Part shown: positions 1 through 64,000 of the stretch, piece by piece
How positions within the stretch are numbered: position 1 is the stretch's first letter
How the letters are laid out: each line of letters begins with the position of its first letter
Source of the DNA: an uncultured Selenomonadaceae bacterium
GTDB taxonomy: Bacteria; Bacillota; Negativicutes; Selenomonadales; Selenomonadaceae
Assembly (NCBI GenBank): GCA_902778455.1
Contig: CACYXR010000017.1
Location: 60,794-124,793 of the forward strand
Reading direction: 5' to 3'
DNA length: 64,000 nt
Notes under the pieces: model-generated
The model's input: the letters and a program-made list of their open reading frames with translations, nothing else
Told to the model about the DNA's origin: nothing
Databases searched by the model: none
Translations under genes and position numbers: made by a program

Positions 1-92
1 AGGCATCTATTCCCGCTAAGCTCTCGCTCCGCTTTCCGTTCGCGTTTGCTAAGCGCTCATATTATACCATTATTGAAAGGCGGCGTAAAATC

Positions 93-539
93 ATGGACGC
101 CATTGATCGAAAAATACTTCATAAGCTGCAGGAAAACGCGCGCGCTACGCTCTCCGATCTCAGCGGCGAGGCCGCGCTGTCGATTCCCGCCGTCAGCGAA
201 CGGCTGAAAAAACTGGAAGCCTCCGGTGTCATCCGCCAGTACACGGCCATCCTCGACCCCGCCATGCTGAACAAGCACTTGATGGCGCTGATATTCCTGC
301 GCTTCGACAGCCCGAAGCACGGCGACCGCTTCGAGGCCTTCGTCCGCAAGGAGCCGGAAATCAAAGAATGCTACTACATCACCGGGGATTTCGACTACTC
401 ATTGAAAATAATCACCGAAAACACCAGCACGCTGGAAAAACTCCTGACGCGTATCAAAGACGTTCCCGGCGTCGTAAAAACGCAGACCATCGTAATCCTG
501 TCCACAATCACCGACAGCCCGTCAATTTTCCCGGAATAG
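93..539 (+). CDS. Lrp/AsnC family transcriptional regulator
   Basis: 148-aa ORF. N-terminal winged HTH (MDAIDRKILHKLQENARATLSDLS...SERLKKLEASGVI) followed by an AsnC-type ligand-binding domain. Confidence 0.85.
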   Translation: MDAIDRKILHKLQENARATLSDLSGEAALSIPAVSERLKKLEASGVIRQYTAILDPAMLNKHLMALIFLRFDSPKHGDRFEAFVRKEPEIKECYYITGDFDYSLKIITENTSTLEKLLTRIKDVPGVVKTQTIVILSTITDSPSIFPE

Positions 540-570
540 TTTTTCATTTTATTTTCAGGTTATGTTCGTT

Positions 571-586
571 TGTTTCACGTGAAACA
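571..586. promoter_or_regulatory. parS: parS (ParB/Spo0J binding site), perfect palindrome TGTTTCACGTGAAACA
   Basis: Exact match to the Firmicutes parS consensus TGTTNCACGTGAAACA. Lies in a convergent intergenic region. Embedded in a ~39-nt unit (552-590) that recurs at 60614-60652 and 60745-60783. Confidence 0.75.
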
Positions 587-618
587 TTTTTTCTCTTTTC
601 CGTGAAAAAATACCGCGT

Positions 619-665
619 AAAAAATCCCTTCGCACCGCACATTTGCGAATGCGAAGGGATTTTTC
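619..665. terminator. bidirectional rho-independent terminator between lrp-like gene and bofA
   Basis: Stem ATCCCTTCGCA / TGCGAAGGGAT (624-634 / 650-660), flanked by an A-run and a T-run, between convergent genes. Confidence 0.6.
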
Positions 666-674
666 TTCCTTTGT

Positions 675-1004
675 TTATCCCACGAGAAATTTTTCCCAGA
701 CAAAAATACCGATGACGCCCGGTATGCCGAAAACGCCCGCGATCAAAGCTTTCAAAACCGTGATCTCTATTCCCGCGCCAAACAGGTCAATAATGAAAAG
801 CAGGATTGCACCGCATACGCTGTTCGACACGAATTTCAGCAAAAGCGCAATCGGCCATTTCAGCAGCTTGACCAAAAGGCAGATTGCCAAAAGACCGACA
901 GCAAACGAAATAACGATACTCGATTCCGCCAAAAAACTCACTTCCTTTTCGTATTCCGCTTTAAAATACCGTAAATCCAATTTTGCTCCGAAGGAGAAAA
1001 TCAC
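675..1004 (-). CDS. bofA: BofA-like pro-sigmaK processing inhibitor (small membrane protein)
   Basis: The C-terminal part (...ILLFIIDLFGAGIEITVLKALIAGVFGIPGVIGIFV) resembles BofA. The recR-bofA neighbourhood matches Bacillus. There is no ATG in the ORF: the maximal ORF starts at GTG 1004, and a more plausible start is TTG at 932, preceded by AAGGAAG (~85 aa). Confidence 0.6.
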   Translation of the reverse strand: MIFSFGAKLDLRYFKAEYEKEVSFLAESSIVISFAVGLLAICLLVKLLKWPIALLLKFVSNSVCGAILLFIIDLFGAGIEITVLKALIAGVFGIPGVIGIFVWEKFLVG

Positions 1005-1060
1005 TCAAACAGGCATTTCATCAAGGCATACGGTCGGAGGGAAATAAAAACACTCTCCGA

Positions 1061-1108
1061 CCTCCGATATCCCCCGCCTATAGAGGCGGTGACATCTTAT
1101 CCTTGTCA
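1061..1108 (-). repeat. 47-nt conserved motif, copy 1 (second copy at 20882-20928)
   Basis: Minus-strand reading: ACAAGGATAAGATGTCA-CCGCC-TCTATA-GGCGG-GGGATATCGGAGG. Overlaps the recR stop codon and lies upstream of bofA. Confidence 0.5.
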
Positions 1109-1702
1109 TAATTCTACGCGATTCTCCATCGCTTTCGCCAATGTCACCTCGTCCGCGTATTCGAGATCGCCGCCGACAGGCAATCCGTGGGCAATACGCG
1201 TGACCTTGAGTCCCATCGGTTTCAATAGGCGCGCGATATACATGGCCGTCGCTTCGCCCTCGACATTCGGGTTCGTCGCCATGATGACTTCCGTGACCGT
1301 CCCATCAGAAAGCCGCGCCAAAAGCTCTTTTACGCGGAGATTTTCCGGCCCGACGCCCTCCAGCGGTGAAAGCGCGCCGTGCAGCACATGGTAGACGCCG
1401 TGGAAGTCGTGCATCCGCTCCACCGCCGCCACGTCCTGCGGCTGCTCGACCACACAGATGGTCGCATGATCGCGTTTCGCCGAAGCGCAGATTGCGCAGG
1501 GATCGCGGTCGCTGAGGTTGCAGCAGACGCCGCAAAAACCGATTTTTTCCTTCGCTTCAAGAATCGCCCCGGCCAGCGCCTTCGCCTTGGCCGTGTCCAT
1601 GTCCAACACATGGTACGCGAGGCGCACGGCGGTTTTCGTGCCGATGCCCGGAAGCGCGCGAAAATGCTCGATCAGTTTTGCCAGCGGCTCTATATACTGC
1701 AC
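1106..1702 (-). CDS. recR: recombination protein RecR
   Basis: 198 aa. HhH region ([15 protein letters not shown]), C4 zinc finger (CGVCCNL...CAIC) and a Toprim domain. Confidence 0.95.
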
Positions 1703-2032
1703 TTAAATCATCCCCGGCGGCAGCCCGAGGCCGCTGGTCAGCTTCGCCATCTCGCTCTGCATCATTTCATCGACCTTCTTGCCGCACTCGTTGACGGCAG
1801 AAACAATCAAATCCTGGAGCATTTCAACGTCATCGGGATCCACCGCAGCCTTGTCAATGGAAAGCGATTCCACGATTTTCTCGCCGTTCATCACGACCTT
1901 GACGACGCCTCCACCCACGGAGACCTCCACAGTGCGCTTTTTCAGTTCTTCCTGCATTTTCTGCATCTGCGCCTGTACCTTCTGGACTTTTTTCATCATA
2001 CCGGCCATATTGCCGCCCATTCCGCCAAACAT
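1703..2032 (-). CDS. ybaB: YbaB/EbfC family nucleoid-associated protein
   Basis: 109 aa. MMKKVQKVQAQMQKMQEEL... is typical of the family. Immediately upstream of recR. Confidence 0.9.
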   Translation of the reverse strand: MFGGMGGNMAGMMKKVQKVQAQMQKMQEELKKRTVEVSVGGGVVKVVMNGEKIVESLSIDKAAVDPDDVEMLQDLIVSAVNECGKKVDEMMQSEMAKLTSGLGLPPGMI

Positions 2033-2116
2033 TGAATGTCCTCCCTTTATTGCCTGATTTGTTCAGTGCTTTTTTGAATTTACAGTTATATAGGATAGCA
2101 AAAGCGCGCGCCGCCG

Positions 2117-2614
2117 TCAATATTTCCATCCCGCGACACGTTTTATTCCTTCGTCGCCCGCCGCATCTCTCCACTCCGCAACCGTGCGCCCTTTAACGAC
2201 GAGCTTCGACGCGATTTCCTCCAGCGGTATGAGCACGAAGGCTCGTTCCGTCATGTACGGATGCGGCAGCGTCAGCTCCGATGTGTTCCTCTCCACGCCC
2301 TCGATATGCAAAATATCAATGTCGATAATCCGTGGTCCCCAGTGCTCATGGCGCACGCGCCCCAATTCCGTTTCCAAAGCCTGCACCACCGCCAGAAGTG
2401 ACTCCGGCGAAAGCCTCGTTTGCAGGGAAACGGTGAGATTCAAGAAGCGCGGCTGATCTGTCTTGCCCCACGGTTCCGTCTCGTAAAGCGACGAAACGGC
2501 GAGGATTTTCATATCTTCATGTTTCGCCAGCCGCCGCACCGCCTCGCGAAGCGTTTCCTCGCGATTTCCCAGGTTCGCGCCAAGGCTCAGATAAGCGTTT
2601 AAAGTTTCAGCCAT
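2117..2614 (-). CDS. folK: 2-amino-4-hydroxy-6-hydroxymethyldihydropteridine diphosphokinase
   Basis: 165 aa. AYLSLGANLGNREETL...YETEPWG...RIIDIDIL motifs. Overlaps the folB stop. Confidence 0.9.
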   Translation of the reverse strand: MAETLNAYLSLGANLGNREETLREAVRRLAKHEDMKILAVSSLYETEPWGKTDQPRFLNLTVSLQTRLSPESLLAVVQALETELGRVRHEHWGPRIIDIDILHIEGVERNTSELTLPHPYMTERAFVLIPLEEIASKLVVKGRTVAEWRDAAGDEGIKRVAGWKY

Positions 2615-2981
2615 TTTTCGGTCGTGCCCTGCGGATCGTCACCGCCGCGTCGGCAAATTTCCCGGGGATCGGTGCGTAAGGCTTATGCACGGTGATACGC
2701 AGGCGCTCGATCAACGAATGCTTTTCAAAAAGCACTTCGGCGATGCGCTCCGCCACCGCCTCCAAAAGCGTGAACGGCTCCCCCTCGACGATGGCCCGCG
2801 CCTCGGCAAATACGTCCGCGTAATTGACCGTCTTTTTCAGGTCGTCCGTCTTTCCTGCCGCTGCAAGGTCGAGATACATCACGACATCGACATAGAACCG
2901 CTGCCCGATGGCGCGCTCCTCCTTCATGCAACCGTGATACCCGAAAAATTCCATGCCAAGCAATTCCACTTTGTCCATCAT
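2607..2981 (-). CDS. folB: dihydroneopterin aldolase
   Basis: 124 aa. LLGMEFFGYHGCMKEERAIGQRFYVDV is typical FolB. Lies between folP and folK. Confidence 0.9.
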   Translation of the reverse strand: MMDKVELLGMEFFGYHGCMKEERAIGQRFYVDVVMYLDLAAAGKTDDLKKTVNYADVFAEARAIVEGEPFTLLEAVAERIAEVLFEKHSLIERLRITVHKPYAPIPGKFADAAVTIRRARPKNG

Positions 2982-3012
2982 GCTGCCGCCCCTCCAATAC
3001 CTGATTTTTATA

Positions 3013-3864
3013 TTATCTTTGATTCGCCCGCAAAATCACGTCCGCCATGCGGCACATCCGCGCAACGGGCTTTACGTCGTGCACCCGCACAATGTCCGCG
3101 CCTGACGCAACGCCGAGCACGCAGGCCGCGCCCGTGGCTTCCATGCGTTCCTCCACGGGAAGGCCCAGCGAAGCCCCTATAAAGCTTTTCCTGCTGACGC
3201 CCAAGAGAATCGGCCAACGTGCGCCGTCCCAATCCGAAAGCTCCGCCAGCCGCCGCAAAACGACGAGATTATCCTCCGCCGTTTTGCCGAAGCCGATACC
3301 CGGATCGAGAACCAGATTTTCCTCCGCCAGGCCCGCAGCTTTTGCAACGCGCCGGCTCTCGCGGAAAAATTCCTTCATCGTTTCCATGATATCTTTTTCG
3401 TATGTCGTTCCCGCTTGATTGTGCATGACGACCACGGGCAGATTATATTGCGCCGCGACCTTTGCCATTTGCCCCGGTTCTTTTCCGTATTGCAGGCCCC
3501 AAATATCGTTGAGGATATGGACGCCAAGCTCCGCCGCCATCGCCGCCGTCTCCGCCTTGAAGGTGTCCACAGAGACTGGCACGGGAATCTCCGGCAGCAG
3601 AGTTTCAAGGAACGGGCGCAGCCGCTCCATTTCTTCCGCCGCCGAAATCGGGACGAAGCCCGGTCGCGACGATTCCGCGCCGACGTCGATGATATCCGCG
3701 CCATCCGCCACCATTTGCCTCGCATGGGCAAGAGCTTTTTCAGGCGTATTCCAAATGCCGCCATCGGAAAACGAATCCGGCGTCACGTTCAGGATTCCCA
3801 TGATGAGCGTCTGTTCGCCGAAAACGAGTTTTTTCCCGTCGCGAAACCGATATTCCCGCCGCAT
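3013..3864 (-). CDS. folP: dihydropteroate synthase
   Basis: GILNVTPDSFSDGG, DIIDVGAESSRPG and GVSRKSFIG motifs. The maximal ORF reaches 3963, but the ATG at 3864 (MRREYRF...) has a G-rich SD-like stretch upstream and gives a normal ~283-aa length. Confidence 0.9.
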   Translation of the reverse strand: MRREYRFRDGKKLVFGEQTLIMGILNVTPDSFSDGGIWNTPEKALAHARQMVADGADIIDVGAESSRPGFVPISAAEEMERLRPFLETLLPEIPVPVSVDTFKAETAAMAAELGVHILNDIWGLQYGKEPGQMAKVAAQYNLPVVVMHNQAGTTYEKDIMETMKEFFRESRRVAKAAGLAEENLVLDPGIGFGKTAEDNLVVLRRLAELSDWDGARWPILLGVSRKSFIGASLGLPVEERMEATGAACVLGVASGADIVRVHDVKPVARMCRMADVILRANQR

Positions 3865-3992
3865 TCCGCACCCCCGAAATTTAAATCCCGCAATTTCCTT
3901 CCCATTGTATAGGCAGGATTGCAGAAAGTCAAACGGTTTCGATTGAGCTTTGCGCCGCTTCATGCTAAAATAGTATTATGAGGTGAAAAGCA

Positions 3993-4997
3993 ATGGACAT
4001 CCCTCGGCAAAGAAAAAACGCTATCACGGCGTATCTTGTTTATGTCGCTGTATTTTATATAATCATACAGGGCAACATAGAGCCTTTTTTCTCGTACGCA
4101 AGTACATTCGGGCTGATTGGGCATTTATTGACCTTCCCCCTCTATTGGATCGGGCTGAAAATCCACACAGGGGAAAAACAATGGCCGTGGGTGTGGTTCA
4201 CGGCCACAGGCGCATTTTATTTCCTTGGCGATTTCTCCTGGGCCTGCTATGAAGATTGGCTCAACATCCCTATGGAGTCGCCGTCGATTTGCGACGTTTT
4301 TTATCTGCTGAATTCCTATACCTGCTGCTGCGCGTTTATCTGCTACATCCGCCAGACCAAGGAATTGCGGCTGGGAACCACATTCTTGGATATCCTGATA
4401 TCCGTCCTCGCCATCGGCAGTCTCCTGTTCCATTTCATCATTTCTCCGTTGATTAACAATCCATCGGTCGGGTTGTTCCAAATGTTTTTCCACGCGAATA
4501 TGAGCGTAATCGACCTCGCGCTTTTCACGGGCATCCTGACCATCATCTGGGGCACGGAACAAAGCCAGTTCTACACGAAACGAACCCTGCTGCTCGGCCT
4601 GAGTTTTTTCCTCTGCTGCTTCGTGGAGCAGCTTTCATTGGCGATTGAGGTTTACGAACTTCCCATCGCTTTGTTCTTCGAGCCGCTTTGGACAATCCCC
4701 TTCTGGTTCTTCGCACTGACTGCCACATATCCCGACGAGGATGAGACAGACGAGGAGGAACGTGCGGCTATTCACCGCACCTGGAGAAAACCGCTCCAAG
4801 CCTTGCGAGTCGGGCTTCCCTATCTGCTTGCGGCGTTCATCCTGATTTCCGTCGGCCCCGACGGCGCATCCAAAAACACCGCCTTTTCTCTGGTGCTGTT
4901 CCTGACGTCAATCCAGGCATTGCTGACAATCCTGCGATATGCAAGAAACAAAAGGACGAACCCGGCCAACAATAATTCACAAACAGCAAAACCTTGA
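3993..4997 (+). CDS. polytopic membrane protein, unknown function
   Basis: 334 aa with ~8 hydrophobic segments and an acidic loop (PDEDETDEEE). No catalytic motif recognised. Confidence 0.6.
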   Translation: MDIPRQRKNAITAYLVYVAVFYIIIQGNIEPFFSYASTFGLIGHLLTFPLYWIGLKIHTGEKQWPWVWFTATGAFYFLGDFSWACYEDWLNIPMESPSICDVFYLLNSYTCCCAFICYIRQTKELRLGTTFLDILISVLAIGSLLFHFIISPLINNPSVGLFQMFFHANMSVIDLALFTGILTIIWGTEQSQFYTKRTLLLGLSFFLCCFVEQLSLAIEVYELPIALFFEPLWTIPFWFFALTATYPDEDETDEEERAAIHRTWRKPLQALRVGLPYLLAAFILISVGPDGASKNTAFSLVLFLTSIQALLTILRYARNKRTNPANNNSQTAKP

Positions 4998-5022
4998 CGC
5001 AGCGAAAAATATATGTTATTAT
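4994..5022 (+). promoter_or_regulatory. sigmaA-type promoter for tRNA-Ser
   Basis: TTGACG (4994-4999), 17-nt spacer, TATTAT (5017-5022), about 45 nt upstream of the tRNA. Confidence 0.5.
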
Positions 5023-5067
5023 ATTTTTCGTTCTAAGCGGCGCAGCCTGCCGATTAGAAAACCATTC

Positions 5068-5156
5068 GGAGTGGTACTCAAGTGGCTGAAGAGGACGGTT
5101 TGCTAAATCGTTAGTGGGGCAACCCAGCGGAGGTTCAAATCCTCTCCACTCCGCCA
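5068..5156 (+). tRNA. tRNA-Ser (anticodon GCU), CCA encoded
   Basis: Acceptor stem GGAGTGG/CCACTCC, D arm CTC..GAG, anticodon stem ACGGT/ATCGT with loop TTGCTAA, long variable arm, T arm GGAGG-TTCAAAT-CCTCT, 3' GCCA. Confidence 0.92.
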
Positions 5157-5170
5157 TAATGACAAGGTTT

Positions 5171-5206
5171 CAGGGCATCGAGATTTTCGATGCCCTGTTC
5201 TTTTTT
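5171..5206 (+). terminator. rho-independent terminator after tRNA-Ser
   Basis: Stem CAGGGCATCG / CGATGCCCTG followed by TTCTTTTTT. Confidence 0.8.
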
Positions 5207-5253
5207 GCCTTTGGGGGGTAATTGGGGAAAGTTCTATGACGTCGCGCGCGGCG

Positions 5254-5283
5254 AAAAAAGACTGGCAGCCGAAACTGCCAGTC
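5254..5283 (-). terminator. rho-independent terminator of lipoprotein hydrolase gene
   Basis: Minus-strand reading: GACTGGCAG-TTTCGG-CTGCCAGTC followed by TTTTTT. Confidence 0.7.
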
Positions 5284-5345
5284 GATTTCCCATTTGCTTT
5301 TGAAGGAATTCTTTCTTGCTTCTTCGCCGTTCACTCTATCTGCTG

Positions 5346-6383
5346 TTACTGATTTTCCTGGTAAGCAGCGACTCTCTTTGCCACATTGTCCTTGATGTTG
5401 TTGAAATAAAGCGCGTAGTCATCGCCATGACGACCGTCCGGCCCAAAGAACTCGGCGGCAATCTTAGCCTCCTCCTCGGGCAACGGATTGCCTTGAGCAT
5501 GCGTCACGACCACGCCGCGGGCCAGGTTGATCTGCGCGTCCCCGCCGACATCCCTGATCTCAGGCTTGCCGGTTCTCTCGTTCAGCACCATCGACCCCAA
5601 GTTCAAACTCGCCGGTGCGTATGTTTCATCCAGCTTCCAGTTGAGTGGGTTGATGCTCATTGTGTTCGGCAGTACCACGGCATTTTTGGCGTTGGTCTCC
5701 ACGTTTTTTGGCCCCTCAGTGTTCCATGCAACTATAACGCCCGTGTCGCTCTCGCCGGCGGCGAACTTCAGGTGCGGATTGGCCGCAAGGTAGTCCTTCG
5801 TGACGGAATATCCAATGACATAGGCCGCAACCATGCGCTCATAGTACTCAGGATGCTCCTTAAAGTAGTTCTTCAGCAACAATAAAATCATGCTCGACCC
5901 CTGACTATGCCCGGCGATGATAAACGGACGGCCGTTGTTGCAGTTCTCGAAGTAGTAATCGAGGGCGGCGGTTATGTCATCGTAGGGCATACCGGAAAGT
6001 GCTGCGTCGACGTCCCCGGTTTTCTTACGGATTTCCCCTGCATACCGCAAGCTGGCCTGACGGTAGTACGGCAAGAATACGTTGGTAGCCTCCTCGTACG
6101 CTCCTGCATTCATGACGTACGAGGCTGCCACGCCGTTTCTCATCTGGGCGTTATCGAGCGTCGCGTAATCGGGGTCACCCTCGTTAAAGCCCATGTACTC
6201 CGTCGGGTAGATGAAAAACGTGTCGACTTCCTTAGTGATTTCCGGAATCTGATACCAGCAGTCCTTCCTGGAGTAATCGGGCGCCGTTCCCGTGCTGCCG
6301 GTTGCCGCCGACGCGCCGACGCAGGCCGTCAGACTAAAGACCAAAGCAACAACCAGTACCAACGCCATAATTTTCTTTTTCAT
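5346..6383 (-). CDS. lipoprotein, alpha/beta-hydrolase fold (DUF3089-like)
   Basis: 345 aa. Lipobox signal MKKKIMALVLVVALVFSLTAC. Nucleophile-elbow motif GHSQGS. Confidence 0.7.
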   Translation of the reverse strand: MKKKIMALVLVVALVFSLTACVGASAATGSTGTAPDYSRKDCWYQIPEITKEVDTFFIYPTEYMGFNEGDPDYATLDNAQMRNGVAASYVMNAGAYEEATNVFLPYYRQASLRYAGEIRKKTGDVDAALSGMPYDDITAALDYYFENCNNGRPFIIAGHSQGSSMILLLLKNYFKEHPEYYERMVAAYVIGYSVTKDYLAANPHLKFAAGESDTGVIVAWNTEGPKNVETNAKNAVVLPNTMSINPLNWKLDETYAPASLNLGSMVLNERTGKPEIRDVGGDAQINLARGVVVTHAQGNPLPEEEAKIAAEFFGPDGRHGDDYALYFNNIKDNVAKRVAAYQENQ

Positions 6384-6521
6384 CTTCCTTCTCCTTTCTT
6401 TGCGGTCGTTTCTGCTTTATAGACCAATTCCCCGTCTATCTTTTCATTCCTCCCCATGCTGAAAAACTCCGTTCATTATTTCATTCAACTATCCGTATGA
6501 TCTCAGAATCCGTGGTTAGTA

Positions 6522-8222
6522 TTACATGTTCTTGAATACGGTTTTCCCCTTGAACACGGTTTCGAGCACTTTGATATCCTGGATCTGTTCTGCCGGAGTC
6601 GTTTCGATATCACTGTCCAGAACGAGCAGCTCCGCGGATTTCCCGACTTCGATGGAACCAGTGACCTTTTCCAGATGCGCCTGATATGCCGCATTGATCG
6701 TGTGCGCCTGGAGCGCTTCCCTCAGGCTGACACATTCCTCCGGCTTGGAGGCGGGCACGTCCTTGTACAGTTCATAGGTCAAATCCATCTTGATATGCCT
6801 GCGGGTCATAGCCACCTGAAACCCCGCAATGCCGCAGGCGGGATTGACAACAAAATCCGATCCGTAAGCGCACACCACGCCGTTGTCGATCAACGACTTG
6901 CTCGGGTAAGTCTCCCGGACAACATCCTCGCCCCAGTAATTCACCATGACCTTCTCGTCCGTCGGGCTGGCGCTGAACCATCCGGGCTGGTCGCTGGCGA
7001 TGATATGGCTCTTGCCCATACGCACCCTGTCCTCCGGGGCGACGAATGTGCAATGCGCGATGATGTTCCTGATGTTTGGATTTGGGTACGTCTTCTGCGC
7101 GTTCTCATAGCAGTCGATGACCCGGCGTACGGCATAGCTTCCCATGGCGTGCGTATGGACGTTGAATCCTTCCTTGTTGGCGCGCGCCATAGATTCCTTC
7201 ATGTGCTCCTCGTCCCAGAGGAGCGGCTCCCTGCCGCCCGCCATTTCGCCGGCCGTTTCCGCAAACGGCTCGATCATGGAGAGGAGGCCGTCGGCAAAGT
7301 ACTTCAACGTGTCCACGGTAAAGAGTCCTTCGACATCGTACTTCGTTCGGTTGGCGACCGCCTTTTCCATGTCTTCCTCTCTGGTCGAGTCGTTGACATT
7401 GTGAACGCCGGTCACTCTGGCAGTGAATTCGCCATTTTTTGCCATTTCCGTGAGAACTTCATCCGGCGACTCGATCAGATAACAGTCGCATAACAGGGTG
7501 TAACCTTTTTCGTTGAATACCGCAAATGCCTTTTTCATGGAATCATGATGCTCTTTCGGCGTGAAGTCATAGTTTGGAATCCTGTCGACAATGGGGAAAT
7601 AAGCAACCGGCTCCTTGATATAGCCGCTGGGAGTTCCGTCCGCTTCCTTGACAATCAGGCCGTTCAGGTCATCCGTATCCTTCGTGACGCCGGCGGCTTC
7701 GAGCGCTTTCGTGTTCAGCAGGATCTTGTGCCCGCAAAACGACAAAAGAACTACCGGCCTGTCGGGTACGACCGCGTCGATGTCATGCCGTGTGAACGGT
7801 CTCACGATGCCTTGCAGACCGCCGGAAAACCATGTCCTGTCCCAGCCAATCCCCCGGATGACCGCGCGGTCTTTGTGCGCTTCGGCATAAGTTTTCAGTT
7901 TTTCCTGCATCTGCTTCAGCACACCTTCCGGCGTATCCGTCTTCGGATTTGGCACAATTTCGCTGAAGCTGCACGTCCCGAATAATTCCGCGGAGTGGGC
8001 GAGATGCATATGCGCGTCCCCAAGACCAGGAATTACGCTCTTGCCGCCGCAATCCACGACCTCCGTGGCGTCGCCGATCCACGCCTTGACCCCTGCCTCG
8101 TCTCCGACGTAAATGAATTTACCGTCCCGGATGGCAACCGCCTCCGCGTGCGTTTCCGTTCCGTCCAATGCAACGGAATAAACCTTCGCGTTCCTGTAAA
8201 CCTTGTCTGCAATCTGTGCCAT
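6522..8222 (-). CDS. amidohydrolase family protein (Amidohydro_3 / YtcJ-like metal-dependent hydrolase)
   Basis: 566 aa. N-terminal metal-binding GLGDAHMHL, C-terminal ...YGSDFVV... and GSIEVGKSAELLVLD, typical of this family. Confidence 0.8.
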   Translation of the reverse strand: MAQIADKVYRNAKVYSVALDGTETHAEAVAIRDGKFIYVGDEAGVKAWIGDATEVVDCGGKSVIPGLGDAHMHLAHSAELFGTCSFSEIVPNPKTDTPEGVLKQMQEKLKTYAEAHKDRAVIRGIGWDRTWFSGGLQGIVRPFTRHDIDAVVPDRPVVLLSFCGHKILLNTKALEAAGVTKDTDDLNGLIVKEADGTPSGYIKEPVAYFPIVDRIPNYDFTPKEHHDSMKKAFAVFNEKGYTLLCDCYLIESPDEVLTEMAKNGEFTARVTGVHNVNDSTREEDMEKAVANRTKYDVEGLFTVDTLKYFADGLLSMIEPFAETAGEMAGGREPLLWDEEHMKESMARANKEGFNVHTHAMGSYAVRRVIDCYENAQKTYPNPNIRNIIAHCTFVAPEDRVRMGKSHIIASDQPGWFSASPTDEKVMVNYWGEDVVRETYPSKSLIDNGVVCAYGSDFVVNPACGIAGFQVAMTRRHIKMDLTYELYKDVPASKPEECVSLREALQAHTINAAYQAHLEKVTGSIEVGKSAELLVLDSDIETTPAEQIQDIKVLETVFKGKTVFKNM

Positions 8223-8403
8223 ATGAATTCCGCTTTTCGCTTCGTATAAGTGTATTTTCCCATTTATATTATATTCCCTGCCGCGCCTGAATCAATGGGA
8301 AGTTCCAGAATGTCACCCCCGCTTTGCGAAGGATTTCTTGCTTTTGCCGCTTTTGATGGGTAAACTAAAGGAAGCAAAGAAAACAGAAAGCGTTGATAGA
8401 GTT

Positions 8404-9003
8404 ATGAATATACTGTTTGCAGAAACCCTGAAAAAACTGAGAACAGGCAAAGGGCTTTCACAGCGGGATTTGGCCGAGCGGATGTATGTGAACCGTTCCA
8501 CGGTAGCCCGGTGGGAAAGCGGCAGCCGTCTGCCGGACGCCGTAATGATTTCCCGACTCTCCCACTGCCTCGGCACAGATGTCAATATTCTGCTTTCGGC
8601 GGCGGAAAGCGACGACGCCCCGAATGTCATCATGGTGGACGACCGGAAATTATTTCTCTCGGGCGCTTTGCCGATTCTGGAAGAGGCGATGCCGGACGCA
8701 ATCATCACCGGCTTTACCCGTCCTTCGGAAGCCGTCGAATACGCACAGGCAAACCGGATTGCGCTGGCCTTTTTGGATATCGAGATTGGGAAAACGAACG
8801 GGCTCGAGCTTTGCCGTGCGCTGCTGGCAATCAATCCCCGCACCAATGTGGTGTATCTGACCGCGCACGTCGAGTATTCCTTTGACGCGTGGAGCACCGG
8901 AGCCAGCGGTTTCCTGCTCAAGCCGATCACTCCGGAGGCCCTCCGGGCGCAGCTCAGGAATCTTCGGTATCCTTTTGCGCACGAGGGAGGCAAACGCGAA
9001 TGA
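8404..9003 (+). CDS. response regulator with N-terminal XRE-type HTH and C-terminal receiver domain
   Basis: HTH: LKKLRTGKGLSQRDLAERMYVNRSTVARWESG. Receiver: VIMVDD..., phospho-acceptor FLDIEI, YLTAH, LLKP. Start chosen at MNILF; the maximal ORF begins at 8338. Confidence 0.75.
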   Translation: MNILFAETLKKLRTGKGLSQRDLAERMYVNRSTVARWESGSRLPDAVMISRLSHCLGTDVNILLSAAESDDAPNVIMVDDRKLFLSGALPILEEAMPDAIITGFTRPSEAVEYAQANRIALAFLDIEIGKTNGLELCRALLAINPRTNVVYLTAHVEYSFDAWSTGASGFLLKPITPEALRAQLRNLRYPFAHEGGKRE

Positions 9004-10253
9004 CGAATTGGTTGGATATACTTTCTTTCCTTTTGGCCGGCGCAATGCTGACCCTGACGGCGCTGGGGATTGCCGTGAGCGCGATCATGCCCGGCATTGA
9101 GCGATGGAACCGGCGCTTCTTCATGAGCCTCTTTGCGACAGTCATACTGCTCATAGTTGCCGGTCTCGTTGATGCCCTGGTATGGAATCATCCAAGCATG
9201 GCAACAGCGGAAAGAATCGCCTCCTATTTCGAGTATCTCTTCATCTCGCTGCCAATGCCGATGTTCACGGCTTTCCTGCTCAACACGTGCGGGGAAGATT
9301 GGCGAAAGAGCCCGCTTTTCCGCGCTGTCATCGTCCTCTGGGGCGTATACTTCCTCCTGCTGGGCGTCGCCCAATGCACGACCTTCCTGTACTACATTAC
9401 GCCCGACAATGATTTTTTCCGCGGTTCTTGGCATTCACTGCTTGTGGCGCCCCTGCTCCTGCTCATGCTTCTCAATCTGATCGGCGTGATCCGGCGGCGC
9501 GCGCGCCTCTCCCAAAAAACCTACGCGGCCTTTCTCGTCCACCTGCTCCCGTTGGCGGTCACCATTCTCGTCCACACCTTTTTTTTCGTCCCGATACTCC
9601 CTTTCATCGGCATGGCGTTCTCCACCCTTGCCATGTTCGGCGTCATCCTGTACGACCAGATTGACCGCTATATGCGCCAGCAGCAGGAAATCGCCCATCA
9701 GCGTGCCCGCATCATGGTGCTGCAGATGCGGCCCCATTTCATCTACAACGCCATGATGAGCATCTATTACCTTTGCGCGCAGGATCCAAAAAAGGCCCAG
9801 CAGGTCACGCTGGATTTCACCGCTTACCTGCGCAGGAACTTCACCGCTATCGCCAGCGAGAACACCGTGCCCTTTTCCGACGAACTGGAACACACCCGCG
9901 CTTATCTCGCTGTGGAGCAGGTGCAGTTCGAGGATGGCCTCTTGGTTGACTACGACACGCCCCATACCAATTTCCGCATACCTCCGCTGACCTTGCAGCC
10001 CATTGTGGAGAATGCCGTCAAGCACGGTATGGACCCGGAAACCACGCCCCTGCATATCTCCATCCGAACCCAGGAGACGGAGACCGGCAGCGAGATCGTC
10101 GTGGAGGACAACGGCCCCGGCTTTGCCCCCAGCGACAAACCGCATACCGCCCTGGCGAACATCCGTCAGCGGCTGGAAATGATGTGCGGCGGAAAAATGA
10201 CGATACACCCCCGGGACGGAGGCGGAACGGTGGTAACCGTGACTATCCCCTGA
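9000..10253 (+). CDS. sensor histidine kinase, LytS/YehU type (His_kinase + HATPase_c) with multi-TM N-terminus
   Basis: RPHFIYNAMMSI H-box, ...ENAVKHG..., VEDNGPGF. ATG at 9000 overlaps the upstream stop (ATGA) and is preceded by GAGGGAGG. Confidence 0.85.
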   Translation: MTNWLDILSFLLAGAMLTLTALGIAVSAIMPGIERWNRRFFMSLFATVILLIVAGLVDALVWNHPSMATAERIASYFEYLFISLPMPMFTAFLLNTCGEDWRKSPLFRAVIVLWGVYFLLLGVAQCTTFLYYITPDNDFFRGSWHSLLVAPLLLLMLLNLIGVIRRRARLSQKTYAAFLVHLLPLAVTILVHTFFFVPILPFIGMAFSTLAMFGVILYDQIDRYMRQQQEIAHQRARIMVLQMRPHFIYNAMMSIYYLCAQDPKKAQQVTLDFTAYLRRNFTAIASENTVPFSDELEHTRAYLAVEQVQFEDGLLVDYDTPHTNFRIPPLTLQPIVENAVKHGMDPETTPLHISIRTQETETGSEIVVEDNGPGFAPSDKPHTALANIRQRLEMMCGGKMTIHPRDGGGTVVTVTIP

Positions 10254-10343
10254 ATCGGAATGAAAGGTGAACATTTCCTATGATATTCGCCTTTTCTCCA
10301 ATGCCCCTTTCCGCACATTTCCAAAGGTTGGTACCAAAACAAA

Positions 10344-10373
10344 CGGCGTCTCCCAAACCTTCAGGAGACGCCG
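10344..10373. terminator. hairpin between convergent kinase and tex genes
   Basis: Stem CGGCGTCTCC / GGAGACGCCG flanked by AAA and TTT. The U-runs are short. Confidence 0.45.
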
Positions 10374-10418
10374 TTTATGCTGTCAACATCAGGGTACGAA
10401 ATTCTCCAATACGAACCG

Positions 10419-12608
10419 TCAGCCCGCTTTCTGCTCCGTCGGGACCTGCCGCAGCGAGAGACCGATGCGCCCTCGTTCTTCGTCCACCTTGATGACCATG
10501 ACATTCAGGACGTCGCCTACGGCAACCACATCCAGCGGATGTCGCACGCGCTTTTTGCTGAGTTCGGAGATGTGAATGAGCCCCGCCGTCTTGATGCCGA
10601 TGTCCACGAAAACGCCGAAATCGGTGATGTTCCGCACCGTACCGCGCATGATGGTTCCCGGTTTGATGTCAGAGAGTTTGACGATAGCCTGCCGCGTAAG
10701 CGGCGCGGGCAAATCCTCGCGCGGATCGCGGCCCGGCTTCACCAGCGCCGCGAGGATGTCGCGGACGGTAGGCAATCCCGCGTCGAGGTCTTTCGCCAGC
10801 TTTTCCTCGTTCACGAGCTTGGCCTTAGCAGCGAGAAAATCGAGCGATTTGCGGTCGCCAAGGTCTTGCATCTCAAAACCGAGACGGTCGAGAATCCTTT
10901 CAGCGAGGGCGTAAGACTCGGGATGTACGGGAGTGTTGTCGAGAGGCGATTCGCCGCCCCGAATACGCAGGAAACCCGCGCACTGAGTAAAGGCCGCCGG
11001 ACCAAGGCGCGGAACCTTCAAAAGCTCTTGCCGTTTCTTGAAGGAACCGTTTTCGTTCCGATAGGCGACGATATTTTTTGCGACGCCGGCGTTGATACCT
11101 GAAATGTGGCGCAGCAATTCGCCCGAAGCCGTATTGAGGTCGACGCCCACATGGTTTACTGCGGACTCGATGGTGGCGTCGAGCGTATGGGACAGCTCCG
11201 ATTGATTGACGTCATGCTGGTACTGCCCGACGCCGATAGCTTTCGGATCAATTTTGACAAGTTCGGCAAGGGGATCCTGCACACGGCGCGCAATGGAGAC
11301 AGCGCCCCGAATCGTTACATCGTACTCCGGCAGTTCCTCTTTCGCCAGCTTCGAGGCAGAGTAAACAGAGGCCCCCGCCTCGTTCGTAATCAGGTAATGG
11401 ACATCCGTAAGATTGTGTTCCTTTATGAGCTGCGCGGTGAATTCCTCCGTTTCGAGGGAAGCGGTGCCGTTGCCGATAGAAATCAACGTTACATGGTGCT
11501 TTTGGATGAGCCCCAGCACCTTCTGTTCCGCCGCCTGTTTCGCCGAATCGCTCTGCGTCACTTGAATGACGCCGTGGTCGAGGACCTGGCCTGTGGCATC
11601 CACTACGGCCAGCTTGCAGCCCGTGCGGTAGCCGGGGTCGAGCCCCAACACCACATGCCCGGCCAGCGGCGGCTGCAAAAGAAGCTGTTTGAGGTTCGCA
11701 CCGAAGACGTGAATCGCCTGCGCTTCGGCGTTCTCCGTCAGCGTCGTGCGAATCTCACGCTCCAGCGCGGGGAAGAGCAGCCGTTTGTAGCCGTCCTCTA
11801 TTGCGGAGCGCAGCGGTTCGGCAAAGTTCGACGGCTGTTTGTAAACGCCGTTATAGATGGTCTCGCAGTTCGCCTCGTGGTCTGTCTTGAGGCGCACCTT
11901 GAGGCATCCCTTCTTTTCGCCGCGGTTAATGGCCAGCACGCGATGAGACGGCAGCGTCCGTACCGGCTCTTCATAGGCGTCATACATCAGGAAGGTCTGG
12001 CTTTCCTCCGCCTCTTTGTCAAGCTCGGTGGCGATGACGCCCGTTTGCCAAAGTTCCTTTCTCATCTTTTGGCGCAGCGCCGCTTCTTCCATGACCATCT
12101 CGGCCACGATGTCCTCGGCGCCCGTCAGCGCGTCCTCCGCCGTGGGCACTCCCTTTTCCTCGTCGACAAAATCTGCCGCCGCCGAAAGCGCATTCCGTGT
12201 CGTCTCCTGCTGCGCGAGCATCGCCTCCGCCAGCGGCTCAAGTCCACGCTCCCGGGCAATCTGCGCGCGGGTGCGTTTCTTCTGTTTGAAAGGGAGGTAA
12301 AGATCCTCGAGCTCCTGGAGCTTCTGCGCCTTTTCGATGGAATCCCGCAGCTCGTCGGTCATCTTCCCCTGTTCCTCGATTTTCGCGACGATTTCCTCTT
12401 GCCGTTTTACGAGGTTGCGAAGATACATCATGCGCTCCTCTACCGTGCGCACCTGCTCCTCGTCCAACTCTCCCGTTGCCTCTTTGCGATAGCGGGAAAT
12501 GAATGGCACCGTGTTCCCCCCGTCCAAAAGTTCCATCGTCGCCTCGACCTGCTTCGGTCTGAGCTTCAATTCCCACGCGATGGCTGCGCCTATATCCTCC
12601 GTTCGCAT
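10419..12608 (-). CDS. tex: Tex-like transcription accessory protein (S1 RNA-binding domain protein)
   Basis: 729 aa. N-terminal Tex domain (VPFISRYRKEATG), YqgF/RuvC-like region and HhH region, C-terminal S1 domain (GTVRNITDFGVFVDIG). Confidence 0.92.
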   Translation of the reverse strand: MRTEDIGAAIAWELKLRPKQVEATMELLDGGNTVPFISRYRKEATGELDEEQVRTVEERMMYLRNLVKRQEEIVAKIEEQGKMTDELRDSIEKAQKLQELEDLYLPFKQKKRTRAQIARERGLEPLAEAMLAQQETTRNALSAAADFVDEEKGVPTAEDALTGAEDIVAEMVMEEAALRQKMRKELWQTGVIATELDKEAEESQTFLMYDAYEEPVRTLPSHRVLAINRGEKKGCLKVRLKTDHEANCETIYNGVYKQPSNFAEPLRSAIEDGYKRLLFPALEREIRTTLTENAEAQAIHVFGANLKQLLLQPPLAGHVVLGLDPGYRTGCKLAVVDATGQVLDHGVIQVTQSDSAKQAAEQKVLGLIQKHHVTLISIGNGTASLETEEFTAQLIKEHNLTDVHYLITNEAGASVYSASKLAKEELPEYDVTIRGAVSIARRVQDPLAELVKIDPKAIGVGQYQHDVNQSELSHTLDATIESAVNHVGVDLNTASGELLRHISGINAGVAKNIVAYRNENGSFKKRQELLKVPRLGPAAFTQCAGFLRIRGGESPLDNTPVHPESYALAERILDRLGFEMQDLGDRKSLDFLAAKAKLVNEEKLAKDLDAGLPTVRDILAALVKPGRDPREDLPAPLTRQAIVKLSDIKPGTIMRGTVRNITDFGVFVDIGIKTAGLIHISELSKKRVRHPLDVVAVGDVLNVMVIKVDEERGRIGLSLRQVPTEQKAG

Positions 12609-12902
12609 CTGCTGTCTCCTTCCGCATAAAGCCGCGCTCCGGTGTTCGCCGTCGCGCGGTCGTTTCTTTTTATATCATACTTGACCTATTATAACATAAA
12701 AAAAGCGTAATAGCAGTGTGACTGCTATCCGCACAAAATCTTCCGCATCCAGGAAATCGTGCCTCCGTTCCTTTCCCGTGTTATAATACGGATGGCAGCA
12801 GAAAAGGAAAGAGACGATTCATCATACAGACGAAAGGACTGCGGCGGTACGGGGGGACAAGGACATCGCTCCCGGGGGACTGCTGCACGGAGCAGACGAA
12901 TC

Positions 12903-13826
12903 ATGAAATACACAGCAAAATCAAAAATCTGTGACGTCGTAAACGATCCTGCTTTTGACGGCTTCGGAAGACTTCTCTTCCCTGTACAGCGAAATTATAT
13001 GCAGGGCGCATCGCTGGGAACAATGAAACTTTCATGGTACACGAATATTTGCCCTAATGACACCGTGGCTGTAATCAATTATCTTTGGGCGCAAGCTTCC
13101 GCAGGAGAAACCATCTTCTGCGACATTTACACCGAAAAAGAAAAAATGGCCGACCCGGCAAAACGTGACACGGGTTTGTTTCTCTTCCGCGGAGCCCCCG
13201 GCGGAAAAGTCGCCATCCTCAACGCAGGCGGCGGCTTTCGCTACGTCGGAGCGATGCACGACAGTTTCCCGCACGCGTTGGCGCTTTCCCAAAAGGGTAT
13301 TCATGCCTTCGCTCTGATTTACCGCCCCGGCGGCGAATCAAGCTGTGAGGACCTGGCCCGGGCAATTGCTTTTATTCACGAAAATGCAATCGCATTGCAA
13401 ATAGATATCACCGGATATTCCCTTTGGGGCGGCTCGGCCGGCGCACGAACGGCGGCAATCCTCGGCTCGCTTGGAACGGCACGATTCGGCGAAAAAAACT
13501 ATCCCAGGCCGGCCGCTGTCATAATGCAATACACAGGCTTTGCCGACATTTACGGAAACGAACCGCCCACATACAGCTGTGCCGGAAGCAATGACGGCGC
13601 CGGCCTTCGCCGGACAATGCGGGAACGGACAGAGGCCATCCGCAGGAACGGAAACGATGCGGTATTCGAAGTATTCGACGGGCTGTCTCACGGCTTTGGA
13701 TTAGGAACGGGAACCGCCGCAGAAGGCTGGATCGATCGGGCGGTGCGGTTCTGGGAACGGCAGACAATCATAGGATCTGAGAGCAATACCGATAATTTGC
13801 AGCTTTGCTTTGATCCACTACGATAA
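12903..13826 (+). CDS. alpha/beta hydrolase (esterase-like)
   Basis: GGSAG nucleophile motif (LWGGSAGA) and HGFGLG near the C-terminus. Start taken at MKYTAKSK; the maximal ORF begins at 12759. Confidence 0.7.
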   Translation: MKYTAKSKICDVVNDPAFDGFGRLLFPVQRNYMQGASLGTMKLSWYTNICPNDTVAVINYLWAQASAGETIFCDIYTEKEKMADPAKRDTGLFLFRGAPGGKVAILNAGGGFRYVGAMHDSFPHALALSQKGIHAFALIYRPGGESSCEDLARAIAFIHENAIALQIDITGYSLWGGSAGARTAAILGSLGTARFGEKNYPRPAAVIMQYTGFADIYGNEPPTYSCAGSNDGAGLRRTMRERTEAIRRNGNDAVFEVFDGLSHGFGLGTGTAAEGWIDRAVRFWERQTIIGSESNTDNLQLCFDPLR

Positions 13827-13881
13827 AAGTTTTCCTTTTTTACCGTTTTGCATATTTTTTCAGAAAACCGCCAAAAAAACA

Positions 13882-13910
13882 TTTACCGAACTATGCTGAA
13901 ATGATATAAT
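13882..13910 (+). promoter_or_regulatory. sigmaA-type promoter of TAXI-TRAP operon
   Basis: TTTACC, 17-nt spacer, TATAAT, about 50 nt upstream of the TAXI gene ATG. Confidence 0.5.
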
Positions 13911-13960
13911 AGCCATAAGCGAAAAGTCATATACCATTTCAAAAAAGGAGAGGATACCAT

Positions 13961-14989
13961 ATGTGGAAAAAACTGATGAGCGCAATCCTGATTGCGGCTC
14001 TTGCCGTGATGACCGCAGCCTGCGGAGGAGGCGGCGGAAACTCCGGCAGCGGCGGCTCCGGCGCGCCGAAGAAAGAAACGAAAGTGGATCGCAGCAAAGA
14101 ATTTGTCACGGTATTGACCGGCCCGACCAGCGGCATTTATTTCCCGATCGGCGGCGCGTTCTCGAAGGTCATCGGCGAGATGGGCTACAAGACCTCGGCG
14201 ACGGCGACGGGCGCGACAGGTGAGAACATCAACGCAATCCTGACCGGCAAGGGTGAGCTCGCCATTGCGATGTCCGACTCCGTGATCCAGGCCGTGGAAG
14301 GCTTCGGAGCGTATGAGGGCAAGCCGAAGGCCACCGACCTTCGCGCGATGATGGGCCTCTGGCCGAACGTAGTTCAGATTGTCACGACGGAAGATTCCGG
14401 CATCAAGACCTTTGCCGATATCAAAGGCAAGCGCGTCGGCGTCGGCGCCCCGAATTCCGGCGTTGAGCTGAATGCCCGCATGATTTTCGAGGCCAACGGC
14501 ATGACCTATGACGACGCAAAAGTTGACTATCTTTCTTACGGCGAGGCCATCGACCAGATGAAGAACGGTCAGTGCGACGTGGCGTTCGTCACCTCCGGTC
14601 TCGGCAACGCAACCATCAAGGAACTCGGCACCTCGAAGAAGATCGTGTTCATCCCGGTGGACGGCGAAGCGCTGAAGAAGCTGACCGCAAAGTATCCGTT
14701 CTATGTCGAGTGGAAGATTCCGAAGGAAACTTACGGCACAGACAACGACACGGTGACAGCGGCAGTCATGAACATCATGCTCGTCTCGAAGAACCTGTCC
14801 GACGACGTGGTCTATGACCTCCTTGGCGGCATCTATTCCGACAAAGGACTTGAGACGATCGGCGCATCCCACGCGACGGCGAAGCGCGAGATCAAGCTTG
14901 ACACTGCTCTTCGCGGCATCAAAGGCACCAGCGTCAAGCTGCATCCGGGTGCGGAAAAGTTCTACAAGGACAAGGGTATCCTGAAGTAA
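13961..14989 (+). CDS. TAXI-family TRAP transporter solute-binding lipoprotein
   Basis: Lipobox (LAVMTAAC) and TGPTSGIYFPIGGA, typical of TAXI receptors. Followed by DUF1850 and a fused permease. Confidence 0.88.
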   Translation: MWKKLMSAILIAALAVMTAACGGGGGNSGSGGSGAPKKETKVDRSKEFVTVLTGPTSGIYFPIGGAFSKVIGEMGYKTSATATGATGENINAILTGKGELAIAMSDSVIQAVEGFGAYEGKPKATDLRAMMGLWPNVVQIVTTEDSGIKTFADIKGKRVGVGAPNSGVELNARMIFEANGMTYDDAKVDYLSYGEAIDQMKNGQCDVAFVTSGLGNATIKELGTSKKIVFIPVDGEALKKLTAKYPFYVEWKIPKETYGTDNDTVTAAVMNIMLVSKNLSDDVVYDLLGGIYSDKGLETIGASHATAKREIKLDTALRGIKGTSVKLHPGAEKFYKDKGILK

Positions 14990-14996
14990 CCCGCAA

Positions 14997-15500
14997 ATGA
15001 AAAAAAAGGCGGCTGCCGCGCTTTGCGCGGCCGTCGTCCTGCTCGCTGGATTGTGGGCGCTGAACGAGTTTTCGGCACAGACCGTGCTTCGGATTTACGA
15101 TTACGAAACGAAAGAAATCTATGTTGAAGTTCCGGCCAAAGAAGGCGATCAGCTTTTCTTTGGCTGGATTCATTCTTGGGAGAAAATCCCGTGGCACGAA
15201 TATTACCACATTGACGCGAACCACGACCTGATCCTCGACATGATCGCCTTCCCCGCTTTTGGCGCAGGCATTCCCGAAAATAAGGGCACCGAGGTTTGGG
15301 TGGACGACGACGGCATGATTTACATGAACAATATCAATCAGGTATTCCACGAATTTACATGGATCAACTCGCATTTCGCAACGCGGGACATCAAGCTGAA
15401 CGATGTCCTGATAGCGAAGGGCGAAACACTCCCCGAGCATACGCGGGTCAATCTCAAGGTAGTAAAAAGGAGATTTTTTGATGGCAAAGGAAACCGATAA
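14997..15500 (+). CDS. DUF1850 domain protein (TAXI-TRAP associated)
   Basis: 167 aa, signal-anchored, in the conserved position between the TAXI receptor and the fused TRAP permease. Confidence 0.7.
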   Translation: MKKKAAAALCAAVVLLAGLWALNEFSAQTVLRIYDYETKEIYVEVPAKEGDQLFFGWIHSWEKIPWHEYYHIDANHDLILDMIAFPAFGAGIPENKGTEVWVDDDGMIYMNNINQVFHEFTWINSHFATRDIKLNDVLIAKGETLPEHTRVNLKVVKRRFFDGKGNR

Positions 15501-17448
15501 TACGCTACTGGAAAGCGAAGAATCAAAGCGGCTCGAGGAAAAGTCCGAGGAAATTGTCCGGAAACTGGACAAAGAATCGGCGACACGCAAATTTACGAAT
15601 CCGTTGATGAAGAAAATCTTCTTCACCGCGTGCCTTCTTGTCTCCTGCTATCATCTATACACGGCGGCCTTCGGCCCACCCGTGACTCTGGTGCATCGCT
15701 CCCTGCATGTCGCGATGATTCTCGCGCTGGGCTTTTTGATGTACCCGGCGGGAAAAAACTCGGACATGACGAAGCCTTCCATCCTCGACTGGATTCTCGC
15801 GGCATTGTCTTTTGCCGCGCCGATTTACATTTATACAGACTACTTGGGCGTGGTAGAGCGAGCCGGCAATCCGAACCAGACGGATCTCTATATGGCAACG
15901 CTGCTCGTTGTGCTCGTACTGGAGTGTTCACGCCGTGTCACGGGCAACGCATTGGCGATTCTTTCCATCGTCTTCATCATTTACGGATTGTACGGACGGG
16001 AATTCCCGGGCATGTTCATGCACCGCGGCTATGACTGGGCCTCACTGTCGAACCATTTCTTCGCGAACACCGAAGGCATCTATGGTACGTCGGTCAGCGT
16101 CGCAGCCAGCTATATTTTCCTGTTCATCCTGTTCGGCGCCGTCATGTCGAAGTGCGGCATGGGGCAATTCTTCAATGATATCGCTCTGGCGCTCGCCGGA
16201 CATACGAAGGGCGGCCCCGCGAAGGTATCGGTCATCGCGTCGGGCTTCCTCGGCTCGATCAACGGCTCCGCAGTGGCGAACGTCGTTACCACCGGCGCGT
16301 TCACGATCCCGCTGATGAAAAAGACCGGCTACTCGAAGGAATTCGCCGGTGCGGTGGAAGCGGCGGCCTCTGTAGGCGGCCAGCTCCTGCCCCCGATCAT
16401 GGGCGCGGCGGCGTTCATCATGGCGGAAATGATCAGCGTCCAATACTCGACCATCATCACCTGGGCAGCGATTCCCGCATTGCTCTATTATCTGAGTATC
16501 GTACTGCAAGTGCATCTCCGCGCCTCGAAGGACGGTCTCGTCGGCCTGCCGAAGGACCAGCTGCCGAGGACAAGCGACGTCATGAAGCGGCGCAGCCATC
16601 TGCTGCTGCCGGTCATCTTCCTGCTTTACATGCTGTTCTTCTCCGGCACGACTGTCATTTTCTCGGCGGTCATGACGATCCTCGTCACGATTGTCGTCTC
16701 GATGTTCCGCGAGGAAACGCGCATGACGTTCTCCAGCTTCCTCGACGCGCTGGCGGACGGCGCGAAACAGACCGTCTCCGTGGCCGTGGCCTGCGCCTGC
16801 GTCGGCATCATCATCGGCGTCTGCTCGAAAACCGGCTTCGGCCTGACGATGGCGAACACGATTATCGCCCTCGGCTCCACGAGCCTGCTCTTTACGCTGT
16901 TCTTCACGATGATTACCTGCATGATTCTAGGCATGGGGCTTCCGTCGATTCCAGCCTACATCATCACGGCGACCATCGCCGCCCCGGCGCTTGCGAAGCT
17001 GGGCATCCCAGCGGGCGCGGCGCATATGTTCTCGTTCTATTACGCGATGTTCGCGAACCTGACGCCGCCGGTGGCGTTGGCCTCCTTCGCGGCAGCGGGC
17101 CTCTCGGGCGGCAACCCGATGAAGACGGGCGTCGCATCGGTCAAGTTGGCGATTGCCGGCTTTATCGTGCCCTTCATGTTCGTCTACGCGCCACAGCTGA
17201 TGCTGATCAACACTACCGTAGCCGAAGGCGCGTGGGTGGCAGCCAGCGCTTGCGTCGGTGTGTTCCTGATCGCCGTCGCCGTCGAAGGCTACCTGTTCAC
17301 ACCGATGGCGGCATGGCTCCGAATCATCGCGGCGGCAGGCTCCCTGCTCCTCATAAAGCCGGGCATGGAAACCGACGCCATCGGTCTCGCAGTGCTGCTC
17401 GTCGTCCTTTTCCTGCAAAAGAAAAAAGCAGGAAAAGCCATCGCGTAA
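15481..17448 (+). CDS. TRAP transporter fused small/large permease
   Basis: About 655 aa with many TM segments, downstream of TAXI/DUF1850. ATG at 15481 is preceded by AAAAAGGAG. Confidence 0.88.
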   Translation: MAKETDNTLLESEESKRLEEKSEEIVRKLDKESATRKFTNPLMKKIFFTACLLVSCYHLYTAAFGPPVTLVHRSLHVAMILALGFLMYPAGKNSDMTKPSILDWILAALSFAAPIYIYTDYLGVVERAGNPNQTDLYMATLLVVLVLECSRRVTGNALAILSIVFIIYGLYGREFPGMFMHRGYDWASLSNHFFANTEGIYGTSVSVAASYIFLFILFGAVMSKCGMGQFFNDIALALAGHTKGGPAKVSVIASGFLGSINGSAVANVVTTGAFTIPLMKKTGYSKEFAGAVEAAASVGGQLLPPIMGAAAFIMAEMISVQYSTIITWAAIPALLYYLSIVLQVHLRASKDGLVGLPKDQLPRTSDVMKRRSHLLLPVIFLLYMLFFSGTTVIFSAVMTILVTIVVSMFREETRMTFSSFLDALADGAKQTVSVAVACACVGIIIGVCSKTGFGLTMANTIIALGSTSLLFTLFFTMITCMILGMGLPSIPAYIITATIAAPALAKLGIPAGAAHMFSFYYAMFANLTPPVALASFAAAGLSGGNPMKTGVASVKLAIAGFIVPFMFVYAPQLMLINTTVAEGAWVAASACVGVFLIAVAVEGYLFTPMAAWLRIIAAAGSLLLIKPGMETDAIGLAVLLVVLFLQKKKAGKAIA

Positions 17449-17462
17449 TTTTCCGCAAAATG

Positions 17463-17499
17463 AAACCACCTTCCGGCACTTGTTGGAAGGTGGTTTTTT
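17463..17499. terminator. bidirectional rho-independent terminator
   Basis: Stem AAACCACCTTCC / GGAAGGTGGTTT followed by TTT, with AAAA before it, between convergent genes. Confidence 0.75.
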
Positions 17500-17518
17500 C
17501 TCGGCTTACATTTTCGGC

Positions 17519-17758
17519 TCAATCGTCGTCGTCATCATAGTAATCGTCATCGTCATCATCATCGTCATCATCATAACGATCATAATAATCGTCGAAATCG
17601 TCATAGTCATCATAGTCGTCATCATAGTCATCGTAATACCTATAAGTATTTGCATTGTTAGGCCGGTGATACGCGAATGCGGAATTCGAACTTCCGAAAA
17701 GCAGGGAAAAGCAAACAAACAGCGCCATTACCGCCAAAAACGAACGAATTTTCCTCAT
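17519..17758 (-). CDS. secreted, extremely Asp/Tyr-rich small protein
   Basis: ATG at 17758 preceded by GGAGAGGAA. Signal peptide MRKIRSFLAVMALFVCFSLLFGSSNSAFA. Predicted mature part: YHRPNNANTYRYYDDYDDDYDDYDDFDDYYDRYDDDDDDDDDDYYDDDDD. Confidence 0.6.
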   Translation of the reverse strand: MRKIRSFLAVMALFVCFSLLFGSSNSAFAYHRPNNANTYRYYDDYDDDYDDYDDFDDYYDRYDDDDDDDDDDYYDDDDD

Positions 17759-17874
17759 GCAATTCATTCCTCTCCCCTTTATGTTTTCAAAATCATGTTG
17801 ACTTTTTCCCCAAAAGCGTGATAATTCTCCGAAAGAAGTTATCGGCAAACTTCCTCATAAATATTCGAAACGTG

Positions 17875-18336
17875 TCAAAAATCCGAACCGCCGCCGAGAT
17901 TCCTGAACAAGTCGTCAATGCCCAGAGTCAGCGCGTCAAGGCTCTCATCCTGCCAATGTTCCCAAATGACCTTTGAGACGCGGTTGACAAGTTCATCGGG
18001 ATCGAAAGGTTTACGAATATAATCCGCCGCCCCGTATTGGACAGCCCTGATCACGGAGCTGCGATCCGCGGAAGCAGTCAGCATAATGACCGGAATCTCC
18101 TTCAGCAGCACGTTTTCTCGTATGACGGAAAGCGTCTTGAAACCGTCCCATCCAGGCATAGACACATCAAGCAGTACCAAATGTACCGTGTTTTTCTTCA
18201 GGATATCGACTCCGTCCATGCCCGAAGGCGCCGTCAAAACTTCGTATGATAGTTTTTTTGTCAAAATCCCTTTTGCCATCTGGCGACAGAAGTCATCATC
18301 GTCAATGACTAAGATAGTGATTCCGTTAGACGTCAT
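17875..18336 (-). CDS. single-domain (CheY-like) response regulator
   Basis: 153 aa. ILVIDDDDF, LVLLDVSMPGWDG, MLTA and RKP motifs. About 30-aa C-terminal extension. Confidence 0.85.
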   Translation of the reverse strand: MTSNGITILVIDDDDFCRQMAKGILTKKLSYEVLTAPSGMDGVDILKKNTVHLVLLDVSMPGWDGFKTLSVIRENVLLKEIPVIMLTASADRSSVIRAVQYGAADYIRKPFDPDELVNRVSKVIWEHWQDESLDALTLGIDDLFRNLGGGSDF

Positions 18337-18481
18337 GTTTTAATCCAACCACCTTTCTGCCTCGGTGCCTCCCACCGCTGCTAACCTTCTTATTGTTATA
18401 TTACCAATATACTTCGTTATCTGCCCGATGTCAAATAATCTTTCTTTTTCCTCCTATCCTGTGCCTTTTTGTTGTGCCCAC

Positions 18482-20233
18482 CTATTCCTCCTCCGCTACG
18501 CAGACCCGATTTTTGCCTCCCTGCTTCGCTCGGTAAAGCGCCCGGTCAAGCTGCTGATAGAACTTCATGTAATCGCCGTCATCGGGGAATCTCGCGATGC
18601 CGAAGCTCCCCGTGACAGCCCTGCCGTCCGGCAGCACAGGATCGGATGCAAATGCCGCCAGGATCCGTTCCGCGACACTCTTTGCGTTTTCAAGGGACGT
18701 GCAGGGCAAAATGACGAGGAACTCCTCGCCGCCCCAACGTCCCGCCGCGTCGCTCCTGCGTATCTCATCATGAATAATCTTTGCGCGCTTTCGAAGGACA
18801 TCGTCCCCGACCGCGTGGCCGAAGGTATCGTTTACGTCCTTGAAATCGTCGAGATCGATCATGATGGCGGAGAGGACGTTATCGGTATTCCGTTTCTGCA
18901 TCAGTGCCTTCCGCAAAATGGATTCGATCTCGCCGCGATTGTAAAGCCCGGTGAGTCGGTCCATGCTGGCGAGCTGTGCAAGCTGTTCGTTGGCAATCTC
19001 CGATTCCGCCGAAGTGATCGCCACGAAATTCGCGAGACATCGAACCATCTTCATCATGTCGGTGAGCTTGTTAGCCCTCGGCGACAACAATACGACCGCA
19101 GGCGGCGACTCGCCCTGCGCCCCCTCGCGGAAACTGACGGACACCAGCGCCATATTCAGAAGCGAAACATTGCCGTTGTCGCTTCGGTTGACCTCCCCAT
19201 AAACATAGAAGCCTGCGTTCGGCGCAACCTTTTGGAACGGGCCAAGCTCCTGGCTCGTATCCTCGCGCAGGAAAACCCGCCGCGATACACAGTTGAACAA
19301 CAGGATCGCTTCCGGCTCAAAAGACAGGATATCAATCCGGGAGTTGTGGGCCGCGTCCAGGATTCTTCCGGGATCGCCGTAGGCCAGCCTTACGCTTTCG
19401 CCCTCACGGCAGTCGCCGCTGATGACCAGCGCCCCGTCCTCTCTGCAATCGGCGGGCAGGCGCATGATCAGCTTTCCGTCCCTTTCCATGCAAAGCGGGA
19501 ACAGCAAACTCCCCGCATCGATGTCTTCGTGGGAAAGCCCCAAATATTTCTGGTAAATGCTCTGCGCGGGATTGCCGTCCAATTCCCGGATCACATTTTC
19601 CCCGTCCATTTTCGTGATGCAAAACGACGGGCCGAGAGGCCGCCAGCCCACGCTGGTATCCACCTGAATGCGAAGCTCTTCGCCGATAAAAGCGACCGCG
19701 ACCGCCCCATGATAAAGCGCTCGTCCGCCCGCAATCACATATTGGCCGGATTCCCCGGTTCTGCCCGCGACGCCCCCGAAAACCTTTGCGCGGGCCGGAA
19801 GCGAATGAAGCCGGAAAAGGAACCGGTGCGTCGTTTCATTGTTTTCCGCCAGGAACAGCCCGACGCCCGCGACTTCCGTCTCTCGCAGCCCGTCTGCCAA
19901 TGACGCGGCGGCATCTTCCGGTGATGTTTCGGAAAAATCAAGCGCGAAAAGACGTACATCGGTTTTCTCGAAAAACATGAAATTCAAAATCGCCGTCTTC
20001 TCTGACAAGCGGCCGGACATAATCTCGCCGTCCGCAGTACACCCGACGACAACGGCCTCCGGCAGCATCTTCTCAATCCGCCGAACCAGCTCGGGCAAGC
20101 CTTCCCGATCGGGCCAACCGGAAAACACGGAAACGAGCACCGTCCGCGCTTCCCACGGGCAAATCCTGTGAAACGTTTGCGCCCAGGCTTCGAACTCTGA
20201 TAAACCCTTCAGGCAAAAAGAAAACTGTTTCAT
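18482..20233 (-). CDS. FIST_N/FIST_C sensor domain diguanylate cyclase (GGDEF)
   Basis: N-terminal FIST-like region (GGVAG..., WRPLGPSF..., NPAQSIYQKYLG). C-terminal GGDEF domain with GGEEF active site (RWGGEEFLVIL). ATG at 20233 preceded by AGGAGAG; the maximal ORF reaches 20260. Confidence 0.85.
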   Translation of the reverse strand: MKQFSFCLKGLSEFEAWAQTFHRICPWEARTVLVSVFSGWPDREGLPELVRRIEKMLPEAVVVGCTADGEIMSGRLSEKTAILNFMFFEKTDVRLFALDFSETSPEDAAASLADGLRETEVAGVGLFLAENNETTHRFLFRLHSLPARAKVFGGVAGRTGESGQYVIAGGRALYHGAVAVAFIGEELRIQVDTSVGWRPLGPSFCITKMDGENVIRELDGNPAQSIYQKYLGLSHEDIDAGSLLFPLCMERDGKLIMRLPADCREDGALVISGDCREGESVRLAYGDPGRILDAAHNSRIDILSFEPEAILLFNCVSRRVFLREDTSQELGPFQKVAPNAGFYVYGEVNRSDNGNVSLLNMALVSVSFREGAQGESPPAVVLLSPRANKLTDMMKMVRCLANFVAITSAESEIANEQLAQLASMDRLTGLYNRGEIESILRKALMQKRNTDNVLSAIMIDLDDFKDVNDTFGHAVGDDVLRKRAKIIHDEIRRSDAAGRWGGEEFLVILPCTSLENAKSVAERILAAFASDPVLPDGRAVTGSFGIARFPDDGDYMKFYQQLDRALYRAKQGGKNRVCVAEEE

Positions 20234-20428
20234 CGCGGCACTGCTCTCCTGCACATCCATCTTTCAAACAATGGCACAACATTATTCATTATTATTATTC
20301 GACGCTATGATTCAAATTCCTTCTAATTTTTATTATGTCGCTATTACAACTCACAAAAAAAGCGACTTGTATTTCCGGCAAAAAATCCCCCGCATCACGC
20401 GCAAAGCACAACACGTGGGATCTGTTTA

Positions 20429-20604
20429 GGAAACACTGATTAAGTCAATTCGTGCATCTGTCGAGGGATTTTTTCGACTGTCGAGGACGTGACATGCCAG
20501 TGGCATATCACGCCTCGAAGGCGTAGACGACGACAGGCGAAAAAAGACCCGGTAGCGAAATAGTCCAGTGGACTGTTTTGCGGAGGGACTTATTCAGTGG
20601 TTCC
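20429..20604. repeat. MITE-like structured repeat, copy 1 (~176 bp; terminal inverted repeats GGAAACACTGATTAAG / CTTATTCAGTGGTTCC)
   Basis: Imperfect 16-bp TIRs. Internal blocks (CTGTCGAGGGATTTTTTCGACTG; GACGACGACAGGCGAAAAAAGACCCGGTAG) align with the reverse complement of the element at 38882-39043. Confidence 0.6.
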
Positions 20605-20881
20605 TTTATTCATGGATTATGCGCCCATGGGCGGCGGGAACATGATTTTTTTGCGGCCAGCCAAGCGTGGCCGGACTCATCGGCAGGAACACAGCCTTTT
20701 CCAGCGCTTCTTTGATATGTTGCTCGCTATAATAGAAGCCGAAGAAGAACGGGACGAAAATTCCCGATCCTGCTGAGATGCTGTCCCCTTGCAACAGCCA
20801 ATGGCAGCAATCGAAAAAATAAATGGATACCGTTCTTCCATCATGATAAAATAAAAATGCTGTAATTCAAACTCGCTCATA

Positions 20882-20928
20882 CCTCCAATATCCCCCCTAT
20901 AGAGCGGGGAGACATCTTAACCTGGTTA
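20882..20928 (-). repeat. 47-nt conserved motif, copy 2 (see 1061-1108)
   Basis: Minus-strand reading: ACCAGGTTAAGATGTCT-CCCC-GCTCTATA-GGGG-GGATATTGGAGG. Confidence 0.5.
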
Positions 20929-21029
20929 TATAGGATTCCTCGCCCCAAAAGACGCGATTCGAAAAATTACACACAACGGCTGGGAACCTACCGTCAAAAC
21001 AGGCCAAATACATTCCGGGAGGAATCAGT

Positions 21030-21455
21030 ATGTTCTCTTATATTTGGCCGATTGCATTGGTCATTTTTTCGAATGTCATTTACCAAATCTGCGCCAAATC
21101 CGTCCCCAGAGAAATGAATCCCTTTGCCGCCTTGACCCTCACTTATCTCATCGCGGCAGCCGCTTCCGGGGCACTTTTCTTTTCCACGGCTGCAGATGGA
21201 AACCTATGGAAAGAATATGCAAAGACAAACTGGGCCTCTATCGTCCTCGGACTTGTCATTATCGGACTTGAGGCTGGATGGATTTATGCTTACAAAGCCG
21301 GCTGGCCTATAAGCACCGGATTTATCGTACAAAGCGCGGCACTCGCCGGAGTTCTTTTGCTGCTTGGCTATTTCCTCTATCATGAGCCGCTTACACAGAA
21401 CAAGATCGTCGGGGTAACCCTATGCCTGATCGGCCTCATTTTTCTGTTTCGATAA
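21030..21455 (+). CDS. small EamA/DMT-like membrane protein
   Basis: 141 aa with 4-5 TM segments. Resembles a single EamA repeat. Confidence 0.6.
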   Translation: MFSYIWPIALVIFSNVIYQICAKSVPREMNPFAALTLTYLIAAAASGALFFSTAADGNLWKEYAKTNWASIVLGLVIIGLEAGWIYAYKAGWPISTGFIVQSAALAGVLLLLGYFLYHEPLTQNKIVGVTLCLIGLIFLFR

Positions 21456-21565
21456 GATCGATCAGGAGACAGCGATTGGCCGCCGTAAAAGAACATCGAC
21501 TCACCGGCACAAGGACATCAAGCGATGGACCCGTTCCACGATTTCACAAAAAATGGGGAAACGTC

Positions 21566-22168
21566 ATGAAAAAGGAACTGCCCCACTTCGCGGTCGGCTC
21601 GGCTTATGGCGGATCGCAGGAATGGTGCACAGAACTCTGGATGTATATCGGAGGATGCGCCGCTGTTGCCGCCTGCGACAGCAGTATCTTCTTCATGCTT
21701 CGCAAAGACAGGAGGGAGCTTTATCCCTACGCCATAAGTGACATTTCACGCAAAGATTATGTCAATTTCACGGATATCATGAAGCCTTATCTTTATCCGC
21801 GGCAAGGAGGCATCGACCGACTGGACATATACATGGACGGTTTCGGCCAATTTCTGCGAGACCGGGGAGAAACGAGCATATCCATGTCTCCATGGCCGGG
21901 AGAAAAGGGTTTAATGGAAACGAAAGAAATCGTCAAAAAGCAGATCAATGACGGATGGCTCATTCCCAGCCTGACGCTTCTGCACGCCCACCCGTCCATG
22001 CAGGAATACGTATGGCACTGGTATCTGCTGACCGGCTACGATGAACAGGACGAAACGTTTCTCGTCAAAGCTGTCACATTCGGCGCTTGGCATTGGCTGG
22101 ATTTCTCGGTACTTTGGGATACGGGCTTCGAGCGAAAAGGCGGCTTGGTTCTTTATAACATGCCATAA
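21566..22168 (+). CDS. hypothetical protein, possible papain/C39-like cysteine peptidase fold
   Basis: About 200 aa. Candidate nucleophile region GGCAAVAACD and candidate His region HWYLLTGYD resemble C39-like peptidases. Motif-level only. Confidence 0.4.
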   Translation: MKKELPHFAVGSAYGGSQEWCTELWMYIGGCAAVAACDSSIFFMLRKDRRELYPYAISDISRKDYVNFTDIMKPYLYPRQGGIDRLDIYMDGFGQFLRDRGETSISMSPWPGEKGLMETKEIVKKQINDGWLIPSLTLLHAHPSMQEYVWHWYLLTGYDEQDETFLVKAVTFGAWHWLDFSVLWDTGFERKGGLVLYNMP

Positions 22169-22250
22169 TATGCCGCCTTTGTATTATATTATCTTGGGGA
22201 GAGATGTCATGAATTCGCTATCCCCCACAAATCGCTGCAAAACAAATACA

Positions 22251-22300
22251 ATGAGCAGTTATCGCGCCGTAAGACCGGCTGCGACAACTGCTCATTTTTT
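22251..22300 (+). terminator. putative terminator
   Basis: Stem ATGAGCAGTT / AACTGCTCAT followed by TTTTTT. The loop is large. Confidence 0.45.
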
Positions 22301-22324
22301 CCAACTGACCGTTCCCCTGTATGT

Positions 22325-23236
22325 TCAAATAGAAAACAATATCGAATCCAAAAAGTTAACGAGCTCATTCATTTCCGGTTTGGTAATCTGCCCAGTCGCT
22401 CCAAGCATCTCGCCCTTGCTGCGCATCTCCTCATTGATGAGAGAAGAGAACAGAATGACGGGAAGCCCGCGCAGCTCCGCATCGTCACGGATCAGCTTGA
22501 GCAACCTATGCCCATCCATCTTCGGCATCTCGATGTCCGTGATAACAGCCCCGCGCCCCATGTCAGGGGCTGGCCCGTCTTCCGGATGAAGGTAATTCCA
22601 TGCTTCAAGTCCGTTAACAAAGGCCGAGATATTTCCATAGCCTGCATCATTGAGCGTACTCACCACCATATTCCGCAGCATCGTAGAATCCTCTGCAACC
22701 ACGATGGGAGCGCTTTGACGCAAGGACTGCAGATTGTCGTTACGGCTTTCCACTTCTGTAAGCTTCTTGTTAATCTGCGGATTCACCTCCGCAATGATCG
22801 ACTCGAAGTCCATGAGCAGCACGATCCTGTCCCCAAAGCGCACCAGTCCCACCACTCTGGAGCCTCCCCCCACCTGCGGAGGCGATTCCATGTCGCTCCA
22901 CGATATCCGATGAATGCGCGACACCTCATCCACAAGGAAACCGATAGCATAGGCGTTGATTTCCGTGACGATAATACTCTTGCATTGTACGCCCTGGCCA
23001 TGTCCCATGCATCGCGGCAGATTTACCAACGGAATGGTGCTTCCCCGGAGCGTAATCACGCCATCCAGATACGGATGAGCCCTCGCCACTTTTGTAATTG
23101 GAAACAGGGAGCTTTGGATGACTTCACGCACCTTTGCCACGTTGATTCCGTAGCGAACCCCGCCCACCGAGAACTCTACGATCTCAAACTCATTTGTTCC
23201 GGACTCCAGCAGTATCCCGTTCTTCTCGACAGCCAT
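22325..23236 (-). CDS. cheV: chemotaxis protein CheV (CheW-like domain + receiver)
   Basis: N-terminal CheW-like domain (NEFEIVEFSVGGVRYGINVAKVREV). C-terminal receiver domain (VVAEDS..., VITDIEMPKMDG). Confidence 0.88.
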   Translation of the reverse strand: MAVEKNGILLESGTNEFEIVEFSVGGVRYGINVAKVREVIQSSLFPITKVARAHPYLDGVITLRGSTIPLVNLPRCMGHGQGVQCKSIIVTEINAYAIGFLVDEVSRIHRISWSDMESPPQVGGGSRVVGLVRFGDRIVLLMDFESIIAEVNPQINKKLTEVESRNDNLQSLRQSAPIVVAEDSTMLRNMVVSTLNDAGYGNISAFVNGLEAWNYLHPEDGPAPDMGRGAVITDIEMPKMDGHRLLKLIRDDAELRGLPVILFSSLINEEMRSKGEMLGATGQITKPEMNELVNFLDSILFSI

Positions 23237-23393
23237 GACAATATCTTCCCTTCCCGATCAGCTTCATACTCTTTAATATTATAGTTTAGCAGCGGCACAT
23301 TATCAAGCATTTCCCCCTCTTGAAAAAAATAATAAACGCTTACTCTATGATTTCAAACTGACATACCGGCCTATTCCGGTTCGGAATTTTTCT

Positions 23394-24299
23394 CTACAGA
23401 CTTTCCTCATGGACAGTTATTTTTTCATCGCCTGTCAATCTTCCGGTTATAACCGTTTCGAACGGGTTGTGTCCATCGAATCCTTGCCGTGCCTTTTCCA
23501 TGCCGGCATTGGCATAGCAAAAACGGCAGCCGTGGATACAGGTGTCATACTGGCCGATATCGAAACTCTCCACGCAGTTGCATAAGGGACGCTGGCTTTT
23601 TGCTTTCCCCGCCTTGACCGGCTTGCCTGTAATGCGCTCTATGAGTTTCCCGTCAATGCAGGCTCCGTGTTCGATGCCATATTCTTCAAGACCGATAACC
23701 TCGGAGCAAGTCTGTAGTGTTACGCCGCTTCCCTTGGCGATTCGGGACATCCCAGCGGCCAGCTCATGCATCTCATCCTCTGATAGTTCATAAAGATTCA
23801 ACCCTTGTGTGTTCTTCCTGGTCTTGGCATAAAGGTCGATGAAGCTGATGACGCACCGTTCTGTGTATGGAGCGAGCGCCGCGAGGGACTGCCCAAACCA
23901 TGCCAAATGACTCTTAATCGTGTAGCAATCATTCAGGAGAATGGGATCATACCGCCAAACCACTCGCTCCCTGCCCAGCCGGGAGGACAATTCCTGTACG
24001 GTCTTGATAATGTCTTCCTTGGGACGAAGATTCGTCTCAACATCCTTGCCATAGGGAGTGATGGAGATTTGCACACAGTAGCGGTAATCATCAAGCTCTG
24101 ACAGCCGTCCGAGCATAGGCGCGGGATCTTTTGTCCAGAACACGATGCAGTCCACAACGTCAGGCCGAAGGGATATTCGGCTTACTTGATTGCGGTTGAA
24201 TGGATTGATCACATCCGCAAAACCGTCCCGTATCCTCCGACAGAACCAATCGAAGAAGAATGCCGGAATATCCGTCCGGCGACTGGCGCTCACTATCAT
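23394..24299 (-). CDS. DUF1848 domain protein
   Basis: MIVSASRRTDIPAFFFDWF... N-terminus and a C-terminal Cys cluster (CNC...C..GC.FCYA), characteristic of DUF1848. Confidence 0.75.
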   Translation of the reverse strand: MIVSASRRTDIPAFFFDWFCRRIRDGFADVINPFNRNQVSRISLRPDVVDCIVFWTKDPAPMLGRLSELDDYRYCVQISITPYGKDVETNLRPKEDIIKTVQELSSRLGRERVVWRYDPILLNDCYTIKSHLAWFGQSLAALAPYTERCVISFIDLYAKTRKNTQGLNLYELSEDEMHELAAGMSRIAKGSGVTLQTCSEVIGLEEYGIEHGACIDGKLIERITGKPVKAGKAKSQRPLCNCVESFDIGQYDTCIHGCRFCYANAGMEKARQGFDGHNPFETVITGRLTGDEKITVHEESL

Positions 24300-24535
24300 G
24301 GTTCTGCGGAAACTCCGATAACACGCTTCAGAAGAAAGTGTCTCATAATAATTCCTTCCTTTTTCTATTAGAAATAAACGGTTTCAGTTTTGCACATCGA
24401 TGTTCTGATTCTGTAAAAATCAGATAATTATAACAGGTCCTAGTATAATACAATAATGTTTCTCCGTCTACACGATTGAAAGACAGCTTTTCATTCAGCC
24501 AATCTAAATGCCGCATTCTCCAAAGCAGCGTGCGG

Positions 24536-24563
24536 TTGCTTTTTTCTCTTTATATGGTAAAAT
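24536..24563 (+). promoter_or_regulatory. sigmaA-type promoter
   Basis: TTGCTT, 16-nt spacer, TAAAAT, upstream of the receiver gene. Confidence 0.45.
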
Positions 24564-24620
24564 AAAACAAACTCCCAAGATAGGAAAAAGCCTGTTTGCC
24601 TTTTCAGGAAGGGGCCAGAT

Positions 24621-25402
24621 ATGAAAAAGAAAGCGATACTGATACGAAAAACCGCGTCGTTTATGGTAGGAGCCATCCAGACGAATTTGGAGAAGGCCGG
24701 TTACGAGATTTTGTCTGTGGACGCAACCGTCGCCGCCGTGAACGAAAAGCGTACCGAAGCCGACATTTTCCTTTTTATTTGGATGCCTCCGTTTTAGGCG
24801 CCTCCAATTTTCTCATCTATTTAAGAGACCTTTGCGCCGAGGAGGAAAAGCTGTTGGTTTTGCTGGGCACGCCGGAAGAGCTTGAATCGGCGGAAAAGGC
24901 GCTTCCTCCCACACTGATCTCGGCCTGCTTCAAGCGCCCGTTCGACATCAAGAGCCTGGTGGACGAGATGGATGCTCTCGTGCAGGTCAACGAAGAAAAT
25001 GCGCACAGAAAAAATATTTTGCTCGTTGACGACGACAGCACATTCTTGAAAACAATCAAGGGCTGGCTTTCGACCAAGTACCGCGTCACGATTGTCACGT
25101 CGGGCGCGCAGGCCATGATGTACATCGCGGACAACAAGCCGGACCTGATTCTGCTGGACTATGAGATGCCCGTCATCAGCGGCCCGCAGGTACTGGAAAT
25201 GATCCGCAGCGAAACGCAGACGGACTCGATTCCGGTCATTTTCCTGACGGGCAAGGGCGACCGGGAAAGCGTACTGAAGGTTTTGGAACTGAAGCCGGAC
25301 GGCTACTTCTTGAAATCAACAGAAAAGGCGGCGCTATTAAAGTCTCTGGAAGAGTTTTTCGAAAAAAGGAAATACGCGCAGCTGCATGAAGCAAAGAAAT
25401 GA
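24621..25402 (+). pseudogene. response regulator with N-terminal receiver-like domain and canonical C-terminal receiver; apparent frameshift near 24765-24775
   Basis: ATG at 24621 (SD GGAAGGGG) opens MKKKAILIRKTASFMVGAIQTNLEKAGYEILSVDA...ADIFLFI, which stops at 24796. The reading continues in another frame (ORF 24596-25402) as LDASVLGASNFLIYLRD... through an intact REC domain (ILLVDDDSTF..LILLDYEMP..FLTGK..FLKS). The junction lies in a T-run (CCTTTTTATTTGG). Confidence 0.55.
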
Positions 25403-25462
25403 GTTTGGCAATAAAAAACGACAGGGCAGAAAATGCCTTGTCGTTTTTTATTGCCCGTAATG

Positions 25463-26485
25463 TCATTCTTCCAAAATCGCCTTCAGCGTGTCCCAGTCGG
25501 GCTTTTTGGCCGCCTCTGTGATACGGGCGTGGCGCTCGGCTTTGTCCTTCGGCACGCGGCCGTTGGCAAGCTCCGTGAGTACGAACTGGATGCTGTCGTA
25601 GTCGAAGGACGCCGCCATTTCACGGATGGCTTCATAAGCTTCCCGGAGCGTCGCGTCGTCGATTTCCGGGAGGCCTTCATCATCCGCCTCCGGCTCCGCC
25701 AGCGGTGAGAGAGCCTCGCTGCAGGATTGATAGAGGTCCAGCAGTCCCGGCGTTTCCTTTTCAATTTTTTCTATGTCGAGGCTGTCTCCCGCGGCTTCCA
25801 GCTGTTTCGCCCACTCGGAAAGCTCCAGTACGCCGACGAGTCGTGCCGAGCTTTTCAGCGCGTGAACCTTCGTCGTATAATTTTTCCAGTCCTTCGCCTC
25901 GAAATAGCCGCGAATCTCGTCGGCATTTCCGGCCGCCGATTCCCTGAACATTCGGAGCACTCCGCAATAGTCCTCCTCCGAGCCGCAGTTTTGCACTCCA
26001 ACATTCACGTCAAACAGTTTCCCTGCTTCCTCCGATGAAAGCAGCCACGCGGGAAAACCTTTCCCGCTTTCTGCCTCGGCCCCGTCGTCTTGGGACACGT
26101 CCGCCCCGGCCAGCGTCACCAGCCCCGGCGGAAGATATTTGACAAGCATCGCTTCAAGCTGTTCGCCCTGGACAGGCTTCGTCAGGTAATCGTTGAAGCC
26201 CTGTTCGAGATACCATTCCCGCGCGCCGGAAATGGCGTTAGCCGTCAGGCTGATCACTGGCGTTTCAAGGTTTTTCCCTCCCGTCTGCGCACGCATGGCC
26301 GCAAGCGTTTCCACTCCGTCCATGTTCGGCATGCGGTGGTCGAGGAAAATCACATCGTACTTCTTTTTCGCCGTCAGCTCCAAAGCCTCCATACCGCTGC
26401 CCGCGTCGTCCAGCTGCACCTTCGTCGCCTTGAGCAGTCCCCTGATCACGGTGATGTTCATTTTCGTATCGTCCACCACCAGCAC
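25463..26485 (-). CDS. receiver + Hpt domains; C-terminal part of a disrupted hybrid histidine kinase
   Basis: REC (VLVVDDTKMN..., IFLDHRMPNMDG) and Hpt (HALKSSARLVGVLEL). No ATG start: the first codon is GTG. In frame with ORF 26615-28291 across a single TAG. Confidence 0.75.
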   Translation of the reverse strand: MLVVDDTKMNITVIRGLLKATKVQLDDAGSGMEALELTAKKKYDVIFLDHRMPNMDGVETLAAMRAQTGGKNLETPVISLTANAISGAREWYLEQGFNDYLTKPVQGEQLEAMLVKYLPPGLVTLAGADVSQDDGAEAESGKGFPAWLLSSEEAGKLFDVNVGVQNCGSEEDYCGVLRMFRESAAGNADEIRGYFEAKDWKNYTTKVHALKSSARLVGVLELSEWAKQLEAAGDSLDIEKIEKETPGLLDLYQSCSEALSPLAEPEADDEGLPEIDDATLREAYEAIREMAASFDYDSIQFVLTELANGRVPKDKAERHARITEAAKKPDWDTLKAILEE

Positions 26486-26614
26486 CTTGGCCTCTGGCGC
26501 GGTAAACCGCTCATGGTAAACCTCCTGCCGGGCTGCCGAACGGCGGAACGCCGTCTCGAAGTCCCCAATCGGCGTCCAATCGACAACGCGCTGCTCTACG
26601 GCAAAAGAAAACGT

Positions 26615-28291
26615 CTAACCCTCACCATAAACACTCTCAACCTCGAGATGGCTGTCCAACATTTCCAGAAGCCGTTTCGTAATGTTCATGCCAAGACCCG
26701 TGCCCTCAATGGTGCGGTTGCGTTCCTCCTCGATGCGCTCGAAAGCGTTGAACAGCTTTTCGAGGTCCTCGGACTTGATTCCAATGCCCGTATCCTTGAC
26801 CGAAAATCGCAGCCGGATGGTCTCGTCCCCCGTCTTGTCGAAGGAAACCTGAAGCGTCACGCCGCCTTTTTCCGTATACTTCACGGCGTTGGTCAAAATA
26901 TTCGTCGCCACCTGCTTTATGCGGATTTCATCGCCGTAAAGCAGCGTCGGCAGCTCCGGCGACGCTTCCACATGAAGCGCGAGCCCCTTCTTTTCCGCCC
27001 GCGTCTTGATCATGTTCACAAGATCGTTCAGTACGGAGCTGATTTCGTATTCGACGGGAATGATCTCCATTTTGCCCGCCTCGATTTTCGAGAAATCGAG
27101 GATATCATTGACAAGGCTCAGGAGGCTTGCGCTGGCGGTGCGGATATTCTCCGCGTACTCGCGGATTTGAGGCGCCGTCGCTTCCCTGCGGATCATTTCG
27201 TCCATGCCCATGATCGCATTGATCGGAGTGCGGATTTCATGGGACATATTCGAAAGGAATTGGGATTTCGCCACATTCGCCGCCTGTTCCCGCTGCGCGG
27301 ACTCGGCGAGTTTCGCATTGGATTCGAGGAGCGCCTGCTTGTGCTTTGCCAATTCTTTTGTTTTTCTCTCCAGAGCCAGGCTGGCCTCCTCCCTTTCCAT
27401 CATGCGGCGCTTAGCGTGGGAGGATTCCCGCACAAAGAACGCCACCGCCAGGAGAGCCGCCGCCGCTATCAAGAATGCAAGAATCCAGAGATGGTCCATC
27501 AACATATCGTACAGGGAACGGGAATAAAGCCCGCTGATATACCGACCGGTAAGTGCCTCCAACCGATCCTTGCCGATGACGTTCACGCCGCGGTTCAATA
27601 TCTTCAGGAGCCCTTCGTTGCCGATACTCACCCCGAAACAATGATTGTCGGGCCGATTCATCGGCTTCATGGAAAGCCCTCGAAACTTGCGGTTTTTGAG
27701 GATTTCGGTCGTTTTCAGGCCGTTGACCGTAGTATAGGACGCCTTGCCCTCAGCCACTGCCTCAAGGCACTCCTCGACGGATTGACAATAGAAAATCATG
27801 GCTTCGGGAAAATGCATCTTGGTATAGTAATACTGTATGCGGTTGTTCCTATTCACCGCGAAGGTCTGCGCAGCGCGGGACATATGTCGGCTGGACTCGG
27901 CGGTGAAGACAAGCTCCGAACTGAAAGACGACACGGGATTGGACTGACAGATGCCGCTCTCCTCCGAGAAAAACAGCCCGCCGCCCACGGGAAAAGCCAC
28001 ATCGATAGTCCCGTGGTTCATATCATTGACCATATCGTCATAATTGTTATAGCCGACATAGGAAACCTCAAGGCGCGATATCCCCAGTTCTTCCAGAATC
28101 ATCGGGACGAGGCTCTTGACAAGGCCCGTGGCGTCTCCATTGGCGTCCGTATCACTGTAAGGCAGATAATCCGCCGTAGACGTACTCATACTGCCAGCCT
28201 GTATATTCGGAAATCTTGCGGTAGTATTCATAGGCGTATCCCTGCCGTATAGCCCCCGGCTCCGCTCCTGCCTGAAAGGTTCCGTTCTCAA
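26615..28291 (-). CDS. sensor histidine kinase portion (SBP_bac_3-type sensor, TM, HisKA, HATPase_c) of a disrupted hybrid kinase
   Basis: H-box SHEIRTPINAIMG, N-box NILTNAVKYT, DTGIGI, GTGLGM. Ends ...SVYGEG-TAG, where the G2-box continuation TFSFAVEQ follows in frame. Confidence 0.8.
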   Translation of the reverse strand: MRTEPFRQERSRGLYGRDTPMNTTARFPNIQAGSMSTSTADYLPYSDTDANGDATGLVKSLVPMILEELGISRLEVSYVGYNNYDDMVNDMNHGTIDVAFPVGGGLFFSEESGICQSNPVSSFSSELVFTAESSRHMSRAAQTFAVNRNNRIQYYYTKMHFPEAMIFYCQSVEECLEAVAEGKASYTTVNGLKTTEILKNRKFRGLSMKPMNRPDNHCFGVSIGNEGLLKILNRGVNVIGKDRLEALTGRYISGLYSRSLYDMLMDHLWILAFLIAAAALLAVAFFVRESSHAKRRMMEREEASLALERKTKELAKHKQALLESNAKLAESAQREQAANVAKSQFLSNMSHEIRTPINAIMGMDEMIRREATAPQIREYAENIRTASASLLSLVNDILDFSKIEAGKMEIIPVEYEISSVLNDLVNMIKTRAEKKGLALHVEASPELPTLLYGDEIRIKQVATNILTNAVKYTEKGGVTLQVSFDKTGDETIRLRFSVKDTGIGIKSEDLEKLFNAFERIEEERNRTIEGTGLGMNITKRLLEMLDSHLEVESVYGEG

Positions 28292-28397
28292 AATAGCCGA
28301 CCCGAACCGGAGAGGCAGTCATTTCGGCGTATGACGGCTGCACCGCCGACAACAGCAGCAGGAACACGGCGGCAAAAAACGGCACGAGTTTACGCAT
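28152..28397 (-). pseudogene. N-terminal signal peptide + start of SBP-type sensor domain, frameshifted relative to the kinase ORF
   Basis: MRKLVPFFAAVFLLLLSAVQPSYA signal followed by VRVGYFENGTF...GYAYEYYRKISEYTGWQYEYVYG. Overlaps ORF 26615-28291 in a different frame. Confidence 0.6.
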
Positions 28398-28530
28398 GCG
28401 ATCACGTCCTTACTTTCTTAACAAATCCGGTCAATGATCCTCCGGGCGATGCTTCAAAATGGCAACGATCGGCGCCAACGGATTGAGCGTCCGCGTTTTT
28501 CAGTCGGATTCATGTTTATCGTTTCCCACC

Positions 28531-29535
28531 CTAGTTTTCCTTCAACTGATATTCCTTATCCTCGTCTATGATTTTGAGCATGACGTCCGCGAACACCGGA
28601 TCGAACTGCGTACCCTTTCCTTTTTCGATTTCGTCCCTGACTGTTTTCTGCGGCAGAATGTCCCGATAGCTGCGGCGACTGGTCATGGCGTCATAAGCAT
28701 CCGCCACGGCGATGATCCGCGCTTCTTCCAAGATGTCCTGCCCGGACAACCCGTCCGGATATCCGGTGCCGTCGTACCGTTCATGATGCCAGCGCGCCCC
28801 GACGGAGAGCTTTGGCATTTCCTTGATCTTTTTCAGGATGCGGTCCCCCATCTCCGGGTGTTTTTTGATCAGTGCATATTCTTCGTCGGTCAGCTTTGAC
28901 GGTTTATTGATCACTGCGTTGGGAATGCCGATTTTGCCGACGTCATGCAGCAGCCCCATCATAAAGATCTCATTTTGGCGCTCCTGTGAATAGCCGCAGC
29001 GCTTCGCGATCTCCCGGGAATACACCGCCACACGCCCGGAATGGCCTTTCGTATATGTATCTTTCGCGTCAATGGCCTCCGCAAGCGTCTGGACGACATG
29101 AAGGGAAAGAGAGTTGTTCTCCTGCGTCTTCCTTTCAACCTCCGCGGCCAGATTCCGCTGCAGCCGGACCAATTCAATGGTATGCCGCACGCGAAGCACG
29201 AGCACCTCGGGTATGAAGGGCTTCTTGATAAAATCCATGGCGCCCAGCTGAAGCCCCCGCATCTCGGCTTCCTGGCTGTCATCGGCGGTCAGAAAGATGA
29301 CGGGAATGCTGTCCCCGCCGACAGTCCGGGAATTCAGCCGCTCCATCGTTTCAAACCCGTCCATCCCCGGCATTTCAATGTCCAGCAGTATCAAATCCGG
29401 TCGGCAGGACTCGACATGTTCGATGAGCGCGATGCCGGATTTCAGCGTCGTCACACGCATGTTATGTTTACTCAGAATCAGTTCTGACAGCTTCAGATTC
29501 ATTACATCATCATCAACAACAACGACCCAATCCAT
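28531..29535 (-). CDS. response regulator with HD-GYP domain (RpfG-like c-di-GMP phosphodiesterase)
   Basis: REC (VVVDDDVMN, ILLDIEMPGMDG), then HD (GLLHDVGKIGIP) and GYP (HHERYDGTGYPDGL). Confidence 0.88.
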   Translation of the reverse strand: MDWVVVVDDDVMNLKLSELILSKHNMRVTTLKSGIALIEHVESCRPDLILLDIEMPGMDGFETMERLNSRTVGGDSIPVIFLTADDSQEAEMRGLQLGAMDFIKKPFIPEVLVLRVRHTIELVRLQRNLAAEVERKTQENNSLSLHVVQTLAEAIDAKDTYTKGHSGRVAVYSREIAKRCGYSQERQNEIFMMGLLHDVGKIGIPNAVINKPSKLTDEEYALIKKHPEMGDRILKKIKEMPKLSVGARWHHERYDGTGYPDGLSGQDILEEARIIAVADAYDAMTSRRSYRDILPQKTVRDEIEKGKGTQFDPVFADVMLKIIDEDKEYQLKEN

Positions 29536-29904
29536 AAGAAAGCTCCTTCAAACGCAAAAAGACGCGGCAAATCACCGCGTCAAAACTAACCCTATGATAG
29601 CAAAGGGCCGAATCATGCTTTGCCTGCCTGCATGCACGATTTGCATCAACATAGTTCAAGCCCCTTTTCATCCGATCAAAACCTCAAAACCGCAACTTGC
29701 TGAAAACCTCACGATTATTATAGTGAAAAGACCTCAGAATTGCAAGCAAACAAAGTCTGTCTCTTTTGGTATACCATAAATCGCAGTTAAGTTTTTAAAA
29801 TCCTTGCTGCGATTTATGAGACGTCAGCCGCGCCGCCCCTTTCTTAAAACAATATCTTTTGTTATAATGATTGAAGAGAAAGACCTGTTTCCGGAGGGGT
29901 GCTT

Positions 29905-30228
29905 ATGCTCTTAACTGCCATACTGTATGTGGACAAGACCATCTACGCCCGTGCTCTTCAAGTCAATCAAGTCTCGAACGGATATGACATTGTTTCAGTA
30001 TTCCCCTCGCGCCATCTTGACGAGGACGATTTGGGAAAATGCATCGGCGATTATTTGGTCGTGGACAAAAACGCCCGGATAGCCCTGCTTTGCCTAAAAA
30101 AACATCTTGAACGGAAAATCGCCGAAGCCAGGGTAATGGGAAACGAACCCGTCGTCGCCCCCATGCTGGAGGCGTTGAGAATCACAATACAAGCGGCGGC
30201 AATAGCCAACGACTATCCGGATTTGTGA
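29905..30228 (+). CDS. hypothetical protein
   Basis: 107-aa ORF. GGAGGGG lies 5 nt before the ATG at 29905. No recognisable motif. Confidence 0.4.
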   Translation: MLLTAILYVDKTIYARALQVNQVSNGYDIVSVFPSRHLDEDDLGKCIGDYLVVDKNARIALLCLKKHLERKIAEARVMGNEPVVAPMLEALRITIQAAAIANDYPDL

Positions 30229-30345
30229 AAAAACGGTGATAATGGAATCACGCATCTATGAGGCCTTGCACTAAATGGCAGCACACAAAAAAGCGGCAGA
30301 CTTTCCGAAAGGAAACCTGCCGCTTCTGTCATTATAGAACCTTTG

Positions 30346-30858
30346 TCACAATCCTTCGATGGCGTTTGACGCGGACTCCCTTGCGGTCTTGAAAAGAAAA
30401 CTCCGCTCTTCCTCGCTGACCGCCTTGCAGGAAACATTTCTGCCTTTGTTCATGCAGCAGAACGCCTCCACGCGATCCAGCCGTTTCCATTCTCCCCGCG
30501 CGTTCAGCCGCACTTCCATATTTGCGGACTCCAGCATTGCGACGGCGTCTTCCAAAATCCGGCAGAGTTCCATCTGGAAATCCCGGGAATCAGGAACCGT
30601 GTCGTAGCAAAAGAACCGCACGTCGACGCTCAAAAGCGTCCGTTCCATCGTGATTTTCGTCTCCGGCAGGATCGACTTCAGAGGCGCCAGCGCAGCCATT
30701 ACGCCGGTTGCACGCACTTCCTCCTCTGTCACATCCGTCATGCCGGAGCGCGTAACCAGAAGCTCGCCCCGCAACGTAACGCTGTCATCGCGGAGCGCAG
30801 CCGCAAGCTGCTGACGAATCATCCGTCCGCCTTCTTTGACAGTTTCCGTCAACGTCAT
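30346..30858 (-). CDS. hypothetical protein
   Basis: 170-aa ORF, tightly following 30874-31263 on the same strand. No recognisable motif. Confidence 0.45.
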   Translation of the reverse strand: MTLTETVKEGGRMIRQQLAAALRDDSVTLRGELLVTRSGMTDVTEEEVRATGVMAALAPLKSILPETKITMERTLLSVDVRFFCYDTVPDSRDFQMELCRILEDAVAMLESANMEVRLNARGEWKRLDRVEAFCCMNKGRNVSCKAVSEEERSFLFKTARESASNAIEGL

Positions 30859-30873
30859 AGTAATCGCCTCGCT

Positions 30874-31263
30874 TTACACCCACGAAACTTCTTCGCCGCA
30901 GCGGGAGCAAAACCTGTCGTCCGAGCGCAGGCTCTCGCCGCAGGACGGACAATGGCGCACCTCTTCCAACGCGCCCGTCGTTGTCTGCACCGCGCCGCCG
31001 ATACGGCCTTCCATCTGCCCAAAGCGGGCTTCCGTGATTTTCTCGTCCGCCGCCACGCGATCCCGAAGCTGCTCTTGCCCCATACGGAGTTCCGCCACGT
31101 CGCGCTCGATGGACTTGTCTGACACCAGCGCGAGCACGATGCCGACAATGATCGGGCTGAAAAACGCCGCCGCGATGCCCCATTTCCACTGGCTGCGCCC
31201 CTTCTTATCCGCGTAATATCCGACAGCCGCGCAGCAGAGAATCCAAAAAGCGAATTCAAACAT
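30874..31263 (-). CDS. membrane protein with C-terminal zinc-ribbon
   Basis: Two N-terminal TM segments, a coiled region, and a C-terminal CPSCG...CSRCG zinc ribbon. Confidence 0.55.
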   Translation of the reverse strand: MFEFAFWILCCAAVGYYADKKGRSQWKWGIAAAFFSPIIVGIVLALVSDKSIERDVAELRMGQEQLRDRVAADEKITEARFGQMEGRIGGAVQTTTGALEEVRHCPSCGESLRSDDRFCSRCGEEVSWV

Positions 31264-31480
31264 TGTTCATCATCCTTTCCCTAATCCCGCAAATCCTTTT
31301 ACCCCTTTTTACGCCCCTATTATATGTTGCCTTGTCTGAAAAAACAATGGCGCGCGCGCGATTTCATCAGATTATAAACATCTTCTAATCTATTTTTCAT
31401 CCGCCGCGATATTCCTATTCCATTTGCTTTCTGATATACTATTCGGAGTGTAAAGACTCTCCCCGGAAAGGAAAAATAAC

Positions 31481-31897
31481 ATGAGCGACAAGAAACCGAA
31501 AATCGAAAAACCGGACACCGACGACCACGTGATCAAAATGGATATTCTCGGCATGATCCACAGCGCCGAAAATCCGTTTGACATCATTTACCATGTTGCG
31601 AACTATCTCGAAAAAAAATCCAGCGAAGAGGGCTATGCAAAGGCAGTGCTGGAAAACATGCGGACCGTTTACGGAATCGTGCTCGGCGAACAAAAGCTGC
31701 TGACCGACGAGCTTCATGACGTCGAAGCGCGGCTGGCGCATATCGAGGACGTCTGCAAAAATACGGAACTGACCGAGGAAGAAGAAATCCGCGCCGGGTT
31801 CGCCATCGACGAGCATAAAAAGAACGTCGAACGCCTCAAACTCCGTATCCAGACACTGCAAGCCAACGGCGAATCCCTGTACTTCGTAAGAAAATAA
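31481..31897 (+). CDS. hypothetical protein (helical/coiled-coil)
   Basis: 138-aa ORF with an ATG start. Charged helical sequence. Confidence 0.45.
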   Translation: MSDKKPKIEKPDTDDHVIKMDILGMIHSAENPFDIIYHVANYLEKKSSEEGYAKAVLENMRTVYGIVLGEQKLLTDELHDVEARLAHIEDVCKNTELTEEEEIRAGFAIDEHKKNVERLKLRIQTLQANGESLYFVRK

Positions 31898-31903
31898 TAC
31901 GAC

Positions 31904-31938
31904 AAAAAGAGCGGAAGCTGTCAAATCGGCTTCCGCTC
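31904..31938 (-). terminator. rho-independent terminator of the GltD-like gene
   Basis: Minus-strand reading: GAGCGGAAGC-loop-GCTTCCGCTC followed by TTTTT. Confidence 0.65.
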
Positions 31939-31953
31939 GTCTAATTATCCCTG

Positions 31954-33186
31954 TTATTCCTCTCTCGCCTTTTCCTTCAGATAGTTGCTCATGGCCTCCG
32001 CGACGTGCTTGGCGCTTTTGACCGCCTGCACCACGTTCCACGGACCGAGGGTTACGTCGCCGCCCGCGAAAACGCCCAGCCGCGTCGTTCTGCCGTCCTC
32101 GTCCACCTCCAAAAGTCCTCTTTCGTTGCTGTCGAGGCCGATGGTGGTGCTGGAAAGTTTGTCCTTCGCCCGCTGGCTGACGGCGATGATCGTACTGTCC
32201 GCCGCCGAAATGGCCGGCTCGCTGCGGGAAACGATCTCCCCCGCTTCGTTGTATTTCCGACGCACGAAAAGCGGCCCTTCGTCGGTGATGGCCAGCGTCT
32301 CCACGCCGTAGGCGATTTCCACGCCGTCCGCCAATGTATACTCCACTTCCCGCTTGCTGGCGGTAACTTTGTTGTCCCGGGAATAGATGGTGACATAGCG
32401 GCTGCCGTGGCGGATTACCGTGCGCGCCACGTCCATCGCGGAATTACCCGCGCCGATGATTGCCACCGTGTCGCCAAGCTCATAAGCGTCAGGATTTTGC
32501 AGATAATCGACGGCATAATGGACGTTGCCGAGGCTCTCGCCCTTGACGCCGAGCCTGCGCGCGCGCCATGTGCCGACGCCGATGAACACCGCGTCGAAGC
32601 CGTCGTCGAAAAGGTCGTCGATGCGGAGCGCGCCGCCGATGGTAGTATTCGGGCGGATATGGACGCCCAGCGCCCGAAGTATTTTTTCATAGCGATCCAG
32701 ACTTTTCTTCGGCAAACGGAATTCGGGGATGCCGTAGCGAAGCATGCCGCCGATCTTGTCCTTTCGCTCGAAGACGGTGACGTTGTAGCCCTGCCGCGCG
32801 AGATTCACCGCCACGGTCAGCCCCGCTGGTCCGCTGCCGATCACGGCGACCTTCTGCCCCTTGTCCGGCTCCCGCGTCGCCACGAGGCGATCGAGATACG
32901 CGTCGGAAATGTAATGTTCGATGCTTGAGATCTGTACCGGGCTGTCCGACTCCCTGCCCTGTATGCAGTTGCCCTCGCACTGCCCTTCATGGTCGCAGAC
33001 GAGCGAGCAGAAGACACTCATCGGGTTATTTTCAAAAAGCAGCGCCCCAGCCTCGTTCAGATTCCCCTCAAGAAAGAGTTTGATCATCTCGGGGATATTC
33101 GTCTTCACAGGGCAGCCGTTCTCACGGCAGGTCGGGGTCGCGCATTGCAGGCAGCGCCGGGCCTCACGGATAACATGGATCGCCAT
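31954..33186 (-). CDS. NAD(P)H-dependent Fe-S flavoprotein oxidoreductase, glutamate synthase small-subunit (GltD/SudA) family
   Basis: N-terminal Cys clusters (CLQC..C...GC; C...C..C), then two Rossmann motifs (VIGSGPAGL; IIGAGNSAMD) and C-terminal VFAGGD. Confidence 0.82.
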   Translation of the reverse strand: MAIHVIREARRCLQCATPTCRENGCPVKTNIPEMIKLFLEGNLNEAGALLFENNPMSVFCSLVCDHEGQCEGNCIQGRESDSPVQISSIEHYISDAYLDRLVATREPDKGQKVAVIGSGPAGLTVAVNLARQGYNVTVFERKDKIGGMLRYGIPEFRLPKKSLDRYEKILRALGVHIRPNTTIGGALRIDDLFDDGFDAVFIGVGTWRARRLGVKGESLGNVHYAVDYLQNPDAYELGDTVAIIGAGNSAMDVARTVIRHGSRYVTIYSRDNKVTASKREVEYTLADGVEIAYGVETLAITDEGPLFVRRKYNEAGEIVSRSEPAISAADSTIIAVSQRAKDKLSSTTIGLDSNERGLLEVDEDGRTTRLGVFAGGDVTLGPWNVVQAVKSAKHVAEAMSNYLKEKAREE

Positions 33187-33354
33187 TTCCTCACCTCATC
33201 GTGAAAGTTGGATTTTTTCTTTCTTAGTGTACCACAACTTTCTCGTTTTGCCTATCGCTCTTGTAACCGCAAAACATACATGCTATAATCAAAGTGAAAG
33301 GTGCAAGCCACACGGCAGGCGGTCAAATCACGCCCCTGAAAGGGGGCGAAGCCG

Positions 33355-33423
33355 ATGACGAAATACGATTTTTTCGCGCTGATTTTTATCTTCGCGTTAT
33401 GCGTAATCGCTCTAAAAGCATGA
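33355..33423 (+). CDS. candidate 22-aa hydrophobic peptide (type I toxin / holin-like-toxin-like)
   Basis: GAAAGGGGG SD-like stretch upstream of the ATG. Peptide MTKYDFFALIFIFALCVIALKA. Followed by hairpin AGCCGCC..GGCGGCT. Lies in a 360-bp intergenic gap. Confidence 0.3.
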   Translation: MTKYDFFALIFIFALCVIALKA

Positions 33424-33547
33424 GAAAAGCCGCCCTCCAGTTCCCACGCTGAGGCGGCTAATCTCTAGTCCGTTGATGTATCGGGGCTGACCGTTTGTCG
33501 GCGAGCACCTTTCTTTGTGTTTATTATATCCCGTTTTCTCGATTTCG

Positions 33548-34348
33548 TCAACGAATACTTATTCCGCGCGCGACACAAAACCGTAAATCTTCAACCATCC
33601 GCCAATGCTTTTCCGACGCCTCGACTGCCAACCTGTGCGCCGCCTCGCGCCTTGCCCGTTTTTTCGCCTGTTCCCGTTCGATTTGACGCAGCGTGTGTTC
33701 GTCCGGTCCGATTATCCCTCCGCCGCTCGTTACGCAGGCGTGCTCGACTTCACCTTCAGCGTTCAAGACAATCACCGAGCCATACGTTTTCGTACCGTAG
33801 AATTTTGTCCCAGGCATTGGAAGGAAGGGCTTCGAACGGTGAAACGAATAGACGCGTTCGACAGCATTCGCCACTTTACGCGCAAGCGCCGGATCGTTTT
33901 TCATCTTCTCGTCCAGTTCCGGCGGCACGAAGATCGCGTGCTTTCCAAGCGTCGCCTGCGTTTTCGCCTGCACCATCCCATCGAGCTGCGACGGATTTGC
34001 CCGCGACGGGCGCCATGAAACAACGCTTGCATCCGGCTCCTCCCGCATCAGCCTGTCAAAAGGAAAATCGTTGTGCTCCCAATCCGCGTCGGAAATTCCG
34101 GACACATCCATTACATGATAAAACCACTGTCCCGCGCCCTGCGGAAAATATTTTCCGTACGCGTCTCTCCACAAATTTGCGAAACTTTCTTCCGTCTGTG
34201 ATACCGTTTGCAAAACATCCGCAAAAGACACTCCGCCCAACGGACGCGTTTGCACTGAACCGCAGCTTTTCGCTGCCGCCGTTTCCCGGAGCGCCAACGC
34301 ATGCATGGAATCCATCTGCATAAACAATATCCTCCTTCCAGCTTCCAT
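33548..34348 (-). CDS. hypothetical protein
   Basis: 266-aa ORF with a basic C-terminal helix. No family recognised. Start uncertain (MQMDSMH is an alternative). Confidence 0.5.
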   Translation of the reverse strand: MEAGRRILFMQMDSMHALALRETAAAKSCGSVQTRPLGGVSFADVLQTVSQTEESFANLWRDAYGKYFPQGAGQWFYHVMDVSGISDADWEHNDFPFDRLMREEPDASVVSWRPSRANPSQLDGMVQAKTQATLGKHAIFVPPELDEKMKNDPALARKVANAVERVYSFHRSKPFLPMPGTKFYGTKTYGSVIVLNAEGEVEHACVTSGGGIIGPDEHTLRQIEREQAKKRARREAAHRLAVEASEKHWRMVEDLRFCVARGISIR

Positions 34349-34465
34349 ACCTTCGTTTTTATCCTCGTCCTCTGCCTATATATCGTCATTTTCACGCTAA
34401 ACTTAATGGGTTGGCGCGAAAGACGTATTTTCCGCCGCGAAATCCCAACAATTCACCTTTTTTCA

Positions 34466-34510
34466 TGAAAAAACCGCAAGCCCGGCACAATTTTCCGAGG
34501 CTTGCGGTTT
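34466..34510 (-). terminator. rho-independent terminator of pyrG
   Basis: Minus-strand reading: AAACCGCAAGCC-loop-GGCTTGCGGTTT followed by TTTT. Confidence 0.65.
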
Positions 34511-34518
34511 TCTTATGC

Positions 34519-36132
<1,614 letters not shown>

Positions 36133-36158
36133 CTAAATAAGAACCGAAGAAATACCGT

Positions 36159-36494
36159 TCAACCTTCCTGTATGCTCTCCAAAAGCTTCTCGCGGCGGCG
36201 GGTCGATTTCGCAGCGGTCGTCGACGACGAAGATGCACCCGCGGACGAGCTTGACTTCTTTGTTTCCGGCGGGTTCCACTCCGTCAGCCCCCACATGCTG
36301 CTGCCCATATGATGAAAACGGCTGTCCATGTTGATCTGCGTGTAAACCTCCGAAATCGCATGGGAAAGGGACTGCACCGGCTTCGCCTTTTTCTTGATGA
36401 CCTCCGTGACGAGATCCTTGTAATAGATTGGCTCCCCCTTCTTGGAAAGAATATAGTACGCGATGTCCGTCTCCGAGCTCTTTGCATAATTCAT
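36159..36494 (-). CDS. rpoE: RNA polymerase delta-subunit homolog (HARE-HTH domain) lacking the acidic tail
   Basis: ...VYTQINMDSRFHHMGSSMWGLTEWNP matches the RpoE N-domain signature (FYTDLNIDGRF...WGLRSWYP in B. subtilis). rpoE-pyrG synteny. The C-terminus is Ser-rich and basic. Confidence 0.75.
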   Translation of the reverse strand: MNYAKSSETDIAYYILSKKGEPIYYKDLVTEVIKKKAKPVQSLSHAISEVYTQINMDSRFHHMGSSMWGLTEWNPPETKKSSSSAGASSSSTTAAKSTRRREKLLESIQEG

Positions 36495-36525
36495 GATACC
36501 GCAAAATCCTCCTTAAATCTTGTTG

Positions 36526-38175
36526 TTACATTTTTTCGGGCGCACTGACACCCAATATGGAAAGCGCATGGCGAATCACCTGCGCCGTCTTCCCCGCCAA
36601 CGCGAGACGCGCCCCCGCCAGCTTCGGCTCGACGCCCATGATTCGGCAGCGGCTGTAAAAACTGTGGAACGCACTGGCCATTTCGTGGGCGACCCGCGCA
36701 ATCCGCTGGGGCGCCAAATCGGCAGCCGCCTTCTCCACCTCGCGCGGATATTCCTCGATTTTCTTGATCAAATCCAGCTCCGACTCGTCTGTCAAAAGCT
36801 CGAAGGCGTCGCTCTCTTTGAGTCCTGTTTCCTCCGCCTGCCGGAATATGCTCCTGATGCGCGCGTGGGCGTACTGGACGTAATAAACGGGATTCTCGCT
36901 GGACTGGGACTTCGCCAGGTCGATATCGAAATCCAGCTGGCTGTCCGGCGAGCGCATCACAAAGAAATACCGCGCCGCATCCGTGCCGACCTCCTCGATC
37001 AGCTCCGCCAGCGTCACACTCTCGCCGGTGCGCTTCGACATCTTGACGGCCTCGCCGCCCCGCAGCAGGCTCACCATCTGGAGCAGCATGACCGTCAGGT
37101 TGTCCGGGTTGCCGCCCAGAGCCTTGATGGCGGCCTTGACTCGGCAGATATAGCCGTGATGATCGGCGCCCCAAAGATTGATCACGCGTCCGAAGCCGCG
37201 CTCGAACTTGTCCTTGTGATAGGCGATATCAGCCGCCAAATAGGTCGGCTCACCGCCCGCGCGGATTACCACGCGATCCTTGTCGTCGCCGTAGTCCGTC
37301 GAGCGGAGCCAAAGCGCGCCGTCCTTTTCGTAAATGTTCCCGTTGGCTCGGAGTTTCTCCACCGCCGCGTTGACCTTGTCCGGGTGCAGCGTTCGCTCGC
37401 TGAACCAAACGTCATATTTGACGTTGAACGCCGCCAAATCCTCTTTCAAGGCCGCGAGTTTTTCCGTGAGAGCGCGTTCCTTGAAAATCGCCATCCGTTC
37501 CGCTTCAGGCATCCCGAGATATTTTTCGCCGTCCTTCTCCTTGATGCGGCGCGCCGTCTCGATGATATCCTGCCCGCGGTAGCCGTCCTCCGGCACCTCG
37601 ACGTTTTTCCCGCAAAGCTGCAGGTATCGCGCGTTCACCGATTCCGCCAAATGGTCGATCTGGTTGCCGGCGTCGTTGATGTAATACTCGGCTTCAACGT
37701 CATAACCGGCCGCGCGCAGGAGATTTACCAACGCGCTGCCCACCGCTGCGCCGCGCCCGTGGCCGACATGAAGCGGGCCGGTCGGGTTCGCGCTGACGTA
37801 CTCGACCTGCGTCCTCGGCGCGTCCTTCTTCGGGAGATTGCCGTAGTCCTCCCCCGCCGCGACAGCCGCGCGAAGGCCGTCATAAATCACGTCCTTCGTC
37901 AGGTAAAAATTGATGAAACCCGGCCCCGCGATTTCCACGCGCTCGATTCCGTCCTTCGCAAACCGCTCCGAAAGCGCCTCGGCAATCTGCCGCGGGCTTT
38001 TATGAAAAGCCTTTGCCGACTTCATCGCGAAATTCGTCGCGAAATCGCCCATTTCTTTTTTCGGAGGCACCTCCAATTCCACCGCCGGAAGCTCTGCCTC
38101 GGGGAAAACGCCGTCCGCGATTCCCTGCTCCGCCGCCGCTCGTATCACCGCGGCCAGCTTTTCCTTCATGTCCAT
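36526..38175 (-). CDS. argS: arginine--tRNA ligase
   Basis: HIGH-type motif (SANPTGPLHVGHGR), KMSK-type motif (VKMSKRTG), anticodon-binding domain. ATG at 38175 preceded by AGAGAGGGAAA; the maximal ORF reaches 38217. Confidence 0.95.
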   Translation of the reverse strand: MDMKEKLAAVIRAAAEQGIADGVFPEAELPAVELEVPPKKEMGDFATNFAMKSAKAFHKSPRQIAEALSERFAKDGIERVEIAGPGFINFYLTKDVIYDGLRAAVAAGEDYGNLPKKDAPRTQVEYVSANPTGPLHVGHGRGAAVGSALVNLLRAAGYDVEAEYYINDAGNQIDHLAESVNARYLQLCGKNVEVPEDGYRGQDIIETARRIKEKDGEKYLGMPEAERMAIFKERALTEKLAALKEDLAAFNVKYDVWFSERTLHPDKVNAAVEKLRANGNIYEKDGALWLRSTDYGDDKDRVVIRAGGEPTYLAADIAYHKDKFERGFGRVINLWGADHHGYICRVKAAIKALGGNPDNLTVMLLQMVSLLRGGEAVKMSKRTGESVTLAELIEEVGTDAARYFFVMRSPDSQLDFDIDLAKSQSSENPVYYVQYAHARIRSIFRQAEETGLKESDAFELLTDESELDLIKKIEEYPREVEKAAADLAPQRIARVAHEMASAFHSFYSRCRIMGVEPKLAGARLALAGKTAQVIRHALSILGVSAPEKM

Positions 38176-38216
38176 CCGTTTCCCTCTCTTAATATCACAT
38201 TGCTTGATTGACTTCA

Positions 38217-38360
38217 CTTGCCTTCCCCTTGAGGGGAAGGTGGCGCGCGAAGCGCGACGGATGAGGTGTTACAGAATTCAACGCTTAACACATACGCAAC
38301 GTTACAGCCACCTCACCCACCGCCTACGGCGGTCCCCCCTCCCCTCAAGGGGAGGGCAAG
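38217..38360. repeat. REP-like nested-palindrome element (~144 bp)
   Basis: Arms CTTGCCTTCCCCTTGAGGGGAAGGTGG and CCCCTCCCCTCAAGGGGAGGGCAAG are mutually inverted, and each contains its own palindrome (CCCCTTGAGGGG / CCCCTCAAGGGG). Inner pairing GATGAGGTG / CACCTCACC. Confidence 0.6.
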
Positions 38361-38372
38361 GATAGATAAGTA

Positions 38373-38810
38373 TCAGTTCAATCTCCCGATCTCGCTTGCG
38401 TCCGGGCTGATCGAGATATGCAGCGCATTGTCGCTCTGCCACGCGCCGTTGAGCGCCATCGCGTAATCCACATAGATCTCGCCCGAGACGTTCCCGTAAG
38501 CGATCTCCATACTCCGCGTCCGCACCGACATCTTCATGCTGCCGAACGGCGTCTGGTACTCGCTGGTGCTCTCCATTCCGTTCATGAAATATTGATCCTG
38601 AGCAATCGCGCCGTTCCGCGTCAAGCGCAGGCGATCCGGCTCAATCCGCAGGATGGTCGAGATCGTCTCGTCCGCCATCTGATCGTCATAAAGCACATAG
38701 TGCATCCCGTTTTTTTCGTAATGGCGGCCCTCCGCCACCACCTCGATGGCGTTCGTCTCGCCGTCCGCCCCCGTCTGCTCGCCGCGCACCTTCACAATAA
38801 CCTTTTCCAT
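38373..38810 (-). CDS. DUF1934 (YwiB-like) beta-barrel protein
   Basis: 145 aa with a typical DUF1934 N-terminus (KVIVKVRGEQT...HYVLYDD). Conserved position upstream of argS. Confidence 0.75.
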   Translation of the reverse strand: MEKVIVKVRGEQTGADGETNAIEVVAEGRHYEKNGMHYVLYDDQMADETISTILRIEPDRLRLTRNGAIAQDQYFMNGMESTSEYQTPFGSMKMSVRTRSMEIAYGNVSGEIYVDYAMALNGAWQSDNALHISISPDASEIGRLN

Positions 38811-38881
38811 CCGTTCACCTCGTCAAAAAACATACTATATTATTATAGCCTACAGCGCCCGTTCCGTCTACGGGAAAATTA

Positions 38882-39043
38882 AAGAATCACTGAACAAGTT
38901 CCGCCGCACTCCTGCCGGTTCTTTTCCGGCTGTCGTTGTCCAAGACTTCTCAACGCAGCGATGCTGCGCCTTCGATATCTTTTCCTGTTCAGCCGAAAAT
39001 TCTTCTTCGGCAGGAGCACAACTTAACTTATTCAGTGATTCCT
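38882..39043. repeat. MITE-like structured repeat, copy 2 (~162 bp, inverted relative to copy 1)
   Basis: TIRs AAGAATCACTGAACAAGT / ACTTATTCAGTGATTCCT. Internal long-range pairing CTCCTGCCG / CGGCAGGAG. The reverse complement aligns with 20429-20604. Confidence 0.6.
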
Positions 39044-39294
39044 AAAAACTCCAAAATCAGGAACACAGCGGGTGGCAGTCCACGCGCCGGCGTGTTGGTG
39101 TCAAATTGAAAAAACCAATGCGCACGTCCGGCATCACCACCGGAGCGGCGCCGCCCGTGCCCGCTTTCTCGCCATATTTACGAGTGAATCCGGCTCAACT
39201 CGCCTTTCCCCTGTGGTCAAGGGGTGCCATGGCTGTAATGCACAATGAATTTTTCATATCTGTGCATCCCCTGTGCTTTTCCCTGTCCTGACTT

Positions 39295-39948
39295 TTATGT
39301 TATTCTCTTATTCCACCAATATCCAATCACTGCGTACATACCGATAATACCCGCGAGAATGAGCAAAAACATGGCGGAGGGAAGCTTTGCCGCTGCCGTG
39401 CCGAAAATGTGCTTCATCATCAGACGGTCGCCGATCCGGTGCAAAAACGAGCCGACGACGCCGAGGAGGAAAACGGCGGCCAGCGCGAACCGCGTGCCAA
39501 CGAGATAACGCCGTGAGGAAACATCCAAACCTCGCCAGCGCACGAACCTCGTCCAGAGCGCCGTCCAGTGCAGCCCTAAGTGAAGTCCCGAAAAAATCAG
39601 CATCCAATAGGAAGCCGCGACATGCGCCTGATGGGCGACAATGCTCCGCTGCCAGGCAAGACCGAACACGCCCGGAAAGAGGCGGTTCGCGATGGCAAGA
39701 CCGCTGATGAACGCGACAGCGAAGGAAACCGCCAGTCCCACATTGACTATGAGCGAAGCCGCCCGCCGGACGTTCCACGCGCCCCGACCGAGAGAGGAAA
39801 ACCATTTCCCGTTCCACGCGAGGTGAAGCAGCACGAAAACTCCCATGACAACGCCCAGCGCCTCATGCAGCGGCTTCGGCAAGACCTGAAAGCCCATCAC
39901 CAACAGGAGAAGCGCAAACAGCAGCCCATCCAATAATACCCGTTTCAT
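39295..39948 (-). CDS. DUF4405-like integral membrane protein
   Basis: ATG at 39948 (MKRVLLDGLLFALLLLVMG...). Five to six TM segments with several conserved-looking His residues. Last gene of the exported-enzyme cluster. Confidence 0.65.
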   Translation of the reverse strand: MKRVLLDGLLFALLLLVMGFQVLPKPLHEALGVVMGVFVLLHLAWNGKWFSSLGRGAWNVRRAASLIVNVGLAVSFAVAFISGLAIANRLFPGVFGLAWQRSIVAHQAHVAASYWMLIFSGLHLGLHWTALWTRFVRWRGLDVSSRRYLVGTRFALAAVFLLGVVGSFLHRIGDRLMMKHIFGTAAAKLPSAMFLLILAGIIGMYAVIGYWWNKRIT

Positions 39949-39967
39949 ATCGCCGTGCCGTCGTCTT

Positions 39968-40510
39968 TTATTTCGCGTAGCCGAGGCCGGAAATCCACGG
40001 CGCGACGTCGCCGGCGTCGTTGGCCAGGATTCCGTCGCCGATGGTCGCTCCCGCCGCTGAGGCACGGATGCTGTCGAGGCTGTCTGAGAGCGGGCTGCCG
40101 CCGCTGGTGGCGAAGGGAATCACCGTCTTTCCGGAGAAATCGTAGCTTTCCAGGAAAGAGAGCACGATCATCGGCGCGTCGTACCACCAGATCGGGTAGC
40201 CGACAAACACCACGTCGTAGTCCGCCATGTTCTCCACCCGCCCGTCGATCCCCGGGCGGGCGTTGTTGTTTTTCTCCGCTTTCGCCACGTCAAGGCACTC
40301 GTCATAGGCCGGATACGGCGTCACAGGCACAATCTCGAACAGGTCGCCGCCCGTCTGCGCGGCAATCTCTTTCGCTACGTTCGCAGTATGTCCCTGATAG
40401 GAAAAATAGGCTACGAGGATCTTCCCGCTGGCCTCCGCCCGATGGGAGAACCCAAATCCGCAGAACGCCGCCGCGAATATCGCGGCACAAAACAAAAACA
40501 TTGTTTTCAT
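39968..40510 (-). CDS. flavodoxin-like protein with N-terminal signal peptide
   Basis: Signal MKTMFLFCAAIFAAAFCGFGFSHRAEA, then ILVAYFSYQGHT... and GYPIWWYDAP, typical of the flavodoxin_4 family. SD GGAGG before the ATG at 40510. Confidence 0.8.
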   Translation of the reverse strand: MKTMFLFCAAIFAAAFCGFGFSHRAEASGKILVAYFSYQGHTANVAKEIAAQTGGDLFEIVPVTPYPAYDECLDVAKAEKNNNARPGIDGRVENMADYDVVFVGYPIWWYDAPMIVLSFLESYDFSGKTVIPFATSGGSPLSDSLDSIRASAAGATIGDGILANDAGDVAPWISGLGYAK

Positions 40511-40538
40511 GATATAAAGCCTCCTTATCCTGCAATCC

Positions 40539-40979
40539 TTATTTCGCCGTCTCGTCCGCGTAAACTTCCTTCGCCATATTGAAGGCCGCCCACGCTTTCG
40601 GCCAGCCTGCGTAGAAGCCAAGCTGGGTGATGATCTCCGCCATCTCGGCCTTCGTGACGCCGTTCTTCTTCGCCGATTCGATATGGTATTTCAGCGAGCT
40701 GTCGATGATGCCGCTGGCCACCAGCGCCGAGACCGTCACGATGCTGCGGTCGTGCAGGGAAAGCACGTCGTTCTTCGACCAGACCTCGCCGAAGAGGATA
40801 TCGTCGTTATATCGCGCGAAGTCCGGCGCGAAATCGCCGAGCCTGTCGCGCCCCGCCGTCTGCACTACCTTTACCGCTTCCCGCTGTTCAGCCATTTCCG
40901 CCACTCCCATCGTCATGAAATTCGTCGTGAAAAACATTCCCGCCGCCAATACGGCCGCTGTCCATTTCTTTGTGTTCAT
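40539..40979 (-). CDS. carboxymuconolactone decarboxylase (CMD) family protein with signal peptide
   Basis: Hydrophobic N-terminus MNTKKWTAAVLAAGMFFTT..., then the CMD core ...LSLHDRSIVTVSAL...EIITQLGFYAGWP. Confidence 0.78.
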   Translation of the reverse strand: MNTKKWTAAVLAAGMFFTTNFMTMGVAEMAEQREAVKVVQTAGRDRLGDFAPDFARYNDDILFGEVWSKNDVLSLHDRSIVTVSALVASGIIDSSLKYHIESAKKNGVTKAEMAEIITQLGFYAGWPKAWAAFNMAKEVYADETAK

Positions 40980-40996
40980 GTTGATTCCTCCGTTCT

Positions 40997-41746
40997 TTAT
41001 TTCTGCAGGCCTTTCGTGCTCAAAACGATATGGGCCGGACGGTTCGTGATTTCCCTCGCCGCCGTGAACATCGACGAAAGCCCCCGCAGATATTCGCCGT
41101 AGGCTTCGGACTCCACATAGCTTTGATAGGCCGCCTCGTCCCGATAAATCTCCATCGTGTGGATGATATTCGGCGCGTCGTGCTCCGCCGTCACGAACAT
41201 GCCCATGACGCCCGCGTCGTCCCGCACGGCGCGGACCGCTTCCGCCGTCGCCAGCTTCTGGTACTCGGCGAGCCGCTCCGGGCGCACCTCATAGCGGTGC
41301 ATCAGGACTACCGTGCCGACGCCCTCCGCTTTCTGCTCCAATGCGATGCCGTTGGCCTCAAGGATTTTCAGGCTCTTGAGGATGGGCAGCCGCTCGGCGC
41401 GGTAAGCCTGGAATCCTTCGCTGCTGGCGTGGATGCGGTACGCCTCATAGCTCTCGTAAATCTCGATCAGCCGCAGCACGTCGGGATTTTCCGCGTCGAT
41501 GCCGCCATAGAGCGCGTAGGTTCCGGCTTCGCCTGCCGCCGTCGGGCCGACAGTGCGCGCCGCGACTTCGCCCATCTTCGCCATATCGCCGGGCGTGGAT
41601 TCCACCACCGCCCAATGAACCATCGGCATATTCCCCTCCGGCGTGCGGATCGGATGCGCCGACACAACCGTACTTGCCATCATGATTCCTCCCAATACAA
41701 GCAAAGCAAGTTTCTTTTGCAACTGTCTCATACGCCCCTCCGTCAT
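40997..41746 (-). CDS. tandem ABM (antibiotic biosynthesis monooxygenase-like) domain protein with signal peptide
   Basis: Signal ...KKLALLVLGGIMMASTVVSA. Two ABM-like halves (EIYESYEAYRIHASSEGF; EIYRDEAAYQSYVESEAY). Confidence 0.7.
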   Translation of the reverse strand: MTEGRMRQLQKKLALLVLGGIMMASTVVSAHPIRTPEGNMPMVHWAVVESTPGDMAKMGEVAARTVGPTAAGEAGTYALYGGIDAENPDVLRLIEIYESYEAYRIHASSEGFQAYRAERLPILKSLKILEANGIALEQKAEGVGTVVLMHRYEVRPERLAEYQKLATAEAVRAVRDDAGVMGMFVTAEHDAPNIIHTMEIYRDEAAYQSYVESEAYGEYLRGLSSMFTAAREITNRPAHIVLSTKGLQK

Positions 41747-41940
41747 TTCTTTTCCGCCATGAACTTCGGCAGCAGCTTTCCGCCGACGCCCCAGTTTTCC
41801 GGCTCGTTTTCCTCGATCAGCACATAAAACGCCGACGCGGGCATTCCCAGCGTTTCGCTGGCGACGCGGGTGAAGCCCTCCACCAGTTTCTCCTTCTGCT
41901 CCGTCGTCGTTTTCGCGGTCTTCATTTCAATGAACGGCAT
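41743..41940 (-). CDS. 4-oxalocrotonate tautomerase family protein
   Basis: 65 aa, N-terminal MPFIEMK (Pro-1 after Met removal), typical 4-OT length. Confidence 0.8.
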   Translation of the reverse strand: MPFIEMKTAKTTTEQKEKLVEGFTRVASETLGMPASAFYVLIEENEPENWGVGGKLLPKFMAEKK

Positions 41941-41955
41941 TGTATTTTCCTCCTG

Positions 41956-42996
41956 TCATGCAAGCAATTTTTTCGCGTTTTCCGTATAGAAGCGGCCCGA
42001 CTGCCCGCGCTGGGCCAGCACTTCGTCCAGCGCTTTCTTGCGCTGCAGCACGATGGGCGCCAACACATACGGGTAATCGCTGCCATAGACGATATGCTCC
42101 TCGTCCGTGATCCGAAGCAGCATATCCATCTGGTCGGGCGTCGGGTCCCCCGCGAGGTCGAACCAAAGATGCTTCATGCCCGCTTCCATATCGACGGGTT
42201 CCATCCTGCCCATGGCCGAAAGCAGGCGGAACATGCCGCCCGCGCGGCTCTTCATATAGGGCAGGAACGAGCCGCAATGAGGCACTACGAGACGGATGCG
42301 CGGGAATTTTTCCAGCGTCCGGTTCGCCAGAAGATTCACCACCGCCCGGGTGGTGTCCGCAGGATATTCGTAGAGCGCCATGACGCCGCCCGTGACCACG
42401 CCCTCCCTCGGCAGGCTCCGGGCAGGGCTCGGATGCAGGATTACCAGCGCGCCGCGCTTGTCCAATTCTGCAAAAACGGGGTCAAAGCTCGGATCGCCGA
42501 GATAGACGCCGTCGCTGTTCGAGGCGACCTTCACGCCCAACGCGCCGAGACGCTCCGTTGCGTAACGGATTTCCTCCAGCGCGCCCTCAACGTCGGGCAG
42601 GGGCAGCGCCGCGACGAAGCCGAATTTTTCCGGATGCTTTCGGCTGAACGCGGCGTATTCCTCATTGACCGCCCGCGTGACCTCGCGGGCAAGTCCCGCG
42701 TCGCCATGATAGGTGTGCGGCGTCGGCATGGACAGCACGGCGTAGTCGAGACCCGCGTCCTCCATGAATTGCAGATGCGCCTCTTCCGACCACTGCGGAA
42801 TGGGAAAGCCTTCCTCCGCCACGACGTCGATGCCGAGGCGTTTCAGCCCGTCGACATAAGACGGCAGCATCGCGTGGGCGTGAAAATCCACGCGCCGCCC
42901 CGTCATTTTCGCCGCCGACGCCATGGACGGGAAGCGTCCCAGGAGCGCCGACGCCGCCGCGGCTCCGGACAGCTTCAAAAAATCACGTCGTTTCAT
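41956..42996 (-). CDS. Amidohydro_2 (ACMSD-like TIM-barrel metal hydrolase/decarboxylase) with Tat signal
   Basis: Twin-arginine motif MKRRDFLKLSGAAAASALLG. HxH motif (VDFHAHAM). C-terminal YGSDYPY. Confidence 0.8.
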   Translation of the reverse strand: MKRRDFLKLSGAAAASALLGRFPSMASAAKMTGRRVDFHAHAMLPSYVDGLKRLGIDVVAEEGFPIPQWSEEAHLQFMEDAGLDYAVLSMPTPHTYHGDAGLAREVTRAVNEEYAAFSRKHPEKFGFVAALPLPDVEGALEEIRYATERLGALGVKVASNSDGVYLGDPSFDPVFAELDKRGALVILHPSPARSLPREGVVTGGVMALYEYPADTTRAVVNLLANRTLEKFPRIRLVVPHCGSFLPYMKSRAGGMFRLLSAMGRMEPVDMEAGMKHLWFDLAGDPTPDQMDMLLRITDEEHIVYGSDYPYVLAPIVLQRKKALDEVLAQRGQSGRFYTENAKKLLA

Positions 42997-43008
42997 ATCT
43001 TGTTTCCT

Positions 43009-43683
43009 TTACAGATTCGCGCCGATTTTCCGCGCCATCTCGCCGAACTCCGAGCGCTCCGCCAGCGAGCGCGAGCCGCAGCCGGTACCGAGTACCTGCC
43101 CGACGTCCGTCCAGTTCATATAGCGCACTAAGGTGTCGTAATGGGCGGCCAGCGCCTGGAAGGTCCAGTCCGCGCTGTTGTACGCCGTGGAAATCAGCAT
43201 CGCCTTCTTGCCGTTCAGTTTCCCGGTGCGGGAATAGAAACGGTCCACCACGATCTTCAGCTGCGCCGACATGCCGTAGTAATAGAGCGGCGTCGTCAGC
43301 ACCAGCATATCCGCTTCCAGCATCTTCGGCATCAGCTTCGTCTCGATGGCGTCCTGGAAAATGCAGGGGCCGTCCATGCCGCACTTGTCGCAGCCGCGGC
43401 AAGGATGTGTTTCCTCGTTCGCCGCGTCGAACACGAAAATCTCATGCCCCGCGCTTTTCGCGCCCTCGATGAACCGCTCCGCGAGATAGATAGATGTGGA
43501 CTCGTTCTTCGGATGCGGGCTTGATGTCACAACCACGATCTTCATTTGTTTTCCCCCCGATACGCTGCCCTTCGCGGGCGGCGTGATTTTCTTTTCCGCA
43601 GGCGCGGCGGCGAGACCGCAGCCGCTCAGGAAGAGCGTCAGCAAGCCTATGCCGCTCACCTTCAGGAATTCCCGCCGATTCAT
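43009..43683 (-). CDS. flavodoxin-fold NAD(P)H-dependent FMN reductase / iron-sulfur flavoprotein-like, Tat-lipoprotein signal
   Basis: MNRREFLKVSGIGLLTLFLSGC (RR motif plus lipobox), then KIVVVTSSPH and Cys cluster CRGCDKCGMDGPC. Confidence 0.78.
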   Translation of the reverse strand: MNRREFLKVSGIGLLTLFLSGCGLAAAPAEKKITPPAKGSVSGGKQMKIVVVTSSPHPKNESTSIYLAERFIEGAKSAGHEIFVFDAANEETHPCRGCDKCGMDGPCIFQDAIETKLMPKMLEADMLVLTTPLYYYGMSAQLKIVVDRFYSRTGKLNGKKAMLISTAYNSADWTFQALAAHYDTLVRYMNWTDVGQVLGTGCGSRSLAERSEFGEMARKIGANL

Positions 43684-43692
43684 GCTCTCACC

Positions 43693-44241
43693 TTATTTCA
43701 GCTTCGCGTATTCCGCCTCGTTCACCGGCTCCAGCCATTCCGTCGAGACGCCTTCGCCCGACAGCATGATGGAAAGATGCTGCATCATATTGTTCGGCCC
43801 CGCGCCGTGCCAGTGCTTCGTACCCTCAGGAATCGTCACCACCGTGCCGGGCAGGATCTCCTTCGGCTCCTCGCCCCAGATCTGATAGTAGCCGCGCCCC
43901 GATTCGCCGACGAGAATCTGGCATGTGCCATGATGGATATGCCAGTGGTTGATGGTGCCTTTCGTGAAGGTCACGTTCGCCACGCCGATCTTGTCGCTGG
44001 CCAGCGGCGCGAGGAAGGTCTTGCCCGTAAAATATTTATCGTAGTTGACGTTCGGCGAGCCGATGGCAAAAATCGTTCCGGCTTCTTTGCCAAGCTCCGC
44101 CTTGACTTCCTCCACGGCGGGATAGCCTTCCACCGCTTCCGCCGCGTCGGCGACGCCGCCGAAGGTCGTCAGCCCCGCCGCGAGAACGCCTGCCAGCGCC
44201 ACCAGTTTCATTTTCTTCGTCCAATTCTTCATTTTCTTCAT
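43693..44241 (-). CDS. cupin domain protein with signal peptide
   Basis: ATG at 44241. Signal MKKMKNWTKKMKLVALAGVLAAGLTTFGGVADA. Cupin motifs (HWHIHHG...; GTKHWHGA). The maximal ORF to 44574 is not credible. Confidence 0.8.
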   Translation of the reverse strand: MKKMKNWTKKMKLVALAGVLAAGLTTFGGVADAAEAVEGYPAVEEVKAELGKEAGTIFAIGSPNVNYDKYFTGKTFLAPLASDKIGVANVTFTKGTINHWHIHHGTCQILVGESGRGYYQIWGEEPKEILPGTVVTIPEGTKHWHGAGPNNMMQHLSIMLSGEGVSTEWLEPVNEAEYAKLK

Positions 44242-44492
44242 CGTCCCTTCTGTTGTTTGCCGTTCTCGGCCTGCCATATCAAATAATCGACCTTGTCCAA
44301 AACCTGCTGTCGTTGGTGCAGCTCGTCCATGAGTCGCCCCCGCTGTCCCCGGAGGATTCGCGCCCGCGCCGCCTCCGTGCCGGAGCGCGTCGAAAGCTCC
44401 ATATAGCGGCGAACGTCCGACGGATCGAATCCCGCGCTTTCCAGCAGCGAAAAAAGCCCCGCGTTCGCCTCCGTTTTTTTCAACCACATCAC
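44238..44492 (-). CDS. small hypothetical protein, translationally coupled to the cupin gene
   Basis: 84 aa. ATGA overlap with the cupin start. Helical C-terminus (RILRGQRGRLMDELHQRQQVLDKVDYLIW). Function unknown. Confidence 0.45.
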   Translation of the reverse strand: MMWLKKTEANAGLFSLLESAGFDPSDVRRYMELSTRSGTEAARARILRGQRGRLMDELHQRQQVLDKVDYLIWQAENGKQQKGR

Positions 44493-44669
44493 GCTCCTTT
44501 GTGTCGCCCAAACGAAAAATATGGACGAAGCCGTTCTTATCGGCTTCGCCCACAGTATAGCGTCTTCGATGCAAGTTTGTCTAATACCTATTTTTTATGC
44601 GCATCTATGCTTTGAAAGCATGGACATCAGGAAGCACATAGAAGAAACAGTCGTCCGGGGCTGGCGCTT

Positions 44670-45032
44670 TCATTGCGCTGTCGGCAGCGGCACAATGCCC
44701 AAGGTTTTTCCAAGCGGTGCAAGCATTTTTACAAGCGTGTCGATTTGGGGGCTGATGTGCCCTCTTTCTATTCGCGCGATTACCGGCTGTTTCACGCCGC
44801 TTAATTCTTCCAGTTTCCTTTGTGTAATTCCCTTTTCGTTCCGCGCTTTGATAAATTCGCCGATCAGCGCCACGCGCAGATTGCTGGCGGCGATTTCCTC
44901 CGGCGTGAAAATCTCCTTTTCAAATTCGTCCCATTCATCTTTTCCCGTAATGATGCCGCGTTTTTTCGCATCCTCCAAGCAAGCCTGCGCATGCGCAATA
45001 GCTTTCTCATACTCTTTATCCATTGTCTTCAT
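44670..45032 (-). CDS. higA: XRE-family HTH antitoxin (HigA-like)
   Basis: C-terminal HTH: GITQRKLEELSGVKQPVIARIERG. Overlaps the upstream toxin gene. Confidence 0.75.
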   Translation of the reverse strand: MKTMDKEYEKAIAHAQACLEDAKKRGIITGKDEWDEFEKEIFTPEEIAASNLRVALIGEFIKARNEKGITQRKLEELSGVKQPVIARIERGHISPQIDTLVKMLAPLGKTLGIVPLPTAQ

Positions 45033-45378
45033 TCCTTTCCTTGAACTCCTTCAAAAGGCGTTTTGCTTTCTCGATTTCGGCGAGCGGCGTTTTTCTCGTT
45101 TTCTTAACGAAATGGCTGATCAGAAGAAAACTTTTTCCCGTCCACGCCGCAAAAAGGACTCTGTCGCTCAAAGGACGCAGTTCCCATATGTCTCCGCCAA
45201 GTTTCTTCATATATGGCTCCCCGATTGTTGTACCGTACACTTTTAATGCCTTGATATAGTCCTTGATTTTATTCGCTCTTATGCGACTGTTCTTGTCACG
45301 CTTACTTGCAAGTTCTCTGATAAACTCACGAACTGGTTTTTCGCCTTTCTTGTCGGTGTAAAATTCGATAGCGTACAC
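45016..45378 (-). CDS. higB: RelE/ParE-superfamily toxin, HigB/Gp49-like
   Basis: IEFYTDKKGEKPVREFI...GDIWELRP...RVLF...HFVKKTRKTP, typical of the Gp49/HigB family. GTG at 45378 preceded by AGGAGG; the maximal ORF reaches 45423. Confidence 0.75.
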   Translation of the reverse strand: MYAIEFYTDKKGEKPVREFIRELASKRDKNSRIRANKIKDYIKALKVYGTTIGEPYMKKLGGDIWELRPLSDRVLFAAWTGKSFLLISHFVKKTRKTPLAEIEKAKRLLKEFKERNEDNG

Positions 45379-45563
45379 TGACGGGCCTCCTTTCTGCCTA
45401 TATGATAACTTAAAGATAATCAATAGTCAAGACATGGCAACGCATGGAGCATCGGGAGCTGCCATGCGAAACTGAAATGATCCTGTGCGTGTCAGGCGCC
45501 TGCCGATTCATTAAAAACCTGTAATGTGGCGAAAAGTGACGCCTACACCATGCCGGAATTATG

Positions 45564-45572
45564 TGCTATAAT
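45564..45572 (+). promoter_or_regulatory. extended -10 element (TGCTATAAT) upstream of the DUF362 gene
   Basis: TGnTATAAT match about 45 nt upstream of the ATG. The -35 is weak. Confidence 0.35.
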
Positions 45573-45617
45573 CAAACAATAGGATTACTTCTCAACCAAG
45601 AACAGGAGGGCATCTTT

Positions 45618-46730
45618 ATGAGCGAATTGACACGACGGGACTTCATCAAACTGGCTGGCGCGGCGGCGGCCATGACCGCGCTGCCGGGCTATGCCGGAGC
45701 GGCGGAAAAGGACGAGGGCGGCCGGGGCTCGGCGAAAAAGCCGGGCACGGGCGGCGACAAGTATCTTCCTTACGACAAGCGGACCGGCCCGGAGGCTTTC
45801 GTCTATTTCACCCGAGACCTTTCGGCGGCGGGGCTCCTGAAAGTCTTTGACCGCGTGAAGGGCGCTCTCGCCGGGAAGATTGCCGTGAAGCTCCATACCG
45901 GCGAGCCGGAGGGGCCGAACATCATTCCCCGCCCGTGGGTCAGGGAGCTTCTCGCCGAGCGCCTGCCGAACGCCGCCATCGTCGAGACAAACACCTACTA
46001 TAATTACGGGCGCTACACGACGGAAGACCACCGGAAAACTCTCGAGACGAACGGCTGGACCTTCGCGCCCGTGGACATCATAGACGCCGAAGGCACCGCG
46101 CTGCTTCCCGTGCCCCACGGCAAATGGTTCAAGGAAATGTCCGTCGGCAAGAATCTCTTGAACTACGATTCATTCCTTGCGCTGACTCATTTCAAAGGGC
46201 ACACCATGGGCGGCTTCGGCGGCTCGGACAAGAATATCGGCATCGGCTGTGCAGACGGCCGCATCGGCAAGAAATGGATCCACACCTATGAAGGCAAAGA
46301 TCAGTGGAGCATCAGCAAGGAAGAATTCATGGAGCGCATGACTGAATCCACCCAGGCGACGATTTCTTACTTCGCCCATAAGATCGCTTTCATCAACGTC
46401 ATGCGCAATATGAGCGTTTCCTGCGACTGCGAAGGCGTAAACGCCGCCCCGGTAGTGACGCCGGACGTCGGCATCGTCGCGTCCTTTGACATCCTCGCGG
46501 CGGACCAGGCCTGCGTCGACATGGTCTACGCGCTGCCGGAGGAAAGCCGTCACGACCTCGTGGAACGCATCGAAACCCGCCACGGTCTGCGCCAGCTTTC
46601 CTACATGAAGGAGATGGGCATGGGCAACGATCGGTATCACCTGATCGACCTCGACAACGGCGACGCCGAGATCACTGCCAAGGAAGCCGTCAAAGGCATC
46701 AGCGGCAAATGGGTTTACGACGGGCAATAA
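45618..46730 (+). CDS. DUF362 domain protein with Tat signal
   Basis: ATG at 45618 preceded by AGGAGGG. MSELTRRDFIKLAGAAAAMTALPG twin-arginine signal. DUF362-like core (IAVKLHTGE...). Confidence 0.72.
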   Translation: MSELTRRDFIKLAGAAAAMTALPGYAGAAEKDEGGRGSAKKPGTGGDKYLPYDKRTGPEAFVYFTRDLSAAGLLKVFDRVKGALAGKIAVKLHTGEPEGPNIIPRPWVRELLAERLPNAAIVETNTYYNYGRYTTEDHRKTLETNGWTFAPVDIIDAEGTALLPVPHGKWFKEMSVGKNLLNYDSFLALTHFKGHTMGGFGGSDKNIGIGCADGRIGKKWIHTYEGKDQWSISKEEFMERMTESTQATISYFAHKIAFINVMRNMSVSCDCEGVNAAPVVTPDVGIVASFDILAADQACVDMVYALPEESRHDLVERIETRHGLRQLSYMKEMGMGNDRYHLIDLDNGDAEITAKEAVKGISGKWVYDGQ

Positions 46731-46746
46731 GAAGAGCGAATAGAAA

Positions 46747-46789
46747 ACGTCCCGGTTCTGCGATGAGCAATGAACCGGGACGTTTTTTA
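46747..46789 (+). terminator. rho-independent terminator
   Basis: Stem ACGTCCCGGTTC / GAACCGGGACGT followed by TTTTTT. Confidence 0.8.
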
Positions 46790-46812
46790 TCAAGGTGCTT
46801 CTCTATCGAACA

Positions 46813-47685
46813 TTATTCCACGAATTTTTCCCGCAGGAAATCCAAAAACCTGCCCGCCGCACCGAAAGTCGGCTGGAAACGTTTCCAGGCAAGAACCACG
46901 GTGGAGGTCAGCGGCGGGTCGAGGGGACGGAAGGCGAACCGCGCCGGATCGTAATGACACACCGCACCCTCGATGGTGATGGCGTCGGCGAAGCCGCCTT
47001 CCACCAGCGGCAGTGAATTGTCCACAAGGTTGTGGCATGCGATGATCTGTAGTTCTGTCATATCTCCCAGCCAATGCTCGACCTCCTTGCGGACGGAAAG
47101 ACGCCCCGTATTGATGAGCCGCCGCCCCGCGAGATCCTGCCGCCGGATTTTCTTCTTTTTCGCCAGCGTGCTGCCCGCCCGTGTGAACACGCCCCAGCGC
47201 TCCTTCGTCGGCAGGCGGAAATAATCATAATGGGCGACGTCGATGGGCTCCTGCAAGAGCGCGAAATCCAAAAGACCCGCGTCCAGACGTTCGCGAAGCG
47301 TATCCGCGCTGTTCGTATAAATCTCATACTTCACCTTCGGATAGCGCAGGGAAAACTCCTCCAGCGTGCGGATGACCTCCGAGCCCGCCGCATAGACGCC
47401 GCTGCCGATAGCCAGCGTCCCGCCCACGTCCTCGGCGTGGTGGAAATCTGCCTCGATGCGGTCAACGAGCGCCACGGCTTCCTCCGCCCGATGGCGAAGC
47501 ATCACACCCGCCTCGGTCAGGGCCAGCCTGCGCCCGCGCTCGAAAAGCGGCTGCCCAAGCTCCGCCTCCAGCTCAGCGAGCTGCCGTGAAAGCGTCGGCT
47601 GCGTCAAATGCAGCGATTCCGCCGCCCGCGAAATATTCTGCTCCCGCACCACCGCGAGAAAATACCGAAGCACCCGAATCTCCAT
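46813..47685 (-). CDS. LysR family transcriptional regulator
   Basis: MEIRVLRYFLAVVREQNISRAAESLHLTQPTLSRQL HTH plus a LysR substrate-binding domain. The maximal ORF reaches 47706. Confidence 0.88.
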   Translation of the reverse strand: MEIRVLRYFLAVVREQNISRAAESLHLTQPTLSRQLAELEAELGQPLFERGRRLALTEAGVMLRHRAEEAVALVDRIEADFHHAEDVGGTLAIGSGVYAAGSEVIRTLEEFSLRYPKVKYEIYTNSADTLRERLDAGLLDFALLQEPIDVAHYDYFRLPTKERWGVFTRAGSTLAKKKKIRRQDLAGRRLINTGRLSVRKEVEHWLGDMTELQIIACHNLVDNSLPLVEGGFADAITIEGAVCHYDPARFAFRPLDPPLTSTVVLAWKRFQPTFGAAGRFLDFLREKFVE

Positions 47686-47800
47686 CGTATGCCGCTTCTC
47701 CTTCACATCGGTCCTGTCTTTACGGAAAGCGCAAAGTCTAGGGGAATCTGACCGTTAGGAGCGGCCTCGACTTGAAGCCGCTCCTTTATACGTCATAGTA

Positions 47801-48352
47801 TCATTTAATGATATTCACAATGTTGTCTTCCGATGACAGGACCCTCGGGGGAGCCGCGGCAGCGCGCTTGTAGCCGAAAGCGCCGATACAGAGCGGCTGA
47901 TAGCCCTGCGGGATACTAAGATGAGAAAGGAGCTTTTTCCCTTCCTCCGATTTGAACGTCTCCGCCGCCGTGGAGAGCCAGCAGGCGCCGAGACCCGCTT
48001 TTTCCGCGACCAGCATCATGCTTCCGAAGACCATGTGCGCCGCGTCCTCAACAAATTTCTCGCTTTTGCTCGCCGAAATGATCAGCACGATGGGAAGGTC
48101 GGCGACCATCTGCGCCGAGGCGCGGGAGGCGTCGCCGCTTTTTTCCTCGACGAGCCGCTCGTACAGCTCGTGGAAACGGCGGAGCAGTCCCCGGTTTTGC
48201 AGGACCGTGAAATGCCATTCCTGATTGCTCGGCGCGTTGGAAAGATTTTTTCCTTCCTCCAGGATTTCCATGATCGATTCGTCGCGTATCGGGCGCGAGT
48301 CGAACTGCGTCGTACTTCTGCGCATCAGCACATTCCGCAGGATATTGTTCAT
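47801..48352 (-). CDS. nitroreductase family protein
   Basis: 183 aa. RRSTTQFDSRPI... N-terminus, typical of nitroreductases. Confidence 0.75.
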   Translation of the reverse strand: MNNILRNVLMRRSTTQFDSRPIRDESIMEILEEGKNLSNAPSNQEWHFTVLQNRGLLRRFHELYERLVEEKSGDASRASAQMVADLPIVLIISASKSEKFVEDAAHMVFGSMMLVAEKAGLGACWLSTAAETFKSEEGKKLLSHLSIPQGYQPLCIGAFGYKRAAAAPPRVLSSEDNIVNIIK

Positions 48353-48364
48353 GCCTTACACTCC

Positions 48365-48859
48365 TTACCTGTTGTCCACCCGATCCATACCCGCCATGTC
48401 GTGCAGACGGAAGCGTTCCTCCGCCAGCCGTTCATACTTCGTGCCGGGCCTGCCATAGTTCGCGTACGGGTCGATGGAAATGCCGCCCCTTGGCAGGAAT
48501 TTCCCCCACACCTCGATATAACGAGGATCCATCAGCTTGATCAGATCCTTCATGACGGTATTGACCACGTCCTCGTGAAAGTCCCCGTGGTTGCGGAAGC
48601 TGAACAGATACAGCTTCAGCGACTTCGACTCCACCATGCGGACGTCCGGTACATAGGAAATATACAGCGTCGCGAAATCCGGCTGCCCGGTGATCGGGCA
48701 AAGGCTCGTAAACTCCGGGCAATTGAACTTGACCCAGTAATCGTTTTCCCGATGCCGATTCTCAAAAGTTTCCAAAACCTCCGGCGCGTATCCGGACGGA
48801 TAGCCGACGCCCTTCTCGCCGAGAAGCGAAAGCCCCTCCGCTTCCTTAGCCCGCGTCAT
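48365..48859 (-). CDS. queF: NADPH-dependent 7-cyano-7-deazaguanine (preQ0) reductase
   Basis: 164 aa. [16 protein letters not shown] catalytic-Cys motif and ESKSLKLYL motif. Confidence 0.92.
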
Positions 48860-50549
48860 GCACTCCCTCCTTCAAATACGTCTCGTGGAAATCGTCTTCC
48901 GATACGGGACGCCCGAACAGGTAGCCCTGGATGTAGTCGGCGCCGCAGCGGTTCGTGACAATCTCGTACACCTCGTTTTCCTCGACGCCCTCGATGCAGG
49001 TGCGAATCCCGATGCTGCGGCAGAGGGTGACAGTGTATTCGACCAGCCGTGTGTCAAAATCATTGTCGAGAATATTCTTGACGAACTCCCGATCCACCTT
49101 CACGATATCGCAGGACAGGTTTTTCAGGTACGCCAGCGACGAATAGCCGGTACCGAAATCGTCCATCGCGATCTGCACGCCTTGATCCCGGAACTCGTTG
49201 AATTGGCGATTGATAAAGTTCCAATCGGAGACGATGGTGCTTTCCGTCAGCTCCAGCGTGACGGATTTGGGCGGAACGCCGATCCGATGGATGGCCTCCC
49301 GGACGAACGGGAAAAACTCCATATCCTTGATCTGCACCGAGGAAACATTGATGCTCATCTTGAAATCCGGCACAATCTCGCTCCATTTCTTGCAGGTTTT
49401 CAGCGCTTCCTCGACAATCCACCGTCCCACCGGCAAAATCATTTTCGTTTCTTCGAGAATCGGTATGAACTCCATCGGCGAAACCATTTTTCCGTCCGGC
49501 TTCTTCCAACGGAGCAAGGCCTCCGCGCCGATCAGGCGTTTCGTCCGCGCCTCGATTTGCGGCTGATAAAAGAGCTGGAAACCTTCGCAGCCATTCTCCA
49601 CGCTGACCTTCAAAAGATCGCGCATGGCCATGGAACGGACATACCGGTTGTACTGCTCATGGGTCAGGATCACGTTCTGGTTTTTGCCTCCGCGCTTCGC
49701 CAGAACGAGAGCCGCTTCCGCATGCTTGAACAGCTTGTAGTATTCCTTGCCGTCCTCGGGATAGGCGACGGTGCCCGCCGACATCGTGCAGAAATACGGC
49801 TTGCCGTCGATGAACTGCTGGCGCGACATGCACGCCTGGATCGCATTGAATACTTGCGTGACCTGCACCGCCCGCGCGCCGGGCAGGATCATTCCGAACT
49901 CGTCGCTGTCCAATTTGTAGAGCATGGCGCCGTCAGGCAATATGTTCAGGAGCTGCCGCGCCGTCATGCGAAGCACCGCGTCGCCGAAGGAGCGGTTGTT
50001 GGCCTCGTTGATGGCGCGGAAATTGTCAAGGCCGAGCAGCATGATGCGCCCGCCGACGCCGTTGTGCGCCTGTGCCTTCAATACGCGGTTCACCGCCATC
50101 TCGAACTGCCACTTGTTCAGGAGGCCCGTAACCCCGTCCGCTTGGTTCAGCCGATCCAAAGGATTCAGGATGCCCCCGAAAAAATGCGGCTGGCCATCCG
50201 AATCCCGCAAAAGCTTGCCGGTGACGCGCATCCACACATATTCGCCGTATTTGTCCTTGGAACGGTATTCGACATTGAAACGATCCTTCGAACCGAACCG
50301 GATTTCGTCGTCGATTTCCTTCACCCTCGGCAAATCCTTCGGATGGACAAGGGGCAGCCATGCGTCGGCAAGGCTCCCGATGACTGTGTCCCCGATGCCG
50401 AAATCCTCCGCCATCCTTTGGGACAGCAGCGTGATTCCCGCCGAGAAATCGATAACGAAATAATACGCCTCGCTCGATTCCTGCAAAACATCAAAATAAA
50501 ACAGAATCTTCTCCAGCAGCGGAGACAGTTTTTTCTTTTTATGCTTCAT
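48846..50549 (-). CDS. PAS - degenerate GGDEF - EAL domain protein
   Basis: EAL (GAEALLRW, ...[10 protein letters not shown]...). The GGDEF position reads DSDEF. ATG at 50549 preceded by GGAGGA. The stop overlaps the queF start by 14 nt. Confidence 0.85.
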
Positions 50550-50652
50550 ATTTCGTCCTCCAAAGAATCCCTGCCAAAACGAACCAATCCTTTGCAATAA
50601 ATTATATCATAAACGGCTTTCATTTTCATTTCTTTTTCCAACTATTATAAAT

Positions 50653-50680
50653 AAAAAAAGAGGGGCAAGCCCCCTTTTTT
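50653..50680. terminator. short GC hairpin with flanking A/T runs
   Basis: AAAAAAAGAGGGGCAAGCCCCCTTTTTT, downstream of the GT39-like gene. Confidence 0.5.
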
Positions 50681-50686
50681 GTATTT

Positions 50687-52141
50687 CTAGGATTTACGTC
50701 CCTCACGCCTGAGCACGCGGCATTGGTCGAACTCTTGGACAAGCGCCCATTCCGCCGGATGGAAATCATTCTTGAACTGGGCGTCCCGTTTTTTGCTGAC
50801 AATCATATAGACAGTCCGGTCTTGCGGGATGTCCTCGATCGCCCAATAGGGCCAGACGTTTTTGCTGTTCCACGACTTCCCGTCGGGACGGTTCGCCGCG
50901 ATATTCTTTTTGAAGTCCACTTTGTAAATGTCGAGATTGCTGTAATACGGATGAGAAACCTTGTAATCGCCGTAGCTCAGCACAAGGTCGCCGTCCTGCA
51001 CATTCCCGTTCAACGTCGCCGCGACTTCCTTGCCGGAATAGTTCTTCGCCGTAATGCCGGGGACCAGCACAAGCAAGGTGGCGATGACGAGGAACGCAAT
51101 CTCGCCGAAGAACATCCTGCGCACCAGCGTCATCCTGGTCTTCAGATATTTCGCCGCGAGAATCGAAATTGGGAGCAACGACGGCATCGTATAGGTCGTG
51201 TATTTCGTCGCCATCATCTGATAGAAAATATTGATGGTCAGCGCCCAAACCAAAAGGAACTGCTCGTCCATGTCCAAACGCGGCAAGCGGCGCTCGCGGA
51301 TAATCCCGCAAAGCTTGGGCGGCAGCGTCACAAAGCCCCACGGGAAGAAAATCAGGAAAAACAGGACCGAGTAATACCACCAGACATCCCACATCGGATG
51401 CTCGGAAACGGTGGCGCGGAGATAGTTGTGCACGCCGAGGAAGGTATTGATGAAATCCGCGCCGTGCAGCAGGTACATCGGCACATACCAAAGCGCGACC
51501 ACCGCGAAGAATATCACGAAGCCCAGCGGCTTCATGCGCGGAATTTCAGCGAAGTCCCTGCGAAGCACAATGAAGATCGTCACGATCAGGCCGGGAAGCA
51601 GGATGCCGATCGGCCCTTTCGTCAGCACCGCAAGACCGGCGAAAAGATAACAGAGGTAATATAGGTTCTTGTTGTTTCCTTTATACGCCAGATAAAAAAA
51701 CACCAGCACCGCGTTGAAGAAAACGAACAAGGTTGCGTCGGTAATCACCGACTTCGAGATCACCCAATACCCGACCGACGTGGCGAGCATGACGCCCGCC
51801 CAAAGTGCCGTCGTCGCGTCATACAGGCGGCGGGCAAAAAAATATGTCAGCCAAAGGCCGACCACACCGAAGACCGCCGGGAAAAACCGCGCGGCGAAGT
51901 CCGTAAAGCCGAAGGCCTTGAATGCCGCAATCAGCTCCCAATAAAAAAACGCCGGCTTGTCATACCAAAAGTTGCCGAAAATGCGCGGCGAGACATAATC
52001 GCCGGAAAGCAGCATTTCCTTCGCCGTCTGCGTATAGTTCGACTCGACGGGATCGGTAATCGCGAGCTGCCCGTTCATGAACAGGAACAGCGCCGCGCCA
52101 AGCAGCGTCAAAAAAATCAGGTTTCGTTTGTCTTGCTCCAT
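50687..52141 (-). CDS. ArnT/PMT-like (GT39/GT83-type) membrane glycosyltransferase
   Basis: 484 aa with ~12 TM segments. N-terminal ...TDPVESNYTQTAKEML.SGDYVSP...FWYDKP, typical of phospholipid-carrier-dependent glycosyltransferases. Confidence 0.75.
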   Translation of the reverse strand: MEQDKRNLIFLTLLGAALFLFMNGQLAITDPVESNYTQTAKEMLLSGDYVSPRIFGNFWYDKPAFFYWELIAAFKAFGFTDFAARFFPAVFGVVGLWLTYFFARRLYDATTALWAGVMLATSVGYWVISKSVITDATLFVFFNAVLVFFYLAYKGNNKNLYYLCYLFAGLAVLTKGPIGILLPGLIVTIFIVLRRDFAEIPRMKPLGFVIFFAVVALWYVPMYLLHGADFINTFLGVHNYLRATVSEHPMWDVWWYYSVLFFLIFFPWGFVTLPPKLCGIIRERRLPRLDMDEQFLLVWALTINIFYQMMATKYTTYTMPSLLPISILAAKYLKTRMTLVRRMFFGEIAFLVIATLLVLVPGITAKNYSGKEVAATLNGNVQDGDLVLSYGDYKVSHPYYSNLDIYKVDFKKNIAANRPDGKSWNSKNVWPYWAIEDIPQDRTVYMIVSKKRDAQFKNDFHPAEWALVQEFDQCRVLRREGRKS

Positions 52142-52151
52142 GCGTCCTCCC

Positions 52152-53417
52152 TCAACCGTCGATGCGGCGGATATCCGCGCCGAGCCCCACCAGCTTTTCC
52201 ACCAGATGATCGTAGCCGCGGTCGATATGATGGATATAGCCGATCTGCGTCTCGCCCTCGGCCACCAGCCCCGCCAGCACCATCGCCGCGCCCGCCCGCA
52301 GGTCGGTAGCCTTGACCTGGCAGCCCGTCAGCTTCGGCACGCCCTCGACAACGGAAGTTCGCCCGTCAATCTTGATATTCGCGCCCATGCGCTTCAGCTC
52401 GTCCACATGCATGAAACGGTTCTCAAACACCGTCTCCGTCACCATACCCGTGCCCTCCGACGTGGCAATCATCGCCATGAACTGGGCCTGCATATCGGTG
52501 GGAAAGCCCGGATAGGGCATCGTCTTCACGTCCACCGCCTTGATCGGGTGGTCACAGAATACGCGCACGCCGTCCACGTCTTCCTCGATGCCGACGCCGG
52601 CCTCTTTCAGCTTCGCGATGACCGGCTTCAAATGCTCGCTGATGGCGTTCTCAATATAGACGTCGCCTTTGGTCATCGCCGCCGCCACCATATAGGTACC
52701 CGCCTCGATGCGATCGGGAATCACGGCATACGACGCCCCTTTGAGCTTCGGCACGCCCTCGATCTTGATGACATTCGTGCCGGCGCCGCGAATCTTCGCG
52801 CCCATCACATTCAGGAAATTCGCTAGATCGATGATTTCCGGCTCCTGCGCCGGATTTTCCAGGACCGTCTGTCCCTCCGCCATCGACGCCGCCATCAGGA
52901 TATTTTCCGTAGCGCCGACACTGGGGAAATCGAGATAAATCCGTGCGCCCTTCAGCCCATGCGGAGCGTTGGCGTCAATAAAGCCGTGGCCAATCTCGAT
53001 ATCCGCGCCCAAAGCCTCAAAGCCCTTCAAATGCAGATCGATCGGACGCGTACCGATGGCACAGCCGCCCGGCAGCGAAATCTTCGCCCGTCCGCAGCGC
53101 GCGAGCAGCGGCCCCATAATCAAAAACGAAGCGCGCATTTTCCTCACCAGATCGTAGGGGGCCTCCCAGCATACGATTTTGCTGCTGTCCACGGTGAAAC
53201 GATGCTCCGTTTCGTCATAGGATGCCGAGACACCCAGTTCCCGCAGCACCTCCGCGATCGTCTGCACATCGTCCAGCGCCGGAACTTCGTCAAGGCAGCT
53301 CGGCTGCTCCTGCCCCAGGAGCGTCGCCGCGATAATCGGCAGCACCGCGTTCTTCGCGCCGCTGATTTTCACACGGCCCGAAAGACGGTTTCCGCCGTTG
53401 ATGACCAGTTTCTCCAT
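52152..53417 (-). CDS. murA: UDP-N-acetylglucosamine 1-carboxyvinyltransferase
   Basis: [24 protein letters not shown]..., active-site loop [14 protein letters not shown] at 53417 preceded by GGAGGGA. Confidence 0.95.
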
Positions 53418-53506
53418 TAAATGTATTTCCCTCCAAGGAAAGCAGCGAATTATTCCTGCTTCCCGACAGAATCGCAAAAATCATATTCACGGTTTATGTT
53501 CACTGT

Positions 53507-53547
53507 TTATCCACAAGCTTGTCCACTTGTCCACAAGCTTCTCCACA
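53507..53547 (+). promoter_or_regulatory. cluster of four co-oriented DnaA-box-like 9-mers
   Basis: TTATCCACA (perfect, 53507), TTGTCCACT (53519), TTGTCCACA (53527), TTCTCCACA (53539). Located 90-130 nt upstream of murA. Confidence 0.6.
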
Positions 53548-53641
53548 GGAACATTATTTTGCATTATCATCTAGTGTACCATTTGCGGCGCGTCATGGCA
53601 AGGGGCACAGGAAAATTTCTGCCGTTTTCCTCCAAGATAGG

Positions 53642-53680
53642 AAAAAAGAAGCGGTGCGTAAGCCCGAAGGCTTATGCACC
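53642..53680 (-). terminator. rho-independent terminator of MCP gene
   Basis: Minus-strand reading: GGTGCATAAGCC-TTCG-GGCTTACGCACC followed by GCTTCTTTTTT. Confidence 0.8.
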
Positions 53681-53707
53681 GTTCTGTTTCTGATCCTATT
53701 ATTTCTA

Positions 53708-55672
53708 TTACACCTTGAACTTGCCGGTAGCCGCTTGCAGCTCCGTAGCGAGATCCGCCAGCGAATGGGACGCCGACGCGATCTCCTGGCTCGACGCCGA
53801 CTGCTCCTCGGCTGCCGCCGAAATGGTCTGCGTTTCCTCGCTGGTCGAACGGCTGACCTCGTCGATGGTGTCCATAGCGCCCACGATGCCCTGCATGCCT
53901 TTCGACACCGTCTGCACCGCATGGTTGATTTCTTCCATTTCCGTCTTGATGGAAGAAACCCGCGTCGTGATATCCTGGAACTGCTCGCCGACTTCGCGGA
54001 TGGCCTGGGTGCCGAGAGCCACCTCATTGGTACCCGCTTCCATCGCAACGACCGCTTCCTCTGTGTCGCCCTGGATGACCGCGATGCGGTTCTTGATTTC
54101 CTCCGCCGACTGCTGCGACTGCTCGGCGAGTTTTCTGACTTCCTCGGCGACGACCGAGAAGCCGCGTCCCGCTTCGCCCGCGCGCGCCGCCTCGATGGCC
54201 GCGTTCAGCGCCAAAAGATTCGTCTGATCGGCAATCGCCGAAATGCTTTCAACAATCTGCCCGATCTGCTTCGAGTTTTCGCCAAGCTTCTTGACAACCT
54301 GCGCCGAATTGGAAACGCTCTGCTCGATGCCGCCCATTTTTTCCATCGCGTTCTGCATCAGCTCCGCGCCGTGATCTGCGGCGCCCGCCATCTGCTCGGT
54401 GTTCTCGGTGACCGTATTCGCCTTATCCGTCATCGCGTTGATGTCGATGAAGGCCGCGTCAATATGCTGCTTCGCGCCGTCCACGCTGTTGAGCTGCTTC
54501 TCCATGCCGCCGGAAACTTCGATGATCGTCTGCGCGACGTGGGTGGCCGCCTCCGCCGCCTGCTGGCTCGAAGCCGTCAGCTCTTCGCTGGACGCCGCCA
54601 CCTGCTCCGCCGTGTGCGCCATCTGCTGGATCAGACCGCGGATATTCTTCATCATCGTGTTGAACTGTCCGGACATCTGCCCGAACTCGTCGCTGGAAGT
54701 GACCGGCAGCGGATCAAGCCGCAGATTTCCCTGGGACATCTCGCCCATGTGATCCACGAGGCCCTTGATCTGGTTCACGATCGCATTGGCGAAGAACAGC
54801 AGCGAAACGACGATCAGCACGACGCCGACAATCGTCAGCACGCTGTAAATCATGCGAAGCTTGGAAACCCCGGCGAACACGAAATCCTCGGGAACGCCGA
54901 CCACCGTCATCCAACCGGTCGCCGGCATCGTCTCATAGGCAATAACCGTTCCATTCGCTACAAAATAACCGGCCTTTTTTTGAGCCATTTCAGCGATGTG
55001 CTGCTTCAACACCGGATTATCATCAATCGACTTCAGATTTTCGTTCTCATCAGCAGAGGCAATGATAAGACCAGTTTCCGGGTTCAGGATCATGCCCTTG
55101 CCCTGGCCGTCGAACTTGATGTTCTTCGCTTTCTGGGAAATGGTGTCGATCTTGAACATGACGCCGATCACGCCGCCCGATGCGCCCTGCCGTTTGTACG
55201 GAACGCCCGCCGCGCAGACCGTATCGCCCGTGGTCTTCGAGACATACGGATCGCTGAACGCAAGCTTGCCCGCCTGTTGCGCTTTCAGATACCATGCCCG
55301 TTTCGTCCACTCAGCCTTGCCCGTCTGATCGCCGCCATGGAGCGCCATCGTATAGCCGTTTTCCATGACGTGCAGCAGATTCGTCATTTCCTTGTCGTCG
55401 GCGACAGCCTGCGTCAGGTTCTGGCTCCGCGCGTACGCTTCCTCCGACGCCGGCAGATGAGCGACAATCGAAGCGACGCCCTGCGCGAGCTGCCCCTTGG
55501 AAAGCAGCCACGCCTCCGCCTCATTGGATTCCGCCTTGATCGTCGAAACGATTTCCTTTTCCAGCGTCTCCGACACGGCGGACGACGCTGTGAAATAACC
55601 GACAACCGAAACAATCGCCATAATCAGACCGGCCACGCCCGACAGCGCGAAAAACTTTTGCTTCACATTCAT
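53708..55672 (-). CDS. methyl-accepting chemotaxis protein (dCache-type sensor, HAMP, MA domain)
   Basis: 654 aa. Signalling hairpin ...[40 protein letters not shown]. Confidence 0.92.
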
Positions 55673-55853
55673 AATACCCCGCTCCTTTCCTTTATGGGGA
55701 AAACCTTATCCAAAATTTATTATCTCATCCGATTGGTCATTTGTCAAGAACATTATTATTTTTATATGACCATTTACCCATACTGTAGTTTGTGCAAAGC
55801 AACAAAAAACGGCGTCCGAAAACGCAATGTCATTAAGTTAAGAAGTATAGGAC

Positions 55854-55894
55854 AAAAAAGTCCTCCCCTTATTTATTATGGTAAGCGGAGGACT
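55854..55894 (-). terminator. rho-independent terminator of the peptide gene
   Basis: Minus-strand reading: AGTCCTCC-loop-GGAGGACT followed by TTTTTT. Confidence 0.75.
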
Positions 55895-55957
55895 TTCAAT
55901 TTCGACATTTACCCATATAAATTGAAATTTGACATACTTACATATAATTAGGACAAT

Positions 55958-56206
55958 TTACCCTACATTTATATAACTAGGACAAGCTTTCCCATAATTT
56001 TCGCATATATTATAGCCGCCTGCAACCTTTTCCAGCGCTTCTTCTTCCAACTCAAAATCGTCTATCTCGGCCAAATAGGCTTCAGCCTCCTCTTTTGTCA
56101 CTTCCAAACCTTCCGATTTGGCTAAAGCCATCAGTTCTTCAGCAGTACGACATTGCATGGCTTTTGCAAGCATTTCTTTCGTGATTTCGTTTTTGTTAAT
56201 CGACAT
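55958..56206 (-). CDS. Nif11-like leader, double-glycine type RiPP/bacteriocin precursor peptide
   Basis: 82 aa. SD GGGAGGA. Leader ...TAEELMALAKSEGLEVTKEEAEAYL...LEKVAGG, then core YNICENYGKACPSYINVG. Confidence 0.65.
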   Translation of the reverse strand: MSINKNEITKEMLAKAMQCRTAEELMALAKSEGLEVTKEEAEAYLAEIDDFELEEEALEKVAGGYNICENYGKACPSYINVG

Positions 56207-56350
56207 AGTAGAATCCTCCCTTAACTGTTAATATTTAAATGCCTTTAACTATATATACAAAACAGGTTCATCAAAATTGACGCTGCCGGAAAAATTTTTT
56301 TAAAAAATATCATACTCGCCTTCGCAAAGCAAAACTGAAATTGCCGTACG

Positions 56351-56382
56351 AAATAAAACAGCCGTGGAAATTCCACGACTGT
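56351..56382 (-). terminator. rho-independent terminator of the upstream MCP gene
   Basis: Minus-strand reading: ACAGTCGTGG-AATTT-CCACGGCTGT followed by TTTTATTT. Confidence 0.7.
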
Positions 56383-56448
56383 TAGAATTTTGCTTAACTT
56401 AATGACATTGTCCGAAAACGCCGCCTTTTTGCTTGCCTTAAATACGGT

Positions 56449-58176
56449 TTACCGGACTTTGAACGCGCTTGTCGAGGTTTGCAGCTCCATCGCAAGATCC
56501 GCCAGCGAATGGGACGCCGAAGCGATTTCCTCGCTGGACGCCGACTGCTCCTCCGCCGCGGCGGAAATCGTCTGGGTTTCCTCGCTTGTATCGCGGCTGA
56601 CCTCATCGATGACGTCCATCGCCTCGATAATGCCCTGCATCCCTTTCGAGACGGTCTGCACCGCGCCGTTGATTTCCTTCATATCTGTCTCGATGGACGC
56701 GACTCGTGCCGTGATGTCCTTGAACTGCTCGCCGACTTCACGAATGGCCTGCGTGCCGAGAGCCACCTCATTGGTGCCCGCTTCCATCGCGACAACCGCT
56801 TCCTCAGTGTCGCCCTGGATCACGGAAATACGGCTCTTGATTTCCTCCGCCGACAGTTGAGACTGCTCGGCGAGCTTGCGGACTTCTTCCGCAACGACAG
56901 AGAAACCGCGTCCCGCTTCGCCCGCGCGCGCTGCCTCAATGGCCGCGTTCAGCGCCAAGAGGTTCGTCTGATCGGCGATGGCCGAGATACTCTCGACAAT
57001 CTGCCCGATCTGCTTCGAGTTCTCGCCCAACTTCCTGACAACCTGCGCGGAGTTGGCCACGCTCTGCTCGATGCCGTTCATCTTGTCCATCGCATTGTGC
57101 ATCAGCTGCGCGCCGTGGTCGGCAGCCCGCGCCATCTGCTCGGTATTCTCCGAAACCTGCCCGGCTTTCTTCGTCATGGCTTCCATGTCGATAAACGCTT
57201 TATCCACATGCTGTTTCGCACTGTCGACGCTGGTCAGCTGCTTGTCCATGCCGCCCGCAACCTCGACGATAGTCTGAGCCACATGGGTCGCCGCTTCCGC
57301 CGCCTGCTGGCTCGAAGCCGTCAGCTCCTCGGAACTGGCCGCCACCTGCTCCGCGCCGTGGGAAATCTTCTCGATTAATGTCCTGACGGCGTCCACCATA
57401 CGGTTGTTGCAATGACCGAGCTCGGTCAGCTCGTTGTCGCCCTCCAGCTCCACTTTGTGCGTCAGATCGCCTTTCGCCATCATCTCGGATACGCGGGTCA
57501 GCTCTTCCAATGCCAACTCAATGGAGTTGATCAGGAGATACGCAGAAACAAGTGTAATGATCAGCGCCGCGATGGCCACACCCATGGCCATCTTCTCCGA
57601 CTGACCGATATGATCCTCGATGCGCGTGGTGGCCTTTTCCACCGTCTCATCGTTGATCTTCAGCATCTTTTGCGCCTGCTCGTTGACCTTGAGGAACGAC
57701 TGGCGGTCCGGCCCCATGTAGCTCTGCTTCGCTTGCTCCACTTGGCCGCTCTTGACCTGTTTCAGCATCTTGTCCTGCTTCGTGTGGTAATCGGCCCAAA
57801 GTGCTTTCAGCTCCGCGAGATCTTTCTCGTCCCGCTGCCTGGCTTCCTCGCGCAGGTACTGCCGTGCCTGCAGCTCTTTGGTGTACTCCTCGAACAGCTT
57901 GTCAATCTCGGCCTGTTTCTCGTCGACCTGCTTCATGCGCTCGTCGACGGTCTCCGGCCGGATCAGTGCCATCGCCGCGTAACGCCGGGAATCCGCGGCG
58001 TCCATCGCCCATTTATTCATCTGGCGCATCATCGGCAGCCGTTCATTGGCCATGTTGTCCACTTCGTCGTACACATTGTTCAGCGTGTACATCGAAAAGC
58101 CCACATACCCCAAAAACAAAACGACGACGAGACCGAATCCCAGAAACAGTCTCGCCTTGATGGATAAATTGTTCAT
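56449..58176 (-). CDS. methyl-accepting chemotaxis protein (4-helix-bundle sensor, HAMP, MA domain)
   Basis: ATG at 58176 preceded by GGGAGGAA. Same conserved signalling hairpin as the other two MCPs. Confidence 0.92.
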
Positions 58177-58442
58177 ACATATTTCCTCCCTGTCTTCCGC
58201 CAACGCCTATGAAACCCGGGACACGCCGCCCATCGTTCTCGACGCCGCTTCGTCAGCAGAGAAAATTTTATAGGATAATAATATCATTATTGCTCCCGAA
58301 CGTAAACAATTATTTTCAGACTATTTTCATACTTATCCTCTTCCATTTCTGCGTTCAGGCGAATTGACAAAAGCAGCGGGCGAAAAAAAATCAGCCGCCG
58401 AAAGGGAACGCTCCCCCCGGCGGCTGATGATCATTTCACGCC

Positions 58443-60413
58443 TCAGATTCTGAATTTCCCGATGGCCGTCTGCAGATCGGTGGCCAGCGTTGCCAGCGAC
58501 TGGGACGCCGACGCGATTTCCTGGCTGGACGCCGACTGTTCTTCCGCCGCCGCCGAGATCGTCTGCGTATGCTCAGCTGTCTTGCGGCTGACGCTGTCGA
58601 TGTCGTCCACCGCCAAGACGATATTCTGCGTGTTCTTGGAAACCTTGTCCACGGAGCCGCTGATGCCCTGCATTTTCGCCTCGATGTTCGTGACCATGCT
58701 CATGATCTCGGAGAACTGCTCGCCCACCTCACGGATGGCCTGCGCGCCCTGCTGGACCTCGTTCGTGCCGCTTTCCATGGAAACGACGGCGTCCGCCGTG
58801 TCGCCCTGGATCACGGAAATACGCTGCTTGATTTCCTCCGCCGACTGCTGGGACTGCTCGGCCAGCTTGCGAACCTCCTCGGCGACAACGGAGAACCCGC
58901 GGCCCGCCTCGCCAGCGCGCGCCGCCTCGATGGCCGCGTTCAGCGCGAGAAGGTTCGTCTGGTCGGCAATCGCCGAAATGCTTTCGACAATCTGCCCGAT
59001 CTGCTTGGAATTCTCGCCCAGCTTTTTGACCACATCGGCGGAACTCATGACGCTGGACTCGATCTGCTCCATGCGGTGCATCGCGTCCTGCATCAGCGTC
59101 GAGCCGTGCTCAGCGGCTTCCTTCGTGCGCTCCGAATCTTCCGCGGCTTCCTTCGCCTGCTCGGTCATGTTCTGGATGTCGATAAACGCGGCATCCACGT
59201 TCTGCTTCGCCTGATCGATATTCGTGAGCTGCTTGTCCATGCCGCTCGCGACCTCGACGACAGTCTCCGCGACATTCGTTGCCGCCTGTGCCGCTTGATG
59301 GGCGCCCGCCGTCAGTTCCTCGGAGGAGGAAGCCACCTGCTCCGACGTGCTGCTCATCTGGCCAATCAGCGATTTCAGATTCTTCTGCATCTCATTGAAC
59401 GCGCCGGTCAGCGAGCCGATCTCATCGGAGGACTCCACCGGGATCGGCGGCATGCGCAGGTTGCCCGCCGCCATTTCTTTCGCGTCCTTTTCCAGCTCGA
59501 TGATCGGGCCGGTGATGCGGCTCGCGAATTGCAGGCAGAGAAACGTGACGAGAACCAGCCCCGCGACCACCGCGATCGTATAAGTGTAACGCATACGGAT
59601 CAGGGACGCGTAGACGAAATCATACGGCACCGCGAGGCCGATGATCCAGCCCGTGGACGGGATCGTGCGGTACGCGAAGACGTTCGTGCCGTCCTTCGAC
59701 TCATAAGTGAAAAAGCCCTTCTTGTTCTGCACCATCTGGTCGAAGCGCGCGCCGATGTCCGGGATCGACTTGAAATCCGACATCTGCTGATGGTCGCCGC
59801 CGGAGGCCAGTATCTTGCCCGTAGGCTCGATGATGATGCCGATGCCCTGTTTCTGGTACTTGATTTTCTTCGCCTGCTCCGTCACCACGTCGAGGCCGAC
59901 GTCCGTGCAGAGCGCGCCGCCGAAAGCACCGTTCACTTTGAAGGGCGCCGCCGCCGAAACGACCAGCTTGTTCGTGTTCTTGTCCACATACGCCTCGGTG
60001 AAAATCGCCTTGCCCGCCGCCTTCGTGTCCTTGTACCAAGGACGCGTGCGCGGATCCATGCGGCCCGTGCCGTCGCCGGTATGCAGCGACGCGAAATAGC
60101 CGTCCTCCATGCCGATATTGAGATCCAGAATTTCCTTGTCGTCCGCCACCGACGACAGCGACTCGATGGACTTGAGCCGCGCCATGTCGCCCTTGAAGCC
60201 CGTCATCAGGCTCGCCGCGTAAGTCGCCGACGCCTTCTTCTCGCGCAGCCAGCCTTCCAGTTCCTCGGCCTCCGCGCGCACCGTGTAGTTGATTTCCCCC
60301 TCGATGCTCGCGTTGAGGTTCGTGCTTGCCGTGTAGTAGCCGATGATGGAAACGATTGCCAGGAGCAGCCCCACCACGCCGGAAAGAACGAAAAACTTTT
60401 GCTTGATGCCCAT
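58443..60413 (-). CDS. methyl-accepting chemotaxis protein (dCache-type sensor, HAMP, MA domain)
   Basis: ATG at 60413 ([12 protein letters not shown]...) preceded by AAGGGGGA. Paralog of 53708-55672. Confidence 0.92.
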
Positions 60414-60632
60414 AATACCATATCCCCCTTTGAAATGATATGACATTATGCCTATACCAGCGCACAATATCCAATTGTAAGAATTATACCGTACATAAAA
60501 GAGAATATCAATATGAATTTTTATCCTAATTATTTATCTAGGAATTATGCCCCACAAAAAATATAGGCAAAAAAATGGGCGCTCTTCAAAAATCCGCGCC
60601 TTTTTTCATGCTATTTTCATGTTATGTTCGTT

Positions 60633-60648
60633 TGTTTCACGTGAAACA
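60633..60648. promoter_or_regulatory. parS: parS, perfect palindrome TGTTTCACGTGAAACA
   Basis: Exact consensus parS with the same extended ~39-nt flanks as the copy at 571-586. Confidence 0.75.
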
Positions 60649-60763
60649 TTTTTTCGAAAATATTTTTTCTCTCTTCCGAAATTTTCCCAAACATAAAACC
60701 GTGAAATGCTTGTGATTTCACGGTTTTAATAAATTGTGCAAAAATTTTCAGGTTATGTTCGTT

Positions 60764-60779
60764 TGTTTCACGTGAAACA
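60764..60779. promoter_or_regulatory. parS: parS, perfect palindrome TGTTTCACGTGAAACA
   Basis: Second parS, 131 bp from the previous one, with the same flanking unit TTTTCAGGTTATGTTCGTT-parS-TTT. Confidence 0.75.
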
Positions 60780-60796
60780 TTTCTTCGGAAAAGGCG

Positions 60797-60830
60797 CAAA
60801 AAAGCGACGCCGAAAAGCGCCGCCTTTTTT
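60797..60830. terminator. terminator hairpin downstream of the SBP-PAS-GGDEF gene
   Basis: AAAAAAGCGACGCCGAAAAGCGCCGCCTTTTTT: GC stem with an A-run and a T-run. Confidence 0.6.
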
Positions 60831-60863
60831 GGATTCATTTTGTTTCTCCGAAAAACCGAAGAA

Positions 60864-63800
60864 TCAGATGTCCATCCTATTATTTTTTGCTGCCTTCAAG
60901 TTGCTCTTGTTCACATACATGTTCTGGTCGGCCCGTTCAAACACCGGGGCTACGCAGGCGTCGTTCGCGAACTTCGACATGCCGCAGGCGATGACGATTC
61001 CTCCGTCGTGCCCTGCTTTCCTGTTGTGGTCGCTCATTTTCCCGATCAATTCCTCGATGCACTGATAATCGGCGTCCTGCACGATCACGGCGAATTCGTC
61101 GCCGCCGAGGCGGAAAACCGGGCTGTGCTTGAAGATATCGCAGATGATTTTGCAGGCGTCCCGGATATGCTGGTCGCCCGCGTGATGGCCGAGAGTATCG
61201 TTGATTTCTTTCAGGTCGTTCACGTCGAGAATCACGATGGCGAAATCCGAGGCGCGGTGCTCGGCAATCTGGCGATCCAGTTGTTCCTCCGCCTCCAGAT
61301 ACGCGTGCCTGTTTTTCACGCCCGTCAGCGGGTCAAGGTTGACCTCGCGCTGCGCCTGGGCAAGCTGTTTCGAATATTCTTCCTCCTGCCGGACCTGGGC
61401 GTCGATATTGTTGACGCCGACAATCAGCTGGCGCCCTTCCGCGTCCTCGACCACGGCGGCCTTGAGACGCACATAGCAATACTTGCCGTTGAACATCATA
61501 CGGTAGCTGATCGCAAAGATGCCGCTGCGCTCGATCTCGGCCAGGATGCCTTCCTTTGTGAACAGGGAAAGGAAACGCTCCAAATCGTCAGGATAGATAA
61601 TGCCTTCCGCATTTTTCCTTGAAGTTCCGAAAAAGTCCACGCCTTCCTTCGGGATCGCGAAACTATCCAATTCGGAGACCGCACTGAATTCACGGTACCG
61701 CTCAGTCTCGGGATCGATGACATAAATGCAGATATAGTCCCCGGTCAGCGCGTAGATACGGGAGTATGCGATGCGCTCCTCCTTCATCTTCTCTTCCGCA
61801 TGGCGTCTCTTCACCTGCTCGTCGATATCCGTCACGCCGATGATGATGAAGCGGTCATCATCATCCATGCGCGATACCCGCAGATTGACATAGACCGGAC
61901 CGTTTTCCGAAAGCAGGCGGTAGGGCATCATAAAGACGCCGTCCCGATCCAGGGCGTCCATGAGATTATTGCGGCTCAGGGCCTTCAAAACACCGTCCCT
62001 GTCGTCGGGATGAATCAGCCGGCCGATGTCCGCCTTGCACGCCGCAAAGAAATCCTCGCCCCGCCGCGTCTCCGTCAGCTCGCCTGTTTCCCCGTCGGTG
62101 CGGTATTCTATGAACACCCCGGTGTCGAGATTGACATAGTAAAAATCGATATAGCCACGAGCAAGGGTCTTGGCGATATGGGTAAAAATGACGCTGGTGC
62201 TCTTCACCCTTTCGTAGGCTTCCTTCGTGGCGGCGTTTTCCCGCTGGATCCGCACATTGTCAGTCAAATCCTGACATATTCCGAGCAGACAGAGCCGACC
62301 GGAAGCGTCGATATATTTCAGCTTTGTCGTCTGGAACTGCTTCGCGTTTCCGGCGGCGTCCAGCACGTCCTCAAAAAAGATATGCGGCTCCACCATCGAC
62401 AGCGCTATACGATCGTCCCGAATAAAATGCGCCGCCGTCTCCGCATCGAATATTTCCTCGTCGGTCAGGCCGATCACGCCCTCCGGGTTCGGCTTGTGCG
62501 CGTAGTCCGCGAAGGCTTGGTTGCAGGCCAGATAAACGCCTGTCTTCGCATCCTTGGAAAAATTCAGCCCCGGAATATTGTCCAGCAGGGACGTCAAGGA
62601 CTGCTTCAGTTCGGCGACCTTTGCCGCCTCCTCCAGCAGCCGCTGCTGCTCGTTCGCCTTCCGTTCCGCTTTCAGCTTTTGCAGCAGCAGGATTATGATG
62701 ACCAAAAACACCGCCGAGAGGCCGGCTATGACGCCGAGCCAGTGCTCCTTCAGGAATTGCGCGGAAGTCATTTTCTGGCTGGTATAGGCATAGGAGGCCA
62801 GCGCGGCATCCATATCCCCGCTCTTTGTCAACGCGGCTGTTTTGTTCAGTATGAAAAAGAGCTCGCGGTCCGCCTTGTTCACCGCGAAGGAAAGCGGCAT
62901 GGATTCCCCCGTCGGCACGAAAAAGAATTTGTACTGCGCTATGATGGGCTCAATCTCATGGATCCGGTAATTGCTGACGAGAACGCAGTCCGCCTCGCCG
63001 GAGGCCAGCGCCCGGAATCGCGCGTCAGGATCGTTAAAACGGAGCAGCTTGCTGTCGGGATAGTAATCCTTGATGAAGGTCTCGATATTTTTGTTTCCCT
63101 GGTTGATGGCAAAGGTGATATCGCCGTTCCGAAAGATGTGCCGATGATGGTCCGAAGCGCGCAAAATCACCTGCATTTCCGTCTTCATCGCCGGATTCGT
63201 CAGCAGTATGCCCAGCTTATCGGACGCGTAGGAATCGAGATTGACCGGGAATACGCAGTCAACCTCGCCGTTTTTCATCGCTTCCAGCGCCGCCTCCGTC
63301 GTCGGATAGGCCACCGTTTCAAAGTGGATTTCCGCAGACTTCAGATTGTTCGCGGCGCGGGCAATATAATCCCTCAGCGCGCCTGTCAGTTCGCCTGTTT
63401 TCGGATCTTTCGCGCAGAACGGCAGATAATTGTCCCTGTAGCCGATCCGGATCGCCCCATGCTTTTCGATCCACTCCTCCTGCTCCGACGTCAGAAAACC
63501 GTTCGTCTTGGTCAGGGAAAGATTTTCCTCATACAATCTCTGGTTGAAAAATGGGTCGTCGTCCTGGATGGCGGCCAGCGCCATATTCAAATCCTTCAGC
63601 AAATCCGGCCGATTCTTGTTGACGGCATAATAAAACTCCGAAGAGCCGATCCGGCAGATCGGAACGACTTTCCCCTTGGCGCCGAACGTGTTTGTCGTGA
63701 CATAGCCGTCGATCTCGCCCTTCGCCAGCATCTCCATCGAGCCCGCCTCTTCCGCCGACAACGGGACGACTTCAATGGAAAGATTATTTCTTTGCGCCCA

Positions 63801-64000
63801 GCCTCTCAGGAACCCTTCCTGCACGCTTCCCTGGTTGACGCCGATCCTTTTCCCGTTGAAGGACGTCAGATGTTCCAAAGAGATTTCCTTGTTCCTGGAA
63901 TCAATGTAGAGATAGTAAGTCTCGGCCCCCATGGGCAGCTCCGGGAAAAGCATGGAAGCGGAGCGTTCATCCGTATAGGAAACGTCGCTCAGCAGGTCGA
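60864..64000 (-). CDS. tandem SBP_bac_3 sensor - TM - PAS repeats - GGDEF diguanylate cyclase (5' end outside the window)
   Basis: The reading frame stays open to the window edge. Two periplasmic-binding-type domains, a TM segment (WLGVIAGLSAVFLVIIILLL), PAS-like repeats, and an intact GGDEF site (RLGGDEFAVIV). Confidence 0.88.
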   Translation of the reverse strand, partial: DLLSDVSYTDERSASMLFPELPMGAETYYLYIDSRNKEISLEHLTSFNGKRIGVNQGSVQEGFLRGWAQRNNLSIEVVPLSAEEAGSMEMLAKGEIDGYVTTNTFGAKGKVVPICRIGSSEFYYAVNKNRPDLLKDLNMALAAIQDDDPFFNQRLYEENLSLTKTNGFLTSEQEEWIEKHGAIRIGYRDNYLPFCAKDPKTGELTGALRDYIARAANNLKSAEIHFETVAYPTTEAALEAMKNGEVDCVFPVNLDSYASDKLGILLTNPAMKTEMQVILRASDHHRHIFRNGDITFAINQGNKNIETFIKDYYPDSKLLRFNDPDARFRALASGEADCVLVSNYRIHEIEPIIAQYKFFFVPTGESMPLSFAVNKADRELFFILNKTAALTKSGDMDAALASYAYTSQKMTSAQFLKEHWLGVIAGLSAVFLVIIILLLQKLKAERKANEQQRLLEEAAKVAELKQSLTSLLDNIPGLNFSKDAKTGVYLACNQAFADYAHKPNPEGVIGLTDEEIFDAETAAHFIRDDRIALSMVEPHIFFEDVLDAAGNAKQFQTTKLKYIDASGRLCLLGICQDLTDNVRIQRENAATKEAYERVKSTSVIFTHIAKTLARGYIDFYYVNLDTGVFIEYRTDGETGELTETRRGEDFFAACKADIGRLIHPDDRDGVLKALSRNNLMDALDRDGVFMMPYRLLSENGPVYVNLRVSRMDDDDRFIIIGVTDIDEQVKRRHAEEKMKEERIAYSRIYALTGDYICIYVIDPETERYREFSAVSELDSFAIPKEGVDFFGTSRKNAEGIIYPDDLERFLSLFTKEGILAEIERSGIFAISYRMMFNGKYCYVRLKAAVVEDAEGRQLIVGVNNIDAQVRQEEEYSKQLAQAQREVNLDPLTGVKNRHAYLEAEEQLDRQIAEHRASDFAIVILDVNDLKEINDTLGHHAGDQHIRDACKIICDIFKHSPVFRLGGDEFAVIVQDADYQCIEELIGKMSDHNRKAGHDGGIVIACGMSKFANDACVAPVFERADQNMYVNKSNLKAAKNNRMDI

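Follow-up and report, generated by a model that had tools for sequence, protein, structure and literature searches.

Proteins of extremely acidic, low-complexity composition typically bind Ca2+ with low affinity and high capacity, and Asp-rich disordered proteins that bind cations or minerals, such as Aspein/Asprich, statherin and the tails of calsequestrin, are eukaryotic. A signal peptide followed by acidic, disordered, low-complexity sequence is common to these proteins and to the small Asp/Tyr-rich (D/Y) protein described here; however, they have no sequence relationship to it and the likeness is one of analogy. The Tyr-sulfated RaxX/PSY peptides resemble it in being short, in carrying Tyr beside acidic residues and in acting outside the cytoplasm, as predicted for the D/Y peptide, and a periplasmic His-X-Ser repeat effector, a repeat-containing RiPP precursor, likewise consists of short repeats and acts outside the cytoplasm (bioRxiv 10.64898/2026.01.06.697848). 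With both types, however, the D/Y peptide has no sequence similarity, and it has no sulfotransferase or radical-SAM maturase nearby.

Among zinc-ribbon proteins, two groups invite comparison. The first is a larger unnamed family of 'zinc ribbon domain-containing protein' entries from Selenomonadaceae, Schwartzia among them (P0010 and P0018-P0027; P0022, from a Schwartzia sp. MAG, is so named by NCBI), whose long forms carry the C4 zinc ribbon PF13240 (Pfam finds it in P0010 and P0018-P0026), a transmembrane (TM) segment and an acidic tail. The second comprises Firmicutes proteins of TcaA-like architecture (P0003 and P0006 types), with an N-terminal C4 zinc ribbon and one TM segment; their juxtamembrane AYHR..YFDDYDDYGDFFDDYYDFFDDD was aligned to the D/Y peptide by phmmer (E = 4e-5 and 1e-3), but these proteins are larger and come from other taxa, and the likeness may be compositional. 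Their match to the TcaA N-terminus is itself weak and sub-threshold (13-18 bits against a cutoff of 550). The literature, when searched, yielded neither a D/Y-rich peptide described from bacteria nor a paper about the zinc-ribbon family, which has no characterized member.

The D/Y gene lies on the minus strand of the window, by which we mean the whole stretch of 64,000 nucleotides that was analyzed. Its parts are as follows.

17519-17767, minus strand: D/Y peptide coding sequence; 82 aa from ATG 17767 or 79 aa from ATG 17758, with TGA at 17519-17521
17769-17777, minus strand: Shine-Dalgarno-like GGGGAGAGG, read from the sequence
17672-17767, minus strand: signal-like or anchor segment, residues 1-32 (sequence, AlphaFold2, orthologue alignment)
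17522-17671, minus strand: predicted exported part, YHRPNNANTYRYYDDYDDDYDDYDDFDDYYDRYDDDDDDDDDDYYDDDDD, 50 aa (composition, AlphaFold2)
17522-17644, minus strand: imperfect GAY/TAY codon-repeat tract (Tandem Repeats Finder arrays of period 3, 6, 9, 12 and 21 over 17521-17634)
17457-17496, both strands: bidirectional intrinsic terminator hairpin, ACCACCTTCC-N10-GGAAGGTGGT (fold, conservation)

An initial annotation, made from the sequence alone, had described an open reading frame of 80 aa at 17519-17758. The frame stands, but it holds 79 codons plus TGA, and a second in-frame ATG at 17767, 9 nt further 5', gives a product of 82 aa opening MNCMRKIRS. The latter is probably the true start, since orthologues open MYCM (P0002, P0010) or MYCV (P0004). 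Orthologue starts have a Shine-Dalgarno (SD) sequence 4-5 nt upstream, and the spacing in the window fits ATG 17767, which is preceded by a GGGGAG core at 4 nt, whereas the GAGAGG core is 10 nt before ATG 17758; the good SD that had been noted is thus present in GGGGAGAGG. Downstream of the stop codon, facing the convergent TRAP transporter gene, sits a 12-bp hairpin (~17463-17496; -24.6 kcal/mol, z = -3.8), whose stability was equaled by 0 of 200 shuffles. This terminator would serve both the D/Y gene and the convergent TRAP DctM, and it is kept in three related lineages (L102, L093 and L008). Gene callers predict the D/Y gene on every related contig, and its frame is the only one open across all lineages. 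In simulations with substitutions only, a comparable frame survived 25% divergence in 18% of runs per lineage. On the other side, the codons TAT and GAT are used in a way that departs from the norm of the genome. Taken together, the sequence comparisons indicate a real protein-coding small gene rather than an orphan repeat artefact. Tryptic peptides predicted from it include PNNANTYR, YYDDYDDDYDDYDDFDDYYDR and YDDDDDDDDDDYYDDDDD.

Two other products of the tract were considered, an I/V-rich frame on the opposite strand (17480-17821, plus strand), whose expression the initial annotation had listed as a possible refutation, and non-coding repeat DNA; both together are given next to no credence. 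In the window the antisense frame runs for 113 aa without a stop, and it is likewise open in L007 and L102, but this follows automatically from the repeat, since GAY/TAY reads as RTC/RTA on the other strand. Its TTG start falls inside the terminator hairpin and has no SD, and stops interrupt it in L087, so that in practice it is refuted. As for a non-coding element, Rfam gave nothing above threshold; its one match, to PrrB/RsmZ, scored 23 bits where 44 are required. Nor is the protein a mere by-product of the trinucleotide tract, as orthologues with less repetitive sequence show (P0002, P0005).

The N-terminal segment has the parts of a Sec signal: a positively charged n-region, MNCMRKIRS (+3), an unbroken h-region of the usual length of about 12-16 residues, FLAVMALFVCFSLLF, and a c-region, GSSNSAFA, whose A-F-A supplies small neutral residues at -3 and -1, with Tyr rather than Pro at +1. 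Across orthologues the -1 Ala is invariant and LFGS nearly so, and every short orthologue has A, S or T at position -3. AlphaFold2 places a single helix at residues 3-31 and leaves the remainder disordered. The canonical Sec signal of the initial annotation was therefore upheld as a signal-like N-terminus ending in AFA, but its predicted cleavage there is only plausible. The segment is homologous to the membrane anchor of the zinc-ribbon family, in most long forms of which A-P takes the place of a clean A-x-A. Signal peptidase does not cleave before the Pro of A-P, and therefore, although A-x-A is conserved, cleavage of the short form by signal peptidase I after AFA is plausible but uncertain. 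Export of the D/Y-rich tail by this segment is nonetheless most likely. Lacking a lipobox (L-[ASTVI]-[GAS]-C), the protein was not taken for a lipoprotein; its only Cys context is L-F-V-C-F, or L-F-F-C-F in other strains.

Beyond AFA, 50 residues remain, one more than the ~49 first estimated, and 27 of them are Asp and 12 Tyr (78% D+Y; net charge about -24), which bears out the description of a product made almost entirely of D and Y, just as the repeat arrays do that of a trinucleotide low-complexity tract. With pLDDT of about 50-57 and no secondary structure in the AlphaFold2 model, the tail is predicted to be disordered. The best 30-aa stretch here contains 28 D, Y or E residues; the runner-up in any frame of the 64-kb window has 14. 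The tail contains many D-Y-D contexts.

Detection of relatives depended strongly on the method. Exact-sequence look-ups with the 79-aa and 82-aa products, and scans of JGI metagenome contigs, whether for an exact 30-mer or for degenerate patterns taken from the alignment of the family, returned no match, and a word-indexed protein search returned one strain variant only. Relatives needed exhaustive phmmer over 1.8e9 proteins (P0002, E = 4e-17; P0004 and P0005, about 5e-4 to 8e-4); E values from a search with a profile were 1e-24 to 1e-31. Pfam and NCBIfam contained nothing above cutoff for the window protein; matches to AtcA, WGxxGxxG, ELH and Mfp-3 were far below cutoffs and were set aside as compositional, and a PDB profile search found only the acidic tail of ObgE (E = 0.55). 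The absence of a recognized family, as first reported, thus holds for curated databases, but the protein is not without family: the search for D/Y-rich frames in related genomes that had been proposed yielded, by phmmer and synteny, positional orthologues and a link to the unnamed zinc-ribbon/TM/acidic-tail family.

At least five related rumen lineages have positional orthologues convergent to the same TAXI-TRAP operon, the constant neighbor of all of them. The arrangement, convergent to the 3' end of DctM, is found in the window and in L087, L093, L101, L102 and L103, and DctM at the orthologous loci is 92-97% identical in amino acids to that of the window. The gene is absent from L008, without remnant, beside a DctM that is 95% identical, and it is dispensable in at least this one close relative. 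Orthologues take several forms, short D/Y proteins (P0002, P0004), the less repetitive P0005 and the 167-aa P0010. The short ones (P0002, P0004/P0007 and P0005/P0035, the last being MBR1761042.1, a 'hypothetical protein' of Schwartzia sp.) share architecture, locus and size (73-101 aa) with the window protein, although identity is only 33-58%. Their common core is [Y/H]-x-D-Y-D-[D/E] ... D-D-Y-Y-D, and the tails of P0002 and P0005, far less repetitive than that of the window, contain E, W, H, G, P, M and S. Acidic residues are replaced by acidic ones (D to E) and aromatic positions exchange among Y, F, H and W. Selection appears to act on charge and aromatic content and not on exact sequence.

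P0010, which is encoded at the syntenic position of the window gene, consists of a zinc ribbon, a basic linker, a TM segment and an acidic tail. Of the features that define the family, the window protein retains the LAGTA..LF.S.LFGSS hydrophobic segment followed by small residues (in the window, FLAVMALFVCFSLLFGSSNSAFA), an Asp/Tyr-rich acidic tail (about 50-80 aa in the family) and, as in the Schwartzia-like clade, the position convergent to the 3' end of DctM; the most distant long form, P0026, is not convergent to DctM. First residues M-[YN]-C-M are also common to both. In contrast, the C4 zinc ribbon is missing, with M-N-C-M alone at its place at the N-terminus, as are a basic linker of ~40 aa and a His-rich stretch, and the tail is far more repetitive than those of the family. 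The hydrophobic segment of the window protein is N-terminal with a clean A-x-A and hence may be cleaved and the tail released, whereas the family form is anchored. A profile built from long forms only scored P0004 at 40.6 bits and the P0005 core at 27.2 bits, values that 0 of 500 segment-wise shuffles reached, but residues 7-33 of the window protein at only 13.8 bits, which is marginal (20 of 500 shuffles as high; p about 0.04). The family link is therefore a transitive one through P0004 and P0005, together with synteny. BLASTP of P0010 against P0002 was not significant, so the argument that the N-terminus is a remnant of MYCM has its basis in the syntenic position, the scores of the profile and the four opening residues. 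On these comparisons the window gene is best described as a zinc-ribbon-less, fast-evolving, length-variable, truncated offshoot of an unnamed, lineage-restricted small-membrane-protein family.

Close alleles, located through an identical receiver protein encoded next to the gene, differ at several places within the tail, two of which are as follows.

17543-17572, minus strand: poly-Asp run, D10 in the window, chief site of strain length variation (strain alleles)
17588-17596, minus strand: F-D-D unit; L-D-D in other strains, deleted in L007

Poly-Asp runs of 6, 10, 11 or 14 occur among close strains, with length changes in frame, and the terminal run is D4 or D5; the in-frame length variation that had been thought plausible from the repeat was thus found when strains were compared. 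Every repeat period is a multiple of three, unlike the repeat unit of a phase-variable on/off locus, and all slippage alleles are in frame. The sole out-of-frame allele is an 85-nt deletion in L103, which is not slippage and, on a contig of 1.7x coverage, may reflect misassembly; a further allele, P0034, is truncated. Divergence among strains peaks sharply at the gene, at ~30 mismatches in 300 nt, whereas the flanks have 0-2 per 150 nt. In the non-repeat part pN/pS is about 0.5, compared with 0.13-0.20 for the neighboring cyclase, a value that derives from only 11 substitutions and effectively two haplotypes and is not decisive. One further sequence, P0016 (L100), combines a different signal peptide with tail DNA that is 95% identical; it was excluded from the evidence because its 5' half is AT-rich, which suggests that the 531-bp assembly is chimeric.

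Such variability could also be hypothesized to reflect decay, the gene being a remnant that lost its zinc ribbon, came under relaxed constraint and drifted in its tail into a slippage tract with no present function. The loss in L008, the L103 deletion and the truncated P0034, the raised pN/pS, the divergence peak and the atypical codon usage would all be expected of such a remnant, and in-frame indels are no proof of selection, since slippage of 3n units yields them anyway. However, three short-form lineages of only 38-58% mutual identity all retain the reading frame, SD, positively charged N-terminus, hydrophobic core and A-x-A, replacements are conservative, the gene of the P0005 lineage has its own extended -10 promoter, neutral survival of the frame is about 0.18 per lineage with indels uncounted, and the frameshift allele may not be real. 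Decay is accordingly considered unlikely, though it retains some weight.

A different reading of the same variability is that the polyanion is a hypervariable decoy or shield of the envelope, diversified under selection by cationic bacteriocins, antimicrobial peptides or phage. It varies at strain level beside nearly identical neighbors and at genus level (33-57% identity, against 92-97% for DctM), shows presence/absence variation and domain loss, and its product is extremely anionic and predicted to be exported. However, pN/pS is below 1, the adjacent genes include no defence or bacteriocin genes, and relaxed constraint on a disordered tail fits the same pattern, which makes this reading improbable.

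The features around the gene are as follows.

17875-18336, minus strand: receiver-only response regulator, 153 aa (Pfam PF00072)
18482-20260, minus strand: FIST-GGDEF diguanylate cyclase, upstream of the receiver, given for context only (Pfam)
13961-17448, plus strand: TAXI-TRAP operon of NMT1_3 binding protein, DUF1850 and fused DctM (Pfam, synteny)

Pfam agrees with the receiver and FIST-GGDEF cyclase named at the outset; EamA, CheW-REC and DUF1848 genes complete the neighborhood with the TAXI-TRAP genes. No terminator was found in the 116-nt spacer between receiver and D/Y gene, and they are likewise paired in L087 and L103, across spacers of 49 and 39 nt, so the two genes are probably co-transcribed. 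The initial annotation had drawn no functional link to the receiver; proximity is indeed repeated, with the receiver directly upstream in three lineages, but it is absent beside the P0005 and P0010 orthologues, the former with a promoter of its own, and L008 has the receiver without the peptide. A second copy was sought in the window, and just an unrelated C-terminal zinc-ribbon protein was found (30874-31263, minus strand).

The pairing with the receiver and the D-Y-D contexts could point to a modified or signaling peptide, either a substrate for Tyr sulfation or cross-linking or a secreted signal to the receiver and c-di-GMP module. Against this, no sulfotransferase, radical-SAM maturase, peptidase or dedicated exporter, as would accompany a RiPP or RaxX-like system, is encoded within ~5 kb on each side, the inconstancy of the receiver argues in the same direction, and in Pfam the receiver and FIST-GGDEF proteins have only receiver, FIST and GGDEF domains, with no periplasmic sensor domain. 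RiPP leader peptides normally lack Sec signals. A modified or signaling peptide is thus very unlikely.

Altogether, a reading that combines a genuine gene, a truncated family member, a periplasmic D/Y tail, slippage alleles and a cation-binding polyanion is moderately likely. The host is an uncultured, Schwartzia-like rumen Selenomonadaceae, a diderm Firmicute. In the full-length form of the protein, a cytoplasmic C4 zinc ribbon and basic linker would precede the one hydrophobic segment, and an extracytoplasmic, disordered, polyanionic tail rich in Asp and Tyr (also His, Glu and Trp) would follow it. In the window lineage the cytoplasmic part is absent, only M-N-C-M being left of MYCMNCG, so that the hydrophobic segment now is N-terminal, after three positive charges and before the conserved A-x-A. 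There it would direct export as a Sec signal peptide or, failing that, hold the protein in the membrane as an N-in anchor, and either way the strongly negative tail would be placed in the periplasm. The tail would have been homogenized to GAY/TAY codons, with replication slippage or unequal recombination then generating in-frame length alleles among co-existing strains. Transcription probably runs from the receiver gene and would end at the bidirectional terminator common to the TAXI-TRAP operon.

From its composition, the product would be a periplasmic polyanion, either free or tethered to the membrane, with cations (Ca2+/Mg2+ or other metals) as its ligands. Selenomonas is a diderm with cadaverine-linked peptidoglycan (PMC5020339, PMC10628300), and the polyanion may possibly bind the polyamine-modified peptidoglycan typical of the genus. 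A bolder proposal, held to be rather improbable, is that the anchor of a small zinc-ribbon envelope protein became a cleavable signal within one genus-level clade, releasing a strain-hypervariable polyanion that serves as a cation or polyamine sink or as a decoy for cationic antagonists, maybe under control of the receiver and c-di-GMP module in whose operon it now lies.

If expressed, the peptide would be among the most compositionally extreme exported bacterial peptides seen. Across closely related rumen bacteria the locus provides an apparent natural series, in which a membrane protein with a zinc ribbon, a version shortened at the N-terminus, a repeat-homogenized secreted peptide and complete loss follow one another, that would be useful for studying how small secreted proteins originate from membrane proteins, how disordered tails evolve under composition-only constraint, and how codon-repeat slippage leads to in-frame protein-length polymorphism in natural populations. 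A periplasmic role in binding cations or polyamines, if true, would bear on the unusual envelope that diderm Firmicutes have.

The D/Y-rich product is very likely a real exported member of a family of proteins composed of a zinc ribbon, a transmembrane (TM) segment and an acidic tail. Its gene is set among the following features:

17519-17758, minus strand: peptide ORF, an open frame of 79 codons plus TGA
17769-17777, minus strand: purine-rich SD sequence, GGGGAGAGG, upstream of both candidate starts
17875-18336: receiver-only response regulator, upstream of the peptide gene
Upstream: FIST-GGDEF cyclase
Farther upstream: EamA, CheW-REC, DUF1848 and hybrid histidine kinase genes
Downstream, convergent: TAXI-TRAP operon (NMT1_3 binding protein, DUF1850, fused DctM)

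The ORF is translated as MRKIRSFLAVMALFVCFSLLFGSSNSAFA followed by YHRPNNANTYRYYDDYDDDYDDYDDFDDYYDRYDDDDDDDDDDYYDDDDD, and an alternative in-frame ATG at 17767 gives an 82-aa product (MNCM...). The initial annotation described this ORF correctly in general but miscounted it, the product being of 79 or 82 aa, not 80, with 50 residues after AFA, not about 49. These 50 residues include 27 Asp and 12 Tyr (D+Y 78%, net charge about -24), and the richest 30-aa D/Y/E stretch in all frames of the window belongs to the peptide (28/30; runner-up 14/30). Overlapping repeat arrays with periods of 3, 6, 9, 12 and 21 were detected across 17521-17634 by Tandem Repeats Finder. A 12-bp hairpin located 22 bases 3' of the stop codon (-24.6 kcal/mol, z = -3.8) opposes the convergent TRAP transporter gene, which ends at 17448, and is thus a bidirectional terminator.

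Literature searches turned up no published counterpart of the peptide, and no meaningful score for the window protein was obtained in Pfam, NCBIfam or PDB. An exhaustive phmmer search against 1.84 billion representatives yielded four kinds of relative: P0002 (73 aa, 57% identical, E = 4e-17), the short D/Y form P0004 (84 aa), P0005 (100 aa), which has fewer repeats, and P0003 and P0006 (194 and 265 aa), which carry a zinc ribbon and TM segment with a juxtamembrane D/Y/F motif resembling the window protein. Proteins P0007-P0011 were gained by profile search. The genes for P0002 (contig L087), P0007 and P0009 (L102, L103), P0005 (L093) and P0010 (L101) all converge on the 3' end of the same DctM gene, whose product is 92-97% identical to that of the window where alignable, usually with a common CCACCTTCC...GGAAGGTGG terminator, and are positional orthologues of the window gene.

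The protein in the same slot in L101, P0010 (167 aa), has, in this order, a zinc ribbon (PF13240; MYCMNCGEKL...CSRCGE), a basic linker, the hydrophobic segment SLLAGTALGLFFSRLFGSSPVASA and a long tail rich in D, Y, E and W. As a query, it retrieved ten further proteins (144-188 aa) of the same architecture, one of them named 'zinc ribbon domain-containing protein [Schwartzia sp.]' by NCBI. Short and long forms both end their hydrophobic segment in LFGS(S), continue with small residues and start with M-[YN]-C-[MV]. Short forms were scored against a profile made from long forms only, and against 500 shuffles with hydrophobic and tail segments shuffled separately:

Scores of short forms against the long-form profile (bits; shuffles scoring as high)
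P0004: 40.6; 0/500
P0005 core: 27.2; 0/500
Window protein: 13.8; 20/500
P0002: 6.1; 174/500

By these scores the direct link between the window protein and the long forms is marginal. The transitive link through P0002 and P0004 is well supported, and synteny supports it too. The view of the initial annotation, which recognized no family, is superseded: the window gene is a zinc-ribbon-less variant within an unnamed, Selenomonadaceae-restricted family, whose members have so far been labelled generically as 'zinc ribbon domain-containing' or hypothetical proteins. Its origin is most simply read as an internal deletion that removed the zinc ribbon and linker, and the opposite direction, from short to long form, can also be envisaged. 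The most distant long form, P0026, does not adjoin the TRAP operon. Elsewhere in the window, just one ORF (129 aa; 30874-31263, minus strand) matches the long-form family through a zinc ribbon; its architecture differs, with the hydrophobic segments at the N-terminus and the C4 zinc ribbon (HCPSCGESLRSDDRFCSRCGEE) at the C-terminus.

In the window, and also in L087 and L103 with spacers of 49 and 39 nt, the receiver immediately precedes the peptide gene, and the two genes are probably co-transcribed. A modified or signalling peptide linked to the receiver and c-di-GMP genes would fit this proximity and is nevertheless very unlikely: the roughly 5 kb on either side of the peptide gene contain no gene for a radical-SAM enzyme, sulfotransferase, peptidase or dedicated exporter, and no receiver was found near it in L093, where the gene has its own extended -10 promoter and a strong SD. 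LysR, MFS, flavodoxin-like and DUF362 genes take the place of the cyclase and receiver there, which means that the flank away from the TRAP operon has undergone rearrangement. The distance between the DUF362 gene and the peptide locus is about 28 kb in the window (gene at 45559-46723) and about 5 kb in L093 (gene at 2414-3572). In L101, no receiver was seen within the available 105 nt upstream.

The identical receiver protein occurs on many bovine-rumen metagenome contigs, the closest genome records come from uncultured Selenomonadales and Selenomonadaceae (MAGs), and peptide relatives are annotated in Schwartzia sp. MAGs. Downstream of this receiver, the peptide gene is called in contigs L001-L007, and in-frame indels within the repeat distinguish its products there from the window allele. 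The poly-Asp run is D10 in the window and D6 (P0001), D10, D11 (L007) or D14 in other strains; the terminal Asp run is D5 against D4; and the F-D-D unit is L-D-D elsewhere and deleted in L007. A sister-lineage protein, P0033, carries an in-frame 7-aa duplication (YYDDFDD). In-frame length variation by slippage, initially proposed as plausible, is thus real, and length alleles arise by codon-repeat slippage. Because all repeat units are multiples of three, retention of the frame through these indels is by itself no proof of selection.

Comparison of the window with the other strains shows a sharp divergence peak at 17400-17750 (about 30 mismatches/300 nt), with 0-2 per 150 nt in the flanks on both sides; the receiver is 100% identical, as is its 116-nt spacer. 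In the 42 non-repeat codons, pN/pS is about 0.5, from changes too few to be decisive (7 non-synonymous, 4 synonymous), against 0.13-0.20 in the cyclase gene. The local divergence peak could be expected of a hypervariable decoy or shield under diversifying selection, a reading that is quite unlikely. The strain genomes are recombination mosaics. The TAXI binding-protein gene (13961-14989, plus strand) is 6.6% divergent between the window and L002, and the adjoining DUF1850 and DctM genes 0.4%; L004 has a further divergence patch at 16500-16800. A 531-bp contig (L100 1-531, P0016) is AT-rich in its 5' half, where it encodes another signal peptide (MKKTMITMAILFAMIAAVFAGTAAPVYA), and its 3' half has 95% DNA identity to the window's D/Y tail and terminator; it represents either a chimera created by assembly through the repeat or a true recombinant with a swapped signal peptide.

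The D/Y frame is the only one open in all lineages. Substitutions turn Asp into Glu, and Tyr into Phe, His or Trp, and the DNA encoding P0002 and P0005 no longer consists of trinucleotide repeats. In simulations with substitutions only, an ORF of this type was open in 18% of trials at 25% divergence; that several independent lineages keep it nonetheless speaks for purifying selection that holds the reading frame open and acidic-aromatic, as judged from these comparisons. Counter-indications are a gene loss (L008), a deletion allele (L103), a truncated allele (P0034) and atypical codon choice (TAT 10, TAC 2, GAT 15, GAC 12; neighbouring genes TAT 26, TAC 28, GAT 40, GAC 60), which would suit a decaying remnant without function, an unlikely alternative given the retained frame. 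In L008 (RUG12289), the cyclase, receiver (73% identical) and DctM (95% identical) are all present, the terminator is directly 3' of the receiver, and the peptide gene has left no detectable remnant. Between this terminator and DctM lie about 200 bp of unrelated sequence (L008 3619-3870), whose minus strand resembles a coding-sequence fragment (SYEEAMKLRTIVMGGGETGIEKDGLIAYMDSILHD), followed by a second hairpin. Compared with L102, the P0004/P0007-type allele of L103 (365-550, P0009) has an 85-nt out-of-frame deletion that puts the D/Y tract in an M/T frame; contig coverage is only 1.7x, which leaves both an assembly artefact and a natural null allele as possible explanations of the deletion.

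An antisense or non-coding reading is highly improbable. The antisense I/V-rich frame is open automatically because sense codons are GAY/TAY; its ORF was rejected as the product, with a TTG start inside the terminator, no SD, and stops that break it in L087. The sole Rfam match, a sub-threshold one to PrrB/RsmZ (17739-17853, minus strand; 23.2 bits against a gathering score of 44, E = 0.0075), covers the GGA-rich leader and start of the peptide gene and is probably due to chance.

Farther upstream, a 248-aa ORF without Pfam match (21422-22168, plus strand) lies between the EamA and CheW-REC genes and is called as 200 aa in L001. The hybrid histidine kinase gene (25463-28291, minus strand) has an in-frame stop at 26615-26617, within the HATPase G2 box (ESVYGEG*TFSF), dividing it into HisKA-HATPase (558 aa) and REC-Hpt (340 aa) ORFs; the L001 counterpart is called as a single 984-aa product. 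Possible explanations of the interruption are a split gene, a sequencing error and a nonsense mutation.

Altogether, the peptide gene is small, conserved in position and fast-evolving. In its product, a positive N-terminus leads into a hydrophobic helix and a conserved A-x-A, after which comes a disordered polyanionic tail; there is no lipobox. AlphaFold2, run on a five-sequence alignment, predicted a single helix (residues 3-31) and an unstructured tail (pLDDT about 50-57). The tail would be translocated via Sec, as suggested by the positive-inside topology and by the basic linker of the long forms on the other side of the TM segment, and signal peptidase I probably releases it. The Selenomonadaceae belong to the diderm Firmicutes and link polyamines to their peptidoglycan (PMC5020339, PMC10628300), so a Sec substrate would reach a periplasm. 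There, the tail may act through bulk charge, with Tyr/Asp, and His in the long forms, as ligands, and might bind cations, divalent or otherwise, or the cell wall with its cationic polyamine modification; cation binding specifically is a tentative assignment. The window gene offers an attractive small case of putative anchor-to-signal conversion combined with repeat-driven polymorphism in protein length.

Follow-up and report, generated by a model that had tools for sequence, protein, structure and literature searches.

In the window, a 64,000-nucleotide stretch of a bovine-rumen Selenomonadaceae metagenome-assembled genome (MAG), a conserved operon encodes flavoproteins and small-molecule enzymes destined for the periplasm. 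It also encodes a haem membrane protein (DUF4405), which probably supplies the exported flavoproteins with electrons. An electron-transfer module of this kind was first described in 2024; the present variant lacks covalent flavin attachment, and its purpose is probably the detoxification of plant-derived redox-active compounds. The original prediction of nine co-directional genes on the minus strand at 39295-44492 was borne out, with the families as claimed by Pfam and NCBIfam models (Table 1), and so was the claim that six of the nine products carry export signals (motifs, Pfam TAT_signal, classifier, and orthologue conservation). Of its interpretation, the extracytoplasmic products, DUF4405 as electron conduit, and post-export flavin loading stood; the best candidate for peroxide processing did not. 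The host genome encodes BamA (Omp85), so "exported" here means periplasmic and not on a Gram-positive surface. A monoderm Clostridium as host was ruled out by this Omp85 protein and by homologue names, which point to Selenomonadaceae.

Table 1. Features of the operon and its upstream region (a slash marks the end of a signal).
Feature	Position	Strand	Remarks
DUF4405 six-helix membrane protein	39295-39948	-	Pfam PF14358
Flavodoxin_4	39968-40510	-	Sec-type signal AEA/SG; Pfam PF12682, 1e-40
CMD-family protein	40539-40979	-	Sec signal GVA/E; Pfam CMD
Tandem ABM protein	40997-41731	-	Sec signal VSA/HP; SD-preceded ATG; upstream ATG at 41746
4-OT family tautomerase	41743-41940	-	No signal; Pfam Tautomerase and NCBIfam DmpI, over cut-off
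Amidohydro_2 (ACMSD/LigW-type metal enzyme)	41956-42996	-	Tat signal; Pfam Amidohydro_2 + TAT_signal
Isf-like FMN reductase	43009-43683	-	Pfam FMN_red; Tat RREFLK, lipobox LSGC, motif CX2CX2CX5C
Cupin	43693-44241	-	Sec signal (~ADA/AE); its ATG overlaps the TGA of the small ORF
Small helical protein, 83 aa, first gene of operon	44238-44489	-	Start ATG; GTG at 44492
5' leader hairpin + U-run	44554-44520	-	After promoter-like element (whole feature 44520..44583)
Promoter-like TAGACA-18-TATACT	44583-44554	-	Hexamers invariant in genus
Palindrome ATGCT-N5-AGCAT (T-N11-A type)	44607..44621		Conserved in four genomes of genus; candidate LysR box
HigBA toxin-antitoxin cassette	44623..45538	-	HigB Gp49-like 45016-45378, HigA HTH_3 44670-45032; Pfam
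DUF362 protein	45618..46730	+	Tat signal; divergent from operon; Pfam DUF362 + TAT_signal
LysR-type regulator	46813..47706	-	Pfam HTH_1 + LysR_substrate

Export signals were judged by motif, by a home-made classifier, and by conservation. Sec signals with n-h-c regions were found in the cupin, tandem ABM, CMD, and Flavodoxin_4 proteins, a Tat signal in Amidohydro_2, and a Tat signal with a lipobox in the Isf-like FMN reductase. The Pfam TAT_signal model matches Amidohydro_2 and DUF362, and the Tat-signal models of Pfam and TIGRFAM both match in the module. When the crude classifier was run over approximately 2000 self-called genes of the host genome, 17.8% scored as signal-bearing; exactly the six of nine operon genes, plus DUF362, scored as exported (binomial p ~0.002, if genes are independent). 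Shine-Dalgarno (SD) motifs (AGGAGG, GGAGGA, AAGGAGG, AAGGTGAG, and similar) lie directly 5' of the signal-encoding starts in 6/6 exported genes; most operon starts have strong sites, and only that of DUF4405 is weak. None of the checks that could have overturned export did so: the host genome has tatC with tatA adjacent, and relatives retain the N-terminal extensions. The signals persist in orthologues down to approximately 35% identity while varying in type (Sec signal-peptidase-I type, lipoprotein, Tat-lipoprotein, or membrane anchor), and such conserved yet type-varying signals argue for selection on localisation. The six signal-bearing products are very probably extracytoplasmic.

All 21 DUF4405 sequences compared share five histidines (H28, H42, H109, H123, and H127), positioned so that one haem would sit towards the outer and one towards the inner side. 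The protein is probably a di-haem b cytochrome. For ApbE-linked clusters, Huang et al. 2024 showed that a DUF4405 family protein binds haem b and that Flavodoxin_4 and FMN_red proteins located outside the cytosol accompany it; this published binding together with the invariant histidines makes the predicted membrane electron conduit plausible. The genome also encodes a cytochrome b subunit of the fumarate reductase type, a sign that a quinone pool exists and that haem is used. Two points count against our preferred reading: no ferrochelatase was found in the genome, and DUF4405 coverage was almost nil in four metatranscriptomes. About half of the examined DUF4405 loci in the family are without a recognisable flavoprotein neighbour, so the protein may not serve flavodoxins everywhere.

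The cysteine motif of the Isf-like protein is kept in 18/18 homologues, and all 16 full-length orthologues keep Tat motif (one with RG), lipobox, and cysteine motif. Among solved structures its closest relative is 7D38, the flavone reductase FLR, which it matches weakly (E = 5e-7, 87 residues); the PDB search gave no detectable sequence relationship to solved archaeal Isf structures. As judged by alignment, Flavodoxin_4 is of the non-covalent FMN type: its FMN-binding loops are conserved relative to the FMN-bound structures 3KLB and 4ICI, and it aligns to both without gaps across beta1-alpha1, leaving no room for a flavinylation insertion. Neither a flavinylation motif in Flavodoxin_4 nor a C-terminal flavinylation extension in the Isf-like protein was found. 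The absence of ApbE, first noted at the locus, extends to the whole host genome, and apbE is almost lacking in the genus too. Among 151 family genomes, ApbE and DUF4405 co-occur in 68, DUF4405 alone is present in 63, ApbE alone in 10, and neither in 10. ApbE and DUF4405 are thus unlinked, and among the matches listed for the family genomes they never share a neighbourhood. The lack of ApbE, the Sec-type signal, and the lack of a flavinylation insertion together imply that flavin is loaded after export, presumably by a non-covalent route. Flavodoxin_4 had been described as a typically cytoplasmic fold, a view contradicted by its closest relatives, approximately 122/150 of which are exported. 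In sibling genera the Flavodoxin_4 adjoining DUF4405 carries a Tat-lipoprotein signal, which fits a cofactor-bearing periplasmic protein.

Among the accessory enzymes, the closest solved relatives act on aromatics (LigW, ACMSD, resorcylate decarboxylases, and PcaC, with flavone reductase for the Isf-like protein); this counts for the preferred reading, and the remoteness of the likeness counts against it. Amidohydro_2 matched 2F6K (4e-54), then LigW, ACMSD, and gamma-resorcylate decarboxylase; RR is seen in 93/120 homologues and the remainder resemble truncated gene calls. The cupin scored 27.0 bits with Pfam Cupin_2, slightly under the 27.2 cut-off (E = 3.6e-6), and had an NCBIfam mandelonitrile-lyase-like match under cut-off; it can be aligned with TM1010 and GtHNL, and the WHxH..Q and HWHGA metal motifs are kept. 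Its orthologues retain the signal, as do those of the tandem ABM protein, which has two Pfam ABM stretches and matches PDB entries 3KKF and the tandem 3MCS. The CMD protein (4G9Q, 2e-39; 2AF7) resembles PcaC-type decarboxylases, and in S. ruminantium a CMD-cupin fusion occurs. The CMD protein here contains no cysteine, and therefore no CxxC pair of AhpD-type peroxidases. An AhpD-like assignment was rejected in favour of a PcaC-like one, and the suggestion of peroxide processing lost its best candidate. The 4-OT protein has Pro1, with the canonical Arg11 and Arg39 absent as read from the sequence. A 4-OT gene also follows Amidohydro_2 in three other loci, and in a fourth with one gene between; the missing signal of 4-OT was counted against the preferred reading.

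The small first gene encodes a conserved MerR-like dimerisation part without the DNA-binding head (HTH). It has no Pfam family and a weak NCBIfam NmlR match (positions 53-113); its AF2 model (pLDDT 88.8) superposes on MerR regulators (TMq 0.66-0.70). Homologues form 232 clusters and the first-gene position is conserved. We considered a gene remnant and rejected it, the protein being conserved. The LysR-type regulator is probably the regulator of the module: homologues of 37-96% identity adjoin the module in 11/12 compared loci, and further ones in four more, and no specific NCBIfam equivalog was found. The palindrome upstream of the operon is a candidate LysR box, and the leader hairpin has a folding energy of -28 kcal/mol (z = -3.7). 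DUF362 is recurrent in module loci and its orthologues keep RRDF[IM]K; a PDB search returned no sequence relative. The toxin-antitoxin pair is indeed an insertion, absent from two genomes of the same genus, which have 120 bp instead. A rumen metatranscriptome contig likewise connects 44622 directly to 45577, skipping the cassette. Contigs of close relatives from rumen metatranscriptomes cover the cluster and span the Amidohydro_2, 4-OT, and ABM junctions.

Gene order varies among the relatives. The constant part is a core of LysR, small protein, Isf, DUF4405, and Flavodoxin_4, around which the accessories are shuffled. DUF4405 recurs beside exported Flavodoxin_4 and/or Tat-lipoprotein Isf in several Selenomonadaceae genera, Pelosinus, and Sporomusa, and also in a Desulfovibrionaceae MAG and a Ruminococcus. 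Cupin, CMD, and DUF362 genes often accompany them, as does a regulator of the LysR or MerR type (a full MerR protein in Pelosinus and Sporomusa); relatives' loci also hold esterases, aldo-keto reductases, DJ-1, and metallo-beta-lactamase-fold enzymes. This wide variation in order and content suggests that accessories may act independently and not as one pathway.

With moderate confidence, we propose a LysR-controlled periplasmic electron-supply module (DUF4405 to Isf and Flavodoxin_4) that serves variable exported enzymes. We infer its direction and partners of electron flow, flavin loading route, regulation, and substrates as follows. DUF4405 in the inner membrane would be reduced by the menaquinol pool or by a donor in the cytoplasm, and would hand the electrons to the two flavoproteins in the periplasm, where NAD(P)H is unusable to them. 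The lipid-anchored Isf-like FMN/[4Fe-4S] reductase would leave folded via Tat, and the soluble Flavodoxin_4 would leave unfolded via Sec and gain FMN non-covalently afterwards, with no ApbE involved. Once reduced, the flavoproteins may act jointly with the exported enzymes, which are cofactor-free or metal-dependent (Mn-type cupin, PcaC-like CMD, tandem ABM, ACMSD/LigW-type Amidohydro_2, and Tat-exported DUF362), on small molecules that are redox-active or electrophilic, converting them before they reach the cytoplasm, where 4-OT would work alongside. The likeliest substrates would be rumen compounds of plant origin: phenolics, quinones, or flavonoid-like molecules. The headless MerR-like protein probably takes part in regulation.

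Alternatively, the module could be a terminal reductase branch in which DUF4405 oxidises menaquinol and Isf/Flavodoxin_4 reduce an organic or humic/quinone acceptor outside the cell, the gain being redox balance or energy and not detoxification. Extracytosolic flavoprotein systems are often tied to electron-acceptor use (Huang et al. 2024), the fumarate reductase-type subunit indicates that a quinone-linked chain exists, and the core is widespread among fermentative anaerobes. We consider this unlikely: LysR/MerR control and the accessory company resemble a stress or xenobiotic regulon, a large catalytic reductase subunit is absent, and the accessory genes differ greatly among genomes. It is quite unlikely that shuffled, unrelated enzymes simply share a regulator, with DUF4405 feeding no flavoprotein and the flavodoxin-fold proteins binding without redox turnover, since DUF4405 adjoins Isf and/or Flavodoxin_4 across genera, Negativicutes orders, and other phyla. 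The conserved FMN loops, the invariant Fe-S motif, and Tat export of Isf and of the sibling-genus Flavodoxin_4, which implies cofactor bound during export, also speak against it, even if unconserved order, genome-specific accessory sets, flavoprotein-less DUF4405 loci, and the uncertain loading of a Sec-exported flavodoxin without ApbE are what it would lead one to expect. Methanosarcina Isf reduces O2 and H2O2, and OxyR belongs to the LysR family. These points and the Isf-type cysteine motif on an FMN_red fold would suit a module by which a strict anaerobe clears its periplasm of O2, H2O2, or organic peroxides, Isf being the enzyme that reduces the oxidants. This is likewise quite unlikely, as the OxyR match is weak and far under cut-off, the regulator lying no nearer OxyR than many other LysR proteins; the cysteine-less CMD is no AhpD-type peroxidase, the Isf-like protein lacks a detectable sequence relationship to archaeal Isf structures, and cupin, decarboxylase-type Amidohydro_2, 4-OT, and ABM have no obvious anti-oxygen role. 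That the true starts lie downstream, leaving the signals untranslated and the proteins cytoplasmic, is hardly credible against the SD motifs, the N-terminal extensions kept at the protein level from genus to genus while signal types and lipoboxes interchange, the Pfam and TIGRFAM matches, and the Tat system, whatever weight is given to database gene calls of Amidohydro_2 homologues that begin within the signal or to the internal Met46 of Isf, which has a G-rich stretch before it and may yield an additional cytoplasmic Isf isoform.

The proposed electron-supply module shares features with several known systems. The quinone and electrophile regulons of Firmicutes (B. subtilis MhqR, YodB, and CatR; NmlR/AdhR-type MerR) likewise combine regulator-headed small reductases, dioxygenase/cupin-type enzymes, and hydrolases, responding to quinones and carbonyl electrophiles, and the MerR/NmlR-like element of NmlR/AdhR systems is represented by the small protein here and by full MerR in Pelosinus and Sporomusa. 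Those regulons are cytoplasmic and NAD(P)H-driven, whereas the present module exports most of its enzymes and includes a membrane cytochrome. In E. coli MsrPQ (YedYZ) a haem b membrane protein supplies a periplasmic Tat-exported molybdoenzyme without access to NAD(P)H. As in MsrPQ and PepSY/FoxB-type cytochromes, a haem b membrane protein would pass electrons outward to a Tat-exported partner, but the membrane family differs, and a flavoprotein or Fe-S flavoprotein takes the place of the molybdoenzyme. Shewanella Bfe/FccA, in which a Sec-exported periplasmic protein gains non-covalent FAD supplied by a dedicated MATE exporter, is a precedent for post-export flavin uptake; the cofactor there is FAD, and Flavodoxin_4 is of the FMN type. 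The Isf of Methanosarcina thermophila is cytoplasmic and binds a [4Fe-4S] cluster through a compact CX2CX2CX4-7C motif; the protein here shares the FMN_red/flavodoxin-like fold and compact motif and differs in its Tat signal, lipobox, and linker. FLR is reportedly NADH-dependent, which would be unworkable in the periplasm. The alignment with FLR is weak and partial and covers the Cys-rich segment. This gut-bacterial enzyme of Flavonifractor plautii (310 residues; PDB 7D38-7D3B) acts on plant polyphenols (PMC7862272), and Yang et al. 2021 (PMC7862272) do not mention a signal peptide.

The nearest comparison is with the ApbE-flavinylated Flavodoxin_4/FMN_red clusters with DUF4405 (Huang, Meheust, Barquera, Light 2024, mSystems 9:e00375-24; bioRxiv 10.1101/2024.03.13.584918). 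Unlike those clusters, the present one belongs to a genome without apbE and has no flavinylation insertion or extension, its FMN_red belongs to the Isf type of Fe-S protein and carries a Tat-lipoprotein signal, and its diderm host provides a periplasmic compartment. The cupin, CMD, ABM, Amidohydro_2, DUF362, and small MerR-like proteins are unmentioned in Huang et al. 2024. Common to both are PF14358, PF12682, and PF03358 side by side, extracytosolic flavoproteins, and a DUF4405 protein with conserved central histidines and a presumed role in transmembrane electron transfer.

The domain families that the original prediction had assigned to the nine closely packed minus-strand genes were upheld by Pfam and NCBIfam, and are listed in the table together with the neighboring features. 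The small first ORF probably starts at ATG 44489. The cupin gene starts at 44241 and overlaps the stop of the small ORF (ATGA), the ABM protein probably starts at the Shine-Dalgarno-preceded ATG 41731, and DUF4405 starts at 39948. On inspection, a good Shine-Dalgarno motif stands upstream of the signal-encoding start in six of six exported genes (cupin, Isf, Amidohydro_2, ABM, CMD, and Flavodoxin_4); DUF4405 alone has a weak one. A nitroreductase gene also lies beyond the DUF362 gene.

Features of the operon and its control region (positions in the window).
Feature	Position	Strand	Remarks
Operon, families besides the small ORF	39295-44492	-	cupin, FMN_red/Flavodoxin_2 (Isf-like, CX2CX2CX5C), Amidohydro_2, 4-OT, two-ABM protein, CMD, Flavodoxin_4, DUF4405 (Pfam, NCBIfam)
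Small MerR-like protein, 83 aa	44238-44489	-	first gene of operon
Control region	44520-44621	-	promoter-like TAGACA-18-TATACT, palindrome, 5' leader hairpin with U-run
T-N11-A palindrome ATGCT-N5-AGCAT	44607-44621		upstream of small ORF
HigB/HigA cassette	44623-45538		stands in place of 120 bp between operon and DUF362 in same-genus genomes
DUF362 with Tat signal	45618-46730	opposite to operon	Pfam
LysR regulator	46813-47706		beyond DUF362 gene

Export signals had been proposed for six of the nine products, and this was borne out by Tat models, motifs, a signal classifier and conservation in orthologues. The Pfam TAT_signal model matches Amidohydro_2 and DUF362, and TIGR01409 concurs. The Tat candidates have a twin-arginine motif with a hydrophobic region (RREFLK in Isf), and the genome carries tatC with an adjoining tatA, as the genome search called for in the original prediction revealed. 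The cupin, ABM, CMD, and Flavodoxin_4 proteins have a positive n-region, a hydrophobic core and a small-x-small cleavage site. A crude signal classifier was run on approximately 2000 self-called genes of the genome, and the positives in the operon were exactly the six exported products of nine; DUF362 was also positive. The background was 17.8% signal-bearing genes, a rough figure because the gene caller mis-called some genes in G+C-rich DNA. The chance of at least six signal-bearing genes among nine is approximately 0.002 under the assumption of independent genes, which operon genes are not. Conservation appears to be stronger evidence than these classifier statistics. The RR motif is present in 93 of the 120 closest Amidohydro_2 homologues, and the other 27 look like gene calls beginning inside the signal. 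Orthologues of the cupin, ABM, CMD, DUF362, and Flavodoxin_4 proteins at 35-95% identity retain their N-terminal signals, while the type varies between Sec signal-peptidase-I, lipoprotein, Tat-lipoprotein and membrane anchor. That a signal is retained while its type switches is what selection on location predicts. The N-terminal extensions are thus kept in relatives, and the clustering of exported products is confirmed as more than chance.

The genome is 2.6 Mb and 100% complete, its DNA is present in bovine rumen metagenomes, and homologues are named Schwartzia, Selenomonas, Anaerovibrio, and Mitsuokella. The Selenomonadaceae are diderm Firmicutes, and an Omp85/BamA gene is present. The exported products are therefore expected in the periplasm, with Isf tethered to a membrane, and not at a Gram-positive surface.

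In four genomes of the same genus (G007, G046, G147, and G140) the operon genes are all present but rearranged, and a further DUF362 or an aldo-keto reductase gene is added. Other genera of the family have a compact form in which LysR is divergent from the small ORF, an Isf lipoprotein, DUF4405, and a Tat-lipoprotein Flavodoxin_4. Pelosinus carries a MerR gene beside cupin, CMD, Flavodoxin_4, DUF4405, a Flavodoxin_4 lipoprotein and an Isf lipoprotein, in this order; the set in Sporomusa is similar, with signal-bearing cupin and CMD proteins. A Desulfovibrionaceae MAG has LysR, cupin, Isf, DUF4405, and DUF362, and in a Ruminococcus DUF4405 adjoins a sulfatase-modifying-factor/Flavodoxin_4 fusion and FMN_red. 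Tat-Amidohydro_2 genes of Selenomonas ruminantium and Anaerovibrio are found within larger mixed clusters. The exported part of these comprises signal-bearing esterases, a CMD-cupin fusion, an Isf lipoprotein, a Flavodoxin_4 lipoprotein, and DUF362; the cytoplasmic part comprises aldo-keto reductases, YCII, thioesterase, DJ-1, and metallo-beta-lactamase-fold proteins; and the regulators are TetR, LysR or MerR. Approximately half of 20 extended DUF4405 loci of the family have Flavodoxin_4 or Isf within about 3 kb. Since the accessories are shuffled and the core recurs, the conserved unit is the core (LysR, small protein, Isf, DUF4405, and Flavodoxin_4). This core recurs in other genera; the nine-gene order initially put forward is one local arrangement.

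Locus L044 of G140 holds five Flavodoxin_4, two DUF4405 and two FMN_red genes within approximately 11 kb, a local expansion of the core. In a Ruminococcus sp. locus (L066, 7853-9145) the 430-aa sulfatase-modifying-factor (FGE-sulfatase)/Flavodoxin_4 fusion directly follows DUF4405. In Sporomusa acidovorans (L064, 7001-7897) a 298-aa "DUF4405" gene starts with a signal peptide and an N-terminal CMD part, and would be either a fusion or a frameshifted pair.

The DUF4405 protein of the window matches PF14358 with 41.1 bits against a cut-off of 26.7. H28, H42, H109, H123, and H127 are invariant in 21 sequences, and the four highly conserved, centrally placed histidines looked for in this family are present. 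Read from the sequence, the protein has six hydrophobic segments, and the positive-inside rule would place H28 and H109 towards the outer side of the membrane and H42 and H123/H127 towards the inner side, a layout predicted to be that of a two-haem transmembrane wire. Neither ferrochelatase (PF00762) nor cytochrome bd was found in the genome. A fumarate reductase-type cytochrome b subunit is encoded on its contig C2 (39468-40010), so the organism uses haem.

The Flavodoxin_4 protein (PF12682, 138.8 bits) is of the non-covalent 3KLB type. In alignments to 4ICI and 3KLB the FMN loops YFS-x2-G-x-T, GYPIWW, and FATSGGS are conserved, and the alignment with these two non-covalent FMN proteins runs gap-free through the beta1-alpha1 region. 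Some Flavodoxin_4 and FMN_red proteins are ApbE substrates, marked by a beta1-alpha1 insertion or a C-terminal extension (Huang, Meheust, Barquera, and Light, mSystems 9:e00375-24; bioRxiv 10.1101/2024.03.13.584918; hereafter Huang et al. 2024). The protein of the window has no flavinylation insertion between beta1 and alpha1, and none of the exported products has a Dxx[ST]GA[ST]-like flavinylation motif. No apbE gene (PF02424) was found in the 100%-complete genome, which extends to the whole genome what had been noticed locally. ApbE occurs in 1 of 11 genomes of the genus. Among 151 genomes of the family, DUF4405 was found in 131 and ApbE in 78 (both in 68, DUF4405 only in 63, ApbE only in 10, neither in 10), a split by which the two are unassociated in the family. 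Where a genome has both, they lie on separate contigs or far apart among the matches listed.

A survey covered the 150 cluster representatives (50% identity) closest to the window's Flavodoxin_4. Approximately 122 have a signal-like N-terminus (a lipobox in 63, a Sec-type signal or membrane anchor in 55, and a Tat signal in 4), and many of the other 28 are fragments. The premise that such flavodoxins are typically cytoplasmic is thus reversed for the nearest relatives of this protein. Many of these (P0192-P0340) are large exported multi-domain proteins with two Flavodoxin_4 domains and extra segments that, by eye, resemble SLH or Ig-like domains. Insertions of the D..(S/T)(S/A)AS type, which resemble flavinylation sites already published, occur in no more than about 20 domain instances among the 150 representatives. 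With exported Flavodoxin_4 so common, the puzzle of how a Sec-exported flavodoxin acquires FMN without ApbE, raised in the original prediction, is real and general. Periplasmic flavoprotein assembly in Shewanella is a precedent for flavin loading of Sec-exported proteins. In sibling genera the DUF4405-adjacent Flavodoxin_4 uses a Tat signal instead of a Sec signal. Loci of other Selenomonadaceae genera (L079-L084) encode such a Flavodoxin_4, whose twin-arginine signal and lipobox (MNRREFLKMGGMSMMAMVLGGCG) are nearly identical to those of the Isf lipoprotein; a Ser/Ala-rich tether follows the lipobox, and the product is a Tat-exported flavodoxin lipoprotein. A hidden Tat motif in the window's own Flavodoxin_4, suggested by the in-frame upstream "IRRLYIM", was rejected: both Arg codons are the AAGGAGG ribosome-binding site, there is no Shine-Dalgarno-preceded start codon upstream, and homologues begin at the same Met.

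The Isf-like protein matches PF03358 (1.3e-17). Its N-terminus, MNRREFLKVSGIGLLTLFLSGC, consists of a twin-arginine motif and then a lipobox; the latter, L-S-G-C at the signal end, fits [LVI][ASTVI][GAS]C. Each of the 16 full-length orthologues retains this lipobox together with the Tat motif and the Cys motif, one of them with RG for RR. RG in place of RR (MNRGEFLK) is seen in the Isf lipoprotein orthologue of Pelosinus (L063, 8404-9084). An FMN_red fold is combined with a compact CX2CX2CX4-7C motif, as in Isf; CRGCDKCGMDGPC is invariant or nearly so. Among solved structures the only notable relative is FLR, a flavone reductase from a gut Clostridium, and the match is weak. Within the gene, at 43546-43560, GGGGGGAAAA precedes an internal Met46, and the segment KGSVSGGKxM is conserved across orders. 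Met46 may be a second, cytoplasmic start, or the segment may belong to the fold. In a 61-aa ORF of Selenomonas ruminantium (L004, 13106-13291) the Tat-lipoprotein signal of Isf runs straight into the segment with the Cys motif (…FFLTGCDKCGMDGPC…), so that the ORF resembles a second Isf copy shortened by deletion.

The remaining enzymes were compared with characterized families. Amidohydro_2 matches PF04909 (7.7e-33), and the motifs DFHAHA, ILHPS, VPHCG, and GSDYP, read from its sequence, are candidates for the family metal ligands HxH, His, and Asp. Among solved structures it is closest to 2F6K (4e-54), an uncharacterised protein of Lactobacillus, and the next relatives in the PDB are LigW, ACMSD, the resorcylate, dihydroxybenzoate and salicylate decarboxylases, and LigJ hydratase. 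The best relatives of the CMD protein are PcaC-type 4-carboxymuconolactone decarboxylases, below the equivalog cut-off. It has zero cysteines and thus lacks the CxxC pair of AhpD-type alkylhydroperoxidases, which rules out an AhpD-like peroxidase role and calls for correction of the proposed peroxide chemistry. The cupin retains the metal ligands His-x-His, Gln, and His (WHxH..Q and HWHGA in the alignment to 2F4P and 4BIF), and by these ligands matches the Mn-cupin type of TM1010 and the Mn-dependent GtHNL. Its hydroxynitrile lyase equivalog score was 101.8 against a cut-off of 140, so that activity is not implied. Canonical 4-oxalocrotonate tautomerase has Pro1, and Arg11 and Arg39 bind the dicarboxylate; the 4-OT protein of the window (NCBIfam DmpI, 87.4 against a cut-off of 70) has Pro1 and, on reading its residues, Thr11 and Val39 in place of the arginines. 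DUF362 has no sequence relatives in the PDB. Taken together, the resemblances of Amidohydro_2, CMD, Isf and others point loosely to aromatic or phenolic substrates, which suits a rumen organism and proves nothing. On a cursory look, a second island on contig C4 of the genome (approximately 93000-122000) holds two Flavodoxin_4 lipoproteins, an FMN_red, a 4-OT, and a DUF362 Tat-lipoprotein as paralogues, along with several LysR genes and a cyclophilin-like lipoprotein, and is without DUF4405.

The small first-gene protein has no Pfam family, MerR included. The NmlR model of NCBIfam matched faintly, and only over its C-terminal half (positions 53-113), and the winged HTH of MerR regulators is absent. 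An AF2 model (pLDDT 88.8) has helices at 2-18, 23-33, and 39-81, that is, two short helices followed by one of 43 residues, as in the long antiparallel coiled-coil dimerisation helix of MerR proteins. The model superposes on the C-terminal two-thirds of the MerR regulators 3GP4, 5D90, 5CRL, and 1Q05 (TMq 0.66-0.70), with weak Foldseek E-values of 0.03 to 4. The family comprises 232 clusters, none of which has a protein name, and every cluster with a named lineage belongs to the Selenomonadaceae; relatives in L079-L090 and L050 share the motif LRRHRRxLxxxLHxxQxxLxxxDYMI. Cysteines number three to four in other genera and are absent from the window's copy. In several genera the small ORF is the first gene after the LysR-divergent promoter. 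We take the protein to be a dimerisation module of MerR type that lacks the DNA-binding head. It may be the partner of a regulator, a sensor, or something else. A MerR pseudogene left by the toxin-antitoxin insertion was ruled out: the ORF is 86-93% conserved in 8 of 10 other genomes of the genus, is kept in cassette-free genomes, and a related small ORF heads the modules of other genera.

The promoter-like element, palindrome and leader hairpin of the control region are all conserved in the genus. The hairpin (-28 kcal/mol, z -3.7) could be an attenuator or an mRNA stabiliser; no match to Rfam was found in 39000-48000 with E-values allowed up to 1. In G046 and G007 the 120-bp stretch replaced by the HigB/HigA cassette contains GTATTAGACA a second time, in inverted orientation, and this copy may be the -35 region of the DUF362 promoter. 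The replacement may therefore have changed how DUF362 is regulated in this strain. The cassette is missing from a rumen transcript contig. Short contigs from related strains, 90-97% identical to most of the cluster, are present in four RNA libraries from rumen or gut and leave DUF4405 almost uncovered; one contig, 657 nt long, reaches from the 3' part of Amidohydro_2 across 4-OT into ABM. These contigs are evidence of expression in relatives and of one pair of gene junctions rather than of operon structure in this strain, and some libraries may hold DNA.

The proposal of an extracytoplasmic module is supported in outline as regards electron transfer and small-molecule processing; its compartment, the "typically cytoplasmic" label and the peroxide idea were corrected. 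Which donor supplies the electrons, which way they flow and which substrates are acted on are matters of inference. A joint reading, which we offer tentatively and consider rather unlikely as a whole, is an ApbE-independent extracytoplasmic redox system of anaerobes in several phyla, with a changeable set of exported enzymes and a headless MerR-like co-regulator. The DUF4405 di-haem cytochrome would power non-covalent flavoproteins, of which Isf and some Flavodoxin_4 would leave via Tat with cofactor bound, and the Sec-exported ones would pick up free flavin after export. The flavoproteins would drive the exported cofactor-free enzymes (cupin, CMD, ABM, Amidohydro_2, and DUF362), and dietary plant phenolics or quinones would be neutralised before crossing the inner membrane. 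The headless MerR-like protein would act with the LysR regulator as a new kind of co-regulator.

Extracytoplasmic redox chemistry in bacteria is now largely explained via covalently flavinylated proteins made by ApbE, and this locus and many relatives have the same cytochrome/flavoprotein pairing without ApbE. This raises the questions of how non-covalent flavoproteins are loaded and retained in the periplasm or on the cell surface, and of what exported versions of "cytoplasmic" enzyme families do outside. For bacteria of the rumen and gut, this may be relevant to how tannins, flavonoids, and quinones of the diet are tolerated. Newly defined are an unannotated family of small MerR-like proteins without a DNA-binding head and a putative Tat-lipoprotein class of iron-sulfur flavoproteins.

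In the literature searched, no second paper treating these families together was found besides Huang et al. 2024, where cupin, CMD, DUF362, and signal peptides are unmentioned. Haem b binding was shown there with purified DUF4405 protein, for an Oscillospiraceae homologue only, and DUF4405 was found to co-localise with apbE and flavinylated Flavodoxin_4. The locus described here shares the DUF4405/Flavodoxin_4 pairing with that system and differs from it in being ApbE-free and periplasmic and in having a Tat-lipoprotein Isf; it is a new variant of the system published in 2024.

Follow-up and report, generated by a model that had tools for sequence, protein, structure and literature searches.

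Several described systems bear on small mobile elements that carry peptide genes. IS1675 was reportedly first described by Dufour and colleagues in 2000, from copies that form a composite transposon around the operon for the lantibiotic lacticin 481, and the target of a different element, IS231A, is said to have been defined as GGG(N)5CCC by Hallet and colleagues in 1994. Prochlorosins and the Nif11-leader precursor family (TIGR03798) were reportedly described in 2010 by Haft and colleagues and by Li and colleagues. In the Bacillus cereus group, MIC231 cassettes carry passenger genes between IS231 ends (PMC2266710, citing Chen et al. 1999 and De Palmenaer et al. 2004), and IS4-family elements produce target duplications of about 10 bp (PMC2266710, Table 1). 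Nothing relevant emerged from a literature search for MITEs or mobile insertion cassettes that carry RiPP precursors.

Here, we analyzed a 64-kb stretch of DNA (the window) from an uncultured Selenomonadaceae bacterium, which appears to belong to Schwartzia, the genus of locus L029. We estimate a probability of roughly 0.7 that positions 55825-56410 of the window are a non-autonomous mobile insertion cassette (a MITE with a passenger), derived from IS1675 and carrying a Nif11-type RiPP precursor with a maturation route in trans.

Element boundaries, ends, and target site

The 586-bp element (55825-56410) is AT-rich and has no transposase gene; its GC content is 35.7%, versus 58 to 59% in the flanking chemoreceptor (MCP) genes (host context, 58%). 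The original prediction had placed a perfect 17-bp inverted repeat (55826-55842 and 56393-56409) around an AT-rich segment, and this repeat is indeed perfect and grows to 18 nt, with the sequence CAATGTCATTAAGTTAAG at 55825-55842 (plus strand; the cassette 3' end relative to the cargo gene) and at 56393-56410 (minus strand; the 5' end). No further copy of the terminal repeat was found in the 64-kb window with up to 3 mismatches tolerated, and two matches arose in 0 of 100 shuffles. The sequence GTCCGAAAACGC is repeated directly against the outer side of both arms (55814-55825 and 56410-56421), which is the signature of a target-site duplication, with perfect 10-bp copies of TCCGAAAACG abutting the element at 55815-55824 on the left and 56411-56420 on the right. 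A 10-nt block had been read originally as inverted between the arms, but it is in fact this direct repeat. The only ORFs inside the element are the 82-aa precursor gene and a 43-aa ORF overlapping the 5' module, and a search of the cassette against Rfam returned nothing (a single match at E = 0.96).

Inverted repeats surrounding a promoter-containing segment could also be sites at which a serine invertase flips that segment as a phase-variation switch, and a serine recombinase gene adjoins cassettes in L018 and L138. However, inversion leaves the 10-bp direct duplications unexplained, the repeats are exact IS1675 ends, the window has no recombinase, and the cassette has the same orientation at this site in all four independent assemblies (the window and L001 to L003), making such a switch barely credible. 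We rejected both this reading and that of a pseudogene because of the duplication, the unchanging orientation, and the purifying selection described below.

The terminal repeat is identical at 18 of 18 positions to both ends of IS1675 in Lactococcus lactis plasmid pB26A (L136, 407-424 and 1993-2010), where the element is annotated as IS1675 family (IS4 family) and has a 10-bp duplication. In IMG/VR contigs, the same sequence bounds 1.6-kb ISs that encode an IS4 transposase (L099, L086, and L104). The recurrence of the repeat arms elsewhere had been proposed as a check, and the exact 18-mer is present in 54 IMG/VR contigs (about 2 estimated by chance), and cassettes with these ends lie at other sites. 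The L099 IS has the features of the IS4 family, namely, a single ORF, 5'-CA ends, and a 435-aa transposase that matches the NCBIfam IS4 model NF033592 (164 bits; cut-off, 115) and Pfam DDE_Tnp_1 (PF01609; 8e-30) and contains the YREK motif (Y-2-R-3-E-6-K) YHLRWEIETSFRELK. The ends fit the published IS4 and IS4Sa end consensuses fully and the IS231 consensus except for the third base.

An IS1675-like transposase gave no tblastn match in the window or in 81 rumen genome loci. A profile search with the transposase returned more than 4,700 relatives, for which the few organism names given were all Paenibacillus, with no tie to Selenomonadaceae, and the ten most frequent genera in a tblastn search of plasmids include Enterococcus, Lactococcus, and Streptomyces but not Bacillus. 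The cassette retains only the 18-nt terminal inverted repeats seen by the DDE transposase; its movement would depend on a transposase acting in trans from another locus.

The element lies in the loop of a terminator hairpin between two minus-strand chemoreceptor genes. The upstream gene (56449-58203), identified by domain scan as encoding a 4HB_MCP sensor with MCPsignal, has had its terminator split by the insertion, and the downstream dCache gene (53708-55672) has its own promoter-like site (55747-55719) outside the cassette. Removal of the element and one copy of the duplication leaves AAAAAACGGCG-TCCGAAAA-CGCCGCCTTTTT, a bidirectional terminator hairpin of -17 kcal/mol (56-nt context), and the unoccupied allele would read ...AAAAAACGGCGTCCGAAAACGCCGCCTTTTT... 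and be 596 bp shorter. As the flanking sequence records, the element entered this intrinsic-terminator loop by cut-and-paste insertion, duplicating the 10 bp. An exact 24-mer of the rebuilt site had one match in metagenome contigs, in unrelated coding sequence. No unoccupied site was found in relatives. Their MCP orthologues, of ~90% identity, are still followed by murA and PMT downstream but have other upstream genes (GGDEF or peptide-ABC), so that these loci offer neither an occupied nor an unoccupied version of the site.

Perfect or near-perfect duplications of 9 to 10 bp were present at 10 independent elements, including the one in the window and comprising cassettes, ISs, and 210-bp MITEs. 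For 7 of the 10, the rebuilt empty site is a hairpin of A-tract, GC-stem, loop, and T-tract, with the duplication centered on the loop, and the rebuilt sites are more stable than random windows (Mann-Whitney P value = 0.004). The full 1.6-kb ISs and the 210-bp miniature elements share the same ends and mostly the same terminator target. Same-ended cassettes elsewhere carry 1 to 5 related precursors in rumen Negativicutes and Lachnospiraceae, with the same ends and 5' and 3' modules surrounding Nif11 precursors at other sites while the flanks differ, and whole-cassette DNA is 87 to 93% identical between different sites. These copies include L006 and L139 to L146, located between purH and a 205-aa ORF with the duplication CCTTTGACGG; L042 in Lachnospiraceae, with a different core and the duplication TGGTTGGTTC; L018 with five precursors; and L031 with two. 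Others (L004, L078, and L007) are decayed: L004 and L078 lack one end, and the ORF of L078 is disrupted. The terminal repeats of L139 to L146 are mutated.

The terminal repeats, the duplication, the foreign GC content, and the recurrence of the ends at other sites agree with the original view of a small inserted cargo cassette. Having chemoreceptor genes as neighbors is incidental; elements of this family enter the hairpins of intergenic terminators, and the cassette is found between these genes because the transposase prefers such hairpins. Judging from the rebuilt sites, these cassettes belong to a group within the IS4 family whose insertions fall mostly in intrinsic terminator hairpins. A literature search for IS4 elements that target terminators gave no relevant result.

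The precursor gene and its expression signals

The cargo forms a self-contained expression unit with an inward insulating terminator, a putative promoter, a strong Shine-Dalgarno sequence, the 82-aa precursor gene, and an exit terminator. The ORF at 55958-56206 (minus strand) encodes exactly the 82 residues quoted in the original prediction, and both this ORF and its Shine-Dalgarno sequence GGGAGGA (56214-56220, minus strand), 7 nt before the ATG, were confirmed from the sequence. A putative promoter upstream (56304-56332, minus strand) has a -35 element TTGCTT (56332-56327), a 17-nt spacer, and an extended -10 element TG-n-TATTTT (56312-56304); it was recognized by homology to TTGCTC-17-TATAAT, which other cassettes have in this 5' module, and was not called by a consensus promoter scan. 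Just inside the upstream terminal repeat is an inward-facing entry terminator with a 12-bp stem (56347-56383, minus strand; -19.1 kcal/mol, z = -6.0), which is present as the same insert in the L006, L004, and L139 to L146 cassettes and would block read-through out of the upstream MCP gene.

At the other end, the gene was expected to have its own terminator, and a hairpin followed by U6 does lie downstream of the ORF (55849-55896, minus strand; stem 55896-55882/55871-55857). This exit intrinsic terminator, identified by folding and conservation, has a stability of -21.8 kcal/mol (z = -4.2; 0 of 200 shuffles as stable) and recurs in other cassettes as part of the 3' module. In the interval from the stop codon to the terminator, comparison with other cassettes identified a conserved non-coding 3' module (55897-55957, minus strand), within which lie a 29-nt tandem repeat and a plus-strand TTGACA-17-GACAAT match pointing antisense into the ORF.

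The product is predicted to be a Nif11-type RiPP precursor, in which a 64-aa acidic helical leader with a Gly-Gly terminus precedes an 18-aa core, YNICENYGKACPSYINVG. Residues 1 to 64 (56015-56206, minus strand) form a Nif11-like leader ending at the double-glycine site VAGG, and the core with its stop codon occupies 55958-56014 (minus strand), as delimited by the ORF translation and near-invariance among homologues. TIGR03798 is the only meaningful match of the window peptide (31.3 bits, E = 1.8e-7, 1 bit short of the curated cut-off of 32.3), and the end of the model (68/68) aligns to residue 64, at the GG of VAGG; Pfam Nif11 (PF07862) gave 21.8 bits against a cut-off of 23.8. TIGR03798 is also the best or only match for 10 of 10 sibling precursors (21 to 40 bits), two of which pass the cut-off (33.6 and 39.9 bits). 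The proposal of a Nif11-type double-glycine precursor is therefore borne out by the model matched and by siblings above the cut-off, with the window leader itself falling just below it.

More than 700 homologues of the 82-aa peptide were found. The core is near-invariant among over 100 variants and in three phyla, with the pattern YNxCENYGxACPxYxNVG (pN, 0 to 0.07, and 0.09 in one close pair; pS, saturated), a sign that strong purifying selection acts on it in Negativicutes, Spirochaetia, and Lachnospiraceae alike. The number of homologues and the selection on the core together argue that the precursor gene is functional. Phage carriage of the peptide was limited to one distant leader, which lacked the terminal repeat. 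Both Cys residues of the core (C-x6-C) are invariant, while its sole Ser varies to Gly or Asn, so that a lanthionine is unlikely.

Proposed maturation and export in trans

In the Lachnospiraceae AC3007 locus (L012), the same core, YNICENYGQACPSYINVG, occurs among sibling precursors in a full cluster, directly upstream of a radical-SAM/SPASM maturase (L012 10542-12074). The cluster also encodes a peptidase-ABC exporter that matches TIGR03796 (878.6 bits, above the cut-off of 853.3; Peptidase_C39, 4e-35), a second ABC protein, and an HlyD-like fragment. Homologues of the radical-SAM enzyme (45 to 58% identity) adjoin related precursors in about 20 loci, including Schwartzia sp. L029. The L012 maturase stayed below every curated cut-off for radical-SAM RiPP families, the best match being CefB at 163 bits versus 600. 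Clustering of neighboring ORFs returned only the radical-SAM enzyme, a 552-aa protein, an AlsD-like ORF, and ABC proteins; no LanM, YcaO, or other recurrent enzyme was found beside the cassettes.

By analogy with this orthologous AC3007 cluster, maturation most likely follows two steps. A leader-recognizing radical-SAM/SPASM maturase encoded elsewhere in the genome would cross-link the core, probably through Cys thioether bridges, and an NHLP/Nif11-type C39-peptidase ABC exporter would then cut after the GG and secrete the 18-mer as a bacteriocin or signal. Without modification, the 18-mer has a monoisotopic mass of 2006.887 Da, from which each cross-link would subtract 2 Da. A simpler product is conceivable, an unmodified double-glycine (class II-like) bacteriocin or pheromone in which any C39-peptidase exporter cuts at the GG and the Cys pair (C-x6-C) forms a disulfide. 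The GG site and acidic leader, the improbability of a lanthionine, the lack of a modifying enzyme nearby, and a weak Bacteriocin_IIc likeness at the GG region (E = 0.19) would fit such a peptide, but that likeness is not significant (PF10439, 12.2 bits versus a cut-off of 27.1), the identical core lies within the L012 radical-SAM/SPASM cluster, and the leader family consistently adjoins that maturase. We therefore think an unmodified peptide quite improbable and favor a precursor that is modified in trans.

The original prediction that no maturation or export genes are encoded in these 64 kb held up as far as the searches reached. In tblastn, none of three proteins of the related cluster (its radical-SAM enzyme, its PCAT-type peptidase-ABC exporter, and its second ABC protein) had a match in the window. 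Nine of ten large ORFs scanned encode housekeeping or signaling proteins (Tex, DctM, histidine kinase, GGDEF/EAL, CTP synthase, ArgRS, and amidohydrolase), and the tenth is the upstream MCP. The designation of the gene as an orphan is correct in that no machinery lies nearby but not in the sense of a gene without relatives, considering its many homologues.

The missing machinery may instead indicate a selfish passenger, that is, a mobile cassette in a Schwartzia-like host lacking both maturase and exporter, in which the precursor would be expressed but not matured, or would go unused, and the cassette would persist through transposition and horizontal transfer and not through any advantage to this host. 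A radical-SAM enzyme was found near the captured precursor in 0 of 9 sampled assemblies with terminal-repeat cassettes versus 14 of 28 without, so the host may lack a maturase, although this contrast carries a sampling bias, the sample having been picked by two peptide patterns only from incomplete MAGs. Several copies are also decaying (L004, L078, and L139 to L146). Nevertheless, strong purifying selection acts on the ORF, and above all on the core, even where copies are fixed and their ends decayed (L006 and L139 types), which argues that the peptide is in use, and the radical-SAM enzyme is present in the genus (L029). On this evidence, we consider an unused passenger unlikely and retain the reading of a functional precursor matured in trans.

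Our results suggest that precursor genes can spread among rumen bacteria apart from their maturing enzymes. RiPP genome mining presumes that precursors lie beside their enzymes, and here precursors ride their own transposable vehicle, with the same core peptide found both on cassettes and inside a full cluster. Carriage on cassettes explains some "orphan" precursors and offers a concrete, testable mechanism for the diversification and spread of precursor repertoires between rumen bacteria. By supplying replacement terminators, the cassettes follow a low-damage insertion strategy, and the 18-residue peptide conserved in three phyla is a candidate rumen bacteriocin or signal.

A bolder proposal, which we find possible but on balance doubtful, is that a rumen family of IS1675-type cassettes shuttles plug-in RiPP precursor units into terminators, harmlessly, across phyla and apart from biosynthetic clusters. 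If so, a resident promiscuous radical-SAM maturase and exporter would gain products by transposition, and the near-invariant peptide would be a widely shared inter-species signal or toxin. In a stronger version, cassette-bearing genomes would truly lack the maturase and the precursor would act in some novel way.

Comparison with known systems

The closest relative by its ends is IS1675, which has the 18-nt terminal inverted repeats of the window element without a mismatch and likewise a duplication of 10 bp. In contrast to the window element, IS1675 is a 1.6-kb autonomous element with its own transposase. The link of IS1675 to bacteriocins also differs, since it involves a whole operon between two IS copies, whereas here a single precursor lies inside one pair of ends.

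By its organization, the element resembles the MIC231 cassettes in being non-autonomous, in having IS4-family terminal repeats, a ~10-bp duplication, and a passenger in place of the transposase, in its presumed trans-mobilization by a cognate IS, and in its preference for GC-rich palindromic or hairpin-like targets. Unlike MIC231, the window-type cassettes have ends of the IS1675 group rather than IS231, occur in rumen Negativicutes and Lachnospiraceae, contain an inward insulating terminator, and carry as cargo either one full unit of promoter, precursor, and terminator or up to 5 RiPP precursors in an array.

By its product, the locus is similar to the prochlorosin and Nif11 systems, with a Nif11-like leader ending in GG, numerous precursors that share a conserved leader, differ in their cores, and are scattered at a distance from one maturase, and export by an NHLP/Nif11-type peptidase-ABC protein (TIGR03796, present in L012). 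However, the maturase here is a radical-SAM/SPASM enzyme and not a LanM, the core is more conserved than the leader, and there is an identifiable dispersal vehicle in the form of transposon ends and a duplication. With the radical-SAM/SPASM systems for Cys-rich RiPPs, the maturase of the L012 cluster shares an N-terminal extension before CxxxCxxC, a SPASM domain, and Cys-containing cores as substrates, and its best NCBIfam matches are CefB, TIGR04463, Clo7bot, and the PapB ranthipeptide maturases, but this enzyme is far below their cut-offs and represents a distinct subfamily. Overall, the locus combines known kinds of elements in a new way, in that a mobile insertion cassette carries a Nif11-type RiPP precursor.

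Structure and insertion site of the element

The 82-aa product of the original prediction is encoded, exactly as quoted, by the ORF at 55958-56206 (minus strand), which is preceded by a Shine-Dalgarno sequence (GGGAGGA) 7 nt 5' of the ATG and followed by its own terminator, a hairpin with 15-bp arms and a U-run 3' of the stop codon (-21.8 kcal/mol, z = -4.2 by folding). The AT-rich character claimed for the surrounding 586-bp segment (55825-56410) is real, with 35.7% GC compared with 58 to 59% in the flanking chemoreceptor (MCP) genes. Its inverted repeat is perfect across 18 nt (55825-55842 and 56393-56410) and unique in the window even at 3 mismatches, and two hits occurred in 0 of 100 shuffles. 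The block GTCCGAAAAC, originally read as inverted between the arms, is actually a direct repeat abutting the outer side of both; beside the arms (5'-CA...), we observed the target-site duplication TCCGAAAACG at 55815-55824 and 56411-56420. Taking out the element and one duplication copy restores AAAAAACGGCG-TCCGAAAA-CGCCGCCTTTTT, a hairpin of the intrinsic-terminator type that separates the two MCP genes and is bidirectional; the upstream MCP gene's own terminator was split by the insertion. The same insertion is present in three further assemblies (L001 to L003), with identical ends and duplication and always in the same orientation, and no empty site was found among metagenome contigs or relatives with MCP orthologues ~90% identical.

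Across the element family, a recognizable duplication is present at 10 independent elements, and 7 of these sites rebuild a hairpin of A-tract, GC-stem, loop, and T-tract, with the 9- to 10-bp duplication centered on the loop. Rebuilt sites are more stable on folding than random 56-nt windows of the same loci (Mann-Whitney P value = 0.004). The cassette's place between chemoreceptor genes is therefore incidental, as the family inserts mostly in intergenic terminators. These genes are three tandem paralogues, all on the minus strand (53708-55672, 56449-58203, and 58443-60467), sharing 76 to 83% nucleotide identity over the 3' signaling-domain part and differing in their sensor domains (dCache in the first, 4HB in the second). 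NCBI-named MCP orthologues assign the window to Schwartzia or a close relative, and the region upstream of the first paralogue (53708-55672) is not syntenic in relatives ~90% identical.

Two further features were observed around the cassette. In L001 and L002, the cassette and upstream flank are ~99% identical to the window and the 500 bp downstream only 92.6%, which suggests possible strain-level recombination at the cassette boundary. The 12-mer CATTTACCCATA occurs at 55906-55917, inside the conserved 3' module of the cassette, and again outside it at 55771-55782, just 5' of the downstream MCP promoter; this outer copy recurs, with one mismatch, in L001 and L002. The repetition may be coincidental, or it may mark a common operator or what is left of an earlier insertion.

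Origin of the ends and the cassette family

The exact 18-mer occurs in 54 IMG/VR contigs, compared with ~2 estimated by chance. Inverted pairs lie ~1.6 kb apart around one long ORF in five loci (L099, L098, L086, L104, and L134) and 210 bp apart without an ORF, as miniature non-autonomous elements, in four (L090, L109, L114, and L121, the last a tandem pair). The 435-aa ORF of L099 is an IS4-family DDE transposase: it matches NF033592 (164 bits; cutoff, 115) and PF01609 (8e-30), and its motif YHLRWEIETSFRELK fits the Y-2-R-3-E-6-K signature of the IS4 family (PMC2266710). Its nearest named plasmid relative is IS1675 of Lactococcus lactis (41.6% identity), and an annotated IS1675-family element on plasmid pB26A has both ends exactly CAATGTCATTAAGTTAAG and a 10-bp duplication, GAGTATACCC; duplications of ~10 bp are typical for IS4-family elements (PMC2266710, Table 1). 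Among published end consensuses, the ends fit IS4 and IS4Sa fully and IS231 except at the third base. No IS1675-type transposase was found among the rumen loci examined. Many viral IMG/VR contigs (L082 to L135) terminate 55 to 130 nt from an IS1675-type terminal repeat, suggesting assembly breaks at IS copies.

Scanning GTDB genomes with the peptide alignment recovered 78 loci, from rumen Selenomonadales, Acidaminococcaceae, Succiniclasticum, Schwartzia, Spirochaetia, and Lachnospiraceae. In 11 of them, precursor genes adjoin the terminal repeat, with different flanks each time, and whole-cassette DNA is 87 to 93% identical across different insertion sites. The intact cassettes with a duplication are one between purH and a 205-aa ORF (L006; same site as L139 to L146; duplication CCTTTGACGG) and one with a different core in a Lachnospiraceae MAG (L042; duplication TGGTTGGTTC). 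Others carry five precursors (L018, 9843-11711) or two (L031, 9217-10044), and one end is lost in each of L004, L078, and L007. The cassette ends form two distinct conserved modules, a 5' module of terminal repeat, promoter (TTGCTC-17-TATAAT in most copies), and leader region (~100 nt) and a 3' module of terminator and terminal repeat. In the window's subfamily, the 5' repeat is closely followed by an additional terminator that faces inward (56383-56357; -19.1 kcal/mol, z = -6.0), which would block read-through from the upstream MCP gene.

Some cassettes have other neighbors or signals. A small serine recombinase (resolvase) gene directly adjoins terminal-repeat cassettes on two unrelated contigs (L018, 8258-8830, minus strand; L138, 9112-9831, plus strand; 67% identity to each other), and L018 also has a toxin-antitoxin-like gene pair between the two cassette ends. 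On the plus strand of the window, a promoter-like TTGACA-17-GACAAT (55929-55957) points antisense into the peptide ORF, is conserved in the 3' module of YN-core cassettes, and is overlapped by a 29-nt tandem repeat (55926-55983).

The precursor and its probable maturation

The only meaningful family match of the window peptide is TIGR03798, the Nif11-like leader RiPP precursors (E = 1.8e-7; 31.3 bits; cutoff, 32.3), with the model end aligned to the GG at residue 64. Ten of ten sibling precursors match the same model at 21 to 40 bits, two above the cutoff, and we regard the peptide and its siblings as a predicted divergent branch of this family that straddles the cutoff. There are >700 homologues of the protein, and 82 aa is the length of most among the best 120 listed. 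Conservation is higher in the core, YNxCENYGxACPxYxNVG, than in the leader, with non-synonymous divergence of 0 to 0.07 versus 0.2 to 0.28 among Negativicutes, Spirochaetia, and Lachnospiraceae; synonymous sites are saturated in these comparisons, and the mature peptide is under strong purifying selection.

A cultured Lachnospiraceae bacterium, AC3007 (L012), has a precursor with the same core, YNICENYGQACPSYINVG, among sibling precursors within a full cluster, comprising a conserved 552-aa protein (7949-9607; Cys-rich C terminus, no Pfam or NCBIfam match), a 510-aa radical-SAM/SPASM enzyme, an HlyD-like fragment, a peptidase-ABC exporter (TIGR03796, 878.6 bits; cutoff, 853.3; Peptidase_C39, 4e-35), and a second, TIGR03797-like ABC protein (670 bits, under the cutoff of 709). 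The best family matches of the radical-SAM enzyme, all far under cutoffs, are CefB, TIGR04463, Clo7bot, and PapB, which are thioether-forming maturases of Cys-rich peptides, and its homologues (45 to 58% identity) adjoin related precursors in ~20 loci, including Selenomonadaceae and a Schwartzia sp. (L029). The 552-aa protein is also present in L026, L036, L047, L056, L062, L067, and L075. A 244-aa ORF, read by eye as a putative alpha-acetolactate decarboxylase-like protein, adjoins Nif11-type precursors in seven loci (L005, L008, L019, L023, L026, L035, and L048); in L005 (1906-2640) it has a precursor on either side and lies 3' of a terminal repeat.

Because no such radical-SAM enzyme or exporter is encoded within the 64-kb window, as originally noted, maturation and export in trans would be the most likely route for its precursor. 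Such a route would resemble that of the prochlorosins, whose Nif11-leader precursors are dispersed and served by one enzyme. The radical-SAM enzyme lies near a captured precursor in 0 of 9 assemblies with terminal-repeat cassettes and in 14 of 28 without (hypergeometric probability, ~0.007), in a biased sample (L004 to L081) captured by two peptide patterns only and from incomplete MAGs. We treat this non-co-occurrence as a lead rather than a result; it is possible that cassette hosts lack the maturase.

Comparison with known systems

At the sequence level, the element has what characterizes a mobile insertion cassette, a passenger gene between IS ends without a transposase, and its cargo resembles a Nif11-type precursor. 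No description of RiPP precursors on such cassettes was found in the literature searched. Among known systems, the element comes closest to the IS231-derived MIC231 mobile insertion cassettes of Bacillus cereus, to IS1675 itself, and to Nif11/NHLP precursor-exporter systems. Relative to these, what appears to be new is the IS group supplying the cassette ends, a cargo consisting of a full expression unit for a precursor or of a precursor array, and an insulating terminator built into the cassette.
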